A DNA stretch of 64,000 bases from a virus, in the IMG/VR virus record IMGVR_UViG_3300021171_000008, positions 14,423 to 78,422 of that record; one strand, 5' to 3'. Position numbers and translations under genes: made by a program. Shown piece by piece: positions 1 through 64,000 of the stretch. Under the pieces are notes generated by a model. That model was not told the DNA's origin. It searched no databases and saw only the letters and a program-made list of their open reading frames with translations. Positions within the stretch are counted from its first letter, which is position 1. Every line of letters starts with the position of its first letter.

Positions 1-68
1 TTCCTGGCCCAAGCCAGAGCGGTCCTCCACCGGGCCAGCTGGACCGATCGAATCTCCAGGCGCCCACC

Positions 69-1403
69 ATGGGCGACGAGCTGAAGCACGATCCTGGCGG
101 TTACCTGATGAGCGTCGGCGCGGCGATGATGGCCAGCCGCTCGCCCTGGCTGGGCGTCGGCATCGGCGAGGGCCTCGTGGCCGGCAACAAATATCTCCAA
201 GAGCAAAAGGAGCTGGAGAAGAGCTGGGGCTCGACCCAGGCGCAAATCAACAACCTGTCGCAGGAAGCGCGCGACCATGGCGCGGACGCGGATCTGAAGG
301 CCCAGCAGATCCAGATGGGCGCGCTGAATATGAGGCTCTATATGGCGGTGCTGCGCCAGAAGGGCTTGCTCGGCGGGGGGAGCACTAGCGACGGATCGGC
401 CCCGTCAGGGCCCACAGGAGGCCCAGCAGCGCCCTCGACGGGTCTCAAGCCCTTCACGGGCCTCGGCGACCAGACGGGCTCCAGCGCGGCTCCTGGCGGC
501 CCTGGTGGGCCGTCTGGCGCGGCTCCTGCGGGCAGCATCCCTAGCCTCAACGATGACCCAGCCTATAAGGCGGGCGTCGCCCTGGAAGCGCAGGGCAATC
601 AGCAAAACATCATCAGGCCGGGGATCGGCAACGATCTTATCACAAAAGGCAAGGCCCAGCAGGAAGCCGCGAAAGCAGCCTGGGATAAGAAGGCCGAGAT
701 CGCGGCCAAGGGGCAAGAGGCGGTAACGTCGGCGACGACCGAGGCGCAGAAGCCTGCCCTTCAGTCCTATATAGAGAACAGGCAGAAATTCGAGCAGAAC
801 TACGACCAGACCCGGAGCGAAATCTCCGAGCTGTCGAACATCTACCAGCATTTCCAGGCCGGTCGTTCGACCGAGGCGCAAGCCGAGCTGGCGAGCTGGG
901 CGAATGCTTTCGGCCTCAAGCTGCCCCAAGCGGCGGGCTTCGACGCCGGAATGAAGTCGGCGATTCAGCAGGCCTTCGCTGCTGTCGCCAACTCGGGGCT
1001 CCAGAAAGCGCCGCGCGCGGGATTGCGCGAGGCCACGATGATGGTCGCCTCGCCATCGCGCGACCCGGCCGCGTTGCGCAAGATCCTCACCGATCAGCTC
1101 GCGACGCTCGATTACAATCACGATCTCTACCAGAACGTCCCTGGCCACAATCTGAGTGTCAGCGATGACATCGAGGGCTTCACCAAGGCGCACAAGTACG
1201 AGGACTATCTGGGCAAGGCGCGGAAAGAGATTCCGCTGTTCAAGGGCATCACGCCCGAGACGCTGAAGACTACGACCGGCGAAGATTGGCCGGCACCGGC
1301 TTTGCCGAGCGGCCTCCCGGCTGGGACGAGGTGGAGTCCATCGCAAGAGAAGTGGTTCGACCCGTCGGGGAGGGCTTACGACCAGACTGGGAAACCGATC
1401 TGA
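69..1403 (+). CDS. Putative internal virion/ejection protein (5' end may extend upstream of the window)
   Basis: 444 aa, Ala/Gly/Gln-rich with helical stretches; N-terminal GAAMMASRSPWLGVGIGEG segment typical of podovirus ejection proteins; stop overlaps the next start (TGATG). Confidence 0.55.
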   Translation: MGDELKHDPGGYLMSVGAAMMASRSPWLGVGIGEGLVAGNKYLQEQKELEKSWGSTQAQINNLSQEARDHGADADLKAQQIQMGALNMRLYMAVLRQKGLLGGGSTSDGSAPSGPTGGPAAPSTGLKPFTGLGDQTGSSAAPGGPGGPSGAAPAGSIPSLNDDPAYKAGVALEAQGNQQNIIRPGIGNDLITKGKAQQEAAKAAWDKKAEIAAKGQEAVTSATTEAQKPALQSYIENRQKFEQNYDQTRSEISELSNIYQHFQAGRSTEAQAELASWANAFGLKLPQAAGFDAGMKSAIQQAFAAVANSGLQKAPRAGLREATMMVASPSRDPAALRKILTDQLATLDYNHDLYQNVPGHNLSVSDDIEGFTKAHKYEDYLGKARKEIPLFKGITPETLKTTTGEDWPAPALPSGLPAGTRWSPSQEKWFDPSGRAYDQTGKPI

Positions 1404-3340
1404 TGGCCGCGCTCCCCGATGATCTGGTTGACCCGGCACCGCCGCCTTCTGCTGCGCCCGCTGCGCCCGCGCTCCCGAGTGATCTCGTCGATCCAGCTGG
1501 CGCAGCTCCAACTGCGGGAGCTGGCGATAGCGATAGCGCCGCAGGCGCCTTCGGTTACGGCGTGATCAAGGGCATTCCTGGCGGCTCAACTATCGCCTCG
1601 CATGGAGTTCCGATCGCCATGCGTATTGGCAACGCCCTGAACTGGCTGAAGGGCGGCCCCAACGCAGACCAAATAAAAGCCATGGGCGGGGTGCCCCAAG
1701 ATGCTGACGCGGCAAGCGCGGCGCTGTCGTCCAAGGGCAAGGCAGCGGCTGAAGAACACCCATGGCTTTATACGGCGGGAACCGCGCTCCCGATGGCTTT
1801 GGCTCCTGGGAGCGGCTCAGTCGCGGGGGCGGCTGGCTACGGCGGAGCGCTTGGCGTCAGCGAGGGCGTCGATGAAGGCGACAGCTACGCCGGCATCGCC
1901 ACCAAGGGGGTTCTTGGCGCGGCTGGAGGAGGTCTTGGAGCCGCCGCCATAAACAAGGTCGTTCCCGTTTTTGGAGACGCCACGCGCAAGGCCGTTCTTG
2001 AAGCCGCACAGCGCTTGAACACGACCATGCCGCGCTTCGCGGCCTCGACGAGCCCGCTTGTTAAGCGTGCGGGCATGATTGGCTTCAGCGTCCCTGGCAT
2101 GTCGACGCCGATCGAGGAAGCAACCCACGCATCAGTGTCAGGAATGGGCGCTGCTGCGGAGCAGACGGCGGCTGGCGCGACGAAGCAAACCGCTGGCGAG
2201 GCGGCGAGCACCGGCCTCAAGGATTGGATCGGACCAACCTCACAAGGCGAAGTCGACGCCTACTACAACCGCGCCAACGCCGCGATGAATCAGAGCGCCA
2301 AAACGCCGCTCTATACGACGCAGTCCATCGCCAGTCAGATCGCCCAACGCCGACAAGCCGCCGGCATCTCAGGCACCGGAGGCGCGGTCGACCACGTCAT
2401 GGATGCGCTCCAGCGGCCCGGTGGGCTGACATACAACGGCATCAAAGATCTGCGGTCGAGCGTCGGCGAAATGATGAACCAGAGCATCCTCCCGCAGGGG
2501 ATGTCTGGGGCCGAGCTGAAACAAATCTACAGCGGCTTGAGCACCGATCTCGATCGCGCAGCGTATACGGCTGGTGGCCAGCAAGGATTGCAGCTGCACA
2601 ACGCCGCGAACGCTTTCGCGAAACAAACCGCCGACCGCCGGGATCAGTTATCCGCGCTCTTGGGTGGTCCGAAGGCGGGTGCGTCGGATGAGGCGGTCTT
2701 TCAGGCGCTCAAGACCGCCGCTGGCAAAACAGGCGGAGCAGACATCGATCTCTTGAGGAAAGCGAGCACGGCCATTACGCCGCAGAGCTGGGACCATGTC
2801 GCTCGTGGCATGGTTTCGACGCTGGGCCGAGACGCCGATGGCAACTTTAGCCCGCAGCGTTTCATAACCGATTACGGGAAAATCTCGGACGACGCGAAGG
2901 GCGTCCTGTTTGGGCAGAATCCCCAGCTGCGCCAGAACCTCGACGACCTCCACACTGTATCATCACAGTGGAAGAGCCTTTACAAATACGCGAACCCCTC
3001 GGGGACCGCCGGACATGGCGCGGGCATCGGCATGGCGATCGAGGGCTGGCGCCACCCGCTTAAAACGCTCGGGCTGTATCTCACTGGATCAGGCGTTGGC
3101 AAACTCTTGGCGACCCCTGCGGGCGCAGGAGGAGCCGCAAATTTTGTGAGGGCAGTAGGCTCTGGGAATCTCAACGCGATCCGAGACGCGGCGACGCGGG
3201 TTTCGGCGACCGCAGGGGCACAGTTTGGCGCGCGCGTCGATCCTATGGCGCTGGCCGCCTTGGCGATGGAGCGGCCTTGGGAAGGAGAAGGTGGAGAGCA
3301 CGGCGCAGGGGATACAGGCGGCGGCGGGCAGCCTCAATGA
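1403..3340 (+). CDS. Putative large internal virion/DNA ejection protein
   Basis: ATG at 1403 overlaps the upstream stop; ~645 aa Ala/Gly-rich; duplicated LP(D/S)DLVDP motif at the N-terminus. Confidence 0.55.
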   Translation: MAALPDDLVDPAPPPSAAPAAPALPSDLVDPAGAAPTAGAGDSDSAAGAFGYGVIKGIPGGSTIASHGVPIAMRIGNALNWLKGGPNADQIKAMGGVPQDADAASAALSSKGKAAAEEHPWLYTAGTALPMALAPGSGSVAGAAGYGGALGVSEGVDEGDSYAGIATKGVLGAAGGGLGAAAINKVVPVFGDATRKAVLEAAQRLNTTMPRFAASTSPLVKRAGMIGFSVPGMSTPIEEATHASVSGMGAAAEQTAAGATKQTAGEAASTGLKDWIGPTSQGEVDAYYNRANAAMNQSAKTPLYTTQSIASQIAQRRQAAGISGTGGAVDHVMDALQRPGGLTYNGIKDLRSSVGEMMNQSILPQGMSGAELKQIYSGLSTDLDRAAYTAGGQQGLQLHNAANAFAKQTADRRDQLSALLGGPKAGASDEAVFQALKTAAGKTGGADIDLLRKASTAITPQSWDHVARGMVSTLGRDADGNFSPQRFITDYGKISDDAKGVLFGQNPQLRQNLDDLHTVSSQWKSLYKYANPSGTAGHGAGIGMAIEGWRHPLKTLGLYLTGSGVGKLLATPAGAGGAANFVRAVGSGNLNAIRDAATRVSATAGAQFGARVDPMALAALAMERPWEGEGGEHGAGDTGGGGQPQ

Positions 3341-3542
3341 GAGCCGCGCGCGCCTCGCGCGTCTCGCGCGCATTGTATTCCTCCAACGACTCCCCGCCTC
3401 GCGCCTTCTGCGCCCTCCAATATTCCTGCGCCCATTTTTCGCGCTCCTCGGTTTCCTTGCGGTCGTTAGAACCGCCGAAAAGCACTTCGGCGAGAAGGAT
3501 AAGGATGAAGGTTGCGGGGGAAACAATCCAAATGACGGTCAC
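3243..3542 (-). CDS. Small membrane-anchored hypothetical protein (moron-like)
   Basis: GTG at 3542 preceded by GGAGTCGA RBS and a promoter/operator; N-terminal TM helix, charged tail. Confidence 0.55.
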   Translation of the reverse strand: MTVIWIVSPATFILILLAEVLFGGSNDRKETEEREKWAQEYWRAQKARGGESLEEYNARETREARAALIEAARRRLYPLRRALHLLLPKAAPSPRRPAP

Positions 3543-3671
3543 GGTTTCGACTCCTGTAGGCGACATAAATATAGCGTTATTTGCACGATCTGCAAGTGCC
3601 GGTCAGGGCTCGCACACCTTGTCCGAAGCGGCAGTCGGTACCATGCTTCAGCGGACGCGATGGTCATCAGG

Positions 3672-4001
3672 TCAGGCCTCCCGGCGCCGCTGCGCTGCCG
3701 CTTCAAGATCTTCTGCTCGGCGAATGAGCCCTGCGGCTCTCGCCCTCAACTGCTCGGCGCGCCTGATCAGAAATTCTGGGGCGACCTCATTGGCCGTGAA
3801 GCGTTCGCCGTCGATGGCGAGTTCCAATTGATCGGATTCCAGCTCAGTTGCGATGATCTGTCGGAGGCGAGTCCGGCCCAGGCGCTCGCGGGTTTTTTCC
3901 GGCAGGCTTGCCCAGACTGCGTCTTCAAGCGTGGTGGAGCGGTGCTTGTCGGCAAGGGCGGCTTGGATACGGTCTGTGATGGGGGTCTGGTCATCTTGCA
4001 T
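3672..4001 (-). CDS. Hypothetical protein
   Basis: ORF from ATG 4001 (MQDDQTPITDRIQ...), helical. Confidence 0.45.
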   Translation of the reverse strand: MQDDQTPITDRIQAALADKHRSTTLEDAVWASLPEKTRERLGRTRLRQIIATELESDQLELAIDGERFTANEVAPEFLIRRAEQLRARAAGLIRRAEDLEAAAQRRREA

Positions 4002-4059
4002 CTGGCTGTCTCTCGCGTCACCCTTCCGATCCCCTACCATGACGTGAGAGACACCGAAA

Positions 4060-4365
4060 GTGGCGATTACAAGAGACAGAGAAGGACCCATTCAGCGGGT
4101 GATACTGGCGACGCTGACGCGGTTAAACAACCTCACTGTTCTCGATTTGACGGCGATAGGGCTCAAGATCGAGCGCGAGAAAGCGACAGACATCCACATC
4201 AGAAGCGTGAAGCGCGCGCTGAAGCGTCTAATCGAAACTGGGAAGGTCATCGAAACCCGCTTTCGCACAAAGAACGGGGAGAAACAATATTCGCTCGTAG
4301 GCGGAGCCCAAAGGAAGCGCGAGCGGAAACCGCCGCCGCGAAAACCGCTATCGGTCGTCAAATAG
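4060..4365 (+). CDS. Winged-helix-like DNA-binding protein
   Basis: Basic 101 aa; SVKRALKRLIETGKVIE...QYSL pattern resembles a wHTH recognition helix plus wing. Confidence 0.45.
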   Translation: MAITRDREGPIQRVILATLTRLNNLTVLDLTAIGLKIEREKATDIHIRSVKRALKRLIETGKVIETRFRTKNGEKQYSLVGGAQRKRERKPPPRKPLSVVK

Positions 4366-4374
4366 GAGGCCGCC

Positions 4375-5376
4375 ACGGCTAGCACGTACACCCCCAACCT
4401 CGCCCTCGAAATTCCGGCCCACGGCGACTACGCGGCGACGGGTTGGGACAATCCGATGGACAACTCGCTCAATCAGCTCGACACGGGTTATGGCGGGTTT
4501 CTCTCCCTCTCGTGCACAGGCGGCAGCCTCTCCCTCACCGTCGCCCAGGCCTCGAACCCGGTCATCGAGCTGTACGGCACGCTCTCCAGCGACCAGTACA
4601 TCTCCTTCCCGCCGATCGCCGGCCGCCGCGTCATCATCCAGGCCATCAATCTCAATGGTTTCACGCTCTATGTGCGCGGCAACAACTTCAACGACCCGAC
4701 CGGGATCTATTTCTTCACCAGCTTCGGCATTCCCTATCCGATCATCGTCACCCCGAGTCGGGTCTACTGGGATTACGGTCCCGTCGGGCCGGGGACGATC
4801 GCGGAGATGCCGACGACGTTCATTCACAATGGCTGGCTGCCGTGCGACGGCCGCTATGTGAGTCAGACGCAGCACGATCTCCTGTACGACATCATTGGCG
4901 GGACCTGGGGGATCAGCGGCGCCTATTTCGCGCTTCCCGATTATCGCGGGTCGGTGACCGCGATGGCGGACAACATCGGCGCCGTCCCGGCCTCGGGGCC
5001 TTACTCCGTCAATGAGGGTAGCCGGGGCGTCCTGAACGGCTGGGGGGTGGTGACCTTCGCGGGCGAGGCGGCGCATCAGCTTCAGGTCGCCGAGCTGCCG
5101 GGGCACAATCACCCCGGCAGCGGGGACTCGGGGCACGCGCACGGCGTCTACGATCCTGGCCACGCGCATGGCGGGGTCGTCACCGGCTTGTCAGTGCCGG
5201 GACCGATAGCGGGCGGACAGGGCGGCAATCTCGCCATGGGCGTCTCCGCTGCGGCGGGAACCGGCATCGGCATCGAGGTCGGTTACGCCAACATCGTCGT
5301 CGCGGCGCAAGGCAGCTGGGTGGCCCACAACAACGTCCAACCGACGACATGCACAATGAAGATGATCAGGTGGTAG
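4375..5376 (+). CDS. Tail fibre protein with phage tail-collar domain (apparent ACG start)
   Basis: Collar motif GWLPCDGRYVSQ..HDLLYDIIG..W....FALPDYRG, His/Gly repeats and HNNVQP end; in-frame ASTYTPNLALEIP N-terminus follows AGGAGG-N5-ACG. Confidence 0.8.
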   Translation, partial: TASTYTPNLALEIPAHGDYAATGWDNPMDNSLNQLDTGYGGFLSLSCTGGSLSLTVAQASNPVIELYGTLSSDQYISFPPIAGRRVIIQAINLNGFTLYVRGNNFNDPTGIYFFTSFGIPYPIIVTPSRVYWDYGPVGPGTIAEMPTTFIHNGWLPCDGRYVSQTQHDLLYDIIGGTWGISGAYFALPDYRGSVTAMADNIGAVPASGPYSVNEGSRGVLNGWGVVTFAGEAAHQLQVAELPGHNHPGSGDSGHAHGVYDPGHAHGGVVTGLSVPGPIAGGQGGNLAMGVSAAAGTGIGIEVGYANIVVAAQGSWVAHNNVQPTTCTMKMIRW

Positions 5377-5448
5377 CCCAACGGTCACGGAATCGTGTTA
5401 TCGCCTGAGGGCTCGAAAGGGAGAGACCCCCCAAAAGGAGAAAAAGCA

Positions 5449-6204
5449 ATGGCACGAGGTCAACGTCAGCTAGTTTGGATTACACCAGTTCATTTCGATC
5501 ACTCGGGACGCCCCGTCGATCCCGACTATGGAATCGATGAAGGCGGACGCCCCGGACAGGGGCTTCCCGGTTGGGGCGGTCGTCCCGAAGGCGGGTGGGA
5601 TCGTCCCGAGCGTCCCGAGCGCCCTGGTCACCTTCCGGGTTGGGGCGGTCGCCCTGTCGATCCGGGCTATGGCGTCGAGGGGCCTGAGGGCGGCGGCGGC
5701 GAGCCTCCCGTCTGGCCGGTCGATCCGGAATACCCGGATCAGGGCCTGCCTCCGTCTGTGCCTCCTGGCATTCCGGAGCTGCCTCCGGGCGCCATCTGGC
5801 CGCCGTTGCCTCCGAGCATTCCTCCCGGCAAGGCAGTTGCGATCATCTACATTTCCGGCGTCGGCTCGCGCTGGGCGGTGATCGATGTTCCGGAGCGCCC
5901 CGAGCGGCCCGAGCGGCCGGTCGATCCGGACTATGGCGTCGATGAAGGCGAGCAACCCGAAACCCAGCCGCCAGGACGGCCAGGACAGGGCTTGCCGCGC
6001 CCGCCGCAGGGTGGCCGTCCAGAGCGCCCCGGCCAAGGCTTGCCTCCGCAACGTCCGGGTATGCCCGAGCGCCCAGAGCGTCCCGAGCTTCCAGGCCAAG
6101 GCCTGCCCCCGACCCGCCCGACACCTCCCGCAGGCGGCGTCGGCGGCAGGCCTCCGCAGCGTCCAGGCCCAGCTCCGATCCCGCCGCGTGAGCCGAAGCG
6201 GTAA
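5449..6204 (+). CDS. Proline-rich repeat protein (PGQGLP / PVDPDYG / PERPER repeats)
   Basis: AGGAG RBS upstream of ATG 5449; repeated peptides visible in the translation. Confidence 0.7.
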   Translation: MARGQRQLVWITPVHFDHSGRPVDPDYGIDEGGRPGQGLPGWGGRPEGGWDRPERPERPGHLPGWGGRPVDPGYGVEGPEGGGGEPPVWPVDPEYPDQGLPPSVPPGIPELPPGAIWPPLPPSIPPGKAVAIIYISGVGSRWAVIDVPERPERPERPVDPDYGVDEGEQPETQPPGRPGQGLPRPPQGGRPERPGQGLPPQRPGMPERPERPELPGQGLPPTRPTPPAGGVGGRPPQRPGPAPIPPREPKR

Positions 6205-6371
6205 AACAAATCGCCGAGTCTCTAGCGCGGGGACATAGGCGGTAAGGCAGCGGCGGCGCGTTCCTCCCACAGCGTCGCCGCAGCTGATTTTTTGCACAGC
6301 TTGCAAATTACGTGTTATGAATTTGTGGTCTTAGAGTCGTAAACCCAATCTCGAAAGCGGGGTACTTCGGA

Positions 6372-7094
6372 ATGAACAAGCTTCTATTGACCACAGCGCT
6401 GTTCGCGGCGATCGGCGCGAGTCCGGCCAAGGCGACGCTCCAGATCGCCTTCACTGACGGTTCGACCGTAGTCACTTGCGCCGACGGTCAGTCCTGCGAT
6501 CTCGCTGGACCGGCGCACAACATCATCATCCTCAACGAAACGGTGGGCGCGTTCCACATTATCGGCACCGTGGCCGCGAGCGTCAGCGGCTCGGCCGAGG
6601 ATAACCTCCAGTTCTCAACCTCGCTGATCTCGAACAGCGGATCGAGCGAAGGGCATTTGCGGATCGTGGTGGGCGACACCAATTTCGTCGGCCCGGTCAA
6701 TGCGGTGCGGGAGAGCGCATCCCTGACCTTCAACGATGCGCTCGGCAGCGGGCCTTCGACGCTCGGCTTCTTCGCCGATCCGGCCAATGGCCAGCCAGCG
6801 GGCATCGGCCTCGCCACTCCCGGCCAGACCCTGTTTCAGGACAGCGGCTCGCCGTCGTCCAACCCGTTCTCGTTCGCGGGCTCCAACCTGTCGCCGTTCT
6901 TCGCTAATGGTCCGTTCAGCATGTCGGAAGCAGCTACGCTCGGATTGCGCGGCGGCGCGAGCATCACCGGCTTCAACGAGAGCATGGAATCGAACGCGAT
7001 CCCCGAGCCCTCGACCTGGGCGATGATCTTGCTCGGCTTCGGCGTGCTGGGGCTCCTCGGGTTTCACAAGCGCAAGGCCCAGCTCGTGGTCTGA
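6372..7094 (+). CDS. Secreted PEP-CTERM (PEPxxWA-type) sorting-domain protein
   Basis: N-terminal signal peptide (MNKLLLTTALFAAIGASPAKA); C-terminal IPEPSTWAMILLGFGVLGLLGFHKRK = PEP motif + TM helix + basic tail. Confidence 0.9.
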   Translation: MNKLLLTTALFAAIGASPAKATLQIAFTDGSTVVTCADGQSCDLAGPAHNIIILNETVGAFHIIGTVAASVSGSAEDNLQFSTSLISNSGSSEGHLRIVVGDTNFVGPVNAVRESASLTFNDALGSGPSTLGFFADPANGQPAGIGLATPGQTLFQDSGSPSSNPFSFAGSNLSPFFANGPFSMSEAATLGLRGGASITGFNESMESNAIPEPSTWAMILLGFGVLGLLGFHKRKAQLVV

Positions 7095-7120
7095 CCGGCT
7101 TTCTCCAGTAGTCGGTTCTT

Positions 7121-7148
7121 GGGGCGGCTTCGGCCGCCCCTTTTTGTT
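7121..7148 (+). terminator. Rho-independent terminator
   Basis: GGGGCGGC-TTCG-GCCGCCCC followed by TTTTTGTT. Confidence 0.85.
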
Positions 7149-7220
7149 GCGGGAACGAATCGAGATCGTTCGCGACCGCCGTGCGGATGTGGCATAACGA
7201 TGGCGGGCTAGCCGTTCGGC

Positions 7221-7688
7221 ATGGGGGAACCCATGACCCAACTCACAGAACATTTCACGCTCTCGGAGTTCACCGACTCGCAGACGGCAGCTCGCCAGGG
7301 CATCCACAATGTGCCGCCGGCCAGCAGCCAGGAGCGCAAGAACATCCAGCGCACCGCAGAGGTGATGGAGAAGGTCCGCACCCTCCTCGGCGACAAGCCT
7401 ATCTTGATCAGCTCGGGCTACCGCTGCCCACAGCTCAACGCAGCGGTGGGGGGCAGCAAATCGAGCGCCCACATGAGCGGGCTCGCGGTCGACTTCAGTT
7501 GCCCTGGCTATGGCACGCCGCTCCACATCTGCAAGCACTTGCACTCGCACATGAAGGAGCTGGGCATCGACCAGCTGATCCACGAATATGACACTTGGGT
7601 GCATCTCGGGCTGCGCGCTACTGACATGACGCCGCGTCATCAGGCGCTGACCATCGACAGCAAGGGCACCCGCAGCGGGTTCGCATGA
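7221..7688 (+). CDS. Endolysin, peptidase M15A family
   Basis: HFTLSEF..SQTA, SSGYRCPQLNAAVGG...SAH..GLAVD and WVHLG motifs (Zn-binding H/D/H). Confidence 0.9.
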   Translation: MGEPMTQLTEHFTLSEFTDSQTAARQGIHNVPPASSQERKNIQRTAEVMEKVRTLLGDKPILISSGYRCPQLNAAVGGSKSSAHMSGLAVDFSCPGYGTPLHICKHLHSHMKELGIDQLIHEYDTWVHLGLRATDMTPRHQALTIDSKGTRSGFA

Positions 7689-7996
7689 TGCTCGCCCAGC
7701 TTCCGCCGACGGCCTCCACAAAGATTGTCGATTACCCAGGAGTGGTTGCGTGCATTGGCATCGCCACCGTCACTGCGGGGCTTTTGTGGGTCATCAATCG
7801 ATACGATGCGACGGGCGGCACGCTGACCATCTCACTGATTGTGGTGCTGGCGTTTGTCGCGGTCGTCGCGTTCTCTTTGCTCTACAATATCCCTTCAGAC
7901 GATGAGGTGACGCCGGGAGTTGTTGGCGGCCTCGTCGCCGCGTTCGGCGCGGTCGTCGCGTTCTGGCTGGGGAGATCAAGGGAAGGTCCGAAATGA
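7685..7996 (+). CDS. Putative holin (3 TM segments)
   Basis: Three hydrophobic segments, overlaps the endolysin stop. Confidence 0.55.
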   Translation: MMLAQLPPTASTKIVDYPGVVACIGIATVTAGLLWVINRYDATGGTLTISLIVVLAFVAVVAFSLLYNIPSDDEVTPGVVGGLVAAFGAVVAFWLGRSREGPK

Positions 7997-8181
7997 GTCC
8001 GCTCGGAATCATCCTCCTCATCGTCCTGATCGTCATCTTGTTTGGAGGGATCAGCCCGCACTTCTATCAGGGCGCGCCTTGGGGACCGGGCTACGGCTGG
8101 GGCAACGGCGGGATCGGCCTCATCGGCATCCTCCTGATCGTCCTCCTCCTGCTGCTGGTCTCGGGGCACTTCCCGTACTAA
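7993..8181 (+). CDS. Small membrane protein, DUF3309-like
   Basis: Two hydrophobic helices flanking a Gly/Trp/Tyr loop (GGISPHFYQGAPWGPGYGWGNGG). Confidence 0.65.
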   Translation: MSPLGIILLIVLIVILFGGISPHFYQGAPWGPGYGWGNGGIGLIGILLIVLLLLLVSGHFPY

Positions 8182-8385
8182 AGGGGAGGCCGCACTTCCG
8201 TAGGAGGTAAATCTAGGAGAAGGCGGCCTCCCAAGTCGCCCCCCGCAAGGGCGGTGCAAGGGGGGCTGACATGGCTAGGTTGTGGGACCCAGCCAATTCC
8301 ACGCCTATAGCGCGGTCCACGGGGATTTGCACGTTCTGTTTTGCACCCCGTGCTAGGGATAACTACCTAGCGCGGGGGAAGTTCC

Positions 8386-8634
8386 TCACCGCTGGCCGCT
8401 CCAGCCATCTTCGATCCACGGGGCGTCTTCTTGCCGTCGCTGCGAGTGCTTGGCCCACGGCGGCTCCTCGGGAACCTTGGCCCGGTCTTGCCGTTGCAAC
8501 TCTTTGATATTCGCGCGCAGCGTTGCGATGGCTTGTCTGGCTTCGTCCAGACCGGGCTCCCCGGCTTTCTCCAAGCGGGCAAAATCAGCCTCGCAGATAT
8601 CAAGGATCTTCCAGTACGGCTCTAGGTCCAGCAT
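8386..8634 (-). CDS. Hypothetical protein
   Basis: GGAGTCGA RBS before ATG 8634. Confidence 0.55.
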   Translation of the reverse strand: MLDLEPYWKILDICEADFARLEKAGEPGLDEARQAIATLRANIKELQRQDRAKVPEEPPWAKHSQRRQEDAPWIEDGWSGQR

Positions 8635-8652
8635 ATTCGACTCCGTTGACTG

Positions 8653-9000
8653 TCACGACAGCGCGATCAGCTGATCGGCGATGGCGTAGGCCGTGTCCGT
8701 GTCCTTCGTCGACCAGTCCGTGACCGGGTTCTGGCCGCGCCGCACGATCGCCAGCGAGACAGCGAGGATGGCGTCGCGCCGCGCCTCGGAGCGCTTGATC
8801 GCGTTGCCGTTAGCGGCGGCGGCGATGCCGAGATCCACATCGCCATGGATCTCCTTGTCGGACGGCGGGATGGAGCCGAGCATGCGCTTGAACGCAGGGG
8901 CTTCGCGCAGCGGCGCGCTCGCTGGAATGCCGACGCCAGGGCGAATGGCTTCGTGATCAGCAAGAGAAGATGTGGTGGCTTGGTAGGCGTCGTCACTCAT
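8653..9000 (-). CDS. Hypothetical protein
   Basis: Translationally coupled leftward operon. Confidence 0.5.
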   Translation of the reverse strand: MSDDAYQATTSSLADHEAIRPGVGIPASAPLREAPAFKRMLGSIPPSDKEIHGDVDLGIAAAANGNAIKRSEARRDAILAVSLAIVRRGQNPVTDWSTKDTDTAYAIADQLIALS

Positions 9001-9293
9001 TTGAGTTGTTCCTTCAGTTTATTGAGTCCCCTGGCCCGGTCGGGGTCTTGGACCGTCTCTGGCGCCGTGACCTCGATGCGCGGCTCGTCGAGGTTCCAAG
9101 TCGGAGGCAGCTTGGTGATCTCAACCGTCCAGTCGCGGTCTTGCTCACCGGCGCGATGCTGAAGCGCCTCTGGCGCATAGGCGGTGTAGCAGCGTTGCGG
9201 CCACGGGTACTTCCAGATGGCGTGCTTGCGACATGCGGCGGCCGAGGGGGTCGCCAGTGTGATGGCGATCACAGCGAGCGCGGCCCGTTTCAT
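8997..9293 (-). CDS. Secreted hypothetical protein
   Basis: Signal-peptide-like N-terminus MKRAALAVIAITLATPSAAA. Confidence 0.5.
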   Translation of the reverse strand: MKRAALAVIAITLATPSAAACRKHAIWKYPWPQRCYTAYAPEALQHRAGEQDRDWTVEITKLPPTWNLDEPRIEVTAPETVQDPDRARGLNKLKEQLK

Positions 9294-9820
9294 GCGCCAC
9301 TCAGAGCTTCAAGGACTTGGGCGAACGAATGATGATCCTCAAGGACATTGCCTTGCGCCTTCTCAAGCCACTCGCGGCTCTCCATCATGTATGGCGGGAT
9401 CAGCACGAGCCCCTTCTCCCCGTCGAAGCGGACGAGCCCGACGAATCCGGTGCGCCGAATCAGCCATGCCCGCAGCTCGGGGTCCCGGTGGGCGTCAGGG
9501 TATTTCGGATCACACCAGATCTGGATGGCGGGGATTCGGACCTCGCCGAACTTGGGGTCCTGTGCCGTCACATAGTCCGGCATGATATCGATTACGTAAT
9601 GGCTTCGATCCGGGCGGCGCAGATCGCTCGCGTCATCGCCCTGAAGCCAGACGCAATTCCACATGCCGCATTCCCAGGGAAAGCCTAGCTCCGGCTTGTG
9701 GTAGACGGCGCACCCCTTCCCGTGGCGTTGATGCTGGCAGCGCGTGTTCGAGGGCTTGTTGATGCCTTTGACGGGCAGCAAGCGGCAGCAAAGGGTACAG
9801 CTCCCGCATTCTCGACTCAT
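9290..9820 (-). CDS. YkgJ-like CxxCxxCC cysteine-cluster protein
   Basis: MSRECGSCTLCC...C....GCAVY...P.EC..W.C.W. Confidence 0.7.
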   Translation of the reverse strand: MSRECGSCTLCCRLLPVKGINKPSNTRCQHQRHGKGCAVYHKPELGFPWECGMWNCVWLQGDDASDLRRPDRSHYVIDIMPDYVTAQDPKFGEVRIPAIQIWCDPKYPDAHRDPELRAWLIRRTGFVGLVRFDGEKGLVLIPPYMMESREWLEKAQGNVLEDHHSFAQVLEALSGA

Positions 9821-9855
9821 GTCATTCCCCTTGGGCCGCCGCACGGCCCCGTTGT

Positions 9856-10413
9856 TCAGAGCGTGTCGTCGCCCTGGATGTCGATTGTGCCGAACATGGC
9901 CTCGTGGCGTCCCGGCGCGCAATTGCAGATGAAGGCGTCCATCCGCCGCATCGCGACTTGCAAACTATCCGAGATCACGGGCATCAGCGGCGGCTCGCTC
10001 GGTGCTGGCGGCAGCGGCAAATGCCGAGGCGCTTGCGATCGATGGTCGCTGCTCCGGTAGCTCTCCAGCTGCGCTTGGCTCCTGATGTAGTCGCGTTCGA
10101 GCTGGAGGCGTGTGCGCTGTTCCTCCACGAACATGCGGAGGAGCGCATCGTGCGCCTGTCGGAGGCGCCGCAGCTCTTCGTTCTCCACCTCCGCGTGCGG
10201 CTGATATGGCGACGTGATCGTGCGCAGCTGGGCATCGCTTTGGTCGCGATCGGCGCGGGCCGCGTCGCGGGCCGCCTCGCAAATGCGCAGCTTCTCCTTC
10301 AGCTCGGCGATGTAGGTGAGCAGCGTCTTGTTCGGGTCCAGCTCGGGCCGCTTTGGCCGCGAGAGAATCGCGCTCCCAACGAGCGACAGTATGAATGCGA
10401 GTGGTCCTGTCAT
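9856..10413 (-). CDS. Coiled-coil hypothetical protein with N-terminal hydrophobic anchor
   Basis: GGAGGAG RBS; helical heptad-rich sequence. Confidence 0.5.
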   Translation of the reverse strand: MTGPLAFILSLVGSAILSRPKRPELDPNKTLLTYIAELKEKLRICEAARDAARADRDQSDAQLRTITSPYQPHAEVENEELRRLRQAHDALLRMFVEEQRTRLQLERDYIRSQAQLESYRSSDHRSQAPRHLPLPPAPSEPPLMPVISDSLQVAMRRMDAFICNCAPGRHEAMFGTIDIQGDDTL

Positions 10414-10426
10414 GTGCTCTCCTCCT

Positions 10427-10648
10427 TCAGTAACCATTTCCTCGACTTGCTTCGACCCGACCATTCCCTTGCCCCTTTCTTTCCAGCGCCTCCAGCCGCG
10501 CCGTCATCCACTCCACCTCGCGCCGATAGACGATCAGCGCGGCTAGCGTGGCCTGGGTCGCTTTCTGTGTGCGCCATGCGTACCAAGCGCTCCCGGCGAC
10601 CATGACCAGAATCCAGATTTGCAACGCGAGAGTCGTCCACTGGATCAT
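10427..10648 (-). CDS. Small membrane hypothetical protein
   Basis: ATG overlaps the upstream stop; N-terminal TM helix. Confidence 0.45.
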   Translation of the reverse strand: MIQWTTLALQIWILVMVAGSAWYAWRTQKATQATLAALIVYRREVEWMTARLEALERKGQGNGRVEASRGNGY

Positions 10649-10860
10649 TGGATCGACTCGATCCAGTCGATGACCTTCTCCCGGTCCTCGCTCATCGCGT
10701 GCATCGTCCCAGCCAAGACGAAGGCGTGGTGGATCTTCATATCGCGCCGCCGGTTGACCTCGACGCCGATCAGCTGAACTGCATGCTGGAGATCCCCGGC
10801 GCGCGCCAGCTCCAGCGCCCGCGCTTTGAGATCGGCTAGCCATTCCTCCTTCGTCTTCAT
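10645..10860 (-). CDS. Hypothetical protein
   Basis: Coupled to the recT stop (TAATG). Confidence 0.5.
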   Translation of the reverse strand: MKTKEEWLADLKARALELARAGDLQHAVQLIGVEVNRRRDMKIHHAFVLAGTMHAMSEDREKVIDWIESIQ

Positions 10861-12140
10861 TAAGCCCCCACCTTGTCAGCGACGACGCGCCATGCTTTCA
10901 ACTGCGCCAACGAGATCCGAGCCATCTCGTCCGGGGGTAATTCGTTCACCCATTTCTCAAGTTCAGGGCGGCCCTTTTGGGCCATGTTCGCGCCGCGCAT
11001 CTCGATCGACGGCGTCAGGAGATCGGAACGCTCGGTGCGTTTACGGGATGTCCCACCGGGAGCTTGCGAGGGGGTTTTCGCCGCTCCCGGTGGCGCTTGC
11101 GAACCGGATAATTGCGGCTGATCCGGCTCGGGCGTGACGACCGAAGAGCGGGGAGCCCCCTGGTCGCCAGCATCCGGAGCCGGGGGAATCTCGGCCCCAG
11201 ATTCAGATAGTTGCGCGGCCCCCTCGGAAGCCCCGGCGCCTACTCCGGAAACATCGTCATGGGGGGCCGCGCGTTCCTCGGACGCAGGAGTCGCCACGTC
11301 GTCGGAAGCTGGAAATTCGCCGGTCTCGGGATCGACTCCTACGAGAAAGTCTAGGCGGTCTGACAGTACGCGCGGCGCCTGAACCCGGTCCGCGCGATCG
11401 CGGTCAACATCATATAGCTCATCATCCCGCGATAACAAACCAAGGATGTCGCTCGACATTGGGAGCTGCTTGGCATGACGCCGCGCGACCGTTTTTTTCG
11501 CCATCTCGGCGAACGATCGCCGCCACGCGGGCGAGAACTCGCCCTTGCGGTTCTTCCGCGCATAGGTATCGCGAACCAGCTCGACCTCGGCGCGGGTCAT
11601 GACGTCGCGCGACTTGTCCCCACCCTTTATCGTCGCGACGGAATAGACATGGGTGAGGACACCATGGTCGAGATGTTGACGCAGGCGCTTGTTGAAAGCG
11701 GCCTCGTCTTCGTCCGTGCCACGCTCCAGCGTGGGGGCCATGTAGGGCTTGTGGCGGATGAACGGGGTATCGCCCAGCTCGTAGTCGAAGTGATCCTTGG
11801 AGAAGACTGCCGTCACATCCCATGAGGTGACGTCGCCCGACCGGCGGACCTTCTTTCTGACGCCGGCAACCATCGGCATCCAAGTGACTTGACCGTCGAA
11901 GGCAACCAGGGCGCCGTCATGCCCGTCCGGCACCAGCCCGTCGCTCGCCGCCTTCATGGCCGCGTTCATCAGGCTGCGTCGGTTGGCGTTGAGCAGCTCC
12001 GGGTTGAGCGCGATCGCTGTCATGATGACGCGAACGAACTTTTTCGGGCTGATGCCGGACCCGGCCAGCGCCGCCTCGAACTGGCTTACGCGCTGGCCCA
12101 GCTCCTGCGCGATCGTGAGATCTCTAGACTCCGCCATCAT
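10860..12140 (-). CDS. recT: RecT-family single-strand annealing recombinase with disordered C-terminal extension
   Basis: KFVRVIMTAI..NPEL....SLM.A...AA.DGL.PDG and FAEMAKKTV.RR..KQLPMS motifs; next to a YqaJ exonuclease. Confidence 0.88.
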   Translation of the reverse strand: MMAESRDLTIAQELGQRVSQFEAALAGSGISPKKFVRVIMTAIALNPELLNANRRSLMNAAMKAASDGLVPDGHDGALVAFDGQVTWMPMVAGVRKKVRRSGDVTSWDVTAVFSKDHFDYELGDTPFIRHKPYMAPTLERGTDEDEAAFNKRLRQHLDHGVLTHVYSVATIKGGDKSRDVMTRAEVELVRDTYARKNRKGEFSPAWRRSFAEMAKKTVARRHAKQLPMSSDILGLLSRDDELYDVDRDRADRVQAPRVLSDRLDFLVGVDPETGEFPASDDVATPASEERAAPHDDVSGVGAGASEGAAQLSESGAEIPPAPDAGDQGAPRSSVVTPEPDQPQLSGSQAPPGAAKTPSQAPGGTSRKRTERSDLLTPSIEMRGANMAQKGRPELEKWVNELPPDEMARISLAQLKAWRVVADKVGA

Positions 12141-13068
12141 CGATTCCTTTGACCGAAACTTGCGGGTATTGCGTCGGCTTCACGGTGTAAGATTTCTTTT
12201 TAATTACTTTCACCGTCACCACGCGCGAACCGCAGCGCGCGCCAGGAGCATTGGCCAACTTCATCATGATCCGCGCGTCGAGGATCTTGCGCTGATCCGT
12301 CGCGTCCGCGCCCGCCTTTTCGACCTGCTTAAATTGGGCTCGATCGTTGAGGATGTCGCGAAACTCGCCATCGTCCGACAGATCGATGATCGGCCCGGAG
12401 CCTTCCTCGTAGAGGTCGAAGACGGTCTTCCGATCTTTCCCGAAATCCGGGTCATAGGGCTCGTCCTCGGCCACGCGGCGCCAGAACTCGCCAACCAGAT
12501 CCTCGATTCGGTGAATCAGGTGGGGCTTGAGCGGGATGTCGATGTAGAGCACCTCGATGCCGCCGTCGCCAAGCTTCATCGCCGCCACGCCAGCCCAGGA
12601 CGCGCCGATCAGATAGGCCTCGATCGAGGCCTGGACGGCCACCCAGGTAGGCACCGCGATGTCGCCGTGCTCATCGTGCCAGCGGCGCTTGAACGCGAAC
12701 TGGCCGACCGTTTTGATCTGGACGGTCCCTCGGCCGTAATCGGTGGGCCGGGTGGCGTAGACGTCCGGCGTGGCGCCGATCCGCGTCGAATCGTCCCAGT
12801 AATAGACGTTGGCTGGGCTAAGGTGCCAGTCGGGGTAATCCTCCTTTAAGATCTCGATGACGATTGGCTCGAACAGCCGTCCCCGCCGCAGGATCTTGCT
12901 GTCACCGGGCTCTGGGATCTTCTCGCACTTCAGCGCCCAGAGTTTGTAAGGCGTCAAAAACGGATGGATCTCCGGGCCGAACAGCGCCGCGATCTCGCTG
13001 GCGTTGACGTTCTGCTTTCGCCGCGCGAGCCATTCCTCGCGGGAAGACACTGGCCAGCTATGGATCAT
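12124..13068 (-). CDS. YqaJ/lambda-exonuclease-family viral recombinase nuclease
   Basis: REEWLARRK..VNASEIAA..G...F.TPY.LW..K, G...EP, GATPD and QIKT motifs. Confidence 0.88.
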   Translation of the reverse strand: MIHSWPVSSREEWLARRKQNVNASEIAALFGPEIHPFLTPYKLWALKCEKIPEPGDSKILRRGRLFEPIVIEILKEDYPDWHLSPANVYYWDDSTRIGATPDVYATRPTDYGRGTVQIKTVGQFAFKRRWHDEHGDIAVPTWVAVQASIEAYLIGASWAGVAAMKLGDGGIEVLYIDIPLKPHLIHRIEDLVGEFWRRVAEDEPYDPDFGKDRKTVFDLYEEGSGPIIDLSDDGEFRDILNDRAQFKQVEKAGADATDQRKILDARIMMKLANAPGARCGSRVVTVKVIKKKSYTVKPTQYPQVSVKGIDDGGV

Positions 13069-13493
13069 TCAGCCTTCACCGCGCGCGTCTTCTGGTTAAC
13101 GAGGTATTTGCGAACCATCGCCCGATGCCCGATTTCGGCGTCCTCCCAGCTGCTGTAGCGCTCACAATCGAGCGATGTCGGATAATAGATCCGCTCGCCA
13201 TAGGCCCCCTCGAACCATTTGCCTTCCTCGATAAAGGCCATGGACTCGAACACGAGCGGCGGCCCGCCGCCCATGTGCCGGTGATCGAGGCCCAAGAAAA
13301 CGGTGCTCACGTACTTGGTCTTGTTGCCGGTGAAGGCGACTTGACGATGCCCAACATCGTTGAGCCACTCGCCCCATTGGGTGAGCGAATAGCAGGGGAT
13401 CGGCGTGCGCCCCTCTTCGCCGCCGAGGATGTACTGGCCCAGCCATGGCATGTCTGGAAAGTCATCCAGCATGCGCGGTTTGCGTCGGCCCAT
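13065..13493 (-). CDS. Conserved phage hypothetical protein
   Basis: VSTVFLGLDH....GPPLVFESM.F...ERYSSWEDAE.GH motif, common in phages. Confidence 0.6.
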   Translation of the reverse strand: MGRRKPRMLDDFPDMPWLGQYILGGEEGRTPIPCYSLTQWGEWLNDVGHRQVAFTGNKTKYVSTVFLGLDHRHMGGGPPLVFESMAFIEEGKWFEGAYGERIYYPTSLDCERYSSWEDAEIGHRAMVRKYLVNQKTRAVKAE

Positions 13494-13884
13494 CGTTCAG
13501 ACTCCAGAATCTGCCATCTCGGACGATCTTCCCCTGTTTTTGCCATTGCGAGATCAGGCTGTTCAGCGAGCTTTCGGAGAGCCCGCCCGCCGCAAGGGCC
13601 GTCCTTAGATCGCCCCAGCGTTTCGGTCCCGTCCGCAGCGCAGCCTCGACTACCTCTTGGCGCTTGCCAGGAACCGCAGCCCTACGCTTCGGCGTGGCGA
13701 CCTTCTTGTAGAGGTTCTCGTCGATCATCTTGCGGGTGTGCGCGTAGCCTGACTCTTGCGGCGTTGGCTGAGACGCAGGCCAGAGCTTCAGCTCCGGATC
13801 GTAATCGAGCTTGCCGCCAAAGGCGGCTGCGACGACATCAGGCAGGCGGGTGGCGCTGACCAAAAATTGAACGCGATATTTCAT
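13462..13884 (-). CDS. Hypothetical protein, possible C-terminal wHTH
   Basis: GGAGTCGA RBS before ATG 13884; first gene of the leftward operon. Confidence 0.55.
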   Translation of the reverse strand: MKYRVQFLVSATRLPDVVAAAFGGKLDYDPELKLWPASQPTPQESGYAHTRKMIDENLYKKVATPKRRAAVPGKRQEVVEAALRTGPKRWGDLRTALAAGGLSESSLNSLISQWQKQGKIVRDGRFWSLNDGPTQTAHAG

Positions 13885-14049
13885 GTTCGACTCCCTGCGG
13901 GGGCGGCCCACATAAAGGCCGCCCCCGACCTCCCACGGACCGCTCAGCTCATTGGCGCGCGCCTAAGCGGCCACTTCGCTGCCGTTCCCGACGACCAGCG
14001 CATCGAATCGGCCGAACGAGCTGAACGATGGGCACGCCTATCTTGCCGG

Positions 14050-14104
14050 TTGCACCAACTGCAAGTCAATCGAATTTGCATTCGGCGCAAGAACGCCTAT
14101 CTTT
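14050..14104. promoter_or_regulatory. Divergent promoter region with two TTGCA-N5-TGCAA-type operators
   Basis: Perfect palindrome at 14050-14064, near-copy at 14076-14090; TTGCAT-N16-TATCTT rightward and TTGACT leftward. Confidence 0.6.
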
Positions 14105-14111
14105 CGCCGCC

Positions 14112-14327
14112 ATGCGACTGAGCGTGTATCTCGCCAAGAATCAGCTGAACCCCGAGCAGTTCGCTGCGCGGGTAGGGGTCCACCCTACGACTATCTACCG
14201 GCTGCTATCCGGCGCGACGATTCCTAAGCGGCAAAATCTGAAGAAAATCTTGGCTGCGACCGAGGGCGAGGTCGACATTAGCGATCTGATGTTCGCGGTC
14301 TCCCAGGTCGGCAAGGAGGCAGTATGA
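14112..14327 (+). CDS. Cro-like XRE helix-turn-helix regulator
   Basis: MRLSVYL...LNPEQFAARVGVHPTTIYRLLSGATIP...I..AT.GEV...DL. Confidence 0.85.
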   Translation: MRLSVYLAKNQLNPEQFAARVGVHPTTIYRLLSGATIPKRQNLKKILAATEGEVDISDLMFAVSQVGKEAV

Positions 14328-14767
14328 CCGATCGACCGAATGGGCCAACTCAAGAGGAAACCGAGGAAGTCGTCCAGGCGATCGAAGGCTATATGGCCGA
14401 TCTCCTGTCGGAGAAAGCGCTCTACATGTCGCGCTGCAAACCCCTCCATGAGGCCATCAAGGACACGATCGAAGACGCCGTCAAAACCAAGGGTTTCGAC
14501 AAGAAGGCGTTGAAGGTGGGCGTGAAGCAGCGCGAATACCTAAGAAAAATGGAGAAATTGGAGAACGAGCTGGACGAGGTCACGCAGACCGCGCTCGATC
14601 GCCTCCAGAGCCAACTCGGAACGTTCTCTGATTCGCCGCTCGGCAGGGCCGCCATGGACGCGGCGAAAGCTGGCACGGCGCGGCGCCCGCGCAAGAGGCG
14701 CGACCCCATCGATGAGCTGGTGCGCGAGGAAGACCAGCCGCCGGAAGACGCCGCCGCCGCCGAATAA
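14324..14767 (+). CDS. GapR-like (DUF2312/UPF0335-related) DNA-binding protein
   Basis: IKD....A.K.KGFDKKALK..VK.R and LG.F.DSPLG pattern of phage GapR homologues. Confidence 0.6.
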   Translation: MTDRPNGPTQEETEEVVQAIEGYMADLLSEKALYMSRCKPLHEAIKDTIEDAVKTKGFDKKALKVGVKQREYLRKMEKLENELDEVTQTALDRLQSQLGTFSDSPLGRAAMDAAKAGTARRPRKRRDPIDELVREEDQPPEDAAAAE

Positions 14768-14778
14768 CCGGGGCGGCC

Positions 14779-15336
14779 ATGACCAAGATCCTGGCGATCG
14801 ACTGCGCGACGCAATGCGGCCTCGCTTCCGGCGAGCCGGGAGAAACTCCACGACTCGAAACCGTTCACTTTGGGGATAACGGGGACAACCATTTGCAGGT
14901 TGGCGCCCAGTGCTTGAAGTGGATCGCCTTTCGGCTGTCTGATGACCGTCCGGACGAGATCTGGATGGAGGAGCCGTTGGCGTTCAGTGGGAAGGAAGGC
15001 GAAACGAGCGCCGCGTCCCGCGTGCGGCTTAACGGCCTTTACATGATCATCGGCGCGGCGGCGCGCCTCAAGGGCGTGCCTGTGCATCCCGTCAAGATCA
15101 CGACCGCCCGCAAGGGGTTTCTGGGCCATGGCGGGCTCAAGCGCGCTGTGGCGAAGAAGCGCTCTCGCGCGATGTGCCGGTTGCTCGGCTGGACCCCTCA
15201 GAACGACGACGAAGCGGACGCCGGCTGCATATTCTGGTTCGCCGGCCTCGCCCACGGCAAGCCCACGCCGATCTCCAAGCTCATGCAGAAGCAGATCGTC
15301 GAGGTTGTCCCGTTCCGGCGGCGGGTAGCCGCATGA
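14779..15336 (+). CDS. RuvC-like Holliday junction resolvase
   Basis: ILAID..T.CG.A, EEP and DDEADA acidic catalytic motifs. Confidence 0.75.
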   Translation: MTKILAIDCATQCGLASGEPGETPRLETVHFGDNGDNHLQVGAQCLKWIAFRLSDDRPDEIWMEEPLAFSGKEGETSAASRVRLNGLYMIIGAAARLKGVPVHPVKITTARKGFLGHGGLKRAVAKKRSRAMCRLLGWTPQNDDEADAGCIFWFAGLAHGKPTPISKLMQKQIVEVVPFRRRVAA

Positions 15337-16052
15337 CCGAGACGGAAGACTGGCACGCTCTGAATAAGCGCTATGTCGCGTTCATGATGACCGATCTGGG
15401 CAAGCTCTATCGCGCTTACGACAAGGCTCTGATCGACTATTGGCGGCATGAGCGAGACGACAACATCTCGCACAATATGCGCAAGGAATTGGAGGAGTGC
15501 TGTCGGGAGGCGACTAACGCCTTTGTCGCTCAGCTGATGGAGCTGGCGAATGTCTGACACGAGCATCATCGATCGCAAGGCTGACGAGGCGGCCAAGGAC
15601 GTCAAGCGCGAGCGCATGCTTGAGTTCATTCGCGACACGCTGATCGAGCGCGCCTACGGGCTGCGCACCGGCTTTGAGGCCAATTCATTCCTGTACTGCC
15701 AGAGCCCCGAAGGCAAAGAACACTTGAAGCGGCTGATCGCCATGGAGGCGGCGGCCGACGTTTTCACGCACCTCGTCGGCCAGTGGCAGAGCGCCGACGA
15801 GAGGCACCCGCGCCCGGAGTGGCTGAAGACGATCGCCCGACAGGCGATGGCCACCTTTATCGAGGCGTTTCAGTGACGCTGCCAAAGGAGGTTTGGGACC
15901 ATGGACCGACGCTGACGCGAAAGCAGAGTGAGTTCTATCAGCCGCGCAAATCGCGCGAGGCCACCCAGGTCTACGATCGCGCAGCGGTGCAGGAATATCT
16001 CAGCGGGAAGATACCCCGCGAGGAGATGCTGAGACGAATAAGAAGACGTTGA
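15333..16052 (+). CDS. Cluster of small hypothetical genes (15333-15557, 15550-15876, ~15873-16052)
   Basis: Overlapping start/stop codons, phage-like codon use. Confidence 0.5.
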
Positions 16053-16086
16053 ACTTAGCGCCCAAATTCGGAAGGCGGACCGAGAG

Positions 16087-17283
16087 ATGGCGCGTGCAAG
16101 TAGGGCAGAATGGGAGAACTGGATCGCGCTCGCCCGAACGCGGGACATCCATGATGTCGCGGTCGAATATGGCGCCCATCTAAAGCGCGATGGCCATGAG
16201 TGGATCGGCCCCTGCCCCATCTGCGGCGGGCGAGACCGCTTCGCCGTCAACCAGCAGAAGCGCATCTTCAATTGCCGAGGCTCGGGCGAGGGCACGTATG
16301 GCGCCGGCGATTCCATCAACTTGGTCATGCACGTCGTCGGTTGCGATTTCATCGAGGCGGTCGAGCGCATCACCGGCACGCCGCGACCGGACCGGACCCG
16401 CGACGAGAACGCGGACGAGCGCAAGAAGCGGGAGCTACGGCACCGCGCGCTGGCGACCGAATACGCCAAGCGCGAGGCGGACGAGCGGGCCGCCATGGAG
16501 CGCAAGGCGGCGCGGGACGAGGCGTCGATCGCCGACATCATCAAGCGCGCTAAGCCGCTCGACGGGACAACCCACGCTGACCACTACATGCGCGTTGCGC
16601 GCCACCTGAATCCGCCGCGTTGGCTTATCGGCGATCTGCGTTTCGTCGCAACCTTAGACTATTGGGGAGCGGGCGATAACGGCAGTAACGAGCCTGTCCT
16701 TCTCGCCAGCGTACCGGCTCTGATCGCGATCATCCGCGACCAGCTCGGCGACGTCATCGGCATCTCGCAGACCTTTCTTGATCCCAACGAGCCCACAAAG
16801 TGGAAGCCAACCGGGAGCCCGCGAAACAGCCCGAAGAAAATTCGCGGGCGTAAACAAGGGGGCATGATCAGGCTGGGTCGCCCAGCTGAAACGATCGCGA
16901 TAGCGGAGGGCTGGGAAAATGCTCTGGCGTGGCATGCGCTTGGGTTGGGGCCGGAAGAGGTCATGCTGGCCGCCGCCGTCGATCTCGGCAACCTAGCAGG
17001 CCGCGCGACCGGGCAGATCGCTCACAAAACGCTGGTCGATCCAGAAGGGCGACCTAGGCGAATGCCGAACGGTCTGCCGGACCCTAAGAGCCCCGGTGTG
17101 ATCCTGCCAGATGGGATCAAAAACGTAATCATCATCGCGGATTCTGACTCCGAAAGCTACGCCACGGCGGCCCTTCTCGCGGTAGCGGTGCGGCGCTTCC
17201 AGGCGCAGGAACTCAACGTCGAGATCAGCTGGCCGCCGACAGGCAAGGATTATAACCAACTTTTGCTGGAGGAGAGTCGATGA
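16087..17283 (+). CDS. DNA primase (N-terminal Zn-binding domain + Toprim)
   Basis: GPCPICGGRDRF.....FNCRG Zn motif; IAEGWENAL and IIADSD Toprim motifs; GKDYN end. Confidence 0.85.
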   Translation: MARASRAEWENWIALARTRDIHDVAVEYGAHLKRDGHEWIGPCPICGGRDRFAVNQQKRIFNCRGSGEGTYGAGDSINLVMHVVGCDFIEAVERITGTPRPDRTRDENADERKKRELRHRALATEYAKREADERAAMERKAARDEASIADIIKRAKPLDGTTHADHYMRVARHLNPPRWLIGDLRFVATLDYWGAGDNGSNEPVLLASVPALIAIIRDQLGDVIGISQTFLDPNEPTKWKPTGSPRNSPKKIRGRKQGGMIRLGRPAETIAIAEGWENALAWHALGLGPEEVMLAAAVDLGNLAGRATGQIAHKTLVDPEGRPRRMPNGLPDPKSPGVILPDGIKNVIIIADSDSESYATAALLAVAVRRFQAQELNVEISWPPTGKDYNQLLLEESR

Positions 17284-17317
17284 CGCCACTTGCACCAACT
17301 GCAAATTTGGCTAGCCT

Positions 17318-18643
17318 ATGACCATCTACCCCGCCGTTCTGGAGCACCCAGTCGGGATCGAATCCGGTGCCGATTTCCTCAAGCGAATCGCTTTCATCTT
17401 CGACCAGCCGGTGAGGAGCAAATTTGGAGCACTTTACTTGGACGAATTGGACAACCCCGGACCCGAACACAACTGGCTCGTACAGGGCTGGTTGGCGGCC
17501 AACGAGGTGAGCGTCGTCGCCGGCGCCTCGCGCTCGGGCAAGAGTTTTCTCGCCCTGGAGACTGGGCTGTGCGTCGCCGAGGCGCGCCCGTTATTCGGGT
17601 TGAAAGTGAAGCATGGCGCCGTGGTCTATCAAGCGGGCGAGGGCGCGATAGGCGTCAAAAAGCGCTTGCGTGCTTGGCGCCAGCATCATGGCCGGGTCTG
17701 GACCCGAGAAACCCCGTTCGTCTTGTTGCAGCGGCCGATCGATATCTATCACTCCACCGAAGAGGTCGATTCGCTGATCAGCGAGATCCTGGCGCACGCG
17801 AAAGTGTTCGAGGACCCGCTCCGGCTCGTCGTCATCGACACCTTAGCGACAGCAACCCCCGGAGCCGATGAAAATTCCGGCCGGGACATGTCGACGGTTC
17901 TCGGGAACGTCGCCAGGATCTGCGACAAGTGCCAGTGCCACGTCATGCTCGTGCATCACTTGAACGCGGCCGGGGGCAAACTGAGGGGCCACACAAGCGT
18001 CTACGCAAATGTTGGTCAGGTGATGCTGGTCGAGCGTGACGAAGACACCGGAATCAGGACGGTCAAGCTCGACAAGCAAAAAGACGACATTGATGGCAAG
18101 GAAATGAAATTCGAGTTGATGCAAGTTGTGATCGGCGTGGACGAGGACGGCGAGAAGATCACGTCCTGCATTTGCCTCCCCGTTGGCGAGAAGGACGCCG
18201 TCCGGCGCGAGGAAGAATTAAAGGGCTTCCGCCTCAATAAGACCCAAGAGGTCTTCATGCAGGCGTTCTTCGACGTCGAGCGCCGATACGGCCAGCCAGT
18301 CCCGCGCGAGGTTTCCTTGCCCGTCTACGTGCGTTCGCTGGCCCCATGGGAAGACGTCAAACGGGTGTATGGCGACATGAGCCCGTCCGACGCCCTCACG
18401 CCAGATCAACAGACGACGGCCGAGGCGGAGATCGCGGACAAGCGCTGGCGCGAGACGATGAAAAAACGAATCCAAAGGATGCGCGAGGATCTGGAAGCGC
18501 TCGGCATCCTGGGCGTCGTGCGCCACGAGGGGCGGACGTTTGTCTACTGGACCGGCAAGCCGCTCCGCGCGTTTCCCGAGACACAACCCCGCCCCAGGAC
18601 CGAGAGCGAAGATTCGGAGCCTGTGGCTGACGTGGAATTTTGA
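17318..18643 (+). CDS. RepA/AAA_25-type replicative helicase
   Basis: Walker A GASRSGKS, VVYQAGEG, Walker B LVVIDT, LVHH...LRGHTS. Confidence 0.88.
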   Translation: MTIYPAVLEHPVGIESGADFLKRIAFIFDQPVRSKFGALYLDELDNPGPEHNWLVQGWLAANEVSVVAGASRSGKSFLALETGLCVAEARPLFGLKVKHGAVVYQAGEGAIGVKKRLRAWRQHHGRVWTRETPFVLLQRPIDIYHSTEEVDSLISEILAHAKVFEDPLRLVVIDTLATATPGADENSGRDMSTVLGNVARICDKCQCHVMLVHHLNAAGGKLRGHTSVYANVGQVMLVERDEDTGIRTVKLDKQKDDIDGKEMKFELMQVVIGVDEDGEKITSCICLPVGEKDAVRREEELKGFRLNKTQEVFMQAFFDVERRYGQPVPREVSLPVYVRSLAPWEDVKRVYGDMSPSDALTPDQQTTAEAEIADKRWRETMKKRIQRMREDLEALGILGVVRHEGRTFVYWTGKPLRAFPETQPRPRTESEDSEPVADVEF

Positions 18644-18645
18644 GC

Positions 18646-20472
18646 ATGCGCAAACGTGACCGCAAGATCCCGGTGGCAGATTCGGTGCAGTGGATGGGCC
18701 TCTGCCCATGCGGCTGCGGCGCGTACAACGCTATCCTCCTCGATGAGCACGAGAAGGAGATCGGCATATTCGGCTGGGATCGCGAGGGCTGGATCGCCTT
18801 CCTAGCGGGCGTGATGCGGCAAATTGACGGGGAGGAGTCGAGTGAAGGGCCTGTATGCGAACACCACACTGCACACTGAGTCGGCGTGCCTGAACTGCGG
18901 CAAGGGGCTCGATGCTTCCTCGGTGCATAGCATAGAGCAGCCTAGTCGCGGCCCTGGCGATGGCGACATCACGATCTGCATCTATTGCCGTCACGTCATG
19001 GCGTACCGCGCCGATCTCTCCCTGCGGCCTCTAACTGACGCAGAGATCGTCGATGTCGCTGGAGATCCGCGCTTGGTTTCGATGATCGATCTTGTTGGCG
19101 CCTACCAGAAGGACAAAGAACTTGCGGCCCGACGTCGAGAAGGTCGTCCACTCGCTGGCGACAAAGAAGCTAGCCGACAAGTACATCGGCAGGCACGGCG
19201 AGCCGCCATCGCTTTTCTCACGGCAGCTCGCCGCGAGGCAGCAAGACCTAAACGATGACGACCGCAAACACCTCAAATGGTGCCTGGGCGCAATTGAGCG
19301 CGGCATTGCAAGGGGGAAGATCGAACAATTTAAGGATGCGCAGGCCGCGCTCGACTTCATCACCGCGCTGCTTGAGCGTGACTACAACCTGTACCCAGAA
19401 AGGCAATTACATGGTGATCGATGAATTGATTGACCTGACCAAGCTGTTCGCCAAGACGCTGCGCGCGCCGATCAGCGCCCATGTCGAAAAGCATGGTCTC
19501 GTCATCGTCGGAAACGATCTCCTGATCGCCCACGATCCGCACACCGGCCGGATCGTCATCACGTTTGAGGTCGAGCAAGCGTTGCCGGTCAGGCAGGCGG
19601 CCGAATGACCATTGGGCCAGGAAAATACGACGACCTCGTCACCCCAATACAAGCCTCGACGCAAGCGCGCGGCGTGATCTTGATCGTGGTCGGCGGCAAT
19701 CGAGGCGAGGGCTTCTCCTGCCAAGCCACGCTGGAGGTGACCTTGGCCTTGCCAGCGATGTTGAGAAGCATCGCGGATCAAATGGAGGCAGATATCCCGA
19801 TTGTGAAAGGTGAAGCACAATGAATGACACCGCGCCCCCTACCCATCCCTTCCCGCGCTCGATCGAGGCGTTCGAGGAGATCCTGAAGCGCGCGCAGGAT
19901 GCGCAGATCTCAGCCTTCGCCGTCATCACCGTCGATCCTAACGGGATTGTGGGGTGGCGTTGGCATTTCGGCAACCGGCCCCAAACGGATCTCATCGGGG
20001 GCATCGAGTGCATGAAATGGACGATCGTCACCAAAGCCATGCAGCCGATCGAGCAACCTCCAATTCCGGACCCGCCGACTGATGTCCGACAGTGAGCTGA
20101 AGGCGTCGATCGCGGCGGTGCTCGCGGCGGCCGACGAGATCGAGGCCTACCTCGTGGATCTAAGGAGTCGAGATGGGGATCGGGAAAATACTACTGGGCG
20201 GCTTCCCCGTGATGAAGCGCCAGTGCGAAACGTGCATTTACAGCAAGGCGTGGCAAGAGCTGGGCGGGACGCCGATCGCGGTCCTAGAAGATCAGGTCCG
20301 CGAAAAACATAAGGGCGCGACCGGCTTCAAGGGATCTCGGATCTGCCACTCGCAGGAAAAGGGCGGTAAGGCCACCTGTCGCGGTTTCTGGAACCGGCAC
20401 AAGGATGAGTTTGCGGCGGGCCAGATCGCGCAGCGGTTCGACTGCGTCGAGTTTGTGGAGCCGACAAAATGA
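18646..20472 (+). CDS. Cluster of small hypothetical genes (incl. 18842-19258, 19605-19823, 19820-20095, 20173-20472)
   Basis: Tightly packed ORFs, several Cys-rich; two start with a GGAGTCGA RBS. Confidence 0.5.
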
Positions 20473-20812
20473 TTTCGCTCCGGCGTCCCGGTGAGACACG
20501 CAACCTCGGGATGGGTCCCCAGGAGAAGGGATCGGCTGAACCGTTCCTTCCACGCCCTCGTCGGCGTTGGGACTTTGCAATTGGCTCAACGAAAGCACGG
20601 GCGGAACGGGGGAGGGCTAATGGCTCTCCCCTTGTCGCCTCGCCAGTTCAGCCTCGCACTCCGCCTTGTCCCGGCTGGCAAAGATCACGCCCAGGCCTTC
20701 GATGACCGCCCAGGCCTTGCCGAACGGCGCGACCTGCATCGGCCGGCTGGCCGCCGGGTTAGGCCCCGGCGGCAGCCGCGCTTCCGATTTCTTCGCGCGT
20801 TTTGAGGCGGCC

Positions 20813-21352
20813 ATGGGCAAGCGCTCCACGTTCGAGAGGGTTGAGAGAGATCTCTACAATACGCCTGCGGAGGCCGTCAGGCCGCTCCTGGGCTGGCTCC
20901 ATCGGGGAACGCCCTTCATAGAGCCTTGCTACGGCGAAGGGGCGCTGGCGCGCTCCCTAATGGCCGCAGGGCACCGGCTGATGGCACGCCACGATCTGCC
21001 GACCGACGCGCGCGAGCATGACTACGGCGTGCTCCCCGGCGAGATCTTCATCACAAATCCCCCAGCATGGGGCCGGCCGAAAGATCTGCATCCCTTGATC
21101 GAGAACCTCTCGGATCAGGCGCCGACGTGGCTCCTGATGTCGAGCGACTGGCTGTTCAACCAGTCCTCCGGCGCGATCATCGCCAAGCGGCTGCGCCGGA
21201 TTGTCGCCGTCGGCCGCGTGCGGTGGATTCCCAATTCGCCCCATGTCGGTAAGGACAATTGTGCGTGGCTGCTATTTTATCGCTACGGTCGCCGCGCAAC
21301 CTTTATCGGCCGCGCCAATGGACAATCTCGCCAACGGACTCTCGTGTCGTGA
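20813..21352 (+). CDS. Putative DNA amino-methyltransferase
   Basis: RDLYNTP, SAM-binding IEPCYGEGAL and catalytic-like ITNPP motifs. Confidence 0.7.
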   Translation: MGKRSTFERVERDLYNTPAEAVRPLLGWLHRGTPFIEPCYGEGALARSLMAAGHRLMARHDLPTDAREHDYGVLPGEIFITNPPAWGRPKDLHPLIENLSDQAPTWLLMSSDWLFNQSSGAIIAKRLRRIVAVGRVRWIPNSPHVGKDNCAWLLFYRYGRRATFIGRANGQSRQRTLVS

Positions 21353-21548
21353 GCGCGAATGTCTCCTATGGATCGCTCGCGGCAAAACGTACCACGAGAC
21401 GGCGACGATCACTGGCATCGCCTACGGGACGGTCAAAACCTATCTCGACAAAGCGCGCCACAAGCTCAATTGCGCCACCCTGCCACAAGCGACCGCCCTC
21501 GCGGTCGCGCGGGGCATCCTCACGTCGATTGATCTGGAAGGGCGCTAG
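21318..21548 (+). CDS. LuxR-type HTH-only regulator
   Basis: LSCRERECLLWIARGKT..E.A.I.GI...TV..YL..A..KL. Confidence 0.85.
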   Translation: MDNLANGLSCRERECLLWIARGKTYHETATITGIAYGTVKTYLDKARHKLNCATLPQATALAVARGILTSIDLEGR

Positions 21549-21565
21549 AGGCTTCTCGGCTCTAT

Positions 21566-23874
21566 TCATCCCGAGAGCCTCCTGTCGTCGTCGGGCCACA
21601 GAGGGCCGTGCGGCAGGCTCCAGCGACCGTCGCGCGTGAGCACCTTGCGGATCTTGTACGGCAGAGCCTCGACTTGATCCTCGTCGAGCGTGGCGAGGCC
21701 GCGATTGACCGCCTCGCGCAGCATCTCGAACTCGTTGTCTGTGAGGCGCAAGCGCCAACCTCGGCGCATGCGTGAGACGTTCATCATTTTGACTCCTCAG
21801 AGTAAGTGAAGCTGAATAATAATTGGCGGGGATGGCGCAGAGAAGTGAACAATAGTAAGCATAATGCCTGCCCATGCCGCCGTCATGGTAAGCAAAGTGG
21901 CGATCGATTTGATTATTTCCCAGCGCTGTTCTTCGTCATTCATCGTCGTCACTGAGCTTGACGGTCGAGCCATCCTTGAAACGAAGCACGCGGTCCGAGA
22001 ACCACGACCGCAACACAATGCCGGCCGTCATTCTCCGGGTTCCGTTGTTCCCGTCTCTCGGGATCGTATCCGGCGGACAGTCGAGCGCCTCGACCAGGGC
22101 GACAAACTTCGCGAACGAAAATTCGCCGTCCTGGCCGCGCGACCGCTCGGTGAGGAAACGGTCGTAAGCGTCGCCTGAGTGTTTTGGGTATTGCCTGCGC
22201 CTAATCCGCGACACGGTTCACCTCGCGGACTTCGATCTTCAGCCTGTCGATGCTGTTTTGCAGCCGCGTGGTGAGCGCAACTTGAACGACGAATTGGTCG
22301 CGCAAGTCTGCGAGGTCATGCTCGATTCGGGTCAATTGCTGTTGGATCTTCTTAAGGACCGCGAGAGTTAGGCTTTCAGCCTCCGTCATCGGACACCTCC
22401 CCGGCGTGACAAATCACCTTGGTGATGCGCGCGCCCTCGTGCTCGCTAACCCATGGGAAGTCAGCGCTACGCGCCATGTCGAGCGCTTTCGCTTGCGCTT
22501 CGCCGAACCCCTCGGCCACGATTTCGATCGTCGCCTCTTGGCGCGGGTATCGTTGCAGCTCGACCGTGAAGCGCTGCTTCATGACGGCCTCCGCAACAGG
22601 AAGCCCAATAGCACTGCGGCGGCGCGATAATGGAACGCCTGGACCTTCTGCCACTCCGCCGCGTAATCGGGCATGCCCCGGCGCAGCGCGTCGACGGACT
22701 CAGCGTGAGCAAACGCCGCTGCGCCTTGATGCAGCGCGGCGCCGTGCTTCAGCTCCTCGTCGGTTAGAAAGGTCCATGTTTGAAAGGGCTGTGCGCTCAA
22801 TTCGCCCTCCGTTTGTTGTCGAGAAGATTGTCGAAAACGCCGGTGAATCGGTCCTCGACCGCCGAGAGGGCGCGCAGCTCGGTGCATGTTCCATCGGCCG
22901 CGCGCACCGTCTGCAAGGTCTGGTAGCGATGCTCGCCGGCCTTGTTGGCGGCCATGGCGACGACGCACTCTTGCCGGTCCGGGCTCTCGCTCGGCATCGG
23001 CCCGGTGTACTCCTTGCTCGGATCTCCCTGGACGCGCAGCATCCAGGCCTCGGTCAGCATGCTGTACGCGGTGCACCGCCTCTCGCGCATGACGTCGCGC
23101 ATGGTTTCGATCACGAGATGCTTCTCGCGATTGTTCCCCCACGGCGTGGCGTAGACCGTGACATCGTCCGGCTTGTCGCCCTTCTCGGTGACCAAGAGCC
23201 ATATGGGCGTCAGCTCGTCCTTGGTGCCGACCATCACCCGGTTAGCTTGGTCCTTGGCCAGTTCCATCATTTTATCCAATGTCATCGCTTAACCCTCCGA
23301 ACCGCGCTCGTCCGCGTCCTCGACCGGCCAAAACCAGGGCTCCTTGCGCGCGAACATGTTGAAGTGAAGCTTCTGGGTGGGCTCGATCGCCTCGACGATC
23401 TCCCGAAGCTTGCTGATCAGCTCGCGCATTTCGCTCACGCTGAGATATTGCGCGCTCGCGTATGCGATCTCGCCGCGCAATTGCAGCGTCGCGCTTTCCG
23501 GGCTCGACTTGTACAGGCGGATCATAGGCGTGCGATCGACCTCATACCGGCGTGGGTAACGCCCCATTTCGATATGCTTCTTGATATTCAGCTCATTCAT
23601 TTTTCGACTCCTTCCGGGGATTGCCCGCGACCGCGCCCCATCTCTGAGGCGCGCACGCTGGCAATCAGTCCAGCTGGTCGAGGAGATCCTCGATCGCCGC
23701 CTCTTGCGTCGGTCCGGTTCCGACCTTGCAGCCTAGATCGTAGTCGCCGACCGTCGCCGACCATCCAAAATGCGAATAGCGCGGCGCGTAATCGTCATAG
23801 GTCTTGATGTCTTCCAGGCGCAGGCCCCTAGCTGCACAGATGCGGTGCAGCCGCTCGTCGTTTTCGTTAGCCAT
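21566..23874 (-). CDS. Leftward cluster of small early genes (21566-21787, 21936-22214, 22201-22389, 22797-23285, 23289-23600, 23665-23874 and others)
   Basis: Coupled ORFs; GGAGTCGA RBS before 23600 and 23874. Confidence 0.55.
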
Positions 23875-25864
23875 TTGGTTTCGACTCCTTAATGATCGCC
23901 AGCAGATCGGCCGGAACCTGCCGCCCATACTTGATCGCGAGCTTCCGGCCGTACTGGGCTTGCTTCTGGCTCAGCGATTCGCGGTGGGCCAAGCTGTGGC
24001 CAAAGTCAGTGTCCAATTTATTGAAGCCGCAGCCATCAAGGACTTGAGCGCCGTCACATAGCCCCGCGATGATCCTCAGAGCGTCGTGGACGGCTTGGAC
24101 TTGCTGGCCGGTCAGATCATCCGCGCCAGGAGCCGGAGGGGCCTGGACGGGCTTCTCTGGGGCTCGGACGGGCTCATCGAGAGGCTTGGGCGCCGGGAGC
24201 GCGGCCCCAGGCTTGTCGAGCGCCGCGTCGGCAATCGCCGCCTTGTCCACGTTCACCTGCGCAATGTGCGCGTCCAGCGAACCGTCAAGCACGACATACT
24301 GGATGAGAACCGACTCGCGCTGACCAATGCGGTGGGCCCGATCCTCGGCCTGTTGGTTCCAACCTGGGGTCCAATCTTGCTCGGCGAAGACAACGTGAGT
24401 CGCCGCCGTCAATGTGATGCCAACGCCGGCGGCCTTGATCGAACCGACAAACACGCGGCAGCTCGGATCAGATTGGAAACGGTCAATCCGCGCCTGCTTA
24501 TCGGCCGCGCTATCGCCGCCCATAAGCTTGACGGCGCCGACATCGGAAAACTCTTTCGTCAGGGCTTCGACGACGTCCCGGTGATGGGCGAAAAGTAAAA
24601 TTTTACCTTCGCTGCCGTCCAGCGCATCGCGAACGTGCTCGATCACTTGCGGGAGCTTGGCGAGGGCGATTTCATGCCGCAGCGCGCTCATCTCCTCGAA
24701 AGCGGCCCCAGAGGCGTCCTCTAGGGCCGCCACAGCCGCCTCGAACGCTTTGGGGTCTTCTGAGGCCTTCGACGCCTGGAGGGCTTCCTTGGCCTGCGTG
24801 ACGCGCTCTGCGAGGGCGTTCTGCCGCTCGATCAGGGCGCGCGCCTTCTTGCTCGGCTCAAGCACGATTACCTGCCGACGCTTGGGGGGCAGCTCGGTCA
24901 GAACCTCGCTCTTCAACCGGCGGATCATGAACGCAGCGCGGAGCTTGCTGTTCAGCTCAGGGAGGTTCGACGCGCCGTCGATGTCCCAGCCATATTCGGT
25001 CTGATGACCGGCACAGTAGCGGACGTGGAAGCCCCGCCAATTGGCGCCCAGCCCCTGCCGGTCGAGCGCGTGAACGATCGTCCACAGCTCTTTCGGGCGG
25101 TTTAAGATGGGCGTGCCGGTCAAGAACAGGCGGCGCGCAGCGCGGATCGGCGCGACCTTCCAGGCCTTCGCGGCAGCGTCCCACTTGCCGAATATCGCCT
25201 GGGTGCGCTGCGCCTTGCCGTTCTTGACGTAGTGGCACTCGTCGAAGATCGCGAGATCCCAGTCCACCGCCTTGATCTCGGCGTCGAACTTGCGCAGCAC
25301 GTCATAATTGACGATCACCACGTCAGTCGCCGGCCAGCCGCCGTTGGCGACGCCAATGCTGAGCGGACGCACCAGCCACTTTCGCAGCTCCCGCTCCCAA
25401 TTGATTTTGAGGCTCGCAGGGCAGACGACCAGAACCTTGCGGATCGACGGCGTGGCATTGATGACGCCCGCAGCCTGGATCGTCTTGCCCAGGCCCATTT
25501 CATCGCCGATCAGGGTATTGGTGCGCGCCGCCGCATAAGCGATCCCGGCCCGCTGGTAGGGGAGGTAGTTGAGCCCTAACTTGCGGCAGACGTCGGACAA
25601 GGGAAGGTCGATCGCGGCATCGGTCGCGTGCGAGGCGACAATGGAGGCCTCGCGAGCCTGATGCTGCGCCTGCCGCTCGGCGTTAATGCGGGCGACGAGG
25701 TCCGCGTTGTCGCCGTCGATCTTCGCCGCGATCTCCGGCTTGTCGGTCCACCAGACTTTGCGATCGGGGTTCCACCGGAACCCGGCCGCCTTCACGATAT
25801 CCTTGTCCGCGTAGTCGGACCGCGCGATCCAAATGCGGCCCTCTTGCACAACTTTGATTGCCAT
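23867..25864 (-). CDS. SNF2-family (SMARCAL1/HARP-like) helicase
   Basis: IGDEMGLGKT, VVCPAS, DECH, LTGTP..NRP, GVGITLT and QAEDRAHRIGQ motifs. Confidence 0.92.
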   Translation of the reverse strand: MAIKVVQEGRIWIARSDYADKDIVKAAGFRWNPDRKVWWTDKPEIAAKIDGDNADLVARINAERQAQHQAREASIVASHATDAAIDLPLSDVCRKLGLNYLPYQRAGIAYAAARTNTLIGDEMGLGKTIQAAGVINATPSIRKVLVVCPASLKINWERELRKWLVRPLSIGVANGGWPATDVVIVNYDVLRKFDAEIKAVDWDLAIFDECHYVKNGKAQRTQAIFGKWDAAAKAWKVAPIRAARRLFLTGTPILNRPKELWTIVHALDRQGLGANWRGFHVRYCAGHQTEYGWDIDGASNLPELNSKLRAAFMIRRLKSEVLTELPPKRRQVIVLEPSKKARALIERQNALAERVTQAKEALQASKASEDPKAFEAAVAALEDASGAAFEEMSALRHEIALAKLPQVIEHVRDALDGSEGKILLFAHHRDVVEALTKEFSDVGAVKLMGGDSAADKQARIDRFQSDPSCRVFVGSIKAAGVGITLTAATHVVFAEQDWTPGWNQQAEDRAHRIGQRESVLIQYVVLDGSLDAHIAQVNVDKAAIADAALDKPGAALPAPKPLDEPVRAPEKPVQAPPAPGADDLTGQQVQAVHDALRIIAGLCDGAQVLDGCGFNKLDTDFGHSLAHRESLSQKQAQYGRKLAIKYGRQVPADLLAIIKESKPNG

Positions 25865-25957
25865 TGAACTCGACTCCAAAAAAGAAAACCGGGCGGTAGG
25901 CGCCGCCCGGTCCTGATATGGCATGCTCTGCAAAAACCGTCAAGATGACGCCAGTTT

Positions 25958-26890
25958 TTATCTCGCCGCATAAGCCTTGCGGGCGTAACTCAGCGCGCAG
26001 CGGAGCGTGCAGAACGGGTCATAGCCGCCCGTCCACGATTCGCCGTCCCACACTTCCCGGTAGGCGTGCAGGGTGGGCGTGTCGGTGTAGAAGCGCGGGT
26101 CCGGCTCTTCCCTCTTGCGCGCGAGGCCGCCAGCCCATGAGGTTCGTTTTTGCTGATCGGCCAGGAACTCCGCTTTGAGCCCCAGCCGGCTCGGCTCGCT
26201 CGTCTTCCAGACGACGCCGTTGCCGGTATAGCTCGGCATCGGCTCGCCCTCGGGCCAGCGCACGTCCTCCTGATGCGTATGGCGCTGGCCATACTTGGCG
26301 CCACAGTGGACGCAAACCGGGCGGCTGGACCTCGCCATGCTGTGAGGCCGGGTCACAGCTCCACCTGATTGCGGACCCAGCTATAGCGCAGGCTCATCGC
26401 AGCCCCCTATGGGTTGGCCCATAAGGCAAAGCGCGGCCTAAACAATTGTTCATTTCCTGCGCCATATCGCGGCGCGCATCGGCTGTCCGCAGCTCGGGTT
26501 TGTCGTTGCTCTCAAAAAGCTTAGTCATGATGCGACAAAGCCGGATGTAATCGTCGCGATCGAGGAGGTAGTGCTCCGCGTCTCGCGCGCTTTGGTGTTC
26601 CATGGGTTCGACTCCTTCTCGGTTTCGATCGATCGATCGTCCGGTCATGCGCGCCGCCTAGACGCGCATGGCCTCACGTTCGCTCAACCCATCGCGGCGA
26701 GCTGGAGGGCGTCGCACATATGCTCGAACGCCTTCCACTCGTTGTCATCGCGAGTGATCCGCGATTGCTCGCTTCTGAGGCGGCCCAGCGCGTAGCCAAC
26801 CTCCTCCGCCGAATAGAGTCCGGCGAGCGCGAGGGCGCGCAACGCCACGCGATACAGTTCAACGGCGTCTTCGCTTGGGGCATCAATCAT
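25958..26890 (-). CDS. Small early genes (25958-26356, 26394-26603, 26684-26890)
   Basis: GGAGTCGA RBS before 26603 and 26890. Confidence 0.5.
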
Positions 26891-27170
26891 GGTTCGACTC
26901 CTTCAATCGACCGAGGGCGCGTGCCGCCTCTGCTTGTCGTTTCTCTTGAGCGGCGGCGCCCCTAACCTCGTTCCAATGAGCGCGCAGCTCACGATCCAAA
27001 CAGCCACAAGACTTTGTGTGGCCCCTGCGCAGATTGTTGCTGCGCGCGATCGAGGTCGCGCCGCAGTCGCATGAACAATTCCAAAATGTGTGCTTGCCAG
27101 CTCGCGCGGCGAGTCGGACGGCAATGAGCCGCCCGAAACGGATTCCGCTCAGATCGACGATGGCGGGCAT
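26883..27170 (-). CDS. Cys-rich domain usually found N-terminal to phage HNH/AP2 proteins, here stand-alone
   Basis: DLSGIRFGRL....WNCSCDCG......NLRRG.TKSCGC; no HNH motif follows. Confidence 0.65.
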   Translation of the reverse strand: MPAIVDLSGIRFGRLIAVRLAARAGKHTFWNCSCDCGATSIARSNNLRRGHTKSCGCLDRELRAHWNEVRGAAAQEKRQAEAARALGRLKESNHD

Positions 27171-28084
27171 TAGGCGGCCTCCAGAGCGGGTTCCTCCTCG
27201 TCCGCCTCCTCTGCACTCACCTTGCCGCGTAACCAGTCTACGGCCTTGCTGGCCGCACTGGCGGCGGTCACGATCGCCGTCTCTTTCTGGGACAGGAGCG
27301 AAACCCAGTGGTCGATGTAGGCGGCCGGAGCCTCGCCCATGTCGATGCCCCACTCGGCGCAGACGAAAGCCGCCGTTAGCTCGGCGATCAGCTCCTCGGC
27401 CGCATATTCGCGGTCCCCAAACTTGCCCTTCAGCTCGCGGCCCAGGCGCGAGGGATGCCCGGTCGCGTGGCCCATCTCATGAAAGAGCGTGCTGTAGAAG
27501 GCATGGGCGCCGACAAAGGCCTCAAACGCGGGCATCTGGATGCGATCGAGCGAGGGCGCATACTGGGCGCGCGCGCCTCGGCCTTCCTCGATGCGGATCT
27601 CGGTCGCGGCGACGAAGGCGTCGAGATCAGCGTCGCGCCCGTCAGGATTGACCGGGGCATGCTGGCGAGGCTCGCCCAGGCCCATGACCGAATCCGGCAG
27701 CCCCTCGCACTGCGCCACGTTGAAAACCGTGTAGCTGCGCAAGAAACCAATGGTCTTTTTCTCGCCAGGATTCTTATCGTCCTTTACGAGCATGCGCTTG
27801 ACGAAGATCACGGCGACGCCGTGCTCGTGTTTCTTGACGTTGCCGCCTGCCGCCTTGGCCTGCTTGAAGGTCAGCCAGCGCGGCGTGCTGTAGCCCTCGA
27901 CCTCGGCCACGCCCCAGAGCAACAGGACGTTAGCGCCGCTGTAGAAGCGGCCGGTGACCGCATTGCGCGGCATCACGCTGCCATGCGCGCCAACGCGCTC
28001 GGACCAGGGCTTGCGCCAGGGCGCAACGCCAGTTTTCAGCTGGGCGAGAATCTTGTCGGTGATCTCGCGGTGCATGTCTCGCAT
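27170..28084 (-). CDS. ardC: ArdC-family antirestriction protein (ssDNA-binding + zincin-like domain)
   Basis: ITD.I...L..G..PWRKPW, YSGAN, WLTFKQA, VFNVAQ, FHEMGHATGH and EELIAE motifs. Confidence 0.9.
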   Translation of the reverse strand: MRDMHREITDKILAQLKTGVAPWRKPWSERVGAHGSVMPRNAVTGRFYSGANVLLLWGVAEVEGYSTPRWLTFKQAKAAGGNVKKHEHGVAVIFVKRMLVKDDKNPGEKKTIGFLRSYTVFNVAQCEGLPDSVMGLGEPRQHAPVNPDGRDADLDAFVAATEIRIEEGRGARAQYAPSLDRIQMPAFEAFVGAHAFYSTLFHEMGHATGHPSRLGRELKGKFGDREYAAEELIAELTAAFVCAEWGIDMGEAPAAYIDHWVSLLSQKETAIVTAASAASKAVDWLRGKVSAEEADEEEPALEAA

Positions 28085-28159
28085 TGGGTTCGACTCCAAA
28101 AAGTTAAAGGGCGCGGGTAGGCCTGCGCCCCTCTCAGATAGCGTTAGATGCAAAAACTG

Positions 28160-28330
28160 TCAAGATGGCGACGATTTTGGATTGCGGGCGCGCCGCTCGG
28201 CCTCGGCCCTGGCCGCCGCCTTTTCCTTGGTGCAGTGGCGAATATGCGCCGCCTTCCCCAGCGCATTGTTGGTGATACGATCGCCGCAGATCGGGCAGAC
28301 GACACGCCGCCAGCGAATTTTGCGGGTCAT
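28160..28330 (-). CDS. Small C2H2-type zinc-finger-like protein
   Basis: CPICG.....NALGKAAHIRHC. Confidence 0.5.
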   Translation of the reverse strand: MTRKIRWRRVVCPICGDRITNNALGKAAHIRHCTKEKAAARAEAERRARNPKSSPS

Positions 28331-28506
28331 CAGCGCAGCTCCTTCCGCCGCGAATCCAGCTCGGCGCGGATGGCCTGAAGGTGAAGCTCCAGCACGCTCA
28401 TCGCCAAACCGCACCGGGTTGAATCGCCGCTCTTGATGGCCTCTTCCGCGCGGCGCGCCTCGCGACGAATCTCGCGGCAGCGCGTAATGATGTTTACGCA
28501 GTCCAT
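28330..28506 (-). CDS. Hypothetical 58-aa protein (not in the ORF track)
   Basis: GGAGTCGAGAAATG start, hand-translated MDCVNIITRCREIRREARRAEEAIKSG... Confidence 0.55.
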   Translation of the reverse strand: MDCVNIITRCREIRREARRAEEAIKSGDSTRCGLAMSVLELHLQAIRAELDSRRKELR

Positions 28507-28534
28507 TTCTCGACTCCTTCAGATTGCTGTGAGT

Positions 28535-28600
28535 AGGCTCATCAGGCGGCGCCTTACGCCGCGACACAGAGGCCCCAGGACGGGCCTCCGCGTTTCGCCC
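28535..28600 (-). ncRNA. Type II hammerhead ribozyme 1
   Basis: Minus strand: GGGC-GAAA-CGCGGAGGCCC(GTCCTG)GGGCCTCTGTG-TC-GCGGCG(TAAGG)CGCCGC-CTGATGA-GCCT; intact core and three stems. Confidence 0.9.
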
Positions 28601-28625
28601 TGGTTCAGAGTCCCGCTCGCGTTCC

Positions 28626-28970
28626 TCAGACGTAGACTTTCCCGCTGCCGCCCTCTTCGATGTCGATCGGGTCATATTCGCCCGTGACCGCGCCGAACTC
28701 GTCAGGCTGCAACAGATATTCGCGGACATGTTCCCAGCCGCGATCTGCGGTGCGAGGCACGATGCGCAAAAGATGCTCCGGCGGGAACCCAAAGGACTCG
28801 TCCTCAAAATCAACGCGCACGCAGTCCGCCGTCTCGCGCTCGCTTCCAGTGACAGTCGCCAACTCGCAAGCGACCAGCCGTCCGTCCCAGTCGGCAATGT
28901 CATCGCCCTCAAGGTCCACTCGGTCGCCAATGCGAATATCGGCGGCCTTCACTTCGATCATGCATTCCAT
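28626..28970 (-). CDS. Acidic hypothetical protein flanked by two ribozymes
   Basis: GGAGTCGA RBS before ATG 28970. Confidence 0.6.
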   Translation of the reverse strand: MECMIEVKAADIRIGDRVDLEGDDIADWDGRLVACELATVTGSERETADCVRVDFEDESFGFPPEHLLRIVPRTADRGWEHVREYLLQPDEFGAVTGEYDPIDIEEGGSGKVYV

Positions 28971-28989
28971 GGTCTTCGACTCCGTTGGT

Positions 28990-29045
28990 AGGCTCATCAG
29001 TGGCGGCCAAACCGCCAGACGCGCGCCAGAGCGCGCGTTTCGCCT
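28990..29045 (-). ncRNA. Type II hammerhead ribozyme 2
   Basis: Minus strand: AGGC-GAAA-CGCGCGC(TCTG)GCGCGCG-TC-TGGCGG(TTTGG)CCGCCA-CTGATGA-GCCT; 3' CCAA can pair with loop I TTGG. Confidence 0.93.
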
Positions 29046-29617
29046 TCAGAACTTGACCGGGATCATGGTGACGCAATTGTCCTCTGTCTTTTCCAGGCGG
29101 ACATGGCGCCACATATGGAGTTCGCGATCCCGGCGGATGCGCGCGAACTGTTTAGCCTCGGACTCATTGTCGAAGGCGCGGATCAGGTCTTGAGTGATAC
29201 CGGGGTAGGTCACGATCCACTTGGTCATGCTGCCCTCCCGAGCGGGAACCGCACCGGCAGAGCCTCGCGGGCAAGACGATCGCGCTTGGCCGCCATGGCC
29301 GCCTTGTAGGCCTCGACAATGCCCCCGTGCATGCCGACGCGGTCGAGGGAGAGTTTGCCGGTCGCCCAGGCGGCGCGATCGGCGTTAGCCTGCGCCGCGA
29401 ACTCAGCGCGAATCTTCGCGCGGTGTTTGGCGTCGTCGACGTGCGCCGTCTTCTGCCCGCTCGGGGCATTAGTCGGCCAAGTGTCGACCGCGACCTTGCG
29501 GCCGGGTTTCGCTGGCTTGGTGTAAATTGGCCCCCAGGACTCGGGCTCGACGCGCTTGCCGTCGCGATAGGGCAAGTCCTCGAACGAAAACGGGCGCAGA
29601 TCAGATTCGCGTGACAT
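29046..29617 (-). CDS. Two early hypothetical genes (29046-29228, 29225-29617)
   Basis: Coupled ORFs; TTGACC-N17-TATTTG promoter, GCCTAC hairpin and GGAGTCGA RBS upstream. Confidence 0.55.
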
Positions 29618-29747
29618 GGGTTCGACTCCAGTTTGGGCGCCGTAGGCGGCGCCTGTCCCTCAAATAGGGGGTTACGGTACGCCGGTCAAGCTATTTTCGT
29701 CGTCATCGTGACGATTTTCTCGAGCCGGAACGGACTCCTTATTACAT

Positions 29748-29860
29748 TGTCCCCAGCCAGTCCCCTTCCCAGGCTCGAGGAACAGCCAGTTTGTCCCGCG
29801 CTTGTCCCCAGCTCGGACATGTCCTCGTTTGTCCCTCGCAGCTGTCCCTTTTCGGTCCCT
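29748..29860 (+). repeat. TGTCCC iteron-like direct repeats (candidate replication origin)
   Basis: TGTCCC at 29748, 29792, 29803, 29830 and 29843, variants at 29760, 29820 and 29854, in intergenic DNA. Confidence 0.55.
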
Positions 29861-30021
29861 CAAGCCACAAAACGCGATAGGCGATTAAACGGCCAGAAAC
29901 GGTCGCTGAGACGCCCCTTTTTGCAGTCGATGCAGATCCCCTAGATTGCAGAGCGCCCGTCAGCGCCCTGTTTAAAGCCCAGCAAAGGGCTAAAGGTGTT
30001 ACAACCTAAGCGTCAGTTGTG

Positions 30022-30324
30022 TTAGGTCGGTTTCAGGTTTTTGAGGTAATTTTCCGAAATTTGCGCGCTAAGCCTTTGGCGACCTTCAGTGTACCAAGCT
30101 GGGGTTCTTTCCCTCGCAAGCGGATTCGGCGGCTTAGGCGGGACATGCAGGCTCAATCCCCGACGCCGTTGACCGAGGGCATAGATCTGCCGGACCCGCT
30201 CGCGCGACAAGCCAAACTCATCGCCGACCGATCGCAGCGTTCGCCCCGATAGGACCGCAAGCCTTATTGCCTCATCGCGTTCCGGCGTCCTCGTCCAATT
30301 GCCTTCAGCGATCCCGTACAGCAT
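30022..30324 (-). CDS. Sigma-70 region 4-like HTH protein
   Basis: GRTLRSVGDEFGLSRERVRQI motif; GGAGTCGA RBS. Confidence 0.7.
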   Translation of the reverse strand: MLYGIAEGNWTRTPERDEAIRLAVLSGRTLRSVGDEFGLSRERVRQIYALGQRRRGLSLHVPPKPPNPLARERTPAWYTEGRQRLSAQISENYLKNLKPT

Positions 30325-30394
30325 GGTTCGACTCCTCACTCCACTTGCAGATCATGCAAATGGACGCCAGGAATGGATCGCGGTCAAGAGCGCT

Positions 30395-31027
30395 TCAGTG
30401 GATCTCGTCGTCGACGTCGAAGTCTCGCTTGGGCGATGGCTCACGGTCGTCGATCGCTTGCCAGTTGCGCTCGGTCTTTTGAGCGCGAATTTTCGCCAGC
30501 TCTTTGTCCGTGAGCGTGCCGAACCGATCGACCAGCTCAAGCTTGCCGCCGTTGTACCAAGCCGCGCCTTTGGTCGGATTGATGAGCCGACGCCAGACGT
30601 CGCCGTGCTCGGCCTGGAAGCGCAACCGTCGATCGCGGACGAAAGCGCTGTCCGCAATGATCTCCACCGTGTCAGGGATCTCGCCACGCCGCAGATAGGG
30701 CCACAGGCGCGCAGCGATGATCCACTCGCGGCAATTGGGCTTGCGGAACGCCTCATGCGCCCAACGCCCGCAGTGGGCTAATTCGCCGCTATCGCGAATC
30801 CAGGCCAAATCGCCATAACGCCGCTCGGTCAGTACGCGCGCCGTCAAAGTGCGGTCCGAGCGTTTCGCGGCCGGTCCAGGGCGCCGAATGGAACAGGTGA
30901 TCAGCACCGCGCGCGTGGCTCGATTGATCACCGCCCAAGGCTCAAACAACGCCAGAACCTCATCAGCGCTCGCCAGGGTTGGACTTCCCCGCCTCGCAAT
31001 TTCAATCATTTGCGCCTCCGCTACCAA
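30395..31027 (-). CDS. Hypothetical protein
   Basis: 210-aa ORF; start uncertain. Confidence 0.45.
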   Translation of the reverse strand: MVAEAQMIEIARRGSPTLASADEVLALFEPWAVINRATRAVLITCSIRRPGPAAKRSDRTLTARVLTERRYGDLAWIRDSGELAHCGRWAHEAFRKPNCREWIIAARLWPYLRRGEIPDTVEIIADSAFVRDRRLRFQAEHGDVWRRLINPTKGAAWYNGGKLELVDRFGTLTDKELAKIRAQKTERNWQAIDDREPSPKRDFDVDDEIH

Positions 31028-31698
31028 AACCTGTCAAGCGAAATCGCCACTCCAAAAACCCCAATCTTATCAAAGCCAAAACCCTAAGCCCTTGACATCC
31101 TTCAACTGTCCCTGCTATCCCCTCGCGCGCGAATCCCTAACAAATTACAGCAGCCCACTGGGCCTAGGCGTCGCTAGGCCCCCTGTGGGGATGCGACTGC
31201 AAATGATCAACCATAAAAAACCTTCGATCTTAGGGCTTCTAGGGGACGTTAGCGTCCCTATCTCCTCCCTTTCTGCACCTTCTGCAAGCGCTTCTAAGCG
31301 CTTCGCGCCTTACGGCGAAGCTTAGAAGCTCTCTCCTATAAAAAGACAGCACAGAGCCTCTACCTTCGTTCCCCTTCACCCGCTGGTCCCTTCCTCGGAG
31401 ACTGAAACGAGTGTCGTTTTGTCCTGTCCCTGGCCGGTTCTGCGCCGGTTGCGCGTCGAGCGCTGCGAGCGGGCTCAAACAGGGGCTAAGTGCTTGATGT
31501 TGCTGAGTGCTGTGCGTGTATCTGAAGATTGTGAGACACGCAATAAACGCATACCACTTCCGGGGCGTGCATCGTGCCAAATCAGTGCCAATAGAGGGCC
31601 GCTGCGGCGGCAGGAGGGTGGGGGGGGGACCGCCCATCTTGAACTTTTAGGCTTGTAGCGTTGAGGTAAAAATCTGGTTGGTTTGGCGGAGATTGAAC

Positions 31699-32277
31699 AT
31701 GGCAGATCCGGGAAAGCCAAGGGCACGGAAGAGCAGGGCGCTGACGAGTGAGGAATTGGCGGAGCGGGAGAAGCAGGCGAAGGAGATGGAGGGTTCGATT
31801 GAGCAGATGTCGGCGAATGGTCTGACGCCTCAGGAGATCAGTTTGCTGACGGGGTTGAGCGCGGATCGGCTGTACAGGAAGTACAAGGGGCAGATGATGA
31901 AGGGCGGGGCGAGGCGGACGAACGAGGTTGCGCAGGCGGCGTATTTGATGGCGACGGGGGGACCGGAGAAGAACTGGCGACAGGCTGACGCGAGTATGAA
32001 CAAATTTTGGTTAGAGCGTCGTGGTGGGCCGATCTGGGCGCCGCCGAAGCCGGATCAGGAAGCGGGGCCGGACTTGACGCGGTTGAGTGTTCCGCAATTG
32101 ATTGAGTTGGAGCGGGCGTTGCGGCCGCTAGCGAGACATCCGGTGCTGATTGATGCCGAGGTCGAATCTACCGAGCCACGAGGCGGTGGTGGCGGAGTTG
32201 ATGAAAAGGGAGCTGGGGATTTCGTCGATGGAGGCGTCGGCGAGCGTGTCGACGGTTCGGGAGCGGTGCCGGAATAG
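31699..32277 (+). CDS. terS: Terminase small subunit
   Basis: HTH-like N-terminus, A..FWLERRGG motif, DLTRLS..QL motif; directly upstream of terL. Confidence 0.7.
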   Translation: MADPGKPRARKSRALTSEELAEREKQAKEMEGSIEQMSANGLTPQEISLLTGLSADRLYRKYKGQMMKGGARRTNEVAQAAYLMATGGPEKNWRQADASMNKFWLERRGGPIWAPPKPDQEAGPDLTRLSVPQLIELERALRPLARHPVLIDAEVESTEPRGGGGGVDEKGAGDFVDGGVGERVDGSGAVPE

Positions 32278-33811
32278 TTTGGTGAATTTTGTTGAGGAGG
32301 CGTGGCCGATTTTGGAGCCCCGGATGGTGTTTGTGAAGGGGCCTTTGGTCGAGGCGATCTGCGAGCATTTGGAAGCGGTTTCGGCGGGGCTGATTACGCG
32401 GCTGTTGATCAATGTTCCGCCTGGGTCGGCGAAGTCGCTTTTGGTCAGTGTGCTTTGGCCGAGCTGGGAATGGGGCCCTCGGGGTCTGACGTCGTATCGG
32501 TACATCAGCTCCAGTTTTGCGGAGAGCGCGTGCGTTCGGGACGTTCGCAAGATGCGGATGTTGGTGACCAGCGACTGGTATCAGCGTCACTGGCCGCATG
32601 TTGAGTTGACGCGCGGTGGGGAGCTGTCGTTTGAAAATTCGATGACGGGGACGCGGGACGGGGTTGCGTTCTCCAGTCTGACTAGCCGGCGCGGTGACAG
32701 ATTGATTCTGGATGACCCGCACAGTGTGGAGAAGGCGGAGAGCCCGAACGATCGGGAGAAGGCGACGCGGCGGTTTCGGGAGAGCGCGGTGAACCGTCTG
32801 AACGATCAGGCGCGCTCGGCGATCGTTGTGGTGATGCAGCGGCTGCACGAGGCGGACATCAGCGGGGTGATCATGGAGTACATGCCCGATTATTGTTTGT
32901 TGGTTTTGCCGATGGAGTACGAATCGTCGCGGCATTGCGAAACGAGCATTGGATTTAGCGACTGGCGGCGCAGCGAGGGGGAGCTTTTGTTTCCGGCGCG
33001 GTGGGGCCGGCAGGAGGTTGAGAACCTCAAGCGGGACATGGACAAATTTGCGTGGGCTGGCCAGTACCAGCAGCGGCCGGCGCCGCGAGGCGGGGGGCTG
33101 TTTCCGTATGGCGGCTGGGAATATTGGCATCGCGGGATTGCGCTGACGTTCGGCAGGAACGAATCGCAATATCCGGACATGGACGTGATCCTGGGCTCGC
33201 TGGACCCGGCTTACGGCGAGAAGCAGGAAGCCGATTTTTCGGCCTTCATCGTGCTCGGGCTCTGGACGAACCATCGCGGGGTGCAACAGGCGATGTTGAT
33301 GGCTTGCTGGCAGAAGCGGCTGGCGTTGAACGATCTGGTCGAGGAGGTGATCAAATCGTGCAGAAAATTGAAGGTCGATCGGCTCTTAATCGAGCTGAAA
33401 GCGTCAGGGATCTCGGTCGCGCAGGAGATTTCGCGGCTGACGCGGGACGAGGAATTTGCGGTCCAGCGGATCGATCCGGGTAATATGGACAAGGTTTCGC
33501 GCGCGAACGCGCTGTCGCATTTGTGGGGCGAGGAGCAGGCGGATGGCAGTGTGCGCAAGGGCGTCATCTGGTGCCCAGCTCAGACGCAGAGTAACGGGGC
33601 GGTTTGGCCTCGGGATTGGGCCGAGCTGTGCATGAGCCAGTGCGCGAGCTTCCCGAAAGGGAAATTCGACGACATCGTTGACGCCTTGTGTCAGGCGCTG
33701 AAGTGGTGCCGCGATCGGGGCTTGCTGAAGAAGTCGACCGAGGTCCAGGCGGAGGAATACGCGGAGCTGATGGCGTCGCCGCTTCCCCCGCAGCCGCTGT
33801 ACCCGATTTGA
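32153..33811 (+). CDS. terL: Terminase large subunit
   Basis: LLINVPPGSAKS Walker A, GDRLILDDPH Walker B, VVMQRLHE.D, GQYQQRPAP, nuclease FPKGKFDDIVDA. Confidence 0.95.
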   Translation: MPRSNLPSHEAVVAELMKRELGISSMEASASVSTVRERCRNSLVNFVEEAWPILEPRMVFVKGPLVEAICEHLEAVSAGLITRLLINVPPGSAKSLLVSVLWPSWEWGPRGLTSYRYISSSFAESACVRDVRKMRMLVTSDWYQRHWPHVELTRGGELSFENSMTGTRDGVAFSSLTSRRGDRLILDDPHSVEKAESPNDREKATRRFRESAVNRLNDQARSAIVVVMQRLHEADISGVIMEYMPDYCLLVLPMEYESSRHCETSIGFSDWRRSEGELLFPARWGRQEVENLKRDMDKFAWAGQYQQRPAPRGGGLFPYGGWEYWHRGIALTFGRNESQYPDMDVILGSLDPAYGEKQEADFSAFIVLGLWTNHRGVQQAMLMACWQKRLALNDLVEEVIKSCRKLKVDRLLIELKASGISVAQEISRLTRDEEFAVQRIDPGNMDKVSRANALSHLWGEEQADGSVRKGVIWCPAQTQSNGAVWPRDWAELCMSQCASFPKGKFDDIVDALCQALKWCRDRGLLKKSTEVQAEEYAELMASPLPPQPLYPI

Positions 33812-33843
33812 CCTAAACGGCCACGGCGGCTATATTCGCCATT

Positions 33844-34299
33844 ATGACCACAGATGAGGCCGTGACCATTTTGGACAACATTCCGGGGAATGTGGTCGTT
33901 CCGGCCGCTAAGGTCGTTCAGATGTTGCGCGCATGGAAAGGCGTCGATGCAAACGAGGTCATCGACGTGCTGGAGCAGTTGAGGCCGTCTGAGGTGCTTG
34001 AAGTCGTCGCGTTCGCCGAGCGCAAAATCGCCCGCCGGAATCGGCCGCGCTAGGAGCGTTGGAAGATGACGCGGGCGGAGGCGATCAGGGCGATGGATCG
34101 GCGGATGAGGGTCCGAGTCGGTGCGTTCCGTAATCCGGACAGCTGGGGTTATTGCGAGGGAGTGATCACGCACATCTGCCGCTGCGGCGTGGTTGGCGTC
34201 GAGGACGATGGCGGGACGACCTATTTCCGGCCGCAGCGGACTGTGCGGGCGGTGGGACCGGCCCCAGCGCCGGAACCGGCCCCTTCAGTCCATCCGTGA
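33844..34299 (+). CDS. Two small hypothetical genes (33844-34053, 34066-34299)
   Basis: ORFs following terL. Confidence 0.45.
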
Positions 34300-34359
34300 G
34301 GCGCGTTGGCGGACCGAACCTCCGGACTGTACACCTCCATCCTGGGAGGAAAAAGCGAC

Positions 34360-35184
34360 ATGACGCTGATCCGGGTGTTTCCACGCAAGACGAAGGCGAC
34401 GCCGGACGACGAGCTGGCCTATTTCGGACCCCCTGATTTGTTCGCGCGCGCCGACGAGGTGCATGTTTCGGTGGCGTTCACCTACGACAAGCCGAAGGCG
34501 GAATGGCTGGCCGAGCAATGGCGGCATGTTGCGCCGGTCAAGGTCGGCGGCGTCGCTTATGGCGATCGCGGTGATGAGTTTGTTCCTGGCCGCTACATCA
34601 AGCCAGGGTACGTCTTCACCAGCCGGGGGTGCCCTCGGCGTTGCTGGTTCTGTTCGGTCTGGAAACGCGACCCGGTTCCGAGGTTGTTGCCGGTCATCGA
34701 CGGCTGGAACATTCTCGATGACAATCTTCTCGCCTGCCCGCGCGAGCATGTCGAGGCGGTGTTTGCGATGCTGCGGGGGCAGAAGCGGCGGGTGGAGTTC
34801 ACTGGGGGTCTGGAGGCGCTGGCCTTGGAGGATTATCAGGTCGATCTCTTGGCGGGTCTCACGCCTCGACCGAACATGTTCTTCGCCTACGATCCCGGCG
34901 ACGAGTTCGAGACGCTGCGCTCGGCGGCGCGGCGGCTTTTGGATGCCGGGTTCACTGCCGAATCGCATCGGATGCGGGTCTATGTGCTGATTGGCTATCC
35001 CAAGGATACGATCAGCGCCGCCGTAGAGCGGTTGCGCGCTATGGAGGGAATTGGGTTCACGCCGATGGCGATGCTGTGGCGCCCGGAGACGCTGAGTCAG
35101 GAGAAATGGACGCCGGATTGGCGCTGGCGCGGGTTTCAGCGGCGGTGGGCGCGGCCAGCGCTGATTCATGCGCGTGCGGTGTAA
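34360..35184 (+). CDS. Radical SAM-family protein
   Basis: TSRGCPRRCWFC (CxxxCxxC), LDDNLLA and YVLIGY motifs. Confidence 0.85.
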   Translation: MTLIRVFPRKTKATPDDELAYFGPPDLFARADEVHVSVAFTYDKPKAEWLAEQWRHVAPVKVGGVAYGDRGDEFVPGRYIKPGYVFTSRGCPRRCWFCSVWKRDPVPRLLPVIDGWNILDDNLLACPREHVEAVFAMLRGQKRRVEFTGGLEALALEDYQVDLLAGLTPRPNMFFAYDPGDEFETLRSAARRLLDAGFTAESHRMRVYVLIGYPKDTISAAVERLRAMEGIGFTPMAMLWRPETLSQEKWTPDWRWRGFQRRWARPALIHARAV

Positions 35185-35189
35185 CCCCG

Positions 35190-35861
35190 ATGGGCATCTG
35201 GGCGTTGATCGTGATGTGGTGGCGGGCGCGGCAGCGGGACGTCGACATGGAGATCCTGTGGCCGATCTGCCTGCGGGAGGCGGGCGATCTCGACCGGGCG
35301 AAAGCAGCATTTGCATTTCATGCTATGAACGACCCCGCGTGGTTGTGCCTGGGCGAGGAGCGGTTGCTCGCCTTCATCGACCGCCTGGAGGCCTATGACT
35401 GATGCCGACGAGCCGCCGTCTCTATGGAAACGCGGTTGATCAGATTGCCGATCGACTGACGGAGTCGCGCAAGCTCCTGCTTGAGGCGTTCAAAGCGATG
35501 GTGGATGAGCGCCCTGGCGAGGCGCAGACGTTGCTCGAACAGGCTGAGATGACGATTAGCGGCGCGGCGACGTTGGCCAAGTGGGCGACGACGCTCGTGA
35601 AGGAGGCGCGATGAGGATCGCGATTGTGCTTTTGGCCAATGCGCTCGTTTGGACGGCGCTTTGGCAGCTGGCGTCAGCGATGGCGCAATTCCGATGACCT
35701 CGCCAGCGCGGCAGCGGTTGTTGGACTTGGCGCAGAAGCTGGAGGATAGAGTTCCTCTGACGCCGAAGGAAAAGGCCTTTCTCGTGAGCGCCCTGTTAGC
35801 GATCAGCTTGGGCGTGGACGCCAATGAGGCGCTGTGGCTTAAGGACCGCAAGCCCAGGTAG
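35190..35861 (+). CDS. Small hypothetical genes (35190-35402, 35402-35614, 35694-35861)
   Basis: Coupled ORFs. Confidence 0.45.
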
Positions 35862-35928
35862 CTCAGTTCGGTAGAGCGCTGCGTTGAAGGCGCAGGCGTC
35901 GGAGGTTCGATTCCTTCCTTGGGCACCA
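35852..35928 (+). tRNA. tRNA-Phe (GAA) with encoded CCA
   Basis: Acceptor GCCCAGG/CTTGGGC, D-arm GCTC/GAGC, anticodon arm CTGCG-TTGAAGG-CGCAG, T-arm GGAGG-TTCGATT-CCTTC, ACCA end. Confidence 0.9.
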
Positions 35929-36398
35929 ACCAACATGCCAGATTCATCGAGCGCTTGCGCGGCTCGAAACCGGGCGTGTTCGCTTTCGCCTATTGGCTCA
36001 ACTCGCGCGGCTACTGGGTCGAGATTGCGCCGACCAGGGAAGCGCCGTGCGCGGCCGAGCACCCGCAGTACATCGACGGCGGCGACCTATTCGCCTGGAA
36101 GGATGGCCCGAGGCTGCGAATCGAGGTCAAGACGCTTGGCGTCACCTTTCGCGGCCGAAACGATTGGCCCTATCCCAATGTTTTCGTCGCTAGCGCGATG
36201 TCGGTCGATCGCGCGATCGGCGAGGTCTATGCCTGGGTGAGCGTGAGCCATGACCTCGCCGCCGCCGTGATGATGGAGGCGACGACGTTCGGGACGTGGA
36301 CCCGCACAACGAAGACCGCCAGCAATACCGGGAATGACGAGATCTTCTACGCGGCCCCGATGGAGGGGGTGAAATTCATCAAATTGGCTCAGAGTTGA
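35919..36398 (+). CDS. Possible PD-(D/E)XK nuclease-fold protein
   Basis: D.GDL......RIEVK motif. Confidence 0.45.
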   Translation: MGTNQHARFIERLRGSKPGVFAFAYWLNSRGYWVEIAPTREAPCAAEHPQYIDGGDLFAWKDGPRLRIEVKTLGVTFRGRNDWPYPNVFVASAMSVDRAIGEVYAWVSVSHDLAAAVMMEATTFGTWTRTTKTASNTGNDEIFYAAPMEGVKFIKLAQS

Positions 36399-36488
36399 CA
36401 CTAGTTGACACCATCTTGACGGTTTCTGCGGTTGGTGCAAGATGGCGGTCGCCAACCTTAAAGGGAGGCGCGTCACAGGAGTAAGCGG

Positions 36489-36758
36489 ATGGCCACTACA
36501 GACACGTATAAGTCGATCAACGATCCGGGTTATCGGATCGATGAGGTCGATCAGGCGAAGGAGCGCATTGCGGGGCGGTTTCGGCGCAAGATCGAGCTGG
36601 TTCAGCAGATCAATCGGGCTAAGGGCGAACTCTATGCCATGGAGATGGAGGACGCCGCCGATCGGTATCTCATCAAGGAGCTGAACAAGTCGCCGTACAG
36701 CTCGCTGAAGAGCTACTTCAAGGTTGAGGCCCGCAACCAGCCTGAGTTGCGGAACTAA
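36489..36758 (+). CDS. Hypothetical protein with its own promoter and terminator
   Basis: TTGACA/TTGACG hexamers upstream, AGGAG RBS. Confidence 0.55.
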   Translation: MATTDTYKSINDPGYRIDEVDQAKERIAGRFRRKIELVQQINRAKGELYAMEMEDAADRYLIKELNKSPYSSLKSYFKVEARNQPELRN

Positions 36759-36763
36759 GGGGG

Positions 36764-36788
36764 AAGGGCCGCTTCGGCGGCCCTTTTC
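36764..36788 (+). terminator. Rho-independent terminator
   Basis: AAGGGCCGC-TTCG-GCGGCCCTT followed by TTCATTT. Confidence 0.8.
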
Positions 36789-36873
36789 ATTTCTGGGCCT
36801 TGACGTTTCGCAGATCGTGCAAATATGGGCGAAACCACGGCCTACCGTTGGCTATTACAGCAAAGGAGTCGAA

Positions 36874-37689
36874 ATGAAGTCCCCGAGGGTGACGGCTAAG
36901 AAAGAATCCGTCGAAATCAAACCGATTGAGATGCGCAAATTCGTCGTCCATCTGGTCGGCGAGAATCTTCTCATGCACCGCTTCGCGCAAAAAGCGTGGC
37001 AAGAACTGCTTTTGCCCGCCTCGAAAGGGAAGGCGGCCGAAGGCGCGCCGCTCAAGCATGATCCTCTGAGCGAGTTTCGCGATTCGCTCTATCGCTGCCG
37101 CGACGTCCAGGCGCCAACCCTGTTTCACTTGCCGAACGGCATCGTGAGCAAGGCCATGGCGGCGGCGGCGCTCGACATGGGCGGGGCGTTCAAGACACAA
37201 ATCCAGCGGCTGACCATGGTTCTGACGCCGACGCTGCATTTGTACGGCGTGCCGGAGCTGCGCATGGACATGGTGCGCAACTCCGATATGGCCAGGACGC
37301 CGGATGTGCGGACGCGGCCGATCTTTAAGCGCTGGGCGCTCCCCAATGTGGTGATCCAGTACAAGGTCGCGCCGCTCAACGACAGCCAGATGCTGAATCT
37401 GCTCGCGGGCGCCGGCCAGATCGTCGGTTTCGGTGATGGTCGCCAGCAAAAGGGCGGTGGCCCGGAGGGCGGCCCGTTCGGCTGCTTCCGCATCGTCAGC
37501 GATCACAATGATCCGGAGCTGAAGGAGATCATGGCGACCGGCGGGCGGGCCGCACAGCAGGCCGCGTGGACCGATCCGGAGATGTTCGACGAGAACACCG
37601 CCGAATTGATGGACTGGTTCAACGTTGAGATCGATCGCCGCCACAAGCCTCGTCGGGGCGATGGCGCCGCCGTGCAAGTGGGAGCTTGA
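36874..37689 (+). CDS. Stand-alone Cas7/RAMP-like RNA-binding protein (effector for the GGY-NN guide array)
   Basis: N-terminal beta-strand V.L.G..LLMH, central P....KAM..AA, RTRP.F..W, and C-terminal Gly-rich loop AG..VGFGDGR..KGGG...GPFG.F typical of RAMP folds; no other cas genes in the window. Confidence 0.75.
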   Translation: MKSPRVTAKKESVEIKPIEMRKFVVHLVGENLLMHRFAQKAWQELLLPASKGKAAEGAPLKHDPLSEFRDSLYRCRDVQAPTLFHLPNGIVSKAMAAAALDMGGAFKTQIQRLTMVLTPTLHLYGVPELRMDMVRNSDMARTPDVRTRPIFKRWALPNVVIQYKVAPLNDSQMLNLLAGAGQIVGFGDGRQQKGGGPEGGPFGCFRIVSDHNDPELKEIMATGGRAAQQAAWTDPEMFDENTAELMDWFNVEIDRRHKPRRGDGAAVQVGA

Positions 37690-37690
37690 A

Positions 37691-38182
37691 ATGGAGCAAG
37701 AACGACGAGAGCTTTTGTGGCAGGCGTTGGTCGCCAGCGCTGTTGACGGTCTCATCACGGCCGATAGCGTGGTCGAAGCCGCGAAGGACCCCGCGAACGT
37801 CCTGCACGGCGAGTTCGAGTGGCGGGACGATGTCGCCGCTCACCGATACAGGCTGCAACAGGCGCGGCAGCTGATCCGGATCTATTCCCCGCGAGTGGAT
37901 TACATCTCGATCAAGGACGAGGCGCCGGTCGAGCGCGACATCGTCTACTTGCACGATCCGCGCGTCGGCCCGCGTGTCCAGGCCTACGTGTCGTCGGCCA
38001 CTCTCGCGGACGATGGCGACGCTTCGCTCACGGCGGTCTTGCTCGAACTCAGGTCCGTCAGCGCGGCGGTGACGCGGCTCGCGCGCGTCGCTCATGCTCT
38101 GGGAGTCGAGTGCCCGACTGGGGATCTGGAGGCCGCCGTCCAGGCGTTGGCTGAGCGTCTCCAGGGGCGGAATGCAGCGTAA
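37691..38182 (+). CDS. Partner protein of the RAMP-like gene
   Basis: VVEAAKDP..VLHGEFEW.D..AA..YRL.QARQLIR motif; lies between the effector gene and the array. Confidence 0.65.
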   Translation: MEQERRELLWQALVASAVDGLITADSVVEAAKDPANVLHGEFEWRDDVAAHRYRLQQARQLIRIYSPRVDYISIKDEAPVERDIVYLHDPRVGPRVQAYVSSATLADDGDASLTAVLLELRSVSAAVTRLARVAHALGVECPTGDLEAAVQALAERLQGRNAA

Positions 38183-38192
38183 GTGCGTATCA

Positions 38193-38462
38193 GGCAAGGC
38201 AGGCACGGTTAGGTGGGGCCGGGTAAGGCGAGGCAGGGTCAGGTTAGGTCCGGTGAGGCAGAGCAAGGCAGGCGCGGCTGGGCTGGGCAAGCCTTGGGCG
38301 GCATGGCTGGGCGCGCTTTGGTATGGCTCGGCAGGGCTCGGCAGGCACGGCGTGGCAAGGCGCGGCGAGGCTTGTCAAGGCATGGCTGGGCTAGGCGAGG
38401 CAGGCGAGGCAAGGCGAGGCTCGGTCTGGTGCGGCCGGGTCAGGCGAGGCAGGCCATGGCAC
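38193..38462 (+). ncRNA. GGY-NN pentamer guide array A (~50 pentamers; 4 units separated by 4-nt GGCA)
   Basis: Units 38202-38266 (13 pentamers), 38271-38339 (13 + one irregular 4-mer), 38344-38398 (11), 38403-38462 (12); GGC/GGT constant, NN variable. Confidence 0.85.
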
Positions 38463-38467
38463 GGGGG

Positions 38468-38493
38468 AGGGGGCGGCTTCGGCCGCCCCCTTT
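38468..38493. terminator. Hairpin/terminator closing array A (probably bidirectional)
   Basis: AGGGGGCGGC-TTCG-GCCGCCCCCT-TT between the convergent array and recombinase gene. Confidence 0.8.
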
Positions 38494-39144
38494 CTATTTG
38501 TCGACCATCCTCGACACGACCGATCGCGTGAACGGGCGGCCGGACGAGCTGACAAAGCCCTGGTTCGCCAGCGCTGCGCGCACCGCGTTGAGCGATGCGC
38601 CTGCCTGACGCAGCTGCTTTGCGATCTTGGTCATCTTCGGGTCCATTTCGGCCCAGGATTTTCTGCCCTCGCACTTGCCGGTCGTGGCCTTCTTGCGGTC
38701 GCGCGCCGCCTTGAGCTTGGCGACCGTCAATGCCCGGTCGAACTCAGCGACCGCGCCCAGGATCTGCCGGACCAGGGACGCCGTCGGCGTGTCCTCGACG
38801 AAGCTCCCAGGCGAATCGACGGCGACCAACTCGACGCCGAGATCTTGAAGCATCTTCCAGCCGGTTTCCTGCACCATGAGATCGCGGGCGAAGCGGTTGG
38901 CGGTCTCGACGAGGATCGTTCTCACGCCATTCCCGGCGATCCGCTGGAGCATGAGGCCGAAGCCCTCCCGCTGGGTGACCGGATCGGCGCCGGAGACGGC
39001 GGCGTCGTAATATTCGGCGACGATCGAGATATCGTTTCGCTCGGCGAACTGGCGGACGGCCCGCTCTTGGCGGCCGAGGCTGTCCTTGTCGACGCCGACG
39101 TTGGTGGCGGACGAGGTTCGGAAGTAGGCGACGGCTTTTTTCAC
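38494..39144 (-). CDS. Small serine recombinase (resolvase family)
   Basis: AVAYFRTSS catalytic motif, SL.RQ, DAAVSG, R.GF, LVETANRFARD, QILGAVAEFDR. Confidence 0.92.
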   Translation of the reverse strand: MKKAVAYFRTSSATNVGVDKDSLGRQERAVRQFAERNDISIVAEYYDAAVSGADPVTQREGFGLMLQRIAGNGVRTILVETANRFARDLMVQETGWKMLQDLGVELVAVDSPGSFVEDTPTASLVRQILGAVAEFDRALTVAKLKAARDRKKATTGKCEGRKSWAEMDPKMTKIAKQLRQAGASLNAVRAALANQGFVSSSGRPFTRSVVSRMVDK

Positions 39145-39459
39145 TGCTAAACTCCTGTTGGCGACCGAGTCGCCTTTCTCCTGTTGATGACGGGGGCCGC
39201 CGCGAATCCGCAGGCGCGGCGGCCTTTCTCGTTAGCTGGCGGCGGATCACGAGCACCCCAGGTTTAGTCCCCAGGAGCGGCAAGCCGATGCCGTGTCCGC
39301 CTGTTTCTCATATAGCGCATTGCGAGACAGGTTGCAAGTTCTGCAAATCGACGTATCGTGCAAATCAGCGGAGACTCTTGTCCCGCTCGGGCGGTTCGCG
39401 AGCGAAACCCGCCCCCCGGATATCGCGATGGGGCCGCCCGTCCTTTTGGAGGAAACCAA

Positions 39460-42012
39460 GTGAGCGAAACGAAGGAAATTGTTGAACGATTGAACCGTCT
39501 GTTGAAGACGGTCAGCCGGGTGATCGGGCTCGATATCGAGGTCGAGGAATCCGGCGATCACCTGATTTTCATCGACGCGGACGGCGAGCCGATCACGAAT
39601 GACGGCGAAGAAATTATCGCCGCGACGCCGCAAGAGCTTGAGGCGAAGACGTTCCTCGTCGACTTCCCGGTTCGGGCGTTCCGGGCGGGCATGATGGCCA
39701 AGTATCAGGACATCTCCAGGGCGAGGTCAGAGCCATGAGCGTCTTTCTGGACGAGCTGGACGAGCTGATCGAGTCGACGATCGAGGATGGCTCCATGACG
39801 AAGGACGCGATCATCGCCGATCTGGAGCTGAAGGTGGCGATGCTCAAGGAGGAGAAGGGCGACTCATGATCGAGATCGGACGACGCGGATTCATCACTGG
39901 GCTTGCCGCTCTCGTCGCCGCTCCGGCGATCATTCGCGTCGCGCCGCTCATGCCGATCTCGACGCGGCTCACCCCGCTCTATGTGCCGATCGATTGGCTC
40001 GCGGATGCGATCATCGACATGGGGAATCGGGTTGAGAGGACCGGGTTGGGGAAGCTTGAGAGGATCGAGTTGGAGAGGCTTGAGAGGATCGAGTTGGAGA
40101 AGCATGCGTGGTCGAGGCCGCTGGCGGACAACTGGATCAATCTCCGCGATTACGATCCTGACTTCGTCCGGCAATGGACCGGCAATGGCGAACTCACGAG
40201 TCCGGAGTACTGGCTGTCATGAGCGACGACTTAAATGGCGTGCCGGACAATCAACTCTTGAATCGCGCCGCGCGACTCAACGCCGAGTTACGTCGAGGGC
40301 GTAGACTGGTGAAAGAGGGTGAGGGGATCATCAGGGCAACCATTGGGGAATTTGTCGCCCATCAGAACGAACTCCAGTCTCGGGCGTCCCAACGCCTCGA
40401 ACAAGAGACAGACAGGTTGGAGACGGTATGAGCGAGCATCAGCTCCGCCAGCAGGCTAAGATCCGCAGCGCTTTCGAGGTGCGGCCCATCCTCGACAGGA
40501 TCGCGGGCAAGATCGGCGAGTTCCACGGCGTCGTGCTCGGCGTCGGTCATACGCCCGAGGGGCTGTTCTTCATCAACCAGCTCGGCGAGATCGTGCGCGA
40601 CGGCCCGGTGCACCTGATCGCTTGCAGCGAAGAGGAGATCGGGAGCGGCGAATTTTTGAAATTTTTCACGCCGAGATGCTTCTATGCCGCGCTGTGCGAG
40701 GCCTTCGCCCAGGACTATGTCCGGAGGCAGATGGGCGGCATCAATTGACCTTCACGAATCGAGAGCTGGAAAAGTGCGCGGCGCGCGAAGTGGCGATGCG
40801 CAAGAACGTGTTCGGCAAACGGGGCATCGGCCCGAAAGAGGAGCGCGAGATCGCCCTGATGGAGGCAATCGCCGCGCATTTCAAAAAGCTTGCCGACCAA
40901 GCGCTGGCCGACCAAGCGCTGGCCGGACCGACGGGCGACTTCCCGCACGGCAAGCTCAGCCCTGATGATGAGGGCGGAATCAACGTCGCGCTCAGCCACT
41001 TTAACGCTCCGGACGGCACTCGCATGGTGCGGCTAGACTACGGCAAAGAGGTCGCGTGGCTGGCGTTGCAGCGCGAGGAAGCGGTTGCGTTTGCGTCTCT
41101 CATCCTGCGACATGCCGGAGTGGGAATCGAGATCGGAGCCATGGGCGATGCCGGCGATCCTAGAGAAGGCGGTCAAAGCCATTAAGAAATCGAGCCCTGG
41201 CGTGAACCCGTGGGCTGTGGCGACGAGTACGCTGCAAAAGGCGGGCGAGCTGAAGAAGGGCACGAATCAGCCGACTAAGCTTGGCGTGAAGCGCGGCAAG
41301 ATGTCGCGCGCAGAGCGGCACGCGAAGCCGCTCGCGATCGGCGGCGCGGCGAAGGCGCCCTCACTCGGGAGAACTGGGCGCCATGGCTGACGAGATCGAA
41401 CCGACTCAGCCGCCGCCGCCCAAGGCTGCTCCGGCAGTGGACGAAGGGCTTTCCGCCTGGGCGAATCTAGTCCGCGACCATCTTACGGCGCAGAGCGGCG
41501 TCGAGATCGTTGGAAAGGACGGTGGATCGGTCCATTTCAAGTTTCGCGGCCAGGAGTTCTCGATGTACATCCAGCGGGTCCGCTAGCCTGCCTCTTGACG
41601 AGTCGCCCAGTCGCTGCGCGAAATCCTCGCCCGCAAGTAGGCGAGGAACCCCATGGCCCAATCTCCCCAACGTCCGGCGTCGCCCAGTCGGTCCGCGCCG
41701 CCCACCCGAGAACCGCCCCCGCGCCATCCCGCGCAGCCGCCGGCCGCCCGTCCTGGCGTTGCCCAGCGCGATCAGCAGCCCCAGCCGGAACCAGAGCCAG
41801 AGAAGGAAGAGAGAGCTGTCAATCCGGCCGAGGCCGGTGCGCTCTTCCGCGCTGGTCACCGCCTCAAGAGACGGGGCGATCCACCGGACAAATGGTTCGC
41901 GGCGTTCCGACTGCACAACACTCTGGTGATCTGCTACCCGATCGATGACGAGATCGAGAAGCAAGTGCTGGATCAGGATCTGGTCCTTGCGGACGAACCG
42001 CCTACCCAGTGA
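39460..42012 (+). CDS. Cluster of small hypothetical genes (39460-39738, 39866-40222, 40219-40431, 40428-40748, 40745-41185, 41148-41390, 41383-41586, 41653-42012)
   Basis: Coupled ORFs; 39866 has a Tat-like RRGFITGL signal. Confidence 0.55.
40030..40101 (+). repeat. 24-bp tandem repeat x3 (in-frame LERIELER)
   Basis: G(G/C)TTGAGAGGA(C/T)CG(G/A)GTTGG(G/A)GA(A/G) repeated three times. Confidence 0.85.
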
Positions 42013-42029
42013 CGTGACGGAGGTCCGCT

Positions 42030-44786
42030 GTGGCTGGACTCGGTGGACTTGGCGCAATCAGGCTGCCTCCGAGTCCGATCGACGGCAGTCTCGATGACCC
42101 GGACGACTTAGCGACTCGGTTCGCGCCGAAGGACATCGACCTCGACGCGGACGACGGCGATATCGACTACGACAAGGCGACCAAGATTGAGACCGAAGAC
42201 GGCGGCGTTGTCGTTTTTGTCGGTCCCAGGCGCATCGCGAAAGAGGATACGGAGTTCGGCGACAACCTCGCCGAATCGCTCCCCGAGACCCAGCTCAACT
42301 CGATCGCCGACGAGCTGATCCGGCTCATCGAACAGGACAACGAATCCCGCCGCGAGTGGCTCGACACGCGCGCTCGCGGCATGGAGCTAATGGGGCTGCG
42401 CATCGAGGCCATGCGCTCGAACGGCAGTGATGGCAGTGCGCCGCTGGAGGGCCAGTCGCAGATCCGGGCGACGCTACTGGCGGAAGCGGTAATCCGATTC
42501 GGCGCCAACGCCTTCGCCGAGTTGTGCCCCAGCGATGGGCCAGCCAAAGTCTCCGAAGACACATCGGGCTCGACTGAAGATCTCGACGTGCTTTCCAGTG
42601 CGTTGGAGCACGATCTCAATCACTACTTGACCACCACCGACAAGGTTTGGGTTCCCGACACGGACCAGATGCTCCTCAGAGTGGGTCTCGATGGGTGTGT
42701 CTTCAAGAAAATATACCATGACCCGATCCTTAGAAGGCCGGTAAGTCGTGCGGTATTCGGCGATGATCTGATCGTCAACAATTCCTCTACTTCGATCTAT
42801 GACGCGGGCCGAATCACCCACCGGGTTTTCATGCGGCCCAGCATGATACGTCGGATGCAGCTCTGCGGAGCTTATCGCGACTGCGATCTGAGCGAACCTG
42901 GGTACATCGAGAAGACGCCGACCGAGATGCAATCGGAGCAGATCTCAGGCATCCGCAAATATGATTCCTGGGAACAGGACGATCGTGATCATGAGATCCT
43001 CGAAACCTATTGTGAACTCGATCTGGAGGGGTTCGAGCACGAGACCGACGGCGAGCCGGATGGCTTGGCGGTCCCCTACAAAGTGGCGATCCACAAGGAG
43101 ACAAGAACAATCCTCGATATGCGGAGGAATTGGAACGAAGACGACGAGATGTGTTTGCCGAAAACGTATTTCGTACAGTTTCCGTTCATCCGTGGCTTCG
43201 GATTTTATGCTATTGGCCTCTCGCATCTACTTGGCAATATTACGAACGGCATCACGGCTGCTTGGCGAGAGATCGTCGACGCCGGCATGTTCGCCAACTT
43301 TCCTGGCCTTCTAGTTGCAAAAGGCGCGGCTAGACAGAATAACAACATATTCAGGATTCCGCCAGGGGGCTCGGCTGAAGTCGAGACTGGGGGTTTGCCC
43401 ATCCAACAAGTTGCGATGGGCATGCCGTACAAATCCCCGGACGCGGTCTGGACGAGCTTCGTCCAGCAGCTCAACCAAGAGGGCAAGAGCCTCGGCGGCA
43501 CGGCTGAGATCATGGTCGGCGAGGGCCGCCAGGACGCGCCGGTTGGCACCACGCTGGCGTTGATCGAACAGGCGATTAAACCGCTCATGGCGACGCACAA
43601 GCGGTTGTGCGCGGCCCAGTCCGACGAGCTTCAGCTCCTGTGCGAGCGCTTCAAGGAGGACCCCGAGGCGTTTTGGCGCGCGAACAAGCGGATGGCCTGG
43701 GATTGGGACTCGCAAGTCTTCCTCCTGGCGCTCGAACGGAGCGAAATTGTCACCCGCGCGGACCCGAATACGGCCTCGCACCTCCAGAGGATGCTGCGCA
43801 ACGCGGCCCTCTATCAGATGGCGAAGGACGAACCGGGCGCCTTCAACGTCACCGTGATCCGCCGCATGTGCATTCGCGGCATCGGCTTCTCGAACCCGGA
43901 CCAGTTCATCAATCCGATGCCGCAAGGGCCGCCGCCGGACCCGAAAGCGCAGGCTGCGATGCTGACGGGCCAAGCGGCGATGCTCGACGCGAACACGCGA
44001 GCCGGCCAGCTCCAGTTCGACAAGCAGAACGCGCCGCTTGAGGCGCAGCGGCAACAGGTCGAGAGCCAGACCAAGATCGAGACGTCGAAGATGGCGCTGC
44101 AAAAGCAGCAGCTCGCGACCAAGACCGCTGGTTTCCAGGCTCAGAATGAGGCCCGCAAGCCGCAAATGGAGCAAGCGAAGCAGGTTCACGAGAGCCAGGA
44201 GGCTCAAGCCGATCGCGCGCACGACACGGCGAAGCAATTGCGCGATCAGGCGCACGAAATGAACCTGGAGAGGGGCGGCTGGGCGCACGAAGACCAGCTC
44301 CACGCGCGCGATCAGCAGCATGAGACCCAGATGGGCGTCCGCGATCAGATGCACGAGCGGGTGATGGGCGCGCAACAGCAGCAATTCGAGGCTCATCAGG
44401 GCGCGCAGGACCGCCAAATGGACGCCGCGAACGCGCAGCAGGACCGCGTGCACGAAGATCGGATGGGTCAGCGCGAGCAAGCGGTCGAATCGCAGCGCGA
44501 AGAGCGCGGCATGCAGCATGAAGAGCACATGAGCGAGCGCTCGCAGCAGCATGAGCGCGTCATGGGCCAGCAACAGGCTCGTGCAAAGATCCAAGAGGTG
44601 AAAGCGCGGCCTCAACCGCAGCGATCGAGCAGCTCGGGCTCAGATCGGCAGAAACGGGCGAGCGGCGGCTCGGTCCATCATCAGATTGACACGCCCTACG
44701 GCATGGCGCGGCGGGCTCCTGACGGTGAATTTTACGTCCAGCATCCTCACACCGGGCAATATTTCAGGATTCGGAGGCGAGCATGA
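42030..44786 (+). CDS. Portal protein with a long Gln/His/Glu-rich C-terminal extension
   Basis: D..SR.EW, GCVFKKIYHDP, FVQFPFIRGFGFY.IGL and APVGTTLALIEQ motifs of podovirus portals. Confidence 0.85.
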   Translation: MAGLGGLGAIRLPPSPIDGSLDDPDDLATRFAPKDIDLDADDGDIDYDKATKIETEDGGVVVFVGPRRIAKEDTEFGDNLAESLPETQLNSIADELIRLIEQDNESRREWLDTRARGMELMGLRIEAMRSNGSDGSAPLEGQSQIRATLLAEAVIRFGANAFAELCPSDGPAKVSEDTSGSTEDLDVLSSALEHDLNHYLTTTDKVWVPDTDQMLLRVGLDGCVFKKIYHDPILRRPVSRAVFGDDLIVNNSSTSIYDAGRITHRVFMRPSMIRRMQLCGAYRDCDLSEPGYIEKTPTEMQSEQISGIRKYDSWEQDDRDHEILETYCELDLEGFEHETDGEPDGLAVPYKVAIHKETRTILDMRRNWNEDDEMCLPKTYFVQFPFIRGFGFYAIGLSHLLGNITNGITAAWREIVDAGMFANFPGLLVAKGAARQNNNIFRIPPGGSAEVETGGLPIQQVAMGMPYKSPDAVWTSFVQQLNQEGKSLGGTAEIMVGEGRQDAPVGTTLALIEQAIKPLMATHKRLCAAQSDELQLLCERFKEDPEAFWRANKRMAWDWDSQVFLLALERSEIVTRADPNTASHLQRMLRNAALYQMAKDEPGAFNVTVIRRMCIRGIGFSNPDQFINPMPQGPPPDPKAQAAMLTGQAAMLDANTRAGQLQFDKQNAPLEAQRQQVESQTKIETSKMALQKQQLATKTAGFQAQNEARKPQMEQAKQVHESQEAQADRAHDTAKQLRDQAHEMNLERGGWAHEDQLHARDQQHETQMGVRDQMHERVMGAQQQQFEAHQGAQDRQMDAANAQQDRVHEDRMGQREQAVESQREERGMQHEEHMSERSQQHERVMGQQQARAKIQEVKARPQPQRSSSSGSDRQKRASGGSVHHQIDTPYGMARRAPDGEFYVQHPHTGQYFRIRRRA

Positions 44787-45058
44787 GCCAAGCACTCGAT
44801 CCCCAGGAAGCGGCCACCCTGTTTTACTCGGGCTCGGTGATGGCTTTTGTTGGCGCGCCCACAGAGAGCTTCGTTTGCGGTCAATGGCAGGGCCAGCGCG
44901 CCATGGTCTTCCCGATTCCGTTCGATGACCCGGTCGCCTACTTCACCGCTCACCCAGTTATGCTTTTCAACCCGGACGCGCCTGGAATGACGGCGACGAT
45001 CACGGTCGGAACTCCCTACACGCCGGCTCACAAGGAGAGGAAACATGGTCGAACTTAA
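44783..45058 (+). CDS. Hypothetical protein
   Basis: Coupled to the portal gene. Confidence 0.5.
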   Translation: MSQALDPQEAATLFYSGSVMAFVGAPTESFVCGQWQGQRAMVFPIPFDDPVAYFTAHPVMLFNPDAPGMTATITVGTPYTPAHKERKHGRT

Positions 45059-45485
45059 CACTGGACAATCTGTCGATCTGACCGTCGCCTACACCGATGC
45101 TCAGGGCGCACCCGCCCACCCGCCTGGGCCGGTCAATTGGACCTCGTCTTCCCCCTCGATCGCGACCGTCTCGGCCGGGGACGATGACACCCAGGCGACC
45201 GTGGTTTCGGTTGCCGATGGACCCGCGACCATCACCGCCGAGTCGAACGGGATCACTTGCGCCATCGATCTGATGGTTGGCGGAGGCGAGGCCGGGGCGA
45301 GTGAGGGGGAAATCACGGCCGGCGAGCCCTACGACACGACGGGGACGCCGGTACAGCCTCTGCCGGATCAGCCGCCCCCAGGCCCTGGTTGGCTACCGGG
45401 TCAGCGGCCAGGGGTGCAGCGGCCGGGTCAGCCGGCCCCGCGACCGGGTCAGCCGGTGGTGCGGACAACGACGATTCGCAGGTAA
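45045..45485 (+). CDS. Ig-like (Big_2-type) domain protein
   Basis: VNWTSSSPSIATVS...G.ATITA motif. Confidence 0.7.
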   Translation: MVELNTGQSVDLTVAYTDAQGAPAHPPGPVNWTSSSPSIATVSAGDDDTQATVVSVADGPATITAESNGITCAIDLMVGGGEAGASEGEITAGEPYDTTGTPVQPLPDQPPPGPGWLPGQRPGVQRPGQPAPRPGQPVVRTTTIRR

Positions 45486-47810
45486 ATGGTCGACGATCTC
45501 GGCGACTATGATGTCACCCCTGTCGAGGGAAACCCCTTCGGCTCGATGGCGTCGTCGCCGAACGACTACGACGTCTCGCCGGTCGATCACGATCCTTTCG
45601 CTGGCGCTGGCGAAAACCCGGCGCCAGACCAATTTGAGCTAGCCTCGCGGCAGCCCGAGGCCACGCCGTCGAGCGCAGGCAGGCCACCGCTCGATCCTGG
45701 CGATCGCGATCTCCTCATCAAAACGGTTTTCGGCGAGGCGAGCGGCGAGCCGCCGCTTGGTCAGGCTGGCATCGCCCACGCCATCCTGAACCGGGTCCGC
45801 GCTGGCGACTATGGCTCGGGGATCGCGGGCGTCGTGAAGGCTCCGGCTGCCGGCTTGAACCCGCGCCTTGGCTACCATGAGTTTTCGCCCTGGAACACGG
45901 GGCGCGCCACCGAGGGCAATCCCACCGCGCAGCACCTCTCGCCAGACAATCCGAATCCGGTTCTGGCCAGGGCCTACCGCAACATCGGCGACGTCGTCGA
46001 CAAGGCCTATTCGGGTCTCATACCCGATCCGACCGGCGGCGCGACCCACTATTACGGGCGTATGCGCGGTCACCCGTCTTGGTCGCCGCCGCTCGCCGCG
46101 CAGAATCAGGTCCGGATCGGGGGCACGACGTTCGTCGGCCGCGAGCACGGCCCAGGCGAAATAGCGAGCCAGACGGCCAGCGGCTACGCTGGCGGCGGTC
46201 CAGTGCAGCTCAACGCAGACTTGCGGCGCCGCCTCTCGATGATCACGCGGCCTCGCTTCGCCGAGGGCGGCGCGCCGGACGATGATCCACTGGGCTCCAG
46301 TGTCACCATGGCGTCTGACCAAACCGCCGACGCGCCCATTGCCTACACGCCTGAAGACATCGACCAACCGGGGCCGATGACGGAAACGCTGGCCCATTAC
46401 GCAGGGAACCCGGCGCACGCGATGCCGATGCGGGTCGGCGCCGCGATCGGCGAGGAGGCCAAGCGCATGGGGCAGGGGCTCTGGAGCGCGGCCACGGTCC
46501 CTGGCGACGTCGCTACCGGCAAAGCCTCGATGGCGGACCCGGAAACACAGCAGCGGGTCACGAGCCTCGCCGCGTCGTTGCCAGGAGGGGGGCCGGAGGC
46601 GGCGCTCGGCGCGCGCGGGCCGGTTGGCGCGGCGGCCAAGGCGGTCAAGGGCGCTCCGGCGACGCGCGAGCTTAATGTCTGGAATCCGACGACCGGCCTG
46701 TGGGAGGGCCCGAAGCCGACGCTGAACCCGCCGGAGGGCGTGCATTACGATCCGATGTTCAATTTCGATCCGGCTTTGATGAACAAGGTGCCGGACGTGC
46801 CGCAGTTTGAATTGCAGCGCTATGACCCGCCGCGTGGCGTCTCGGACCGCATGCGCGATCTGGTGACCAACTCGGACGTCCGCGCTCAGATGATCGGCAT
46901 CGTCCGCAACGGCATGCAAACGGTGGGGCTGAGCTGGTACAATACCGGCCAGCTTCGCGCGATGTTCTTAAAGGAGCTTGGCGACGACGCCGGCCAGCAG
47001 GCGTTCGAGAAGTATATGAACCTCGTGTCGGCCACGAGCCCCGAGAATAAAATCCCGCAGAACATCCGGACTGCCAGCTATTTCTATGAGCGCGACGCCG
47101 CAGGCGTGCCGCCGCCGGAAAGAGGGGACCCGATCGCGCAGCCTTACGGCTCGAAAGCGCAGAAGCTGCATCAGCAAAACGTGGGCAACGTCCTGACCGA
47201 GGGCTACGACGTCCTCAAGAACCCGAAGCCGCCGTCCTTCGTTCAGAATTTGATGGGCAATTACGCCCCCGGCACGATGGACCGGCACGCCTTCAAGTTG
47301 CCAGCGATTCTCTCGCGTGATCCGCGTTTCTTGGAGACGTCGTTCACGCCGGAAAAGGGCGTGGAGCCGGTGCGCCCACAACGGATGTTCCAAAACGGTG
47401 AACTGTCGATAGACGACGCCGTCAATCAGCCGACGATGTGGGCTGGCATGCCGAACAAGAACGAGTATGCCGCGCTTGAGGGCTGGTACAAGTCGATCGG
47501 CGACGAGCTGGGGATCACGCCTGCCCAGGTGCAGGCGTCGGCCTGGGTTGGCGGGGGACATATCACGGGTCTGGCCTCGGCCGCCGACGAGACCTTCCTG
47601 CATTCCTTCCAGGGACGGGTGTTCAATACCGCTCACCACACCGGCCAAACGCCCTCAGAGGTGGTCAAGCGGATGATCAGGGGCGAGCAGCCTTTGCTTT
47701 CCGGCGGGCCGGGGATGGCTCCGACAGCAGCTCAAACTTCGACGGCTGGGGCGGGAGGTTCGCCTCCGCCACCATCTGATCAAGCAGAGCCCGGACATCC
47801 GTTTTATTGA
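45486..47810 (+). CDS. Virion protein: SleB/Hydrolase_2 cell-wall hydrolase fused to a second C-terminal enzymatic-looking domain
   Basis: TVFGEASGE...Q..IA..ILNRV, EFSPWN and DPTGGATHYY motifs; C-terminal WY..SATSP..N...K...F..NL...TMDRH...QVQA..W. Confidence 0.75.
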   Translation: MVDDLGDYDVTPVEGNPFGSMASSPNDYDVSPVDHDPFAGAGENPAPDQFELASRQPEATPSSAGRPPLDPGDRDLLIKTVFGEASGEPPLGQAGIAHAILNRVRAGDYGSGIAGVVKAPAAGLNPRLGYHEFSPWNTGRATEGNPTAQHLSPDNPNPVLARAYRNIGDVVDKAYSGLIPDPTGGATHYYGRMRGHPSWSPPLAAQNQVRIGGTTFVGREHGPGEIASQTASGYAGGGPVQLNADLRRRLSMITRPRFAEGGAPDDDPLGSSVTMASDQTADAPIAYTPEDIDQPGPMTETLAHYAGNPAHAMPMRVGAAIGEEAKRMGQGLWSAATVPGDVATGKASMADPETQQRVTSLAASLPGGGPEAALGARGPVGAAAKAVKGAPATRELNVWNPTTGLWEGPKPTLNPPEGVHYDPMFNFDPALMNKVPDVPQFELQRYDPPRGVSDRMRDLVTNSDVRAQMIGIVRNGMQTVGLSWYNTGQLRAMFLKELGDDAGQQAFEKYMNLVSATSPENKIPQNIRTASYFYERDAAGVPPPERGDPIAQPYGSKAQKLHQQNVGNVLTEGYDVLKNPKPPSFVQNLMGNYAPGTMDRHAFKLPAILSRDPRFLETSFTPEKGVEPVRPQRMFQNGELSIDDAVNQPTMWAGMPNKNEYAALEGWYKSIGDELGITPAQVQASAWVGGGHITGLASAADETFLHSFQGRVFNTAHHTGQTPSEVVKRMIRGEQPLLSGGPGMAPTAAQTSTAGAGGSPPPPSDQAEPGHPFY

Positions 47811-48030
47811 GAAGCTCGTTGAGCGGCAGCCGCTCAAGCACGGTTCCGCCGTCCTCGCCGAAGACTTCCAGCTCCCAGCGGCCACCTAAGCTGCCGTGCT
47901 CCCGCCAGAGCGGCCAAGCTTTGTAAGCGCTCATCGTCGACTCTCTTTAAGCGCCGGGGCCTTCAGCGGCCTAGTCCCCGGCAGTCCGTTCTCACCCGCT
48001 AGCTTAGGCGTCCGCGAACCTGTATCCCTA

Positions 48031-48213
48031 CTATTTCCGCGCCGTTGGGTCTTTCGGCAACGCGGCGATCAAGCGTTGGTGGCGCTCATATTCGGCGAGG
48101 CCGACGGCGAGGTCGGGGTGCTTTCCGGCATGGATGCTTTGCATCTTGGAGGCAAACCGAACCGGGCCATTGGTCTTGCCATGTTTGTCGATGTCCTGCG
48201 TAAGCGTGCTCAT
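48031..48213 (-). CDS. 60-aa hypothetical protein downstream of guide B
   Basis: GGAGAGTCGAATG start. Confidence 0.5.
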   Translation of the reverse strand: MSTLTQDIDKHGKTNGPVRFASKMQSIHAGKHPDLAVGLAEYERHQRLIAALPKDPTARK

Positions 48214-48236
48214 TCGACTCTCCTATTTGCATGACT

Positions 48237-48356
48237 GGGGCGGGACCCACGGCCCCGCCCCCTGCCTGCCTCGCCGCGCCTTGCCTTGCGCCGCCCTGCC
48301 ACGCCTCGCCAAGCCTTGCCTTGACAGGCCTTGCCTCGCCTCGGTGCATTTGCACC
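48237..48356 (-). ncRNA. Stand-alone GGY-NN guide B (14 pentamers at 48271-48340) with 5' and 3' hairpins
   Basis: Minus strand: GGTGCAAATGCACC-GA-[GGCGA GGCAA GGCCT GTCAA GGCAA GGCTT GGCGA GGCGT GGCAG GGCGG CGCAA GGCAA GGCGC GGCGA]-GGCA GGCA-G-GGGGCGGGGCCGTGGGTCCCGCCCC. Confidence 0.85.
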
Positions 48357-56648: not shown

Positions 56649-57340
56649 CCGAGCCGAGCAATACCAGCGGGACGTACAACTTCTTTCCCTCGCTGGGCGA
56701 GGTCGTGCTCAACGCATGTTCTCGAATACGCCTACGCGGTCCAATGCTCTTGGCAGAACATCTCCACATGGCGTGGATGGAGGCCAACCTGATGCAATCA
56801 GAGTGGTCGAATCGAGGCCCAAATTTGTGGCGGGTCCACGAACAGGTGTTCGATATCGGCCCCGATTTCGCGACCTACTCGCTCCCCTCGACGGACATCA
56901 CCGTGCTCAACGTCACGATCGGCACGGGCGATCCGCCCAACGAACAGGAACTGACGATCACGCCGATGACGCGGCAGGAATACACGATGCAGCCCAACAA
57001 ATACACGCAAGGGCGACCGACCTCGTTCTGGTACGACCGCACCATCTCGCCGTCGATCACCTTCTGGCCCTGGCCGAATCAGGGCTACCACTGCCACGTC
57101 TGGAGCTTCGGGCAGCAGCAGGACGCGCAGCTGCGCGGGAACATGCAGCTCGAAATTCCGTACCGCTGGCTTGACGCCGCCTGCGCTGGTCTCGCGGCGC
57201 GCCTCGCCGTTCACTACGCGCAGGATCTTGAAGTGACGCGCGCGGCGATGGCGAAGCAGGCCTACGATTACGCCGCGACCCAAGACACTGAGAGCGGATC
57301 TGTCTACCTGCTTCCGATGCTGGACGGGTATTACTCATGA
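56645..57340 (+). CDS. Head-tail adaptor / tail tubular protein A-like
   Basis: TSGTYNF, EWSNRG.NLW, R.EY...PNK...GRP..FW.DR, WP.P and PYRW..A...GLA motifs. Confidence 0.7.
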   Translation: MTEPSNTSGTYNFFPSLGEVVLNACSRIRLRGPMLLAEHLHMAWMEANLMQSEWSNRGPNLWRVHEQVFDIGPDFATYSLPSTDITVLNVTIGTGDPPNEQELTITPMTRQEYTMQPNKYTQGRPTSFWYDRTISPSITFWPWPNQGYHCHVWSFGQQQDAQLRGNMQLEIPYRWLDAACAGLAARLAVHYAQDLEVTRAAMAKQAYDYAATQDTESGSVYLLPMLDGYYS

Positions 57341-57355
57341 CCTGAGGGAGGAACG

Positions 57356-58267
57356 ATGATGAAAAGTTGGCTTCTCGCGGCGGTTCTGTTCGCCTCACCG
57401 GCTGCGGCCGAAACGCTGCACTACACCTCGGGCGCCAACATGCCCAACGGCGTTTATGTGCCAGGGCCGATCGGCTTCAACCTCGCCGACGTCTCCAGCG
57501 TCAGCAACCTCAACCGCCTGCCGGAAGGGGTGAAGGGGATGGTCTACGTCCCCAGCAATATCGGCTGCGGCGGAGACACGAGCGCCTTCCGCGCCTTCAT
57601 CGATCCTTATCGCGGCAACGCCAAGCTCTGGGGCTTCTATCTGATCGATGAGCCCTACGTGAAAGGCTATGGCAGTCGAGCGCCATGCCCGCCGGCCAAT
57701 CTGCTAGCCGAGACCAAGTACATCAAACAGGTCATCCCGCACGCCCTCACTTATATGAAAATGGGCAATAGCGCGGGGCAGGCGAACCCGAACTACGACG
57801 ACTACACGCCCACCAACTCAGGCGTCGATGTGTTCGGCGTCGGCTCGTATTTGTGCCGCTCCGACTTTGTCGGCAAGCCGGGGATGGACGGCGGCTGCGA
57901 CTTCTCGATGATCGATCGCTATGTCGACGCGGCGGAGAAGGTCGTTCCGACCGCCAATCTCGCCCCGACCTATCAAGCCTTCGCCGGGTGGAAGACTGAG
58001 ACGGCGGACGGCGTGTTCATCATGCCGACGGTGGCGCAGACGCAAAAGATCCTTGAGGCGTGGAAGCGGCGGTTGCCGAATCCGGTCATGGATCACGCCT
58101 ACGCTTGGGCCTGCCAGGACCGGAGCACCGATTGCCTGTCGCGCGATACCGCGATGCAACAGGTCTACAAGGACTGGTTCGCTGGGCGCGGCATCGAGCC
58201 TGAGCCCGAGCCCGAGCCGCCCTATCCCGAGGGGCCGGAACACCCGTGCGTCCCCTGCTGCAAGTGA
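57356..58267 (+). CDS. Secreted glycoside-hydrolase-like (TIM-barrel-type) protein
   Basis: Signal peptide; LWGFYLIDEP, PTYQAF and YAW motifs. Confidence 0.5.
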   Translation: MMKSWLLAAVLFASPAAAETLHYTSGANMPNGVYVPGPIGFNLADVSSVSNLNRLPEGVKGMVYVPSNIGCGGDTSAFRAFIDPYRGNAKLWGFYLIDEPYVKGYGSRAPCPPANLLAETKYIKQVIPHALTYMKMGNSAGQANPNYDDYTPTNSGVDVFGVGSYLCRSDFVGKPGMDGGCDFSMIDRYVDAAEKVVPTANLAPTYQAFAGWKTETADGVFIMPTVAQTQKILEAWKRRLPNPVMDHAYAWACQDRSTDCLSRDTAMQQVYKDWFAGRGIEPEPEPEPPYPEGPEHPCVPCCK

Positions 58268-58276
58268 GGTGACCCG

Positions 58277-58657
58277 ATGGGCTACGCAAGCCGCTCCGGC
58301 CATGCCGTCACCAATCCTCATGCGCCGAGAGCGTTTGGGGTCTGCGATCGTTGTGGCCGGTGGTGGAACTTGTATCGGCTGACCTATCAATTTGAGTGGA
58401 GCGGAACCAAGCTTCAGAACTTGCGCTTGCGCGTGTGCCTCGAATGCAAAGACAGGCCCCAGCCCCAACTCAAAGCGAAATTAGCGCCGCCTGATCCGGT
58501 GCCCGTTGCGGACCCTCGCCCGGAAAACTTCATCGCCTCGCGCTTCGATCCGTCGCCGATCTCTGGCAACCCGATAGCGACGCAAGAGCGGCCTCCGCCG
58601 CCGTTCCGCCCGCTTGTGACGGAGGGCGATCCGAAAACTCCGATAACGATCGAGTGA
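58277..58657 (+). CDS. Conserved Cys-rich virion-region protein
   Basis: AFGVCDRCG...EW.G....VC..C.D.PQPQL....DP....DPRPE. Confidence 0.6.
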   Translation: MGYASRSGHAVTNPHAPRAFGVCDRCGRWWNLYRLTYQFEWSGTKLQNLRLRVCLECKDRPQPQLKAKLAPPDPVPVADPRPENFIASRFDPSPISGNPIATQERPPPPFRPLVTEGDPKTPITIE

Positions 58658-58660
58658 GCG

Positions 58661-61600
58661 ATGAACAAGCGCGTCTTCATCCCTGATCCGAGCCAGCCGT
58701 CATCGCCGATCCCCGGCGTGCCGGGGCCTGCCCAATGGGCGCCGAGCCAAGTCCCGGTCAACCTCACGCCGATTACCGATCTGCCGCAGGGCAGTCCGCC
58801 GCTCGGCCCGGAATGGGTGCCGATCGTTCAGGGCGGGATTACGGTTAAGGTGCCGGCCAGTCAGGTCGCGGCCATAGGCGCGCTGCCGAGCCCGCTGCCG
58901 GTCGCCATGGGCGGGACCGGCAAGCCCTACGCCACCCCCCTCGCGCTTCAGCTCGGGGGCCTCACCCAGATCACCGACATGCCGCTCGGCACGAGCGGGC
59001 AGCTTCTCGTCGGCGAAAACAACGGGCCGCCCAAATGGCTGAGCCCTGGCACTCCTGGCCAGCTGCTCTCGGCGCAGGGGATCGCCAGTGATCCGAGGTG
59101 GGTCGATCCGACTTACCTTCAGGGGATGCCCGGACCTCCGGGGCCGATTGGCCCTCAGGGGCCACAGGGAAGGACAGGGGCCCTAGGGTTTCAGGGTCTG
59201 CCAGGGAACACCGGCCCGAACGGCGTGCAGGGGCCTCCGGGGCCTCCGGCTCAATTTGAGAACCTATTGGGGGCCTTCTCCAACCAGCCGACGACCGCGC
59301 TGCCGACCGATGGCTACATCCCCGCGAACTGGGACGGGCAGAACAACCCGCTGTCGCCGATCCAATTCTATCCCGGCCAAGCCCTTCTCGACACCCGCAC
59401 CAAGCACATCTGGGGCTACGTCAGCACCAAGTGGAACACGATCGCCTGGGTCGACATGGGCGCGGGCGGCGGGCCTCCGGGGCCGCAAGGGCCCGTCGGT
59501 CCCGCAGGGCCGCAAGGGCCGCCAGGGCGGACCGCGATCATCGTCGGATCGTTCGTGAACCAGCCGACTTCGGCGCTGCCCCCTGACGGTTACATTCCAG
59601 CCGACTGGGACGCTCCCGGCAGTCCAGCCGTCTCGTACCAGATGGTCGAGGGCGAGGCGCTCGTCGACGAGAACACCGACGACGTCTGGGTCTACGCTGG
59701 CCTCGCCATCTCCGCGTCCGGCTGGGTCAATCTCGGTCAGGTTCAGGGGCCGCCTGGGCCGCAAGGTGCGCAGGGCGTGCCGGGGCCGATCGGTCCAGCT
59801 CCCCCTGCGGTGTTCGCGCTGTACTATCTTGCGAGCTTCCTCGGCCAGACCGACTTCTACACGACCCAGATCGACCTGTTCGCCAATGATTGGACCCTGA
59901 CTCCGGGCGAAGAGGTGAACGTCTTTCTCAATGGCGTGAAGCTGACGCCGAGCGGCGGCGGTTTCGTCGGCGACTTTTCGGTCGATTTCACGACCTCTCT
60001 CGTCACCCTGGCGCAGGCGGCGCCGGATCAATCGATCATTGAGATCGACATCGCGCCGATCGCGGAGGCGCTTCTCCCGGCGCAAGTGTACATCACCAAG
60101 CTTCAGCCGATCCATCCGGACGGGGTCACGACTCAGTTTCCGCTGCTCGACTTTGCGGGCAATCCGGTTTCTCTGACCAACGCCAATCAGCTCTTCATCG
60201 TGTTCGATGGCGTGAGCCAGGAACCGGGGGTCGATTTCACCCTCGGCTCAGATGCCCGGTCGGTCGTCTTCCAGCCCGCGCCAGCCGCCGACGTGCACTC
60301 GTTCACCGTCTTCATCGGCAACGCGCTCGTCCCCGGCAATACAGTCACCCACGACCTCTCGCTGATCGGCGATGGCACCGTCAGCAATCCGCTCGGCGTG
60401 TTCTTCACCGAGGCCGATGCGAGAGCCGCGTTTGTCGAGGTCGCGGGCGACACCATGACCGGCGTGCTCAATGCTGACGCTGGGATTGAGATGAACGGCG
60501 CGGCGATCACCGGCTTGATGGACCCGGTCAATCCGCAGGACGCGGTGACTAAAATCTACGCCGATGCGATTGACCTCGCCAAGGTCGATAGAGCTGGCGA
60601 CACGATGACTGGCAACCTGACGCTCCCCGCCGTTATCTTCGACAACGGCGGTCCGATTTGGGCCATGGGCACTGTCGGGATGGACTTCGTTATGACGCGA
60701 AGCACGCTCGGCGGCGTTTATATCGACACGGCGCTGACCATCGCCAATCCGCAGCCACCCTATACAGGCAATGCGGAGTTTCAGTTTACCAGCGCGGTCC
60801 TCCTCGATCGTGATCCGCTCGTGCCCAGTCAGGCGACGACGAAAAACTATGTCGACCTCTTGGTGACGGGGGCGCAGCAATTCATCGGCTCGTTCAACGC
60901 CTCGACTGGACAGGCGGACTTCACCACAGCATCCGGCGTCACTCCCAACCCTGGACCGCTGCCGCCCGGATTGCAGATCGGCGACAACTGCTACGTCATT
61001 GTCAGCACTGCGGGTCGGCCGGGTGTAGGGCCGCCGGAAACCCAGGTGCCTGTGGAGGTTGGCGACTGGTGGATCTCGGACGGCACAAGCTGGAATCTGC
61101 TTGCCGTCGGCTCGCCTTCCGCCGTGCTCGCCTCGAACGTCGCCGTCGCACCAAACGCTTTCGGAGCCTCTGACGTTCAGACCGCGCTGAACGCCGCCGA
61201 GACGACAACCACAGGCTTGGAGAACAGCAAGGTCGATCGATCAGGCGACACCATCAGCGGGGCTCTGACCATCAACGGCGTGGTGACCGCGAACTCTGGC
61301 TTGCAAGTTATTGGCTCGAACTTTCAGGTGGTCGGCGGCGTCGCCGTCTGCGCCACGCCACCGGGCCTCCCGGACGAGCTGGTGAACAAGGCTTATGCCG
61401 ATTTGAAGGTGGCGAAGACCGGCGACACGATGACCGGCACGCTGACCCTCGCGAACGGGCTTATCCTCAATCCAAACAGTCCGCCGGTCGCGCCTGCTGG
61501 CATCGACATGAACGGAGGCACGATCGGCAATCTGGCTGATCCGGTGAATCCGCAAGACGCCGCGACCAAGAACTACATCGACACGCAATCGTATGTCCCG

Positions 61601-62656
61601 ATCGCGGGCGGAGTGATGACGGGGCCGCTGGCGATCAACAGCACGCTGACGGTGACGGGCAACTCGTCTCTTAACTCGGTGCAAATGAATGGTATTGTAA
61701 CCGCCAGTGCTGGGATTGTTGTTGGCTCTATTGGCGGTATCGCCCTGAACAGCAGTAAGATTACATCCTGTGGCGGCATAGATTTTGGCAGTCAGACCGC
61801 TACTGGTGTGACTGATCTTTCAAGACATATCAATTTGTATGGTGGCCAGTTTGGCTTTGCGATTACTGGCAGTACGTTGAATTATAATACTCCGTCAGGG
61901 AGTATACATAGTTTTTTGACTGGTGGCGCCCAGAGAATGCAGGTCAATAATGGTGGCGTGCAAGTATCCGGCCAACTGACGATGCAGGGCGGGCGCATCG
62001 ACCTCTACCAGTCGGGCGGCAACTACTACCGCTGGCTCGACTCCACTAGCGCTAACAATCCATCCCCGCTTCCAGTGGTGCTAGCTGTCAATTCCAACGG
62101 TCAAGGCGTTTGCGGGCTTTACGAAATGCATGACGGTTACACGGGTTATGGCGGGGCACAGGGCCAAGTGTATCTTTATAACGGCAACGGCGGCTACGGC
62201 TGGCAATGGTTCATGCACAGCAACGTGGGGCCGTCCACCACGTTCAACGGCACCGTTTACGCTACCGTCAGCCCGCCATCCGACAGCAGACTGAAATCAA
62301 ACATCAGGCGGGTCAATTTCGATGAGGCCGACGCCGCTTTCAAAGCCTTCAACCCGGTGCGCTACAAGCTGAAGCCGACACGGGATCGTAATCCGCTGTC
62401 CGCGACCGGCTACAGCGACCGGCCGATGCCCGATCCCAATCGTCTGCACTGGGGCTTGCTCGCCGACGACGTCGAGATTGGCGCGCCCGATCTGGTGACG
62501 CTCGCGGACTACACCCAGTACCACGATTTGCAAGGCAACTCGGTCGAGAACCCGGAGCCGAACATGATGAAGGCCTACGATCTGGCTGGCGTGGTCGCGA
62601 TCCTGACCGCCAAGATCAAGCAGCTGGAGGCGCGGCTCAAGGAGGCAGGGCTGTGA
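58661..62656 (+). CDS. Tail fibre with collagen-like repeats and C-terminal intramolecular chaperone (peptidase S74)
   Basis: GPQGP repeats, GDTMTG and DAATKNYVD repeats, SDSRLKSNI, WGLLADDV..PDLV and C-terminal coiled coil. Confidence 0.88.
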   Translation: MNKRVFIPDPSQPSSPIPGVPGPAQWAPSQVPVNLTPITDLPQGSPPLGPEWVPIVQGGITVKVPASQVAAIGALPSPLPVAMGGTGKPYATPLALQLGGLTQITDMPLGTSGQLLVGENNGPPKWLSPGTPGQLLSAQGIASDPRWVDPTYLQGMPGPPGPIGPQGPQGRTGALGFQGLPGNTGPNGVQGPPGPPAQFENLLGAFSNQPTTALPTDGYIPANWDGQNNPLSPIQFYPGQALLDTRTKHIWGYVSTKWNTIAWVDMGAGGGPPGPQGPVGPAGPQGPPGRTAIIVGSFVNQPTSALPPDGYIPADWDAPGSPAVSYQMVEGEALVDENTDDVWVYAGLAISASGWVNLGQVQGPPGPQGAQGVPGPIGPAPPAVFALYYLASFLGQTDFYTTQIDLFANDWTLTPGEEVNVFLNGVKLTPSGGGFVGDFSVDFTTSLVTLAQAAPDQSIIEIDIAPIAEALLPAQVYITKLQPIHPDGVTTQFPLLDFAGNPVSLTNANQLFIVFDGVSQEPGVDFTLGSDARSVVFQPAPAADVHSFTVFIGNALVPGNTVTHDLSLIGDGTVSNPLGVFFTEADARAAFVEVAGDTMTGVLNADAGIEMNGAAITGLMDPVNPQDAVTKIYADAIDLAKVDRAGDTMTGNLTLPAVIFDNGGPIWAMGTVGMDFVMTRSTLGGVYIDTALTIANPQPPYTGNAEFQFTSAVLLDRDPLVPSQATTKNYVDLLVTGAQQFIGSFNASTGQADFTTASGVTPNPGPLPPGLQIGDNCYVIVSTAGRPGVGPPETQVPVEVGDWWISDGTSWNLLAVGSPSAVLASNVAVAPNAFGASDVQTALNAAETTTTGLENSKVDRSGDTISGALTINGVVTANSGLQVIGSNFQVVGGVAVCATPPGLPDELVNKAYADLKVAKTGDTMTGTLTLANGLILNPNSPPVAPAGIDMNGGTIGNLADPVNPQDAATKNYIDTQSYVPIAGGVMTGPLAINSTLTVTGNSSLNSVQMNGIVTASAGIVVGSIGGIALNSSKITSCGGIDFGSQTATGVTDLSRHINLYGGQFGFAITGSTLNYNTPSGSIHSFLTGGAQRMQVNNGGVQVSGQLTMQGGRIDLYQSGGNYYRWLDSTSANNPSPLPVVLAVNSNGQGVCGLYEMHDGYTGYGGAQGQVYLYNGNGGYGWQWFMHSNVGPSTTFNGTVYATVSPPSDSRLKSNIRRVNFDEADAAFKAFNPVRYKLKPTRDRNPLSATGYSDRPMPDPNRLHWGLLADDVEIGAPDLVTLADYTQYHDLQGNSVENPEPNMMKAYDLAGVVAILTAKIKQLEARLKEAGL

Positions 62657-63009
62657 CCGATTGGGTGAGCGGCTCGATCTATATCCGCGCCATGGGCGAG
62701 GGCGGCATGGGCCTCAAGCCTGGGGAAGTCGTCGGCGGCCACACTCACAATTTCGATCACACCTCAATCTTCTTCTGCGGCAATTGGCACGTCACGAAAT
62801 GGGAGCCGGGTGGCGCGGTGGCGTTCGATTTCGAGCGCGAAGGACCGTTTTTCGTGCTCATCGAGAAAGACTGCCTGCACGAGTTCACTTTCCTCGGCGG
62901 CGCGCCGGTCGGCCATGCTTGGTGCGTCTACTCGCATCGCTCTCCGCAAGGCGAGGTCTCGCTCGAATACACCGGCTGGCTGCCCGCTTATGAGATGGAG
63001 CCGCCATGA
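62653..63009 (+). CDS. Cupin-like tail-associated protein
   Basis: GHTHNFDH.S and I....HEF motifs. Confidence 0.6.
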   Translation: MTDWVSGSIYIRAMGEGGMGLKPGEVVGGHTHNFDHTSIFFCGNWHVTKWEPGGAVAFDFEREGPFFVLIEKDCLHEFTFLGGAPVGHAWCVYSHRSPQGEVSLEYTGWLPAYEMEPP

Positions 63010-63251
63010 CCACGACCGCGCTCGACCTCGCGCTTTTTCTACCGCCCGCCGCCTCGGCCCCAGCCTCGATCGGCGATGGCATTTTTGTCGCCTCGATCAA
63101 TCCGACCGTCACGGAATGGGCGCCACCTGGGACCGGCCCAGGCGGCGGCATCCCTGACGCGCCGAGCACGGGCGTCACCTTCGGGCGGAATAACGCGACG
63201 TGGGTGCCGGTACTGACAGCGAACTCAGTCATCGATGCGGGAACTTTCTAG
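63006..63251 (+). CDS. Small tail-associated protein
   Basis: GIPDAP..G..FGR.N..W and IDAGTF motifs. Confidence 0.55.
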   Translation: MTTTALDLALFLPPAASAPASIGDGIFVASINPTVTEWAPPGTGPGGGIPDAPSTGVTFGRNNATWVPVLTANSVIDAGTF

Positions 63252-63260
63252 GAGGCGGCC

Positions 63261-64000
63261 ATGGCAATCATCCAGATTCTGCGCAGTCCCACCGCTGGCA
63301 ATCGGCCCCCTGTCGGAACTGCGGCTGGTTCGCCTTACATCAACTTCGCCGATGGGCAGTTCGGCGTTTTCAACGCCGCGCCGGTCGATTTGCTCGCCGT
63401 CCGGTTCTGGCTGAGCACGGCCACTTACGCCGTCAATGACGTCGTGCTTAGCGCGGGCGATCTTTACGTCTGCGTCACCGCGAACACCAACTCTCCGCCG
63501 CCGAGCGTGAACTGGGCGCCCGTGGTGGGCGCCGCGACCGGCGTCGACAGCTTCAACGGCCGACAGGGCGCCGTCGTCCTGACTGTGGCCGATGTGACGG
63601 CGGTTCTCCCCGCCGCCACGGCTCTGCCGCTAATGGATGGCACGGCGGCGATCGGCACGGCGGTCGCCTGGGCGCCGGAGGATCACGTCCACCCGAGCGA
63701 TACGTCCCGGCTCGCCCTGACCGGCGGCGTGATGACGGGCGCGATCACGCTTCTCCCGCCCGTTGCCGGAACCGACGCCGCCAACAAGACCTACGTCGAC
63801 AACTTGATCGCCAATCTCCGGCTGTTCCTGGGGACGTGGGAGGTGGCGAACAACAATCCCGATCTCACCGTCACGGGGGGACTGACGGCGGGCGACTATT
63901 ACATCGCGGTCACCGTCAACCCGACCGTGCCCGAGACGGCGCCAGCAGGCGTTCCTGGCATTGGCGGCCAGCTGATCGCCAACGGCGATATTGTGATCTG
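63261..64000 (+). CDS. Tail fibre-like protein, truncated at the window end
   Basis: AGGAGG RBS; VDSFNGRQGAVVL, APEDHVHP, GG.MTG.I and DAANKTYVD repeats; frame open to 64000. Confidence 0.7.
   Translation, partial: MAIIQILRSPTAGNRPPVGTAAGSPYINFADGQFGVFNAAPVDLLAVRFWLSTATYAVNDVVLSAGDLYVCVTANTNSPPPSVNWAPVVGAATGVDSFNGRQGAVVLTVADVTAVLPAATALPLMDGTAAIGTAVAWAPEDHVHPSDTSRLALTGGVMTGAITLLPPVAGTDAANKTYVDNLIANLRLFLGTWEVANNNPDLTVTGGLTAGDYYIAVTVNPTVPETAPAGVPGIGGQLIANGDIVI

Follow-up and report, generated by a model that had tools for sequence, protein, structure and literature searches.

Two type II hammerhead ribozymes between small genes of a soil phage as probable copies of an intercistronic unit

Introduction

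Do two hammerhead ribozymes that bracket one small phage gene form a device dedicated to that gene, or are they two instances of a unit that recurs between phage genes? The question arises from a virus record of 78,422 bases in IMG/VR, which is rated complete and represents an uncultivated soil phage. We analysed a stretch of 64,000 nucleotides of this record, referred to below as the window, to whose first letter all positions refer. A first-pass annotation of the window described two self-cleaving RNAs that would together excise the message of one gene; here we examine the two motifs, their relatives in other phages, and the readings that their arrangement allows.

Type II hammerheads and their pseudoknot were first described by Perreault et al. 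in 2011 (PMC3088659). In prophages, several hammerheads were found "on many occasions" to flank single genes or short gene blocks, and the authors proposed that long phage transcripts are processed into gene-length mRNAs (PMC3088659). In vitro, three clusters of this kind were shown to cleave as expected; one of them, a trio from Agrobacterium tumefaciens that flanks an anti-restriction gene, also cleaves in E. coli (PMC3088659). According to a 2017 review, the ORFs flanked by these motifs are small and non-conserved, and the role of the motifs is open (PMC6155905). For the class as a whole it is established that cleavage leaves a 2',3'-cyclic phosphate on the 5' product and a 5'-OH on the 3' product.

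Results

The Operon and Its Neighbours

The two ribozymes lie in a block of small minus-strand genes that adjoins an ArdC-like gene (27170-28153), an HNH gene and an SNF2 helicase gene. The terminase and structural genes are transcribed in the opposite direction, and because the block is antiparallel to them, the operon can reasonably be inferred from its gene neighbourhood to be early. Its transcription probably starts at a pair of promoter-like boxes on the minus strand (29630-29690), with CTTGAC at 29690-29685, a 17-nt spacer and CTATTT at 29667-29662, an arrangement that matches the rhizobial sigma-70 consensus; a consensus promoter scanner made no call at 29690-29662. Downstream of the boxes follow a leader hairpin, GGCGCC-GCCUAC-GGCGCC, and a ribosome-binding site, and the ArdC-like and SNF2 genes are preceded by the same promoter-leader layout.

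According to the list of open reading frames, two cistrons of 130 codons (29225-29617) and 60 codons (29046-29228) make up the upstream part of the transcript (29046-29617, minus). The bracketed gene has 114 codons (28626-28970, minus), and its ATG at 28970 is preceded by GGAGTCGA at 28983-28976. Further downstream on the same strand, in what would be the third RNA piece, are a cistron of 58 codons (28330-28506), preceded by GGAGTCGA at 28517-28510, and a possible one of 53 codons (28144-28305). The stretch 27170-28165 (minus) holds the ArdC-like anti-restriction/zincin gene, which is equipped with a CTTGAC promoter of its own and with a leader hairpin and U-tract; the gene matches the Pfam families ArdcN (1.1e-36) and MPTase-PolyVal (2.7e-41) as well as PHROG 7245 (3.9e-82). 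The 114-codon gene is an orphan: it has no Pfam or PHROG match, the protein atlas assigns it to unnamed clusters only, below 0.9, and just 3 homologues were found among 5.8 billion proteins. The downstream cistrons (28144-28506) likewise have no family match in Pfam or PHROG. The stop codon of the 114-codon gene (TGA, 28626-28628) is followed seven codons on by a second in-frame TGA, which occupies the canonical 'TGA-ACC-ribozyme' position (28605-28628, minus); the double stop suggests either that an earlier stop arose recently or that a readthrough extension is tolerated. Elsewhere in the phage record a tRNA gene (60.8 bits) is encoded on the plus strand at 35852-35925.

Near-identical DNA is contained in 23 soil metagenome runs, and a blastn search with the 1-kb hammerhead region against 50,697 phage records returned no match. 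One metatranscriptome run, with 6% of the sampled words, gave a single contig of 156 nt (29264-29419), located upstream of both ribozymes, and no sequence at the ribozymes themselves.

Two Hammerheads of Contrasting Design

The upstream motif, HH1 (28984-29046, minus), is a type II hammerhead with a loop I/3'-tail pseudoknot, recognised by reading the sequence, by our own parser and by Rfam. Stem II is formed by AGGC/GCCU (4 bp) and followed by GAA, stem III comprises 8 bp beginning with the A-U pair, and stem I comprises 7 bp. The CUGAUGA box is located at 29000-28994, and the predicted cut after the GUC triplet falls at 29018/29017. The pseudoknot consists of 4 bp between UUGG in loop I (29010-29007) and CCAA (28988-28985) in the tail ACCAAC. 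The first-pass annotation had placed a UUGG/CCAA pseudoknot in its "ribozyme 2"; the pairing is present and belongs to the transcript-upstream ribozyme at 29045, and none is recognisable in HH2. HH1 scores 39.3 bits with the Rfam model Hammerhead_II (RF02276), whose gathering score is 37, and its minimum-energy fold is the hammerhead fold.

The downstream motif, HH2 (28527-28601, minus), is a type II hammerhead that was found by reading the sequence and by our parser. Its stem II, GGGC/GCCU, has 4 bp, one of them G-U, and is again followed by GAA; stem III comprises 12 bp and stem I 7 bp. The GUC triplet predicts a cut at 28563/28562, and the CUGAUGA box lies at 28545-28539. Scored over the full Rfam model RF02276, HH2 obtains just 17.5 bits, under the 37-bit gathering score, so that the model search suggested as a check on the pair accepted HH1 and failed HH2; in a wider Rfam scan HH2 was masked by a partial type III match. 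The low score coincides with a long stem III, a short loop I and a tail that forms no pseudoknot, and the computed minimum-energy fold of HH2 differs from the hammerhead fold. With no recognisable loop I pseudoknot, HH2 may be slow at cellular Mg2+.

Both motifs have the conserved core, with CUGAUGA, GAA, an A-U pair at the base of stem III, GUC, and a G-C pair closing stem II. In both, the core is surrounded by three helices, of which stems I and III are capped by loops and stem II is open; the two ribozymes differ throughout stems I and III. The earlier description of two type II hammerheads with full cores and paired stems I-III on the coding strand thus proved correct when both were read and parsed anew, and re-reading gave the same two predicted cuts, which are 455 nt apart.

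A Hammerhead Subfamily in Related Phages

Relatives of the locus were fetched through the ArdC-like protein. Ten loci whose ArdC proteins are 65-100% identical carry 0-5 motifs of the same build, located upstream or just downstream of the ArdC gene; where motifs are present, 1-5 hammerheads lie within about 4 kb. In 151 kb of sequence from the window and its relatives, the parser found 23 motifs, compared to 0.025 per dinucleotide shuffle.

We aligned 22 distinct hammerheads from the window and eight related phage loci. In this alignment 96.1% of the cells pair, a percentage that is inflated next to the core, where the parser demands at least 4 paired positions, and changes on both sides are found in 16 of the 23 pairs. 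The covariation score is 0.533 compared to 0.156 after shuffling (none of 500 shuffles reaches the observed value), and sliding the partners by 1-3 columns lowers it to about 0.09. Both-sided changes affect 6 of the 7 pairs in stem I, where 100% of the cells pair, and 10 of the 12 pairs in stem III. Stem II shows no covariation: GGC/GCC is invariant, and the outer pair is A-U or G-U in all 22 members. The pair closing loop I is U-G in 21 members and U-A in one, and the two A's flanking stem II are invariant. Judging from these sequences, the U/G closure and the invariant A's hint at a non-Watson-Crick contact.

In a search with a covariance model built from the alignment, 26 hits scored 64-83 bits and the next best match 17.5 bits; every one of the 26 is on the gene strand, and three come from outside the training set. 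HH1 scores 69.7 bits with this model, and HH2 scores 81.8 bits, though as a member of the training set. In whole phage records of 46-78 kb the hits are confined to the region around the ArdC-like gene. Two low-scoring hits, at 14996 (17.5 bits) and 20598 (14.2 bits), are noise, and two candidates from a loose pattern (11966-12045 and 30960-31003) lack stems and were rejected by the parser. An Rfam scan of 15 related loci at the gathering threshold returned nothing, despite the presence of more than 20 family members, which indicates that the Rfam model or its filters under-detect this subfamily. Since the outer stem pairs and the new model hits escape the parser's bias, we accept HH2 as a genuine member of the family that is under-scored by the Rfam model.

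In pattern scans, the same stem II subfamily was found in at least 118 viral contigs, several of which carry 5-10 copies. The scans also revealed clusters in Microvirga, in a Hyphomicrobiaceae MAG, in Umezawaea and in Scandinavium.

Placement Between Cistrons

The family members share one order of elements: a stop codon, the type II hammerhead, a short tail, a GGAGUCGA ribosome-binding site, and a start codon. All 26 listed hits of the subfamily model lie outside short ORFs and directly ahead of the ribosome-binding site of the next gene. In most of them the ribozyme starts 0-5 nt past the stop codon, and often the first A is common to both; in all 26 the ribozyme ends 5-19 nt before GGAGTCGA and the ATG. 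The intercistronic, coding-strand placement described for the two ribozymes of the window is confirmed. The statement that each sits just after a stop codon applies to HH1, whose first nucleotide is the last A of the TGA (29046-29048) that ends the 60-codon gene, but not to HH2, which begins 25 nt past the TGA of the 114-codon gene. Similarly, GGAGTCGA does follow each ribozyme, but as the ribosome-binding motif of the phage in general it is not peculiar to them; the window has 19 copies compared to 3.1 expected, and this extended motif is also common to the relatives. It is almost always located a few bases before a start codon (e.g., 28976-28983, 28510-28517, 29622-29629, 28090-28097, and 25870-25877).

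Different phages have different genes behind the ribozymes, and most of these genes are orphans. For ten other ribozyme-flanked genes, no Pfam match was found in nine, and most had either no PHROG match or matched only families of unknown function. This distribution is difficult to reconcile with the earlier proposal that the pair is a device for one gene. The relatives carry 0-5 units in front of different orphan genes, and a nearly identical phage has a different upstream ribozyme and a third unit. Given the variable number of units and the variety of genes behind them, the bracketing of the 114-codon gene is incidental punctuation and does not constitute a dedicated excision device.

Mosaicism at the Ribozymes

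The nearly identical phage, L004, is 99.6% identical to the window from position 29005, within stem I and the core of HH1, downstream. Upstream of this breakpoint (L004:3146) it carries a different small gene and a different 5' part of the ribozyme, and its extra gene-plus-ribozyme unit is located behind the leader ribosome-binding site. One soil DNA contig fits the window up to 29001 and continues with the L004 type of stem I. The breakpoint within HH1 and the extra unit in L004 show that the conserved core and the ribosome site coincide with the boundaries of gene cassettes, a coincidence that may be a by-product of repeated sequence. More generally, soil DNA contigs were seen to fork at ribozyme and ribosome-binding-site modules.

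Tails Complementary to the Catalytic Box

The tail of HH2, CUCACAG (28533-28527), can pair with the ribozyme's own CUG-A-UGAG (28545-28538). The resulting hairpin has a computed energy of -5.1 kcal/mol, which a fraction of 0.019 of shuffled tails reach or beat. Complementarity to the own CUGANGA box is found in 15 long-tailed family members, HH2 included: their summed hairpin energy is -82.4 kcal/mol compared to -23.1 ± 6.2 for shuffled tails, and a flip of core position 7 between U and C leaves only -61.3. The paralogues of a single phage illustrate the match, with CUGAUG facing CAUCAG and CUGACG facing CGUCAG. The hairpin is absent from HH1 and from the other short-tailed members.

We tested the feature on 98 other phage hammerheads, none of which had been used to form the idea. 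The summed tail-core energy was -274.9 compared to -124.7 ± 13.9 for shuffled tails and -222 ± 12 when tails were permuted among ribozymes, and 29 of the 98 reached p ≤ 0.05 individually. As a positive control, the known pairing between loop I and the tail was also enriched in this set (-129.6 compared to -48.1 ± 12). Among 24 hammerheads from bacterial contigs, a small sample with several near-identical actinobacterial copies, the tail-core hairpin was not enriched (-42.0 compared to -44.4). A different pairing, in which the tail joins the 5' flank (the CUGA at the stop codon) and extends stem II, was rejected, its sum being -183.0 compared to -179.4 ± 13.5 for shuffled sequences. The tail hairpin may compete with the active fold before cleavage or lock a refolded state after it, and the sequences fit both. 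We found no description of a core-masking tail in the literature searched, which is not proof of novelty.

Discussion

The motifs, their covariation, their placement and the variable number of units, all observed here, lead us to regard HH1 and HH2, with a probability of about 0.8, as two copies of a portable intercistronic unit that cuts the message co-transcriptionally into gene-size pieces. By analogy with the characterised clusters, the two ribozymes most likely cut a long message into single-gene pieces: homologous clustered hammerheads of prophages dice RNAs of about 2 kb in vitro and in E. coli (PMC3088659), and the dicing of the polycistron proposed by the first-pass annotation finds its support in these experiments. 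Transcription would begin at the rhizobial-type promoter near 29690, and each ribozyme, on emerging from the polymerase, would fold and cut itself after GUC. A message of about 1.5 kb would thereby be divided into three pieces, namely one of about 640 nt with two genes, one of 455 nt with the 114-codon gene, and the remainder. The predicted release of the 455-nt RNA with a 5'-OH and a 2',3'-cyclic phosphate agrees with what had been proposed for this locus, the chemistry of the ends being that established for the class.

Each upstream piece would keep its stop codon and end in the G+C-rich hairpin of stem III with the cyclic phosphate, and each downstream piece would begin with a 5'-OH on the hairpin of stem I, followed by the standard leader and ribosome site. 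As the cuts are placed after a stop codon and before a ribosome site, both neighbours would stay translatable; and as only the 4-bp stem II joins the halves of a cleaved ribozyme, the halves should part. In HH1 the active fold would be braced by the pseudoknot between loop I and the tail. In HH2, once the 4-bp stem II falls apart, the tail could pair with the CUGAUGA box and form a second hairpin at the new 5' end, a refolding that would keep the ribosome site accessible. As a net result, the stability and translation of neighbouring accessory genes would probably become independent of each other; by analogy, plausible benefits would be insulated translation and a message shielded from exonucleases or from 5'-end-dependent RNase E.

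Several other readings of the same arrangement deserve consideration. One holds that cleavage is conditional, gated by the tail-core hairpin of HH2 together with a terminating ribosome, so that the fraction cut would depend on a factor or on the kinetics of transcription and translation. The tails match their own CUGANGA box, including the variable position 7, far beyond chance, and the stop codons abut or overlap the first nucleotide of the ribozyme, so that a terminating ribosome would be expected to cover stem II and half of stem III. However, the tail is made after the whole ribozyme, and co-transcriptional cleavage may be finished by then; refolding after cleavage explains the tail hairpin equally well, HH1 and other short-tailed members lack it, and no ligand-binding element is evident. 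We therefore consider conditional cutting unlikely, if worth keeping in mind. A related suggestion, that only HH1 works and that HH2 is a slow or dead relic retained as a hairpin-rich spacer, draws on the score of HH2 below the Rfam threshold and on its missing pseudoknot, whose deletion or mutation reduced the rate of a tested type II ribozyme by roughly 20-fold to more than 100-fold (PMC3088659). Yet many natural hammerheads do without the pseudoknot (PMC3088659), the core nucleotides of HH2 are all intact and both its stems fully paired, close relatives maintain the pairing through compensatory changes, and the pair closing loop I in 22 of 22 members and the invariant A's flanking stem II hint at a non-Watson-Crick contact, all of which makes a relic decidedly improbable.

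The mosaicism described above could also mean that the main selected role of the elements is exerted at the DNA level, with the ribozyme core and the ribosome site serving as short patches of homology for the swapping of accessory gene cassettes. The breakpoint inside HH1 that separates the window from L004, the extra unit in L004 and the soil contig that forks at 29001 all fit this reading; but these are two junctions plus one metagenome contig, and any conserved repeat can be expected to recombine incidentally. The strict conservation of the catalytic nucleotides and the compensatory changes in the stems imply selection on the RNA, and we judge a DNA-level role to be very unlikely. Finally, as the first-pass annotation had suggested for RtcB, the 455-nt piece might rejoin its ends, ligated by the reverse hammerhead reaction or by a host RtcB-type ligase, to form a translatable circular mRNA. 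The piece would begin with the 3' part of HH1 and close with the 5' part of HH2; given that stem II is common to all 22 aligned members, these ends could on paper form a composite hammerhead, and they are chemically right for RtcB. If true, this would be the first natural protein-coding circular RNA from paired ribozymes in a phage. However, two ends separated by 455 nt would have just 4 bp to hold them together, the phage encodes no RtcB, and circular or spliced products from such clusters have been sought and none found (PMC3088659). Moreover, the 114-codon gene has a normal stop codon in a normal linear context, the number and position of the ribozymes vary freely among relatives, and the runs searched contained no back-joined read, their RNA being the one 156-nt contig upstream of the ribozymes. 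We regard a circular message as extremely improbable and retain the cutting of a linear message by portable units as the preferred reading.

The layout of HH1 and HH2 has been known in phages since 2011, and the locus is a small, clean and ordinary example of it: as in the clusters described by Perreault et al., neighbouring ribozymes on the gene strand flank a single gene, here with cut sites 455 nt apart in a 78-kb virus record. Both ribozymes have the permuted topology of the type II class (RF02276), the core CUGAUGA/GAAA/GUC and the short conserved stem II, and HH1 has the typical pseudoknot between loop I and the 3' tail. HH2 and most relatives deviate from the class in scoring below the Rfam threshold, in the greater length of stem III, in a loop I of 3 nt with a U-G closing pair, and in lacking a recognisable pseudoknot, in place of which the tail is complementary to the CUGANGA box. 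The closest parallel in layout is the trio in the Agrobacterium tumefaciens prophage (PMC3088659, Fig. 3, S2, S3), where several gene-strand ribozymes are likewise found within a few kb, between small non-conserved phage genes and beside an anti-restriction gene. In contrast to the trio, the ribozymes of the window do not bracket the ArdC-like neighbour, and the unit is very regular, with stop codon, ribozyme and GGAGUCGA in succession. Retrozymes, viroids and other hammerhead-bounded circular RNAs also have two hammerheads bounding an RNA whose ends could rebuild a ribozyme; there, however, the repeats are near-identical, the RNAs are non-coding or replicons, and the circles are proven, whereas in the window stems I and III differ between the two ribozymes, and the RNA between them is an ordinary cistron that is not known to form a circle.

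The locus adds an example, not a new principle. There is also a resemblance to insulators of the RiboJ type, in which a hammerhead removes the upstream RNA and the hairpin that follows exposes the ribosome site, leaving a standard 5' leader. RiboJ is an engineered hammerhead from a satellite RNA that is placed after promoters, whereas the units described here are natural, of type II, and located between cistrons. The function of bacterial and phage hammerheads is open (PMC6155905), and for this question the locus is a tidy test case and not an answer. Its value lies in two contrasting designs, the pseudoknot-braced HH1 and HH2 with a tail able to mask the catalytic box, which flank a single small gene with a standard ribosome site, and in natural variants that differ in the number of units. 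The locus could thus show whether such ribozymes insulate neighbouring cistrons from each other, at which stage relative to cleavage the masking tail acts, and whether the core serves as a joint for the recombination of accessory genes.

The leaders of this phage contain further repeated elements. A promoter-leader module recurs at 29630-29690, 28095-28165 and 25875-25945 (all minus) and at 36795-36872 (plus); it consists of boxes resembling CTTGAC-N17-CTATNT, a G+C hairpin with a GCCUAC loop, often a U-tract, and then GGAGTCGA. The leader at 36820-36850 begins with GGGCGAAAC. GCCTAC is present in 39 copies in the window compared to 14.6 expected, and the same six bases end stem II of HH1 and HH2. 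A palindrome-like box, TTGCA-N-GATC-N-TGCAA, is located beside three promoter-like sites (30340-30360, minus; 36815-36835, plus; and 3575-3595, minus) and is a candidate operator for a repressor. Upstream of the operon promoter, a stretch of about 200 bases contains six GGGACA repeats (29748-29848, minus, plus 29654). GGGACA is not enriched across the window (26 copies compared to 29.6 expected), which makes the cluster a local one, and it may mark protein-binding sites.

What the first reader, a model, noticed from the sequence alone, without database searches (positions are those of the whole stretch)
38202..38266. Guide unit A1 decodes as a gapped (wobble-skipping) match to terL
Seen: the NN string of unit 1 is AC TA GG CG AA GA AG CA TA CC GA AG AA. 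Read as codon positions 1-2, the first 11 spell T-Y-G-R-N-E-S-Q-Y-P-D. TerL at 33146-33178 (in frame) is ACG TTC GGC AGG AAC GAA TCG CAA TAT CCG GAC = TFGRNESQYPD. Eight of 11 dinucleotides are identical. The three differences are F/Y (conservative), Arg AGG vs CGN and Ser TCG vs AGN (both synonymous). My rough uniform-composition estimate of a chance 8/11 hit anywhere on both strands is ~0.005. Inference: the code is NN-x-NN-x (every third target base skipped), and the true target is the terL of a close relative. The guide has the same sense as the mRNA, so it must pair with template-strand DNA rather than with RNA.
Basis: partly seen in the sequence, partly recalled or inferred. Interest (0 to 1): 0.95.

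Follow-up and report, generated by a model that had tools for sequence, protein, structure and literature searches.

The report
VIPR guide targeting rivals' terminase gene
The 65-base stretch is one guide RNA of a phage VIPR system (a CRISPR-like RNA-guided DNA silencer first described in 2026); read two letters at a time it spells, with the wobble base skipped, the large-terminase gene of related phages that lack the system, while the phage's own terminase differs at three of the eleven codons.

Summary
Observation confirmed. Window 38202-38266 is 13 GGY-NN pentamers. Its NN string matches terL codon positions 1-2 at 33146-33178 in 8 of 11 units, the best such hit in the 78-kb genome (permutation P 0.003-0.012; scored by amino acid, P<0.001). 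No signal appears at spacings 2, 4 or 6.

The wobble-skipping pattern has 5 exact hits in IMG/VR and 2 in metagenome contigs, all at the same site of terL in related phages (TYGRNESQYPD, with Tyr TAT, Arg CGC, Ser AGC). Reversed and permuted control patterns gave none.

The locus is a VIPR system, published in three bioRxiv preprints in 2026. It has a 271-aa Vipr RAMP protein (profile hit to the solved SUSP1 Vipr structure; Cas7/Csm3 fold), a 163-aa accessory gene and a four-unit guide array. Two solo guides lie elsewhere in the genome.

Three near-complete relatives that carry perfect targets have neither vipr nor arrays.

The mechanism is therefore already known and this is a new member. This scan has already logged VIPR in at least 295 other genomes.

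Possibly new points:
- The guides hit sibling alleles of genes the phage itself carries.
- Its own alleles escape partly through Ser/Arg codon-box switches.
- The same module sits in Mycobacterium cluster F phages, where the array is annotated as a protein gene.

The parts
36762..36790 (+). Terminator hairpin of the upstream gene; marks the 5' border of the VIPR cassette
   Evidence: RNA fold -23.1 kcal/mol followed by a T-run. Homology with the closest relatives L006/L008 ends at about 36848.
36800..36830 (+). Promoter-like TTGACG-N17-ATATGG overlapping an operator-like motif TCGCAGATCGTGCAAAT
   Evidence: Read from the sequence. The motif occurs 6 times in the window against 0.01 expected. 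The strict consensus scan did not call a promoter here, so this part is inferred.
36874..37689 (+). vipr: 271-aa RAMP (Cas7-like) protein, P0002
   Evidence: phrog_4652. A profile of 45 homologues hits PDB 36pp_D 'SUSP1 Vipr protein' at E 2.2e-7 across the thumb and G-loop. The AlphaFold model has pLDDT 84.7. The top Foldseek hits are Csm3/Cas7 subunits, probability about 1.0. R148, D188 and R190 are invariant in the family.
37691..38182 (+). vap-like accessory gene: 163 aa, P0001
   Evidence: phrog_15946. The same family follows vipr in Mycobacterium phage Donkeykong, as gp50. It is a large family, with 3374 representatives at E<=0.001. The model is confident (pLDDT 89.9) but has no PDB fold match.
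38193..38201 (+). Array leader: GGC-AA, then the first GGCA tetramer
   Evidence: Read from the sequence.
38202..38266 (+). vrRNA unit 1 (the finding): 13 GGY-NN pentamers; units 1-11 spell terL of relatives
38267..38343 (+). GGCA delimiter, then unit 2 (irregular, about 14 units) and a second GGCA delimiter
   Evidence: Read from the sequence. No target was sought, because the phase is irregular.
38344..38402 (+). Unit 3 (11 pentamers) plus GGCA; target unknown
   Evidence: No significant match in its own genome. No exact hit in IMG/VR or in metagenome contigs. No hit with up to 3 mismatches in five relatives.
38403..38451 (+). Unit 4 (9 pentamers) plus GGCA; spells DKDSLARQE of relatives' serine recombinase
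   Evidence: Own gene 7/9 at 39090 on the minus strand. Ten exact IMG/VR hits, 9 of them at the same site of recombinase homologues.
38452..38499 (+). 3' end of the array and an intrinsic-terminator-like hairpin with a T-run
   Evidence: RNA fold -35.1 kcal/mol, z -3.4.
33146..33178 (+). The phage's own terL site, homologous to the unit 1 target; mismatched at 3 of 11 codons (TTC, AGG, TCG)
39064..39090 (-). The phage's own serine-recombinase site, homologous to the unit 4 target; mismatched at 2 of 9 codons (Ser AGC, Gly GGC). Every relative examined has TCN and GCN.
48236..48391 (-). Solo vrRNA: promoter TTGCAA-N17-TATCTT, 5' hairpin, 15 pentamers, GGCA GGCA, GC hairpin
   Evidence: Its NN core matches the neighbouring gene at 48478-48513 in 10 of 12 units in the phage's own genome, and 12/12, 11/12 and 10/12 in relatives.
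48478..48513 (+). The phage's own site in gene 48445-49335, homologous to the solo guide's target (Arg CGA and Ser TCG, where the matching relative has Lys AAA and Ser AGT)

Best explanation
Window 38202-38266 is the first full guide (vrRNA unit) of a VIPR system carried by a 78-kb soil phage, probably of an alphaproteobacterium.

By analogy with the solved SUSP1 system, the model runs as follows. One Vipr protomer binds each pentamer, sequesters the GGY triplet and presents the two NN bases. The filament then pairs these dinucleotides with double-stranded DNA while skipping every third target base.

Units 1-11 are identical to codon positions 1-2 of the sense strand of terL in related phages, so the guide would pair with the template strand of that gene. 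The expected result is transcriptional silencing of the packaging enzyme of a co-infecting or resident sibling phage.

The carrier's own terL differs from the guide at 3 of the 11 dinucleotides (Phe for Tyr; Arg AGG for CGN; Ser TCG for AGY). That puts it below the 80% match level the VIPR authors use to call targets.

Shown here:
- the array anatomy;
- the homology and fold of Vipr;
- the spacing-3 rule;
- the exact matches in relatives;
- the absence of vipr and arrays from those relatives.

Inferred, not shown here:
- expression and processing of the unit;
- filament formation;
- DNA binding and silencing by this particular system;
- that three mismatches are enough to protect the phage's own gene.
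For: The locus is a VIPR system:
- The GGY-NN array anatomy is present, with three arrays in the genome and none elsewhere.
- The vipr profile hits the solved SUSP1 Vipr (PDB 36pp_D, E 2.2e-7). The thumb Arg and the G-loop Asp and Arg are conserved.
- The model has a Cas7/Csm3 fold.
- The same two protein families flank an equivalent array in Mycobacterium phage Donkeykong and in alphaproteobacterial MAGs.

The code and the target:
- Only spacing 3 gives signal.
- The hit in the phage's own genome is in frame and significant.
- The predicted pattern has 5 exact IMG/VR hits and 2 metagenome hits, all at the same site of terL. Reversed and permuted controls gave 0.
- The perfectly matching alleles differ from each other at wobble positions (GGC/GGG, CAA/CAG, TAT/TAC, CCG/CCC), as expected of a wobble-blind guide.
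- Unit 4 and the solo guide behave the same way against the recombinase and against gene 48445.

The targeted relatives lack the system:
- Records G002-G004, which carry perfect targets and are 91-100% complete, have no vipr and no arrays. Positive controls on the phage's own genome worked.
- The closest relatives have a different gene in the cassette slot.

Published mechanism.
Against: - Nothing shows that this RNA is made or processed. No RNA sequencing run is listed for this DNA.
- Units 12-13 (AG, AA) match no known terL allele, so the guide is 11/13 even against its best targets.
- This Vipr has Gly where the family and SUSP1 have the Trp that stacks on G2 (GDGR instead of GDWR).
- Units are separated by only a 4-nt GGCA, with no structured tail like that of SUSP1, so processing may differ.
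- The mismatch tolerance of VIPR is unknown, so weak binding to the phage's own terL cannot be excluded.
- The five IMG/VR hits represent about three lineages, and the two metagenome hits probably duplicate one of them.
- Unit 3 has no target and the third array (outside the window) has no perfect target in the databases searched.
Confidence: 0.85

Rival explanations
1. The unit 1-terL similarity is a chance match between a composition-biased NN string and a coding sequence.
For: A +1/-1 local-segment score does not separate the hit from permuted guides. The nucleotide-level P for the phage's own genome is only 0.003-0.012 for one of about five guides. NN strings and codon positions 1-2 share a bias towards GA and AA.
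Against: Scored by amino-acid compatibility, the hit exceeds all 1000 permutations. Four of five guides give in-frame best hits. The pattern has 7 exact database hits, all at the same terL site, where about 0.01 are expected, and two control patterns gave none.
Confidence: 0.02
2. Unit 1 regulates the phage's own terL, for example by timing late-gene expression through imperfect binding, rather than attacking relatives.
For: The best hit in the phage's own genome is its own terL. Three of four decoded guides also have their nearest homologous site in the same genome, two of them next to the guide. VIPR represses transcription rather than cutting DNA, so self-regulation is mechanistically possible.
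Against: The match to the phage's own gene is 8/13 (62%), whereas VIPR-less relatives match perfectly over 11 units. For unit 4 the phage's own allele is the only one of 10 that mismatches. The VIPR authors found no self-hits at 80% or more in their sets, and in their vrRNA-targeting guides self-match was consistently lower than non-self match.
Confidence: 0.08
3. The pentamer tract is protein-coding and encodes an Arg/Gly/Ala-rich repeat protein, as the equivalent tract is annotated in Mycobacterium phages (Donkeykong gp48).
For: An ORF (38213-38608) runs through most of the array. The Donkeykong tract is annotated as a 128-aa hypothetical protein.
Against: The period is 5 nt, not 3. The 4-nt GGCA steps shift the reading frame yet keep the GGY register. 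A TAG lies inside unit 1, at 38210-38212. The ORF runs through the terminator hairpin and into the antisense of the recombinase gene. Only NN=TA can create a stop in such a tract, so open frames are expected by chance. The tract co-occurs with Vipr in distant phages.
Confidence: 0.02
4. The guide acts on RNA (an antisense transcript of terL) rather than on DNA.
For: The Vipr filament can take single-stranded RNA into the guide-target duplex in vitro.
Against: The guide has the same sense as terL mRNA, so it cannot pair with that message. With RNA targets, the published filaments mostly stall at 7 subunits and form no triplex. Published natural targets lie on both strands.
Confidence: 0.03

Closest known systems
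VIPR systems (Vipr + vap + vrRNA); reference type II system of Escherichia phage SUSP1 and a Pseudomonas fulva prophage (bioRxiv 10.64898/2026.04.26.720920, .720927, 10.64898/2026.10.15.759431)
   Same: - A lone RAMP protein with a conserved thumb Arg and G-loop Asp and Arg.
- A small accessory gene.
- Guides of 9-16 GGY-NN pentamers, both next to vipr and as solo units.
- The 1-nt skip falls on the wobble base.
- Targets lie in competing phages.
- Match to the phage's own genome is lower than match to non-self targets.
   Different: - The protein is very divergent: only a profile detects the similarity, over about 50 residues, and it is 271 aa against 202 aa.
- The G-loop reads GDGR instead of GDWR.
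- There is no pseudoknot tail between units, only a 4-nt GGCA.
- The targets are sibling alleles of core genes that the carrier itself has (terL, serine recombinase), not satellites, lysis-lysogeny regulators or other VIPR loci.
- No experiment has been done on this system.
Staggered vrRNA arrays mentioned for other VIPR types (legend of fig. S18 of 10.64898/2026.04.26.720920)
   Same: A continuous pentamer tract in which the end of one guide marks the start of the next, with a 1-nt shift of register. Here each GGCA tetramer shifts the phase by one.
   Different: I could read only the legend, not the figure or the tables, so the equivalence and the VIPR type (I-VII) of this locus are not established.
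Cas7 backbone filaments of class 1 CRISPR effectors (Csm3, Cmr4, Cas7)
   Same: The fold is the same (Foldseek probability about 1.0). One protomer binds per repeat of guide, and a thumb breaks the duplex periodically.
   Different: CRISPR flips 1 base in 6 on both strands. VIPR hides 3 of 5 guide bases and skips 1 of 3 target bases. There are no CRISPR repeats, no Cas6, Cas5 or Cas1, and no PAM.
Free-standing homing endonucleases and marker exclusion in T-even phages (my own knowledge; an analogy only)
   Same: A selfish weapon sits next to, or near, the gene whose foreign alleles it attacks, and the carrier's own allele is protected by sequence differences. This resembles unit 4 beside the recombinase and the two solo guides beside their genes.
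   Different: VIPR of this kind is thought to bind and silence, not cut. No gene conversion is shown.

Membership tests
VIPR | Vipr protein: a minimal RAMP with RRM core, G-loop and thumb, homologous to characterised Vipr | tested here: met
   A profile of 45 homologues hits PDB 36pp_D 'SUSP1 Vipr protein' at E 2.2e-7. The model has pLDDT 84.7. The top structural matches are Csm3/Cas7. R148, D188 and R190 correspond to SUSP1 R138, D177 and R179. SUSP1 W178 is Gly here.
VIPR | vrRNA genes of 9-16 tandem pentamers with conserved GGY and variable NN, beside vipr | tested here: met
   The units have 13, about 14, 11 and 9 pentamers directly downstream of vap. Solo units have 15 and 14 pentamers. 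No other place in the genome matches the pattern.
VIPR | An accessory vap gene in the operon | tested here: inconclusive
   A 163-aa gene follows vipr by 1 nt. Its family (phrog_15946) is also next to vipr in Mycobacterium phage Donkeykong. I could not compare it with vap1-6, whose sequences I do not hold. Its fold has no PDB match.
VIPR | Targets follow the 1-nt skip rule, with the skipped base mostly at the wobble position | tested here: met
   Signal appears at spacing 3 only. All decoded targets are in frame, with NN on codon positions 1-2.
VIPR | Natural targets lie in competing mobile elements, and the phage's own genome matches below about 80% of NN | tested here: met
   Unit 1 matches relatives at 11/13 (85%) and its own genome at 8/13 (62%). 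Unit 4 gives 9/9 against 7/9. The solo guide gives 12/15 against 10/15. The targeted relatives lack vipr and arrays.
VIPR | A conserved structured 3' tail on each vrRNA (a pseudoknot in the SUSP1 clade) | tested here: not met
   Units in the main array are separated only by GGCA. A strong hairpin exists only at the end of the array and after the solo guides. The authors describe other array architectures (staggered, ribozyme-separated), so this does not exclude membership.
VIPR | vrRNA is expressed, bound by Vipr, and directs binding and silencing of double-stranded DNA | not testable with these tools
   No run on record as RNA holds this DNA. Wet-lab assays are needed.

The most novel reading that the evidence does not exclude
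In this phage group VIPR works as an allele-specific weapon between siblings. Guides are kept against the common alleles of core genes (terL, serine recombinase, gene 48445), and the carrier's own copies are protected by changes at codon positions 1-2.

Because the guide ignores the wobble base, the only silent escape routes are the six-fold degenerate amino acids. All four Ser codons inside the four decoded target cores are box-switched (TCN/AGY) between guide and the phage's own gene.

The same pressure may explain a wider pattern. Conserved serines in terL are box-switched in 27-45% of cases between any two members of the group. That is as close to saturation as single-base four-fold sites, and higher than in several other genes.

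Two solo guides and unit 4 sit beside the very genes whose foreign alleles they match. This would let a guide and its resistant allele travel together.
Probability: 0.3. Interest if true: 0.7.

Novelty: new member of a known kind. Interest (0 to 1): 0.4.

Why it matters
The finding independently re-derives, from raw sequence, the noncontiguous VIPR code published in 2026, and it passes a sharp predictive test. Exact wobble-skipped targets exist in the terminase genes of related phages that lack the system.

It extends the published picture in four modest ways:
- It adds a very divergent Vipr clade in soil alphaproteobacterial phages. The clade is shared with Mycobacterium cluster F phages, where the guide array is currently annotated as a protein gene.
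- It shows guides aimed at an essential packaging gene of sibling phages.
- It gives a concrete example of how a carrier avoids hitting its own homologous genes.
- It shows that synonymous escape from a wobble-blind guide is still open at Ser, Arg and Leu codons. I did not find this point in the main text of the two VIPR preprints I searched for these terms (the discovery and competition papers).

Tried and rejected
- Local +1/-1 segment scoring of NN against codons: unit 1 and unit 4 were not separable from permuted guides. I relied on whole-guide counts, the amino-acid-compatibility score and the database test instead.
- Unit 3: no significant match in its own genome, no exact hit in IMG/VR or metagenome contigs, and none with up to 3 mismatches in five relatives.
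- Third array (outside the window): no exact IMG/VR hit for its 10-unit core. Relatives match 9/10 against 8/10 for the phage's own gene.
- Unit 1 pattern in the 185,579 reference genomes: no hit, so no host could be named this way.
- Donkeykong guides against the Donkeykong genome: no match above permutations. Their targets were not sought elsewhere.
- Rfam: no family covers the arrays.
- Strict promoter/terminator scan of 36700-38560: nothing called. The hairpins were shown by folding instead.
- Quintuplet translation or NNG decoding of the array: considered and dropped. NNG would give stops and the wrong residues at Tyr, Asn, Ser and Asp.
- G-quadruplex, TRAP-like ring binding and small-terminase binding-site ideas: dropped once the Vipr homology appeared.
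- Vap fold against the PDB: no match at E<=0.001.
- Expression: no RNA holder is listed.
- Contigs of four soil runs laid on the locus: they gave only presence, two variants and one cassette-less joint.
- VIPR type (I-VII): could not be assigned. The supplementary text I hold has no table of loci.
- Literature searches for 'pentanucleotide repeats' + mycobacteriophage and for GGCNN: nothing useful.

Full report
**What is there**

Window 38202-38266 consists of 13 pentamers of the form GGY-NN (the last triplet is AGC).

The unit belongs to a 270-nt tract (38193-38451) of such pentamers. GGCA tetramers cut the tract into four units of 13, about 14, 11 and 9 pentamers. The tract ends in a strong hairpin followed by a T-run (-35 kcal/mol).

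A period-5 GG scan of the whole record finds only two other such tracts:
- one at window 48258-48343 on the minus strand;
- one outside the window, at genome 8789-8937 on the minus strand.

Each of these has its own promoter-like hexamers, a 5' hairpin and a 3' hairpin. The record itself is a single 78,422-bp IMG/VR virus contig, rated complete.

**Is the terL match more than chance?**

terL is 32150-33811 (phrog_38, E 2e-68). At 33146-33178 it reads, in frame, ACG TTC GGC AGG AAC GAA TCG CAA TAT CCG GAC. Eight of the 11 dinucleotides equal the guide.

- With guide dinucleotides laid on every third target base, this is the best hit in the window and in the genome. Permuted guides reach it in 0.3-1.25% of trials.
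- Spacings 2, 4 and 6 give nothing for any guide.
- When a guide dinucleotide is scored as compatible or not with the target amino acid, the signal sharpens:

| Guide | Compatible units | Permutation P |
|---|---|---|
| Unit 1 | 10/13 | <0.001 |
| Unit 4 | 8/9 | 0.002 |
| Solo guide at 48.3 kb | 11/15 | <0.001 |
| Third array | 9/14 | 0.016 |
| Unit 3 | no significant hit | - |

- A simple +1/-1 local score did not separate unit 1 from noise. On the phage's own genome alone the case is therefore moderate.

**The decisive test**

- In IMG/VR this pattern has 5 exact matches, and in JGI metagenome contigs 2 more. About 0.01 would be expected by chance.
- Every match lies in a terL homologue, at the homologous position, reading ..VTYGRNESQYPD.. 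with Tyr TAT, Arg CGC and Ser AGC. These are the three variants the guide carries and the phage's own gene lacks.
- The matching alleles differ among themselves at wobble positions.
- The same pattern read backwards, and a permutation of its 11 dinucleotides, gave no match.

The other guides behave alike:
- Unit 4 (GA AA GA TC CT GC CG CA GA) has 10 exact IMG/VR hits. Nine are at one site of serine-recombinase homologues (DKDSLARQE). The phage's own recombinase, convergent with the array, reads DKDSLGRQE with Ser AGC, and is the only one of ten alleles that mismatches.
- The solo guide at 48.3 kb matches the neighbouring gene 48445-49335 in 10/12 units in its own genome. In relatives it matches 12/12, 11/12 and 10/12.

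**What it is**

Directly upstream of the array, behind a terminator and a promoter-like site, lie a 271-aa gene (36874-37689) and a 163-aa gene (37691-38182). Pfam is silent on both. PHROGs places them in phrog_4652 and phrog_15946.

For the 271-aa protein:
- A profile of 45 homologues hits one solved structure, PDB 36pp_D 'SUSP1 Vipr protein', at E 2.2e-7. The aligned segment covers the thumb arginine and the G-loop.
- The AlphaFold model (pLDDT 84.7) finds Csm3/Cas7 subunits of type III CRISPR complexes as its best structural matches.

- a lone ancestral RAMP (Vipr), an accessory gene (vap), and vrRNAs of 9-16 GGY/NN pentamers;
- the NN dinucleotides pair with double-stranded DNA while skipping one target base, usually the wobble base;
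- targets lie in competing phages and satellites, and the outcome is transcriptional silencing (10.64898/2026.04.26.720920);
- cryo-EM shows one protomer per repeat, with GGY sequestered by residues H17, D177, W178, R138 and R179, and a gapped R-loop triplex (10.64898/2026.04.26.720927);
- solo vrRNAs and self-match lower than non-self match are described in 10.64898/2026.10.15.759431.

In this protein R148, D188 and R190 are invariant family positions that align with SUSP1 R138, D177 and R179. The stacking Trp is Gly here.

The locus therefore meets the defining features of VIPR that can be tested by computation. The exception is the structured tail between units, and the authors themselves report other array architectures, including 'staggered' arrays with a 1-nt offset.

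**Who is targeted**

- Three relatives that carry perfect or near-perfect targets and are 91-100% complete (G002-G004) contain no vipr homologue and no pentamer array. The same searches find both in the phage's own genome.
- The closest relatives (L006/L008) are 96% identical on both sides of the cassette. In its place they carry an HNH-plus-membrane-segment gene.
- A soil-metagenome contig joins 36859 to 38465 without the cassette.

So the cassette is an insertion/deletion polymorphism, and the guides match cassette-less siblings.

**How the phage's own genes escape**

The guide-to-own-gene mismatches are:

| Guide | Mismatches (guide / own gene) |
|---|---|
| Unit 1 | TA/TT, CG/AG, AG/TC |
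| Solo guide | AA/CG, AG/TC |
| Unit 4 | TC/AG, GC/GG |
| Third array | TC/AG, GT/AT |

All four serines in the decoded cores are box-switched. This fits the logic that a wobble-blind guide can be escaped silently only at Ser, Arg and Leu.

However, the switches are not confined to the target sites. Between this phage and its relatives, 14-20 of about 44 conserved terL serines are switched. The same holds between relatives (27-45%). That is as close to equilibrium as four-fold third positions, which are at 61-85% of saturation. Several other genes show far less (1/17, 1/10, 2/11), though one large gene is intermediate.

The swaps at 33146-33178 therefore cannot by themselves be read as targeted immunisation. 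The gene-wide excess could be a footprint of long-standing wobble-blind targeting, or of very old divergence under strong purifying selection.

**Wider distribution**

- BLASTN of the cassette hits 27 Mycobacterium phage records, matching only in the array.
- In Donkeykong the tract is annotated as protein gp48. It is followed by gp49 (phrog_4652, E 2e-58) and gp50 (phrog_15946, E 2e-89).
- Vipr homologues with arrays also occur in two alphaproteobacterial MAGs.
- The locus recurs in soil metagenomes from several studies.
- This scan has already recorded VIPR loci in at least 295 other genomes.

**Verdict**

The mechanism has already been published, so this is a new and divergent member of a known kind.

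The parts that may be new:
- sibling-allele targeting of terL;
- the protected alleles in the phage's own genome;
- the Ser/Arg route of silent escape;
- guides placed beside their resistant alleles;
- the mis-annotated mycobacteriophage arrays.

Expression, processing, binding and silencing by this particular system remain inferred.

Noticed in passing
outside the window: genome G000:C1:8789-8937 (-), i.e. window coordinates -5633 to -5485: A third vrRNA (solo) with promoter TTGCAG-N16-TATCTG, a 5' hairpin, 14 pentamers, GGCA GGCA and a terminator hairpin. Its best genome-wide match is about 150 nt away, in the C-terminus of the convergent gene (INASGGEFII, 8/10). Relatives match 9/10.
   Followed up: partly
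L001:2913-3299 (Mycobacterium phage Donkeykong NC_051648.1, 36870-37256) and 26 other Mycobacterium phage records: The gene annotated as hypothetical protein gp48 is a GGY-NN guide array of about 6 units cut by GGCA. gp49 and gp50 belong to the same two families as vipr and vap here. The array looks mis-annotated as a protein-coding gene. Its guides have no match in the phage's own genome.
   Followed up: partly
terL 32150-33811 against L004, L005, L006 and L016: Conserved serine codons switch between TCN and AGY in 27-45% of cases for every pair of terL genes in this phage group, at only 90-96% protein identity. This is as saturated as four-fold third positions. Several other genes show much less.
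   Followed up: partly
L006:3430-4143 (-), the slot homologous to window 36848-38515: The closest relatives carry a 237-aa protein with an HNH motif and membrane segments in place of the vipr-vap-array cassette, behind the same promoter/operator motif. The slot is therefore a swap site for accessory genes.
   Followed up: partly
window 3579, 14048, 17288, 30345, 36808, 48348: A 17-nt partly palindromic motif TTGCAG(A/T)T(C/G)GTGCAAAT occurs six times against 0.01 expected. It overlaps the promoter-like sites of the VIPR operon and of the solo guide in the window (48348), and a copy precedes the third guide outside the window. It is probably an operator or promoter element of this phage group.
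   Followed up: no
window 28984-29045 (-): A type II hammerhead ribozyme scores above the Rfam gathering threshold (39.3 bits). It lies 9 kb from the array and has no pentamers beside it, and the region is 95% conserved in relative L004. The VIPR preprint mentions ribozyme-separated arrays in other types, but no link is seen here.
   Followed up: no
window 38262 and 38292: A soil-metagenome contig (run X3) that otherwise matches 37762-38387 has A>G at 38262 and C>G at 38292. Each change turns an off-consensus triplet (AGC, GCC) back into GGC, as expected if the GGY scaffold is under constraint.
   Followed up: no
window 35852-35928 (+): A tRNA-Phe (GAA) gene lies 1 kb upstream of the VIPR cassette. 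It is probably unrelated to it.
   Followed up: no

What the first reader, a model, noticed from the sequence alone, without database searches (positions are those of the whole stretch)
38403..39090. Guide unit A4 decodes to the adjacent serine recombinase
Seen: unit 4 NN = GA AA GA TC CT GC CG CA GA AG AT AC, and the first 10 spell D-K-D-S-L-A-R-Q-E-R. The convergent recombinase gene at 39090-39061 reads GAC AAG GAC AGC CTC GGC CGC CAA GAG CGG = DKDSLGRQER. Seven of 10 are identical; the mismatches are Ser AGC vs TCN, Arg CGG vs AGN (both synonymous) and G/A. On its own this is statistically weaker (~0.05 genome-wide). However it is in frame, sense-strand, in the neighbouring gene, and shows the same mismatch signature as the other two guides.
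Basis: partly seen in the sequence, partly recalled or inferred. Interest (0 to 1): 0.8.

Follow-up and report, generated by a model that had tools for sequence, protein, structure and literature searches.

The report
VIPR guide RNA against sibling-phage recombinases
Unit A4 is a guide RNA of a phage VIPR system (a CRISPR-related, RNA-guided DNA silencer first described in 2026): read two bases on and one off, it spells codons 19-28 of the serine recombinase gene exactly as VIPR-less sibling phages carry it, while the phage's own neighbouring copy differs at 3 of the 10 positions read, so this is a good new example of a known kind.

Summary
Unit A4 (38403-38462) is a run of GGY-NN pentamers, and its first 10 NN match codon positions 1-2 of the recombinase at 39090-39061 in 7 of 10 cases. 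Alone this is weak: 41 of 300 shuffled guides do as well somewhere in the 78-kb genome.

Homologous recombinase alleles match better: 10/10 in four sibling phage contigs, 9/10 in three others. The exact 10-NN pattern occurs only 4 times in IMG/VR and never in the 185,579 GTDB species genomes searched. All four hits are in frame at the same codons.

The array belongs to a VIPR system, known from bioRxiv preprints of 2026:
- a Vipr RAMP protein (36874-37689; profile hit to the solved SUSP1 Vipr, E=2.4e-7; Csm3/Cas7 fold);
- an accessory gene (37691-38182);
- a staggered array of guide RNAs (vrRNAs).

The published "1-nt skip" rule explains the decoding. Other guides hit the siblings' terminase and two other genes, and the capsid gene of another phage family.

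The Ser/Arg codon-box "signature" is ordinary divergence between homologues. It is not a special self-avoidance code.

This scan has noted the same pattern in other genomes, with guides lying beside mismatched own alleles. Verdict: a new member of a known kind.

The parts
36874..37689 (+). vipr gene: 271-aa minimal RAMP (Cas7-like) protein
   Evidence: ATG with AAAGGAG ribosome-binding site after a terminator hairpin. A profile of 42 homologues hits PDB 36pp_D 'SUSP1 Vipr protein' at E=2.4e-7 over the G-loop region. The AF2 model has pLDDT 83.7. The Foldseek top hits are all Csm3/Cas7 subunits, prob ~1.0. 59 of 80 homologue loci carry GGYNN arrays, and all 188 arrays lie on the vipr strand.
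37691..38182 (+). accessory gene (vap-like), 163 aa, start overlapping the vipr stop
   Evidence: GC3 frame plot supports the + frame. It matches PHROG 15946 (unknown function) and has no Pfam family. Its position between vipr and the array is that of published vap genes. Homology to vap1-6 was not tested.
38190..38462 (+). staggered vrRNA array A: runs of GGY-NN pentamers cut by 4-nt GGCA units (A1 38202-38270, A2 38271-38343, A3 38344-38402, A4 38403-38462)
   Evidence: Pentamer parse. There is no codon-phase GC3 signal across it. The architecture matches 'staggered arrays' with 1-nt overlap (preprint fig. S18).
38403..38452 (+). guide A4 core: 10 NN = GA AA GA TC CT GC CG CA GA AG
   Evidence: 10/10 match to sibling recombinase alleles and 7/10 to self. 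The exact pattern has only 4 hits in IMG/VR and none in GTDB genomes.
38453..38462 (+). two terminal repeat units (GCC-AT, GGC-AC) that do not pair with any allele
   Evidence: The last two NN of A1, A3 and B are likewise unmatched in their targets.
38469..38499 (.). GC-rich hairpin plus U-tract: terminator closing the vipr-vap-array operon, shared with the convergent recombinase gene
   Evidence: RNA fold -38.2 kcal/mol, z = -3.8, 0 of 200 shuffles fold as well. The simple terminator scan did not list it.
38494..39144 (-). small serine recombinase (216 aa), convergent with the array
   Evidence: Pfam PF00239 Resolvase E=1e-25; PHROG integrase/DNA invertase.
39061..39090 (-). own near-target: codons 19-28 (DKDSLGRQER), 7/10 NN match to A4
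33146..33178 (+). own near-target of guide A1 in the terminase large subunit (8/11; sibling G003 11/11)
   Evidence: (shuffle p ~1/300).
48262..48345 (-). dispersed vrRNA B, part of a ~110-bp insertion with its 3' hairpin (about 48236-48261), absent from relatives
   Evidence: relatives L005-L012 lack it; TTTGCA/TGCA duplicated at the junctions; siblings have no arrays.
48478..48513 (+). own near-target of guide B in gene 48445-49335 (10/12; sibling G002 12/12)
   Evidence: (0 of 300 shuffles).

Best explanation
Window 36874-38499 is a VIPR operon: vipr, an accessory gene, a staggered array of guide RNAs (vrRNAs) and a terminator. It sits in a ~78-kb soil phage whose nearest cellular gene relatives are in Bradyrhizobium.

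By analogy with the published SUSP1 and P. fulva systems, one Vipr protomer binds each GGY and presents the two following bases. These pair with double-stranded DNA while every third target base is skipped. That is why targets line up with codon positions 1-2.

Guide A4 (10 NN) is aimed at codons 19-28 of the serine recombinase gene of closely related, VIPR-less sibling phages. Binding there, 54 nt into the gene, would block its transcription.

The phage's own recombinase is a diverged homologue that matches only 7/10. It is probably spared.

Shown here:
- the anatomy of the locus;
- the family membership of the protein;
- the perfect and exclusive match to sibling alleles.

Inferred, not shown:
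- expression and processing of A4;
- binding and silencing;
- that three mismatches are enough for immunity.
For: (1) Sibling alleles. 10/10 in IMG/VR contigs 3300021406_000012, 3300044977_000034, 3300028906_000003 and 3300043787_000071; 9/10 in L134, L135 and L140; 7/10 in self, L136, L137 and L142.

(2) Exclusivity. The exact 10-NN pattern has only those 4 hits in 2.9 million viral contigs and 0 in the GTDB species genomes searched. All are in frame as DKDSLARQES, with wobble bases varying (GAC/GAT, TCA/TCG, GCT/GCC) while the read bases are fixed. Shuffled guides never exceeded 7/10 in 300 trials on the own genome.

(3) The four target contigs have no Vipr homologue; three of them are 91-100% complete. 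The three fully fetched (G001-G003) have no GGYNN array.

(4) The protein is a Vipr. Arrays co-occur with its homologues on the same strand in 59 of 80 loci.

(5) Other guides behave the same way:
- A1 against the terminase: self 8/11, sibling 11/11.
- B: self 10/12, sibling 12/12.
- C: self 8/11, siblings 10/11.
- A3: 9/9 in 80 IMG/VR loci (81 listed by the scan), in frame in a major head protein gene of another phage family.

(6) Published mechanism and a precedent. The 1-nt skip rule has been shown in vitro and in vivo, and SUSP1 vrRNA4 silences a satellite's serine recombinase next to its catalytic serine (bioRxiv 10.64898/2026.04.26.720920.720927, 2026.10.15.759431).

(7) Co-occurrence in soil. 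Independent soil metagenomes hold the A4 guide unchanged. The same runs hold sibling recombinase alleles carrying the Gly-to-Ala change (39074 C>G) that matches the guide.
Against: There is no RNA evidence for this locus, so the vrRNA ends are inferred from the GGCA punctuation only.

The preprints give no mismatch-tolerance curve. That 7/10 escapes silencing is therefore an assumption.

The published criterion (>=80% NN) is met by guide B on its own genome if only its 12-unit core is counted (10/12). 'Self is spared' is thus not safe for every guide.

The Vipr-to-SUSP1 sequence link covers only ~50 residues.

The accessory gene has no recognised domain.

The role of the recombinase in the sibling phages' life cycle is unknown, so the benefit of silencing it is conjecture.
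Confidence: 0.85

Rival explanations
1. Weapon kept beside its antidote. The guide is aimed at siblings, as above. In addition, its position next to the phage's own mismatched allele is selected, so that recombination between co-infecting siblings cannot separate the guide from the resistant allele. This extends the best explanation rather than replacing it.
For: Three of the four guides that have a self-homologue lie 135-690 bp from it: A4 to the recombinase, B to gene 48445, C to gene 7854-8768 of the genome. A1 lies 5 kb away.

My own arithmetic, not a tool result: taking 2d/L as the chance of each distance in a 78.4-kb genome and combining by Fisher's method gives p of about 1e-4.

B and C are small insertions (~110 and ~180 bp) that are absent from all relatives at exactly those places.

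Earlier notes of this scan report the same layout in other phages. These are leads, not independent proof.
Against: Self alleles are no more diverged at the target sites than elsewhere in the genes, so no directed recoding is visible.

A4 lies in the main array, whose place beside the recombinase may simply reflect a variable region between tRNA-Phe and the recombinase.

With only four guides the statistic is fragile.

The three VIPR preprints do not mention such linkage.
Confidence: 0.35
2. Autoregulation. A4 acts on the phage's own adjacent recombinase through partial (7/10) pairing, for example to damp its expression.
For: The best genome-wide self hit of A4 is in frame in the adjacent gene, near its 5' end. 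VIPR represses transcription from either strand.
Against: 70% is below the 80% threshold at which the authors found natural targets, and above which no scrambled guide matched.

Perturbing NN pairing abolished silencing in the reporter assays.

Perfect 10/10 targets exist in siblings, which explains the sequence of the guide better. The preprint found no self hits >=80% in its sets.
Confidence: 0.08
3. Chance resemblance. The pentamer tract is a low-complexity repeat or a mis-called coding region with no relation to the recombinase.
For: The self match alone has a shuffle p of about 0.14 genome-wide. Similar tracts are annotated as a hypothetical protein in Mycobacterium phages, for example Donkeykong gp48. 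Donkeykong's guides show no self-decoding.
Against: 10/10 matches to four sibling alleles, with no other exact match in IMG/VR or the GTDB genomes. Four other guides have significant targets. No codon-phase signal crosses the array. The link to Vipr homologues is strict in strand and position.
Confidence: 0.02

Closest known systems
VIPR systems (Vipr RAMP + vap + vrRNA). The experimental exemplars are type II of Escherichia phage SUSP1 and a Pseudomonas fulva prophage (bioRxiv 10.64898/2026.04.26.720920 and 10.64898/2026.04.26.720927)
   Same: A phage-borne minimal RAMP gene is followed by a small accessory gene and same-strand GGY/NN repeat RNAs of 10-15 units. Targets follow the 1-nt skip rule aligned to codon wobble. 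Targets lie in rival mobile elements. The self match is below 80% for A4.
   Different: The Vipr here is 271 aa (SUSP1: 202 aa) and shares only a ~50-residue recognisable stretch. The guides are not separated by a conserved pseudoknot tail; they abut through 4-nt GGCA units. The likely host is an alphaproteobacterium from soil. The targets are core genes of sibling phages rather than a satellite or resident prophage regulators.
Staggered vrRNA arrays (fig. S18 of 10.64898/2026.04.26.720920)
   Same: Consecutive vrRNAs share a boundary with a one-base offset. Here each run ends in GGCA followed directly by GGC, shifting the phase by one.
   Different: Only the figure legend was available, so the VIPR type of the published example and its processing sites could not be compared. 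Here the last two repeats of each unit never pair with targets (A1, A3, A4, B). I did not find this rule stated in the preprints.
SUSP1 vrRNA4 targeting the F5 satellite serine recombinase (bioRxiv 10.64898/2026.10.15.759431)
   Same: A guide is aimed in frame at the N-terminal catalytic-domain codons of a serine recombinase of a competitor. Wobble positions are skipped.
   Different: There the target is a parasite satellite and silencing blocks its excision, which was shown experimentally. Here the targets are full-size sibling phages, the role of the recombinase is unknown, and nothing was tested experimentally.
Class 1 CRISPR backbone subunits (Csm3/Cas7) with crRNA
   Same: RRM-type RAMP fold. 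Foldseek top hits are Csm3 of type III-A complexes. One protomer binds per repeat segment of the guide.
   Different: There is no CRISPR array, no spacer acquisition genes and no other cas genes. Pairing is 2 of 5 guide bases to 2 of 3 target bases, instead of 5 of 6.

Membership tests
VIPR system | A Vipr protein: minimal RAMP with RRM core, G-loop and thumb | tested here: met
   The profile of 42 homologues hits PDB 36pp_D 'SUSP1 Vipr protein' at E=2.4e-7, and the next hit has E=0.5. The AF2 model (pLDDT 83.7) gives Csm3/Cas7 as all top Foldseek hits.
VIPR system | vrRNAs of 9-16 tandem GGY/NN pentamers with conserved GGY and variable NN | tested here: met
   A1 has 13, A3 11, A4 12, B 14 and C 15 units. 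GGY is kept in most units and NN is variable.
VIPR system | Arrays encoded next to vipr, on the same strand, usually after an accessory (vap) gene | tested here: met
   Here the order is vipr, a 163-aa gene, the array, then a terminator. 59 of 80 IMG/VR loci with homologues have arrays, and 188 of 188 arrays lie on the vipr strand. None was found in 18 control loci.
VIPR system | Targets obey the 1-nt skip rule (NNx), mostly aligned to codon wobble | tested here: met
   A4 10/10, A1 11/11, B 12/12 and A3 9/9 (80 loci), all in frame in protein genes.
VIPR system | Natural targets (>=80% NN) lie in competing mobile elements and not in the own genome | tested here: met
   For A4 the siblings score 100% and self 70%. 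Caveat: guide B reaches 10/12 on self if only its core is counted.
VIPR system | Accessory protein belongs to one of the vap1-6 families | not tested
   No Pfam family, and PHROG 15946 has unknown function.
VIPR system | Conserved structured 3' tail on each vrRNA | tested here: inconclusive
   Internal units end only in (R)A-GGC-A. The terminal units of A, B and C are followed by GC-rich hairpins. This is consistent with the staggered variant, but the tails of that variant are not described in the text available.
VIPR system | vrRNA is expressed, bound by Vipr, and silences matching DNA | not testable with these tools
   No RNA run holds the locus. This needs sRNA-seq, pull-down and reporter assays.
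Small serine recombinase (resolvase/invertase, PF00239) | N-terminal resolvase catalytic domain | tested here: met
   PF00239 E=1e-25 over residues 4-153; PHROG 95 and 125.

The most novel reading that the evidence does not exclude
In this phage, guides lie beside the phage's own mismatched copies of the genes they attack in siblings (A4 beside the recombinase, B beside gene 48445, C beside gene 7854-8768). B and C are tiny promoter-guide-hairpin cassettes inserted at exactly those places. This would make each a linked 'weapon plus resistant allele' unit that behaves like a selfish allele-exclusion or drive element among recombining sibling phages. The VIPR preprints do not describe such a layer.
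Probability: 0.3. Interest if true: 0.6.

Novelty: new member of a known kind. Interest (0 to 1): 0.35.

Why it matters
The case confirms, on an uncultured soil phage far from the E. coli and Pseudomonas models, that the noncontiguous VIPR code can be read directly from sequence and that it predicts targets. One guide picks out four sibling genomes among 2.9 million viral contigs.

It shows VIPR being used between near-identical phages against core genes: recombinase, terminase and two genes of unknown function. A capsid gene of another phage family is also targeted.

It offers three testable details:
- the last two repeats of each staggered unit do not pair;
- a three-codon difference may be enough for self-immunity;
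- guides tend to lie beside the resistant allele.

It also shows that such arrays are mis-annotated as hypothetical proteins in deposited Mycobacterium phage genomes.

Tried and rejected
Ideas held before the literature was found, all superseded by the VIPR evidence:
- a coding pentapeptide repeat, rejected because there is no codon-phase GC3 signal and TAG codons occur in several frames;
- a TRAP-like ring-protein binding RNA;
- a two-tetrad G-quadruplex;
- a Rho-loading C-rich antisense strand;
- an iteron or centromere array for a ribbon-helix-helix protein.

Searches that gave nothing useful:
- Rfam gathering search: no family on the arrays.
- Donkeykong (NC_051648.1) self-decoding: nothing above shuffles.
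- hhalign of the Vipr profile against Donkeykong gp46 and gp47: no support, so that phage's Vipr was not identified.
- Exact A4 pattern in GTDB genomes: 0 hits.
- Bradyrhizobium and other cellular resolvases (<=54% identity): at most 6/10, at unrelated sites.
- Guides A2 and A3 have no target in the three sibling genomes. A2 is irregular and was not pursued.
- Single-protein scan for close Vipr relatives in IMG/VR found only 36-37% homologues.
- The simple terminator scan did not list the 38469-38499 hairpin; folding did.
- No RNA holder is listed for the locus.
- The first two literature searches missed the preprints.

The test for excess divergence of self alleles at target sites was negative.

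The contigs of the 75-93% identical Vipr proteins P0003-P0006 could therefore not be examined for covariation between guide and allele.

Full report
WHAT IS THERE

Between the stop of a + strand gene (38182) and a strong hairpin (38469-38499; -38.2 kcal/mol, z = -3.8) lies a 270-bp tract of degenerate GGY-NN pentamers. Four-nucleotide GGCA units reset its phase at 38198, 38267, 38340 and 38399.

The convergent gene 38494-39144 (-) is a small serine recombinase (PF00239, E=1e-25). Its codons 19-28 (39090-39061) are those quoted, and they match the first ten NN of A4 in 7 of 10 cases.

IS IT MORE THAN CHANCE?

I scanned every position of the whole record (78,422 bp; the window is 14423-78422), on both strands. 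The recombinase site is the single best hit for A4. However, 41 of 300 shuffles of the same dinucleotides reach 7/10 somewhere, so taken alone the match is weak.

- A1 against the terminase large subunit: 8/11, reached by 1 of 300 shuffles.
- The array at 48262-48345 against gene 48445: 10/12, reached by 0 of 300.
- A third array outside the window (genome 8819-8900) against gene 7854-8768: 8/10, reached by 3 of 300.

WHAT KIND OF THING IT IS

blastn of the array hit 27 Mycobacterium phages with the same architecture. An eight-unit GGCNN pattern hit more than 120 IMG/VR contigs. A literature search then found three 2026 bioRxiv preprints on VIPR systems. They describe:
- a minimal RAMP protein, Vipr, that polymerises on vrRNAs made of 9-16 GGY/NN repeats;
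- NN bases that pair with double-stranded DNA while every third target base is skipped;
- natural targets that are mostly coding, aligned to codon wobble, and located in rival phages and satellites;
- array variants that include 'staggered' arrays with one-base overlaps.

THE LOCUS FITS

The gene 36874-37689 encodes a 271-aa protein. A profile of its homologues matches the solved SUSP1 Vipr (PDB 36pp_D) at E=2.4e-7, and the next hit has E=0.5. Its AlphaFold model (pLDDT 83.7) finds Csm3/Cas7 subunits as all top Foldseek hits.

In 59 of 80 IMG/VR loci that encode a homologue there are GGYNN arrays. All 188 of them lie on the strand of the gene, and most lie downstream after room for one small gene. 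Here that gene is 37691-38182 (163 aa, no known domain).

THE DECISIVE TEST FOR A4

Nine relatives of the recombinase were fetched from IMG/VR. At the homologous codons the guide scores as follows:
- 10/10 in two (L138, L139);
- 9/10 in three (L134, L135, L140);
- 7/10 in three (L136, L137, L142);
- L141 lacks the N-terminus and was not scored.

The exact 10-NN pattern occurs only four times in IMG/VR and not once in the GTDB species genomes searched. All four hits are in frame as DKDSLARQES in recombinase genes of 46-78-kb sibling contigs. Wobble bases vary among them while the read bases are fixed.

None of the four contigs has a Vipr homologue, and three of them are 91-100% complete. The three that I fetched in full (G001-G003) have no GGYNN array at all. 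More distant cellular resolvases (Bradyrhizobium, 54% identity) are not matched.

So the guide is specific for the recombinase of sibling phages, and the phage's own copy is a near-miss.

THE OTHER GUIDES

- A1: 11/11 on a sibling terminase gene, against 8/11 on self.
- B: 12/12 on a sibling, against 10/12 on self.
- C: 10/11 on siblings, against 8/11 on self.
- A3: its nine-NN core has 81 exact hits listed in IMG/VR. The 80 I parsed are all in frame (TVNAEFN[MI]C) in a ~340-aa major head protein gene of a different phage family, with contigs mostly 30-43 kb. Several come from the same metagenomes as the siblings.

In A1, A3, A4 and B the last two repeats never match the target. They probably belong to a 3' handle.

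A VIPR-positive relative (L137) carries a different guide set. Its first guide matches this phage's terminase gene 9/10, so the conflict looks reciprocal.

WHAT IS NOT SUPPORTED

The 'split-codon' signature is not special. Between self and siblings 19-27% of recombinase codons differ at positions 1-2, against 3 of 10 in the site. Synonymous Ser/Arg/Leu box swaps are frequent across these genes. The mismatches are what ordinary divergence between homologues gives.

SETTING

The vipr cassette lies in a region between tRNA-Phe and the recombinase that differs in every sibling. Arrays B and C are insertions of ~110 and ~180 bp that the relatives lack.

The locus is present, with A4 unchanged, in soil metagenomes of several studies. 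The same runs hold sibling recombinase alleles with the Gly-to-Ala change that the guide matches. This also argues that the sequence is natural.

OPEN POINT

Three of the four guides that have a self-homologue lie within 700 bp of it. By my own arithmetic the combined chance of those distances is about 1e-4. This suggests that guides are kept linked to resistant alleles.

Earlier notes of this scan describe the same layout in other phages. The preprints do not mention it. I rate it as possible, not shown.

VERDICT

The feature is a new member of the recently described VIPR kind. Expression, processing, binding and the mismatch threshold remain untested.

Noticed in passing
window 38344-38402 (guide A3); loci L250-L329: The nine-NN core of guide A3 has 81 exact hits listed in IMG/VR. 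The 80 parsed are all in frame (TVNAEFN[MI]C) in a ~340-aa major head protein gene (PHROG 9953) of a different phage family (contigs mostly 30-43 kb), partly from the same metagenomes as the sibling phages.
   Followed up: partly
window 48236-48345 (-): Array B with its 3' hairpin is a ~110-bp insertion in the 5' leader of a 60-aa gene (48031-48213). It is absent from five relatives, and TTTGCA/TGCA is repeated at the two junctions. It may be a mobile mini-cassette.
   Followed up: partly
L001 8767-8955 (genome coordinates, outside the window): The third array (C, minus strand, 8819-8900), with a promoter-like motif and a terminator hairpin, replaces ~13 bp in siblings G001 and G002. Its guide matches the adjacent gene 7854-8768: 8/11 on self and 10/11 on siblings.
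   Followed up: partly
window 36810-36830; 48346-48365 (-); L001 8925-8945 (-): A shared motif GCAG(T/A)T(C/G)GTGCAAAT stands just upstream of vipr and of arrays B and C. It also occurs in relatives without arrays. It is probably a phage promoter, leader or operator element that the guide cassettes use.
   Followed up: no
window 28984-29045 (-): Rfam type II hammerhead ribozyme (39.3 bits, gathering 37) in an intergenic gap between two minus-strand genes. No GGYNN repeats are nearby, so it is not one of the published ribozyme-vrRNA arrays.
   Followed up: partly
L002 2430-2780 = NC_051648.1 36889-37234: Mycobacterium phage Donkeykong, and 26 other Mycobacterium phage records hit by the same blastn (Quico, Florinda and others), carry a ~350-bp GGCNN array with GGCA punctuation in the early lytic operon. 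Where a feature is annotated it is a hypothetical protein (Donkeykong gp48). Its guides do not match its own genome, and its Vipr gene was not identified.
   Followed up: partly
L137 2850-3100 (-): A sibling contig (IMGVR_UViG_3300044982_000150) has a homologous cassette with the same terminator but other guides. Many of its repeats have degenerate GGY (AGC, GTC, TGC). Its first guide matches this phage's terminase gene 9/10 (window 32357).
   Followed up: partly
window 38453-38462 and the 3' ends of A1, A3 and B: The last two repeats of each staggered unit never pair with the inferred targets. They look like a conserved handle of the form (R)A-GGC-A.
   Followed up: partly
window 35852-35928: tRNA-Phe (GAA) lies just upstream of the variable region that holds the VIPR cassette. 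The content between it and the recombinase differs in every sibling.
   Followed up: partly
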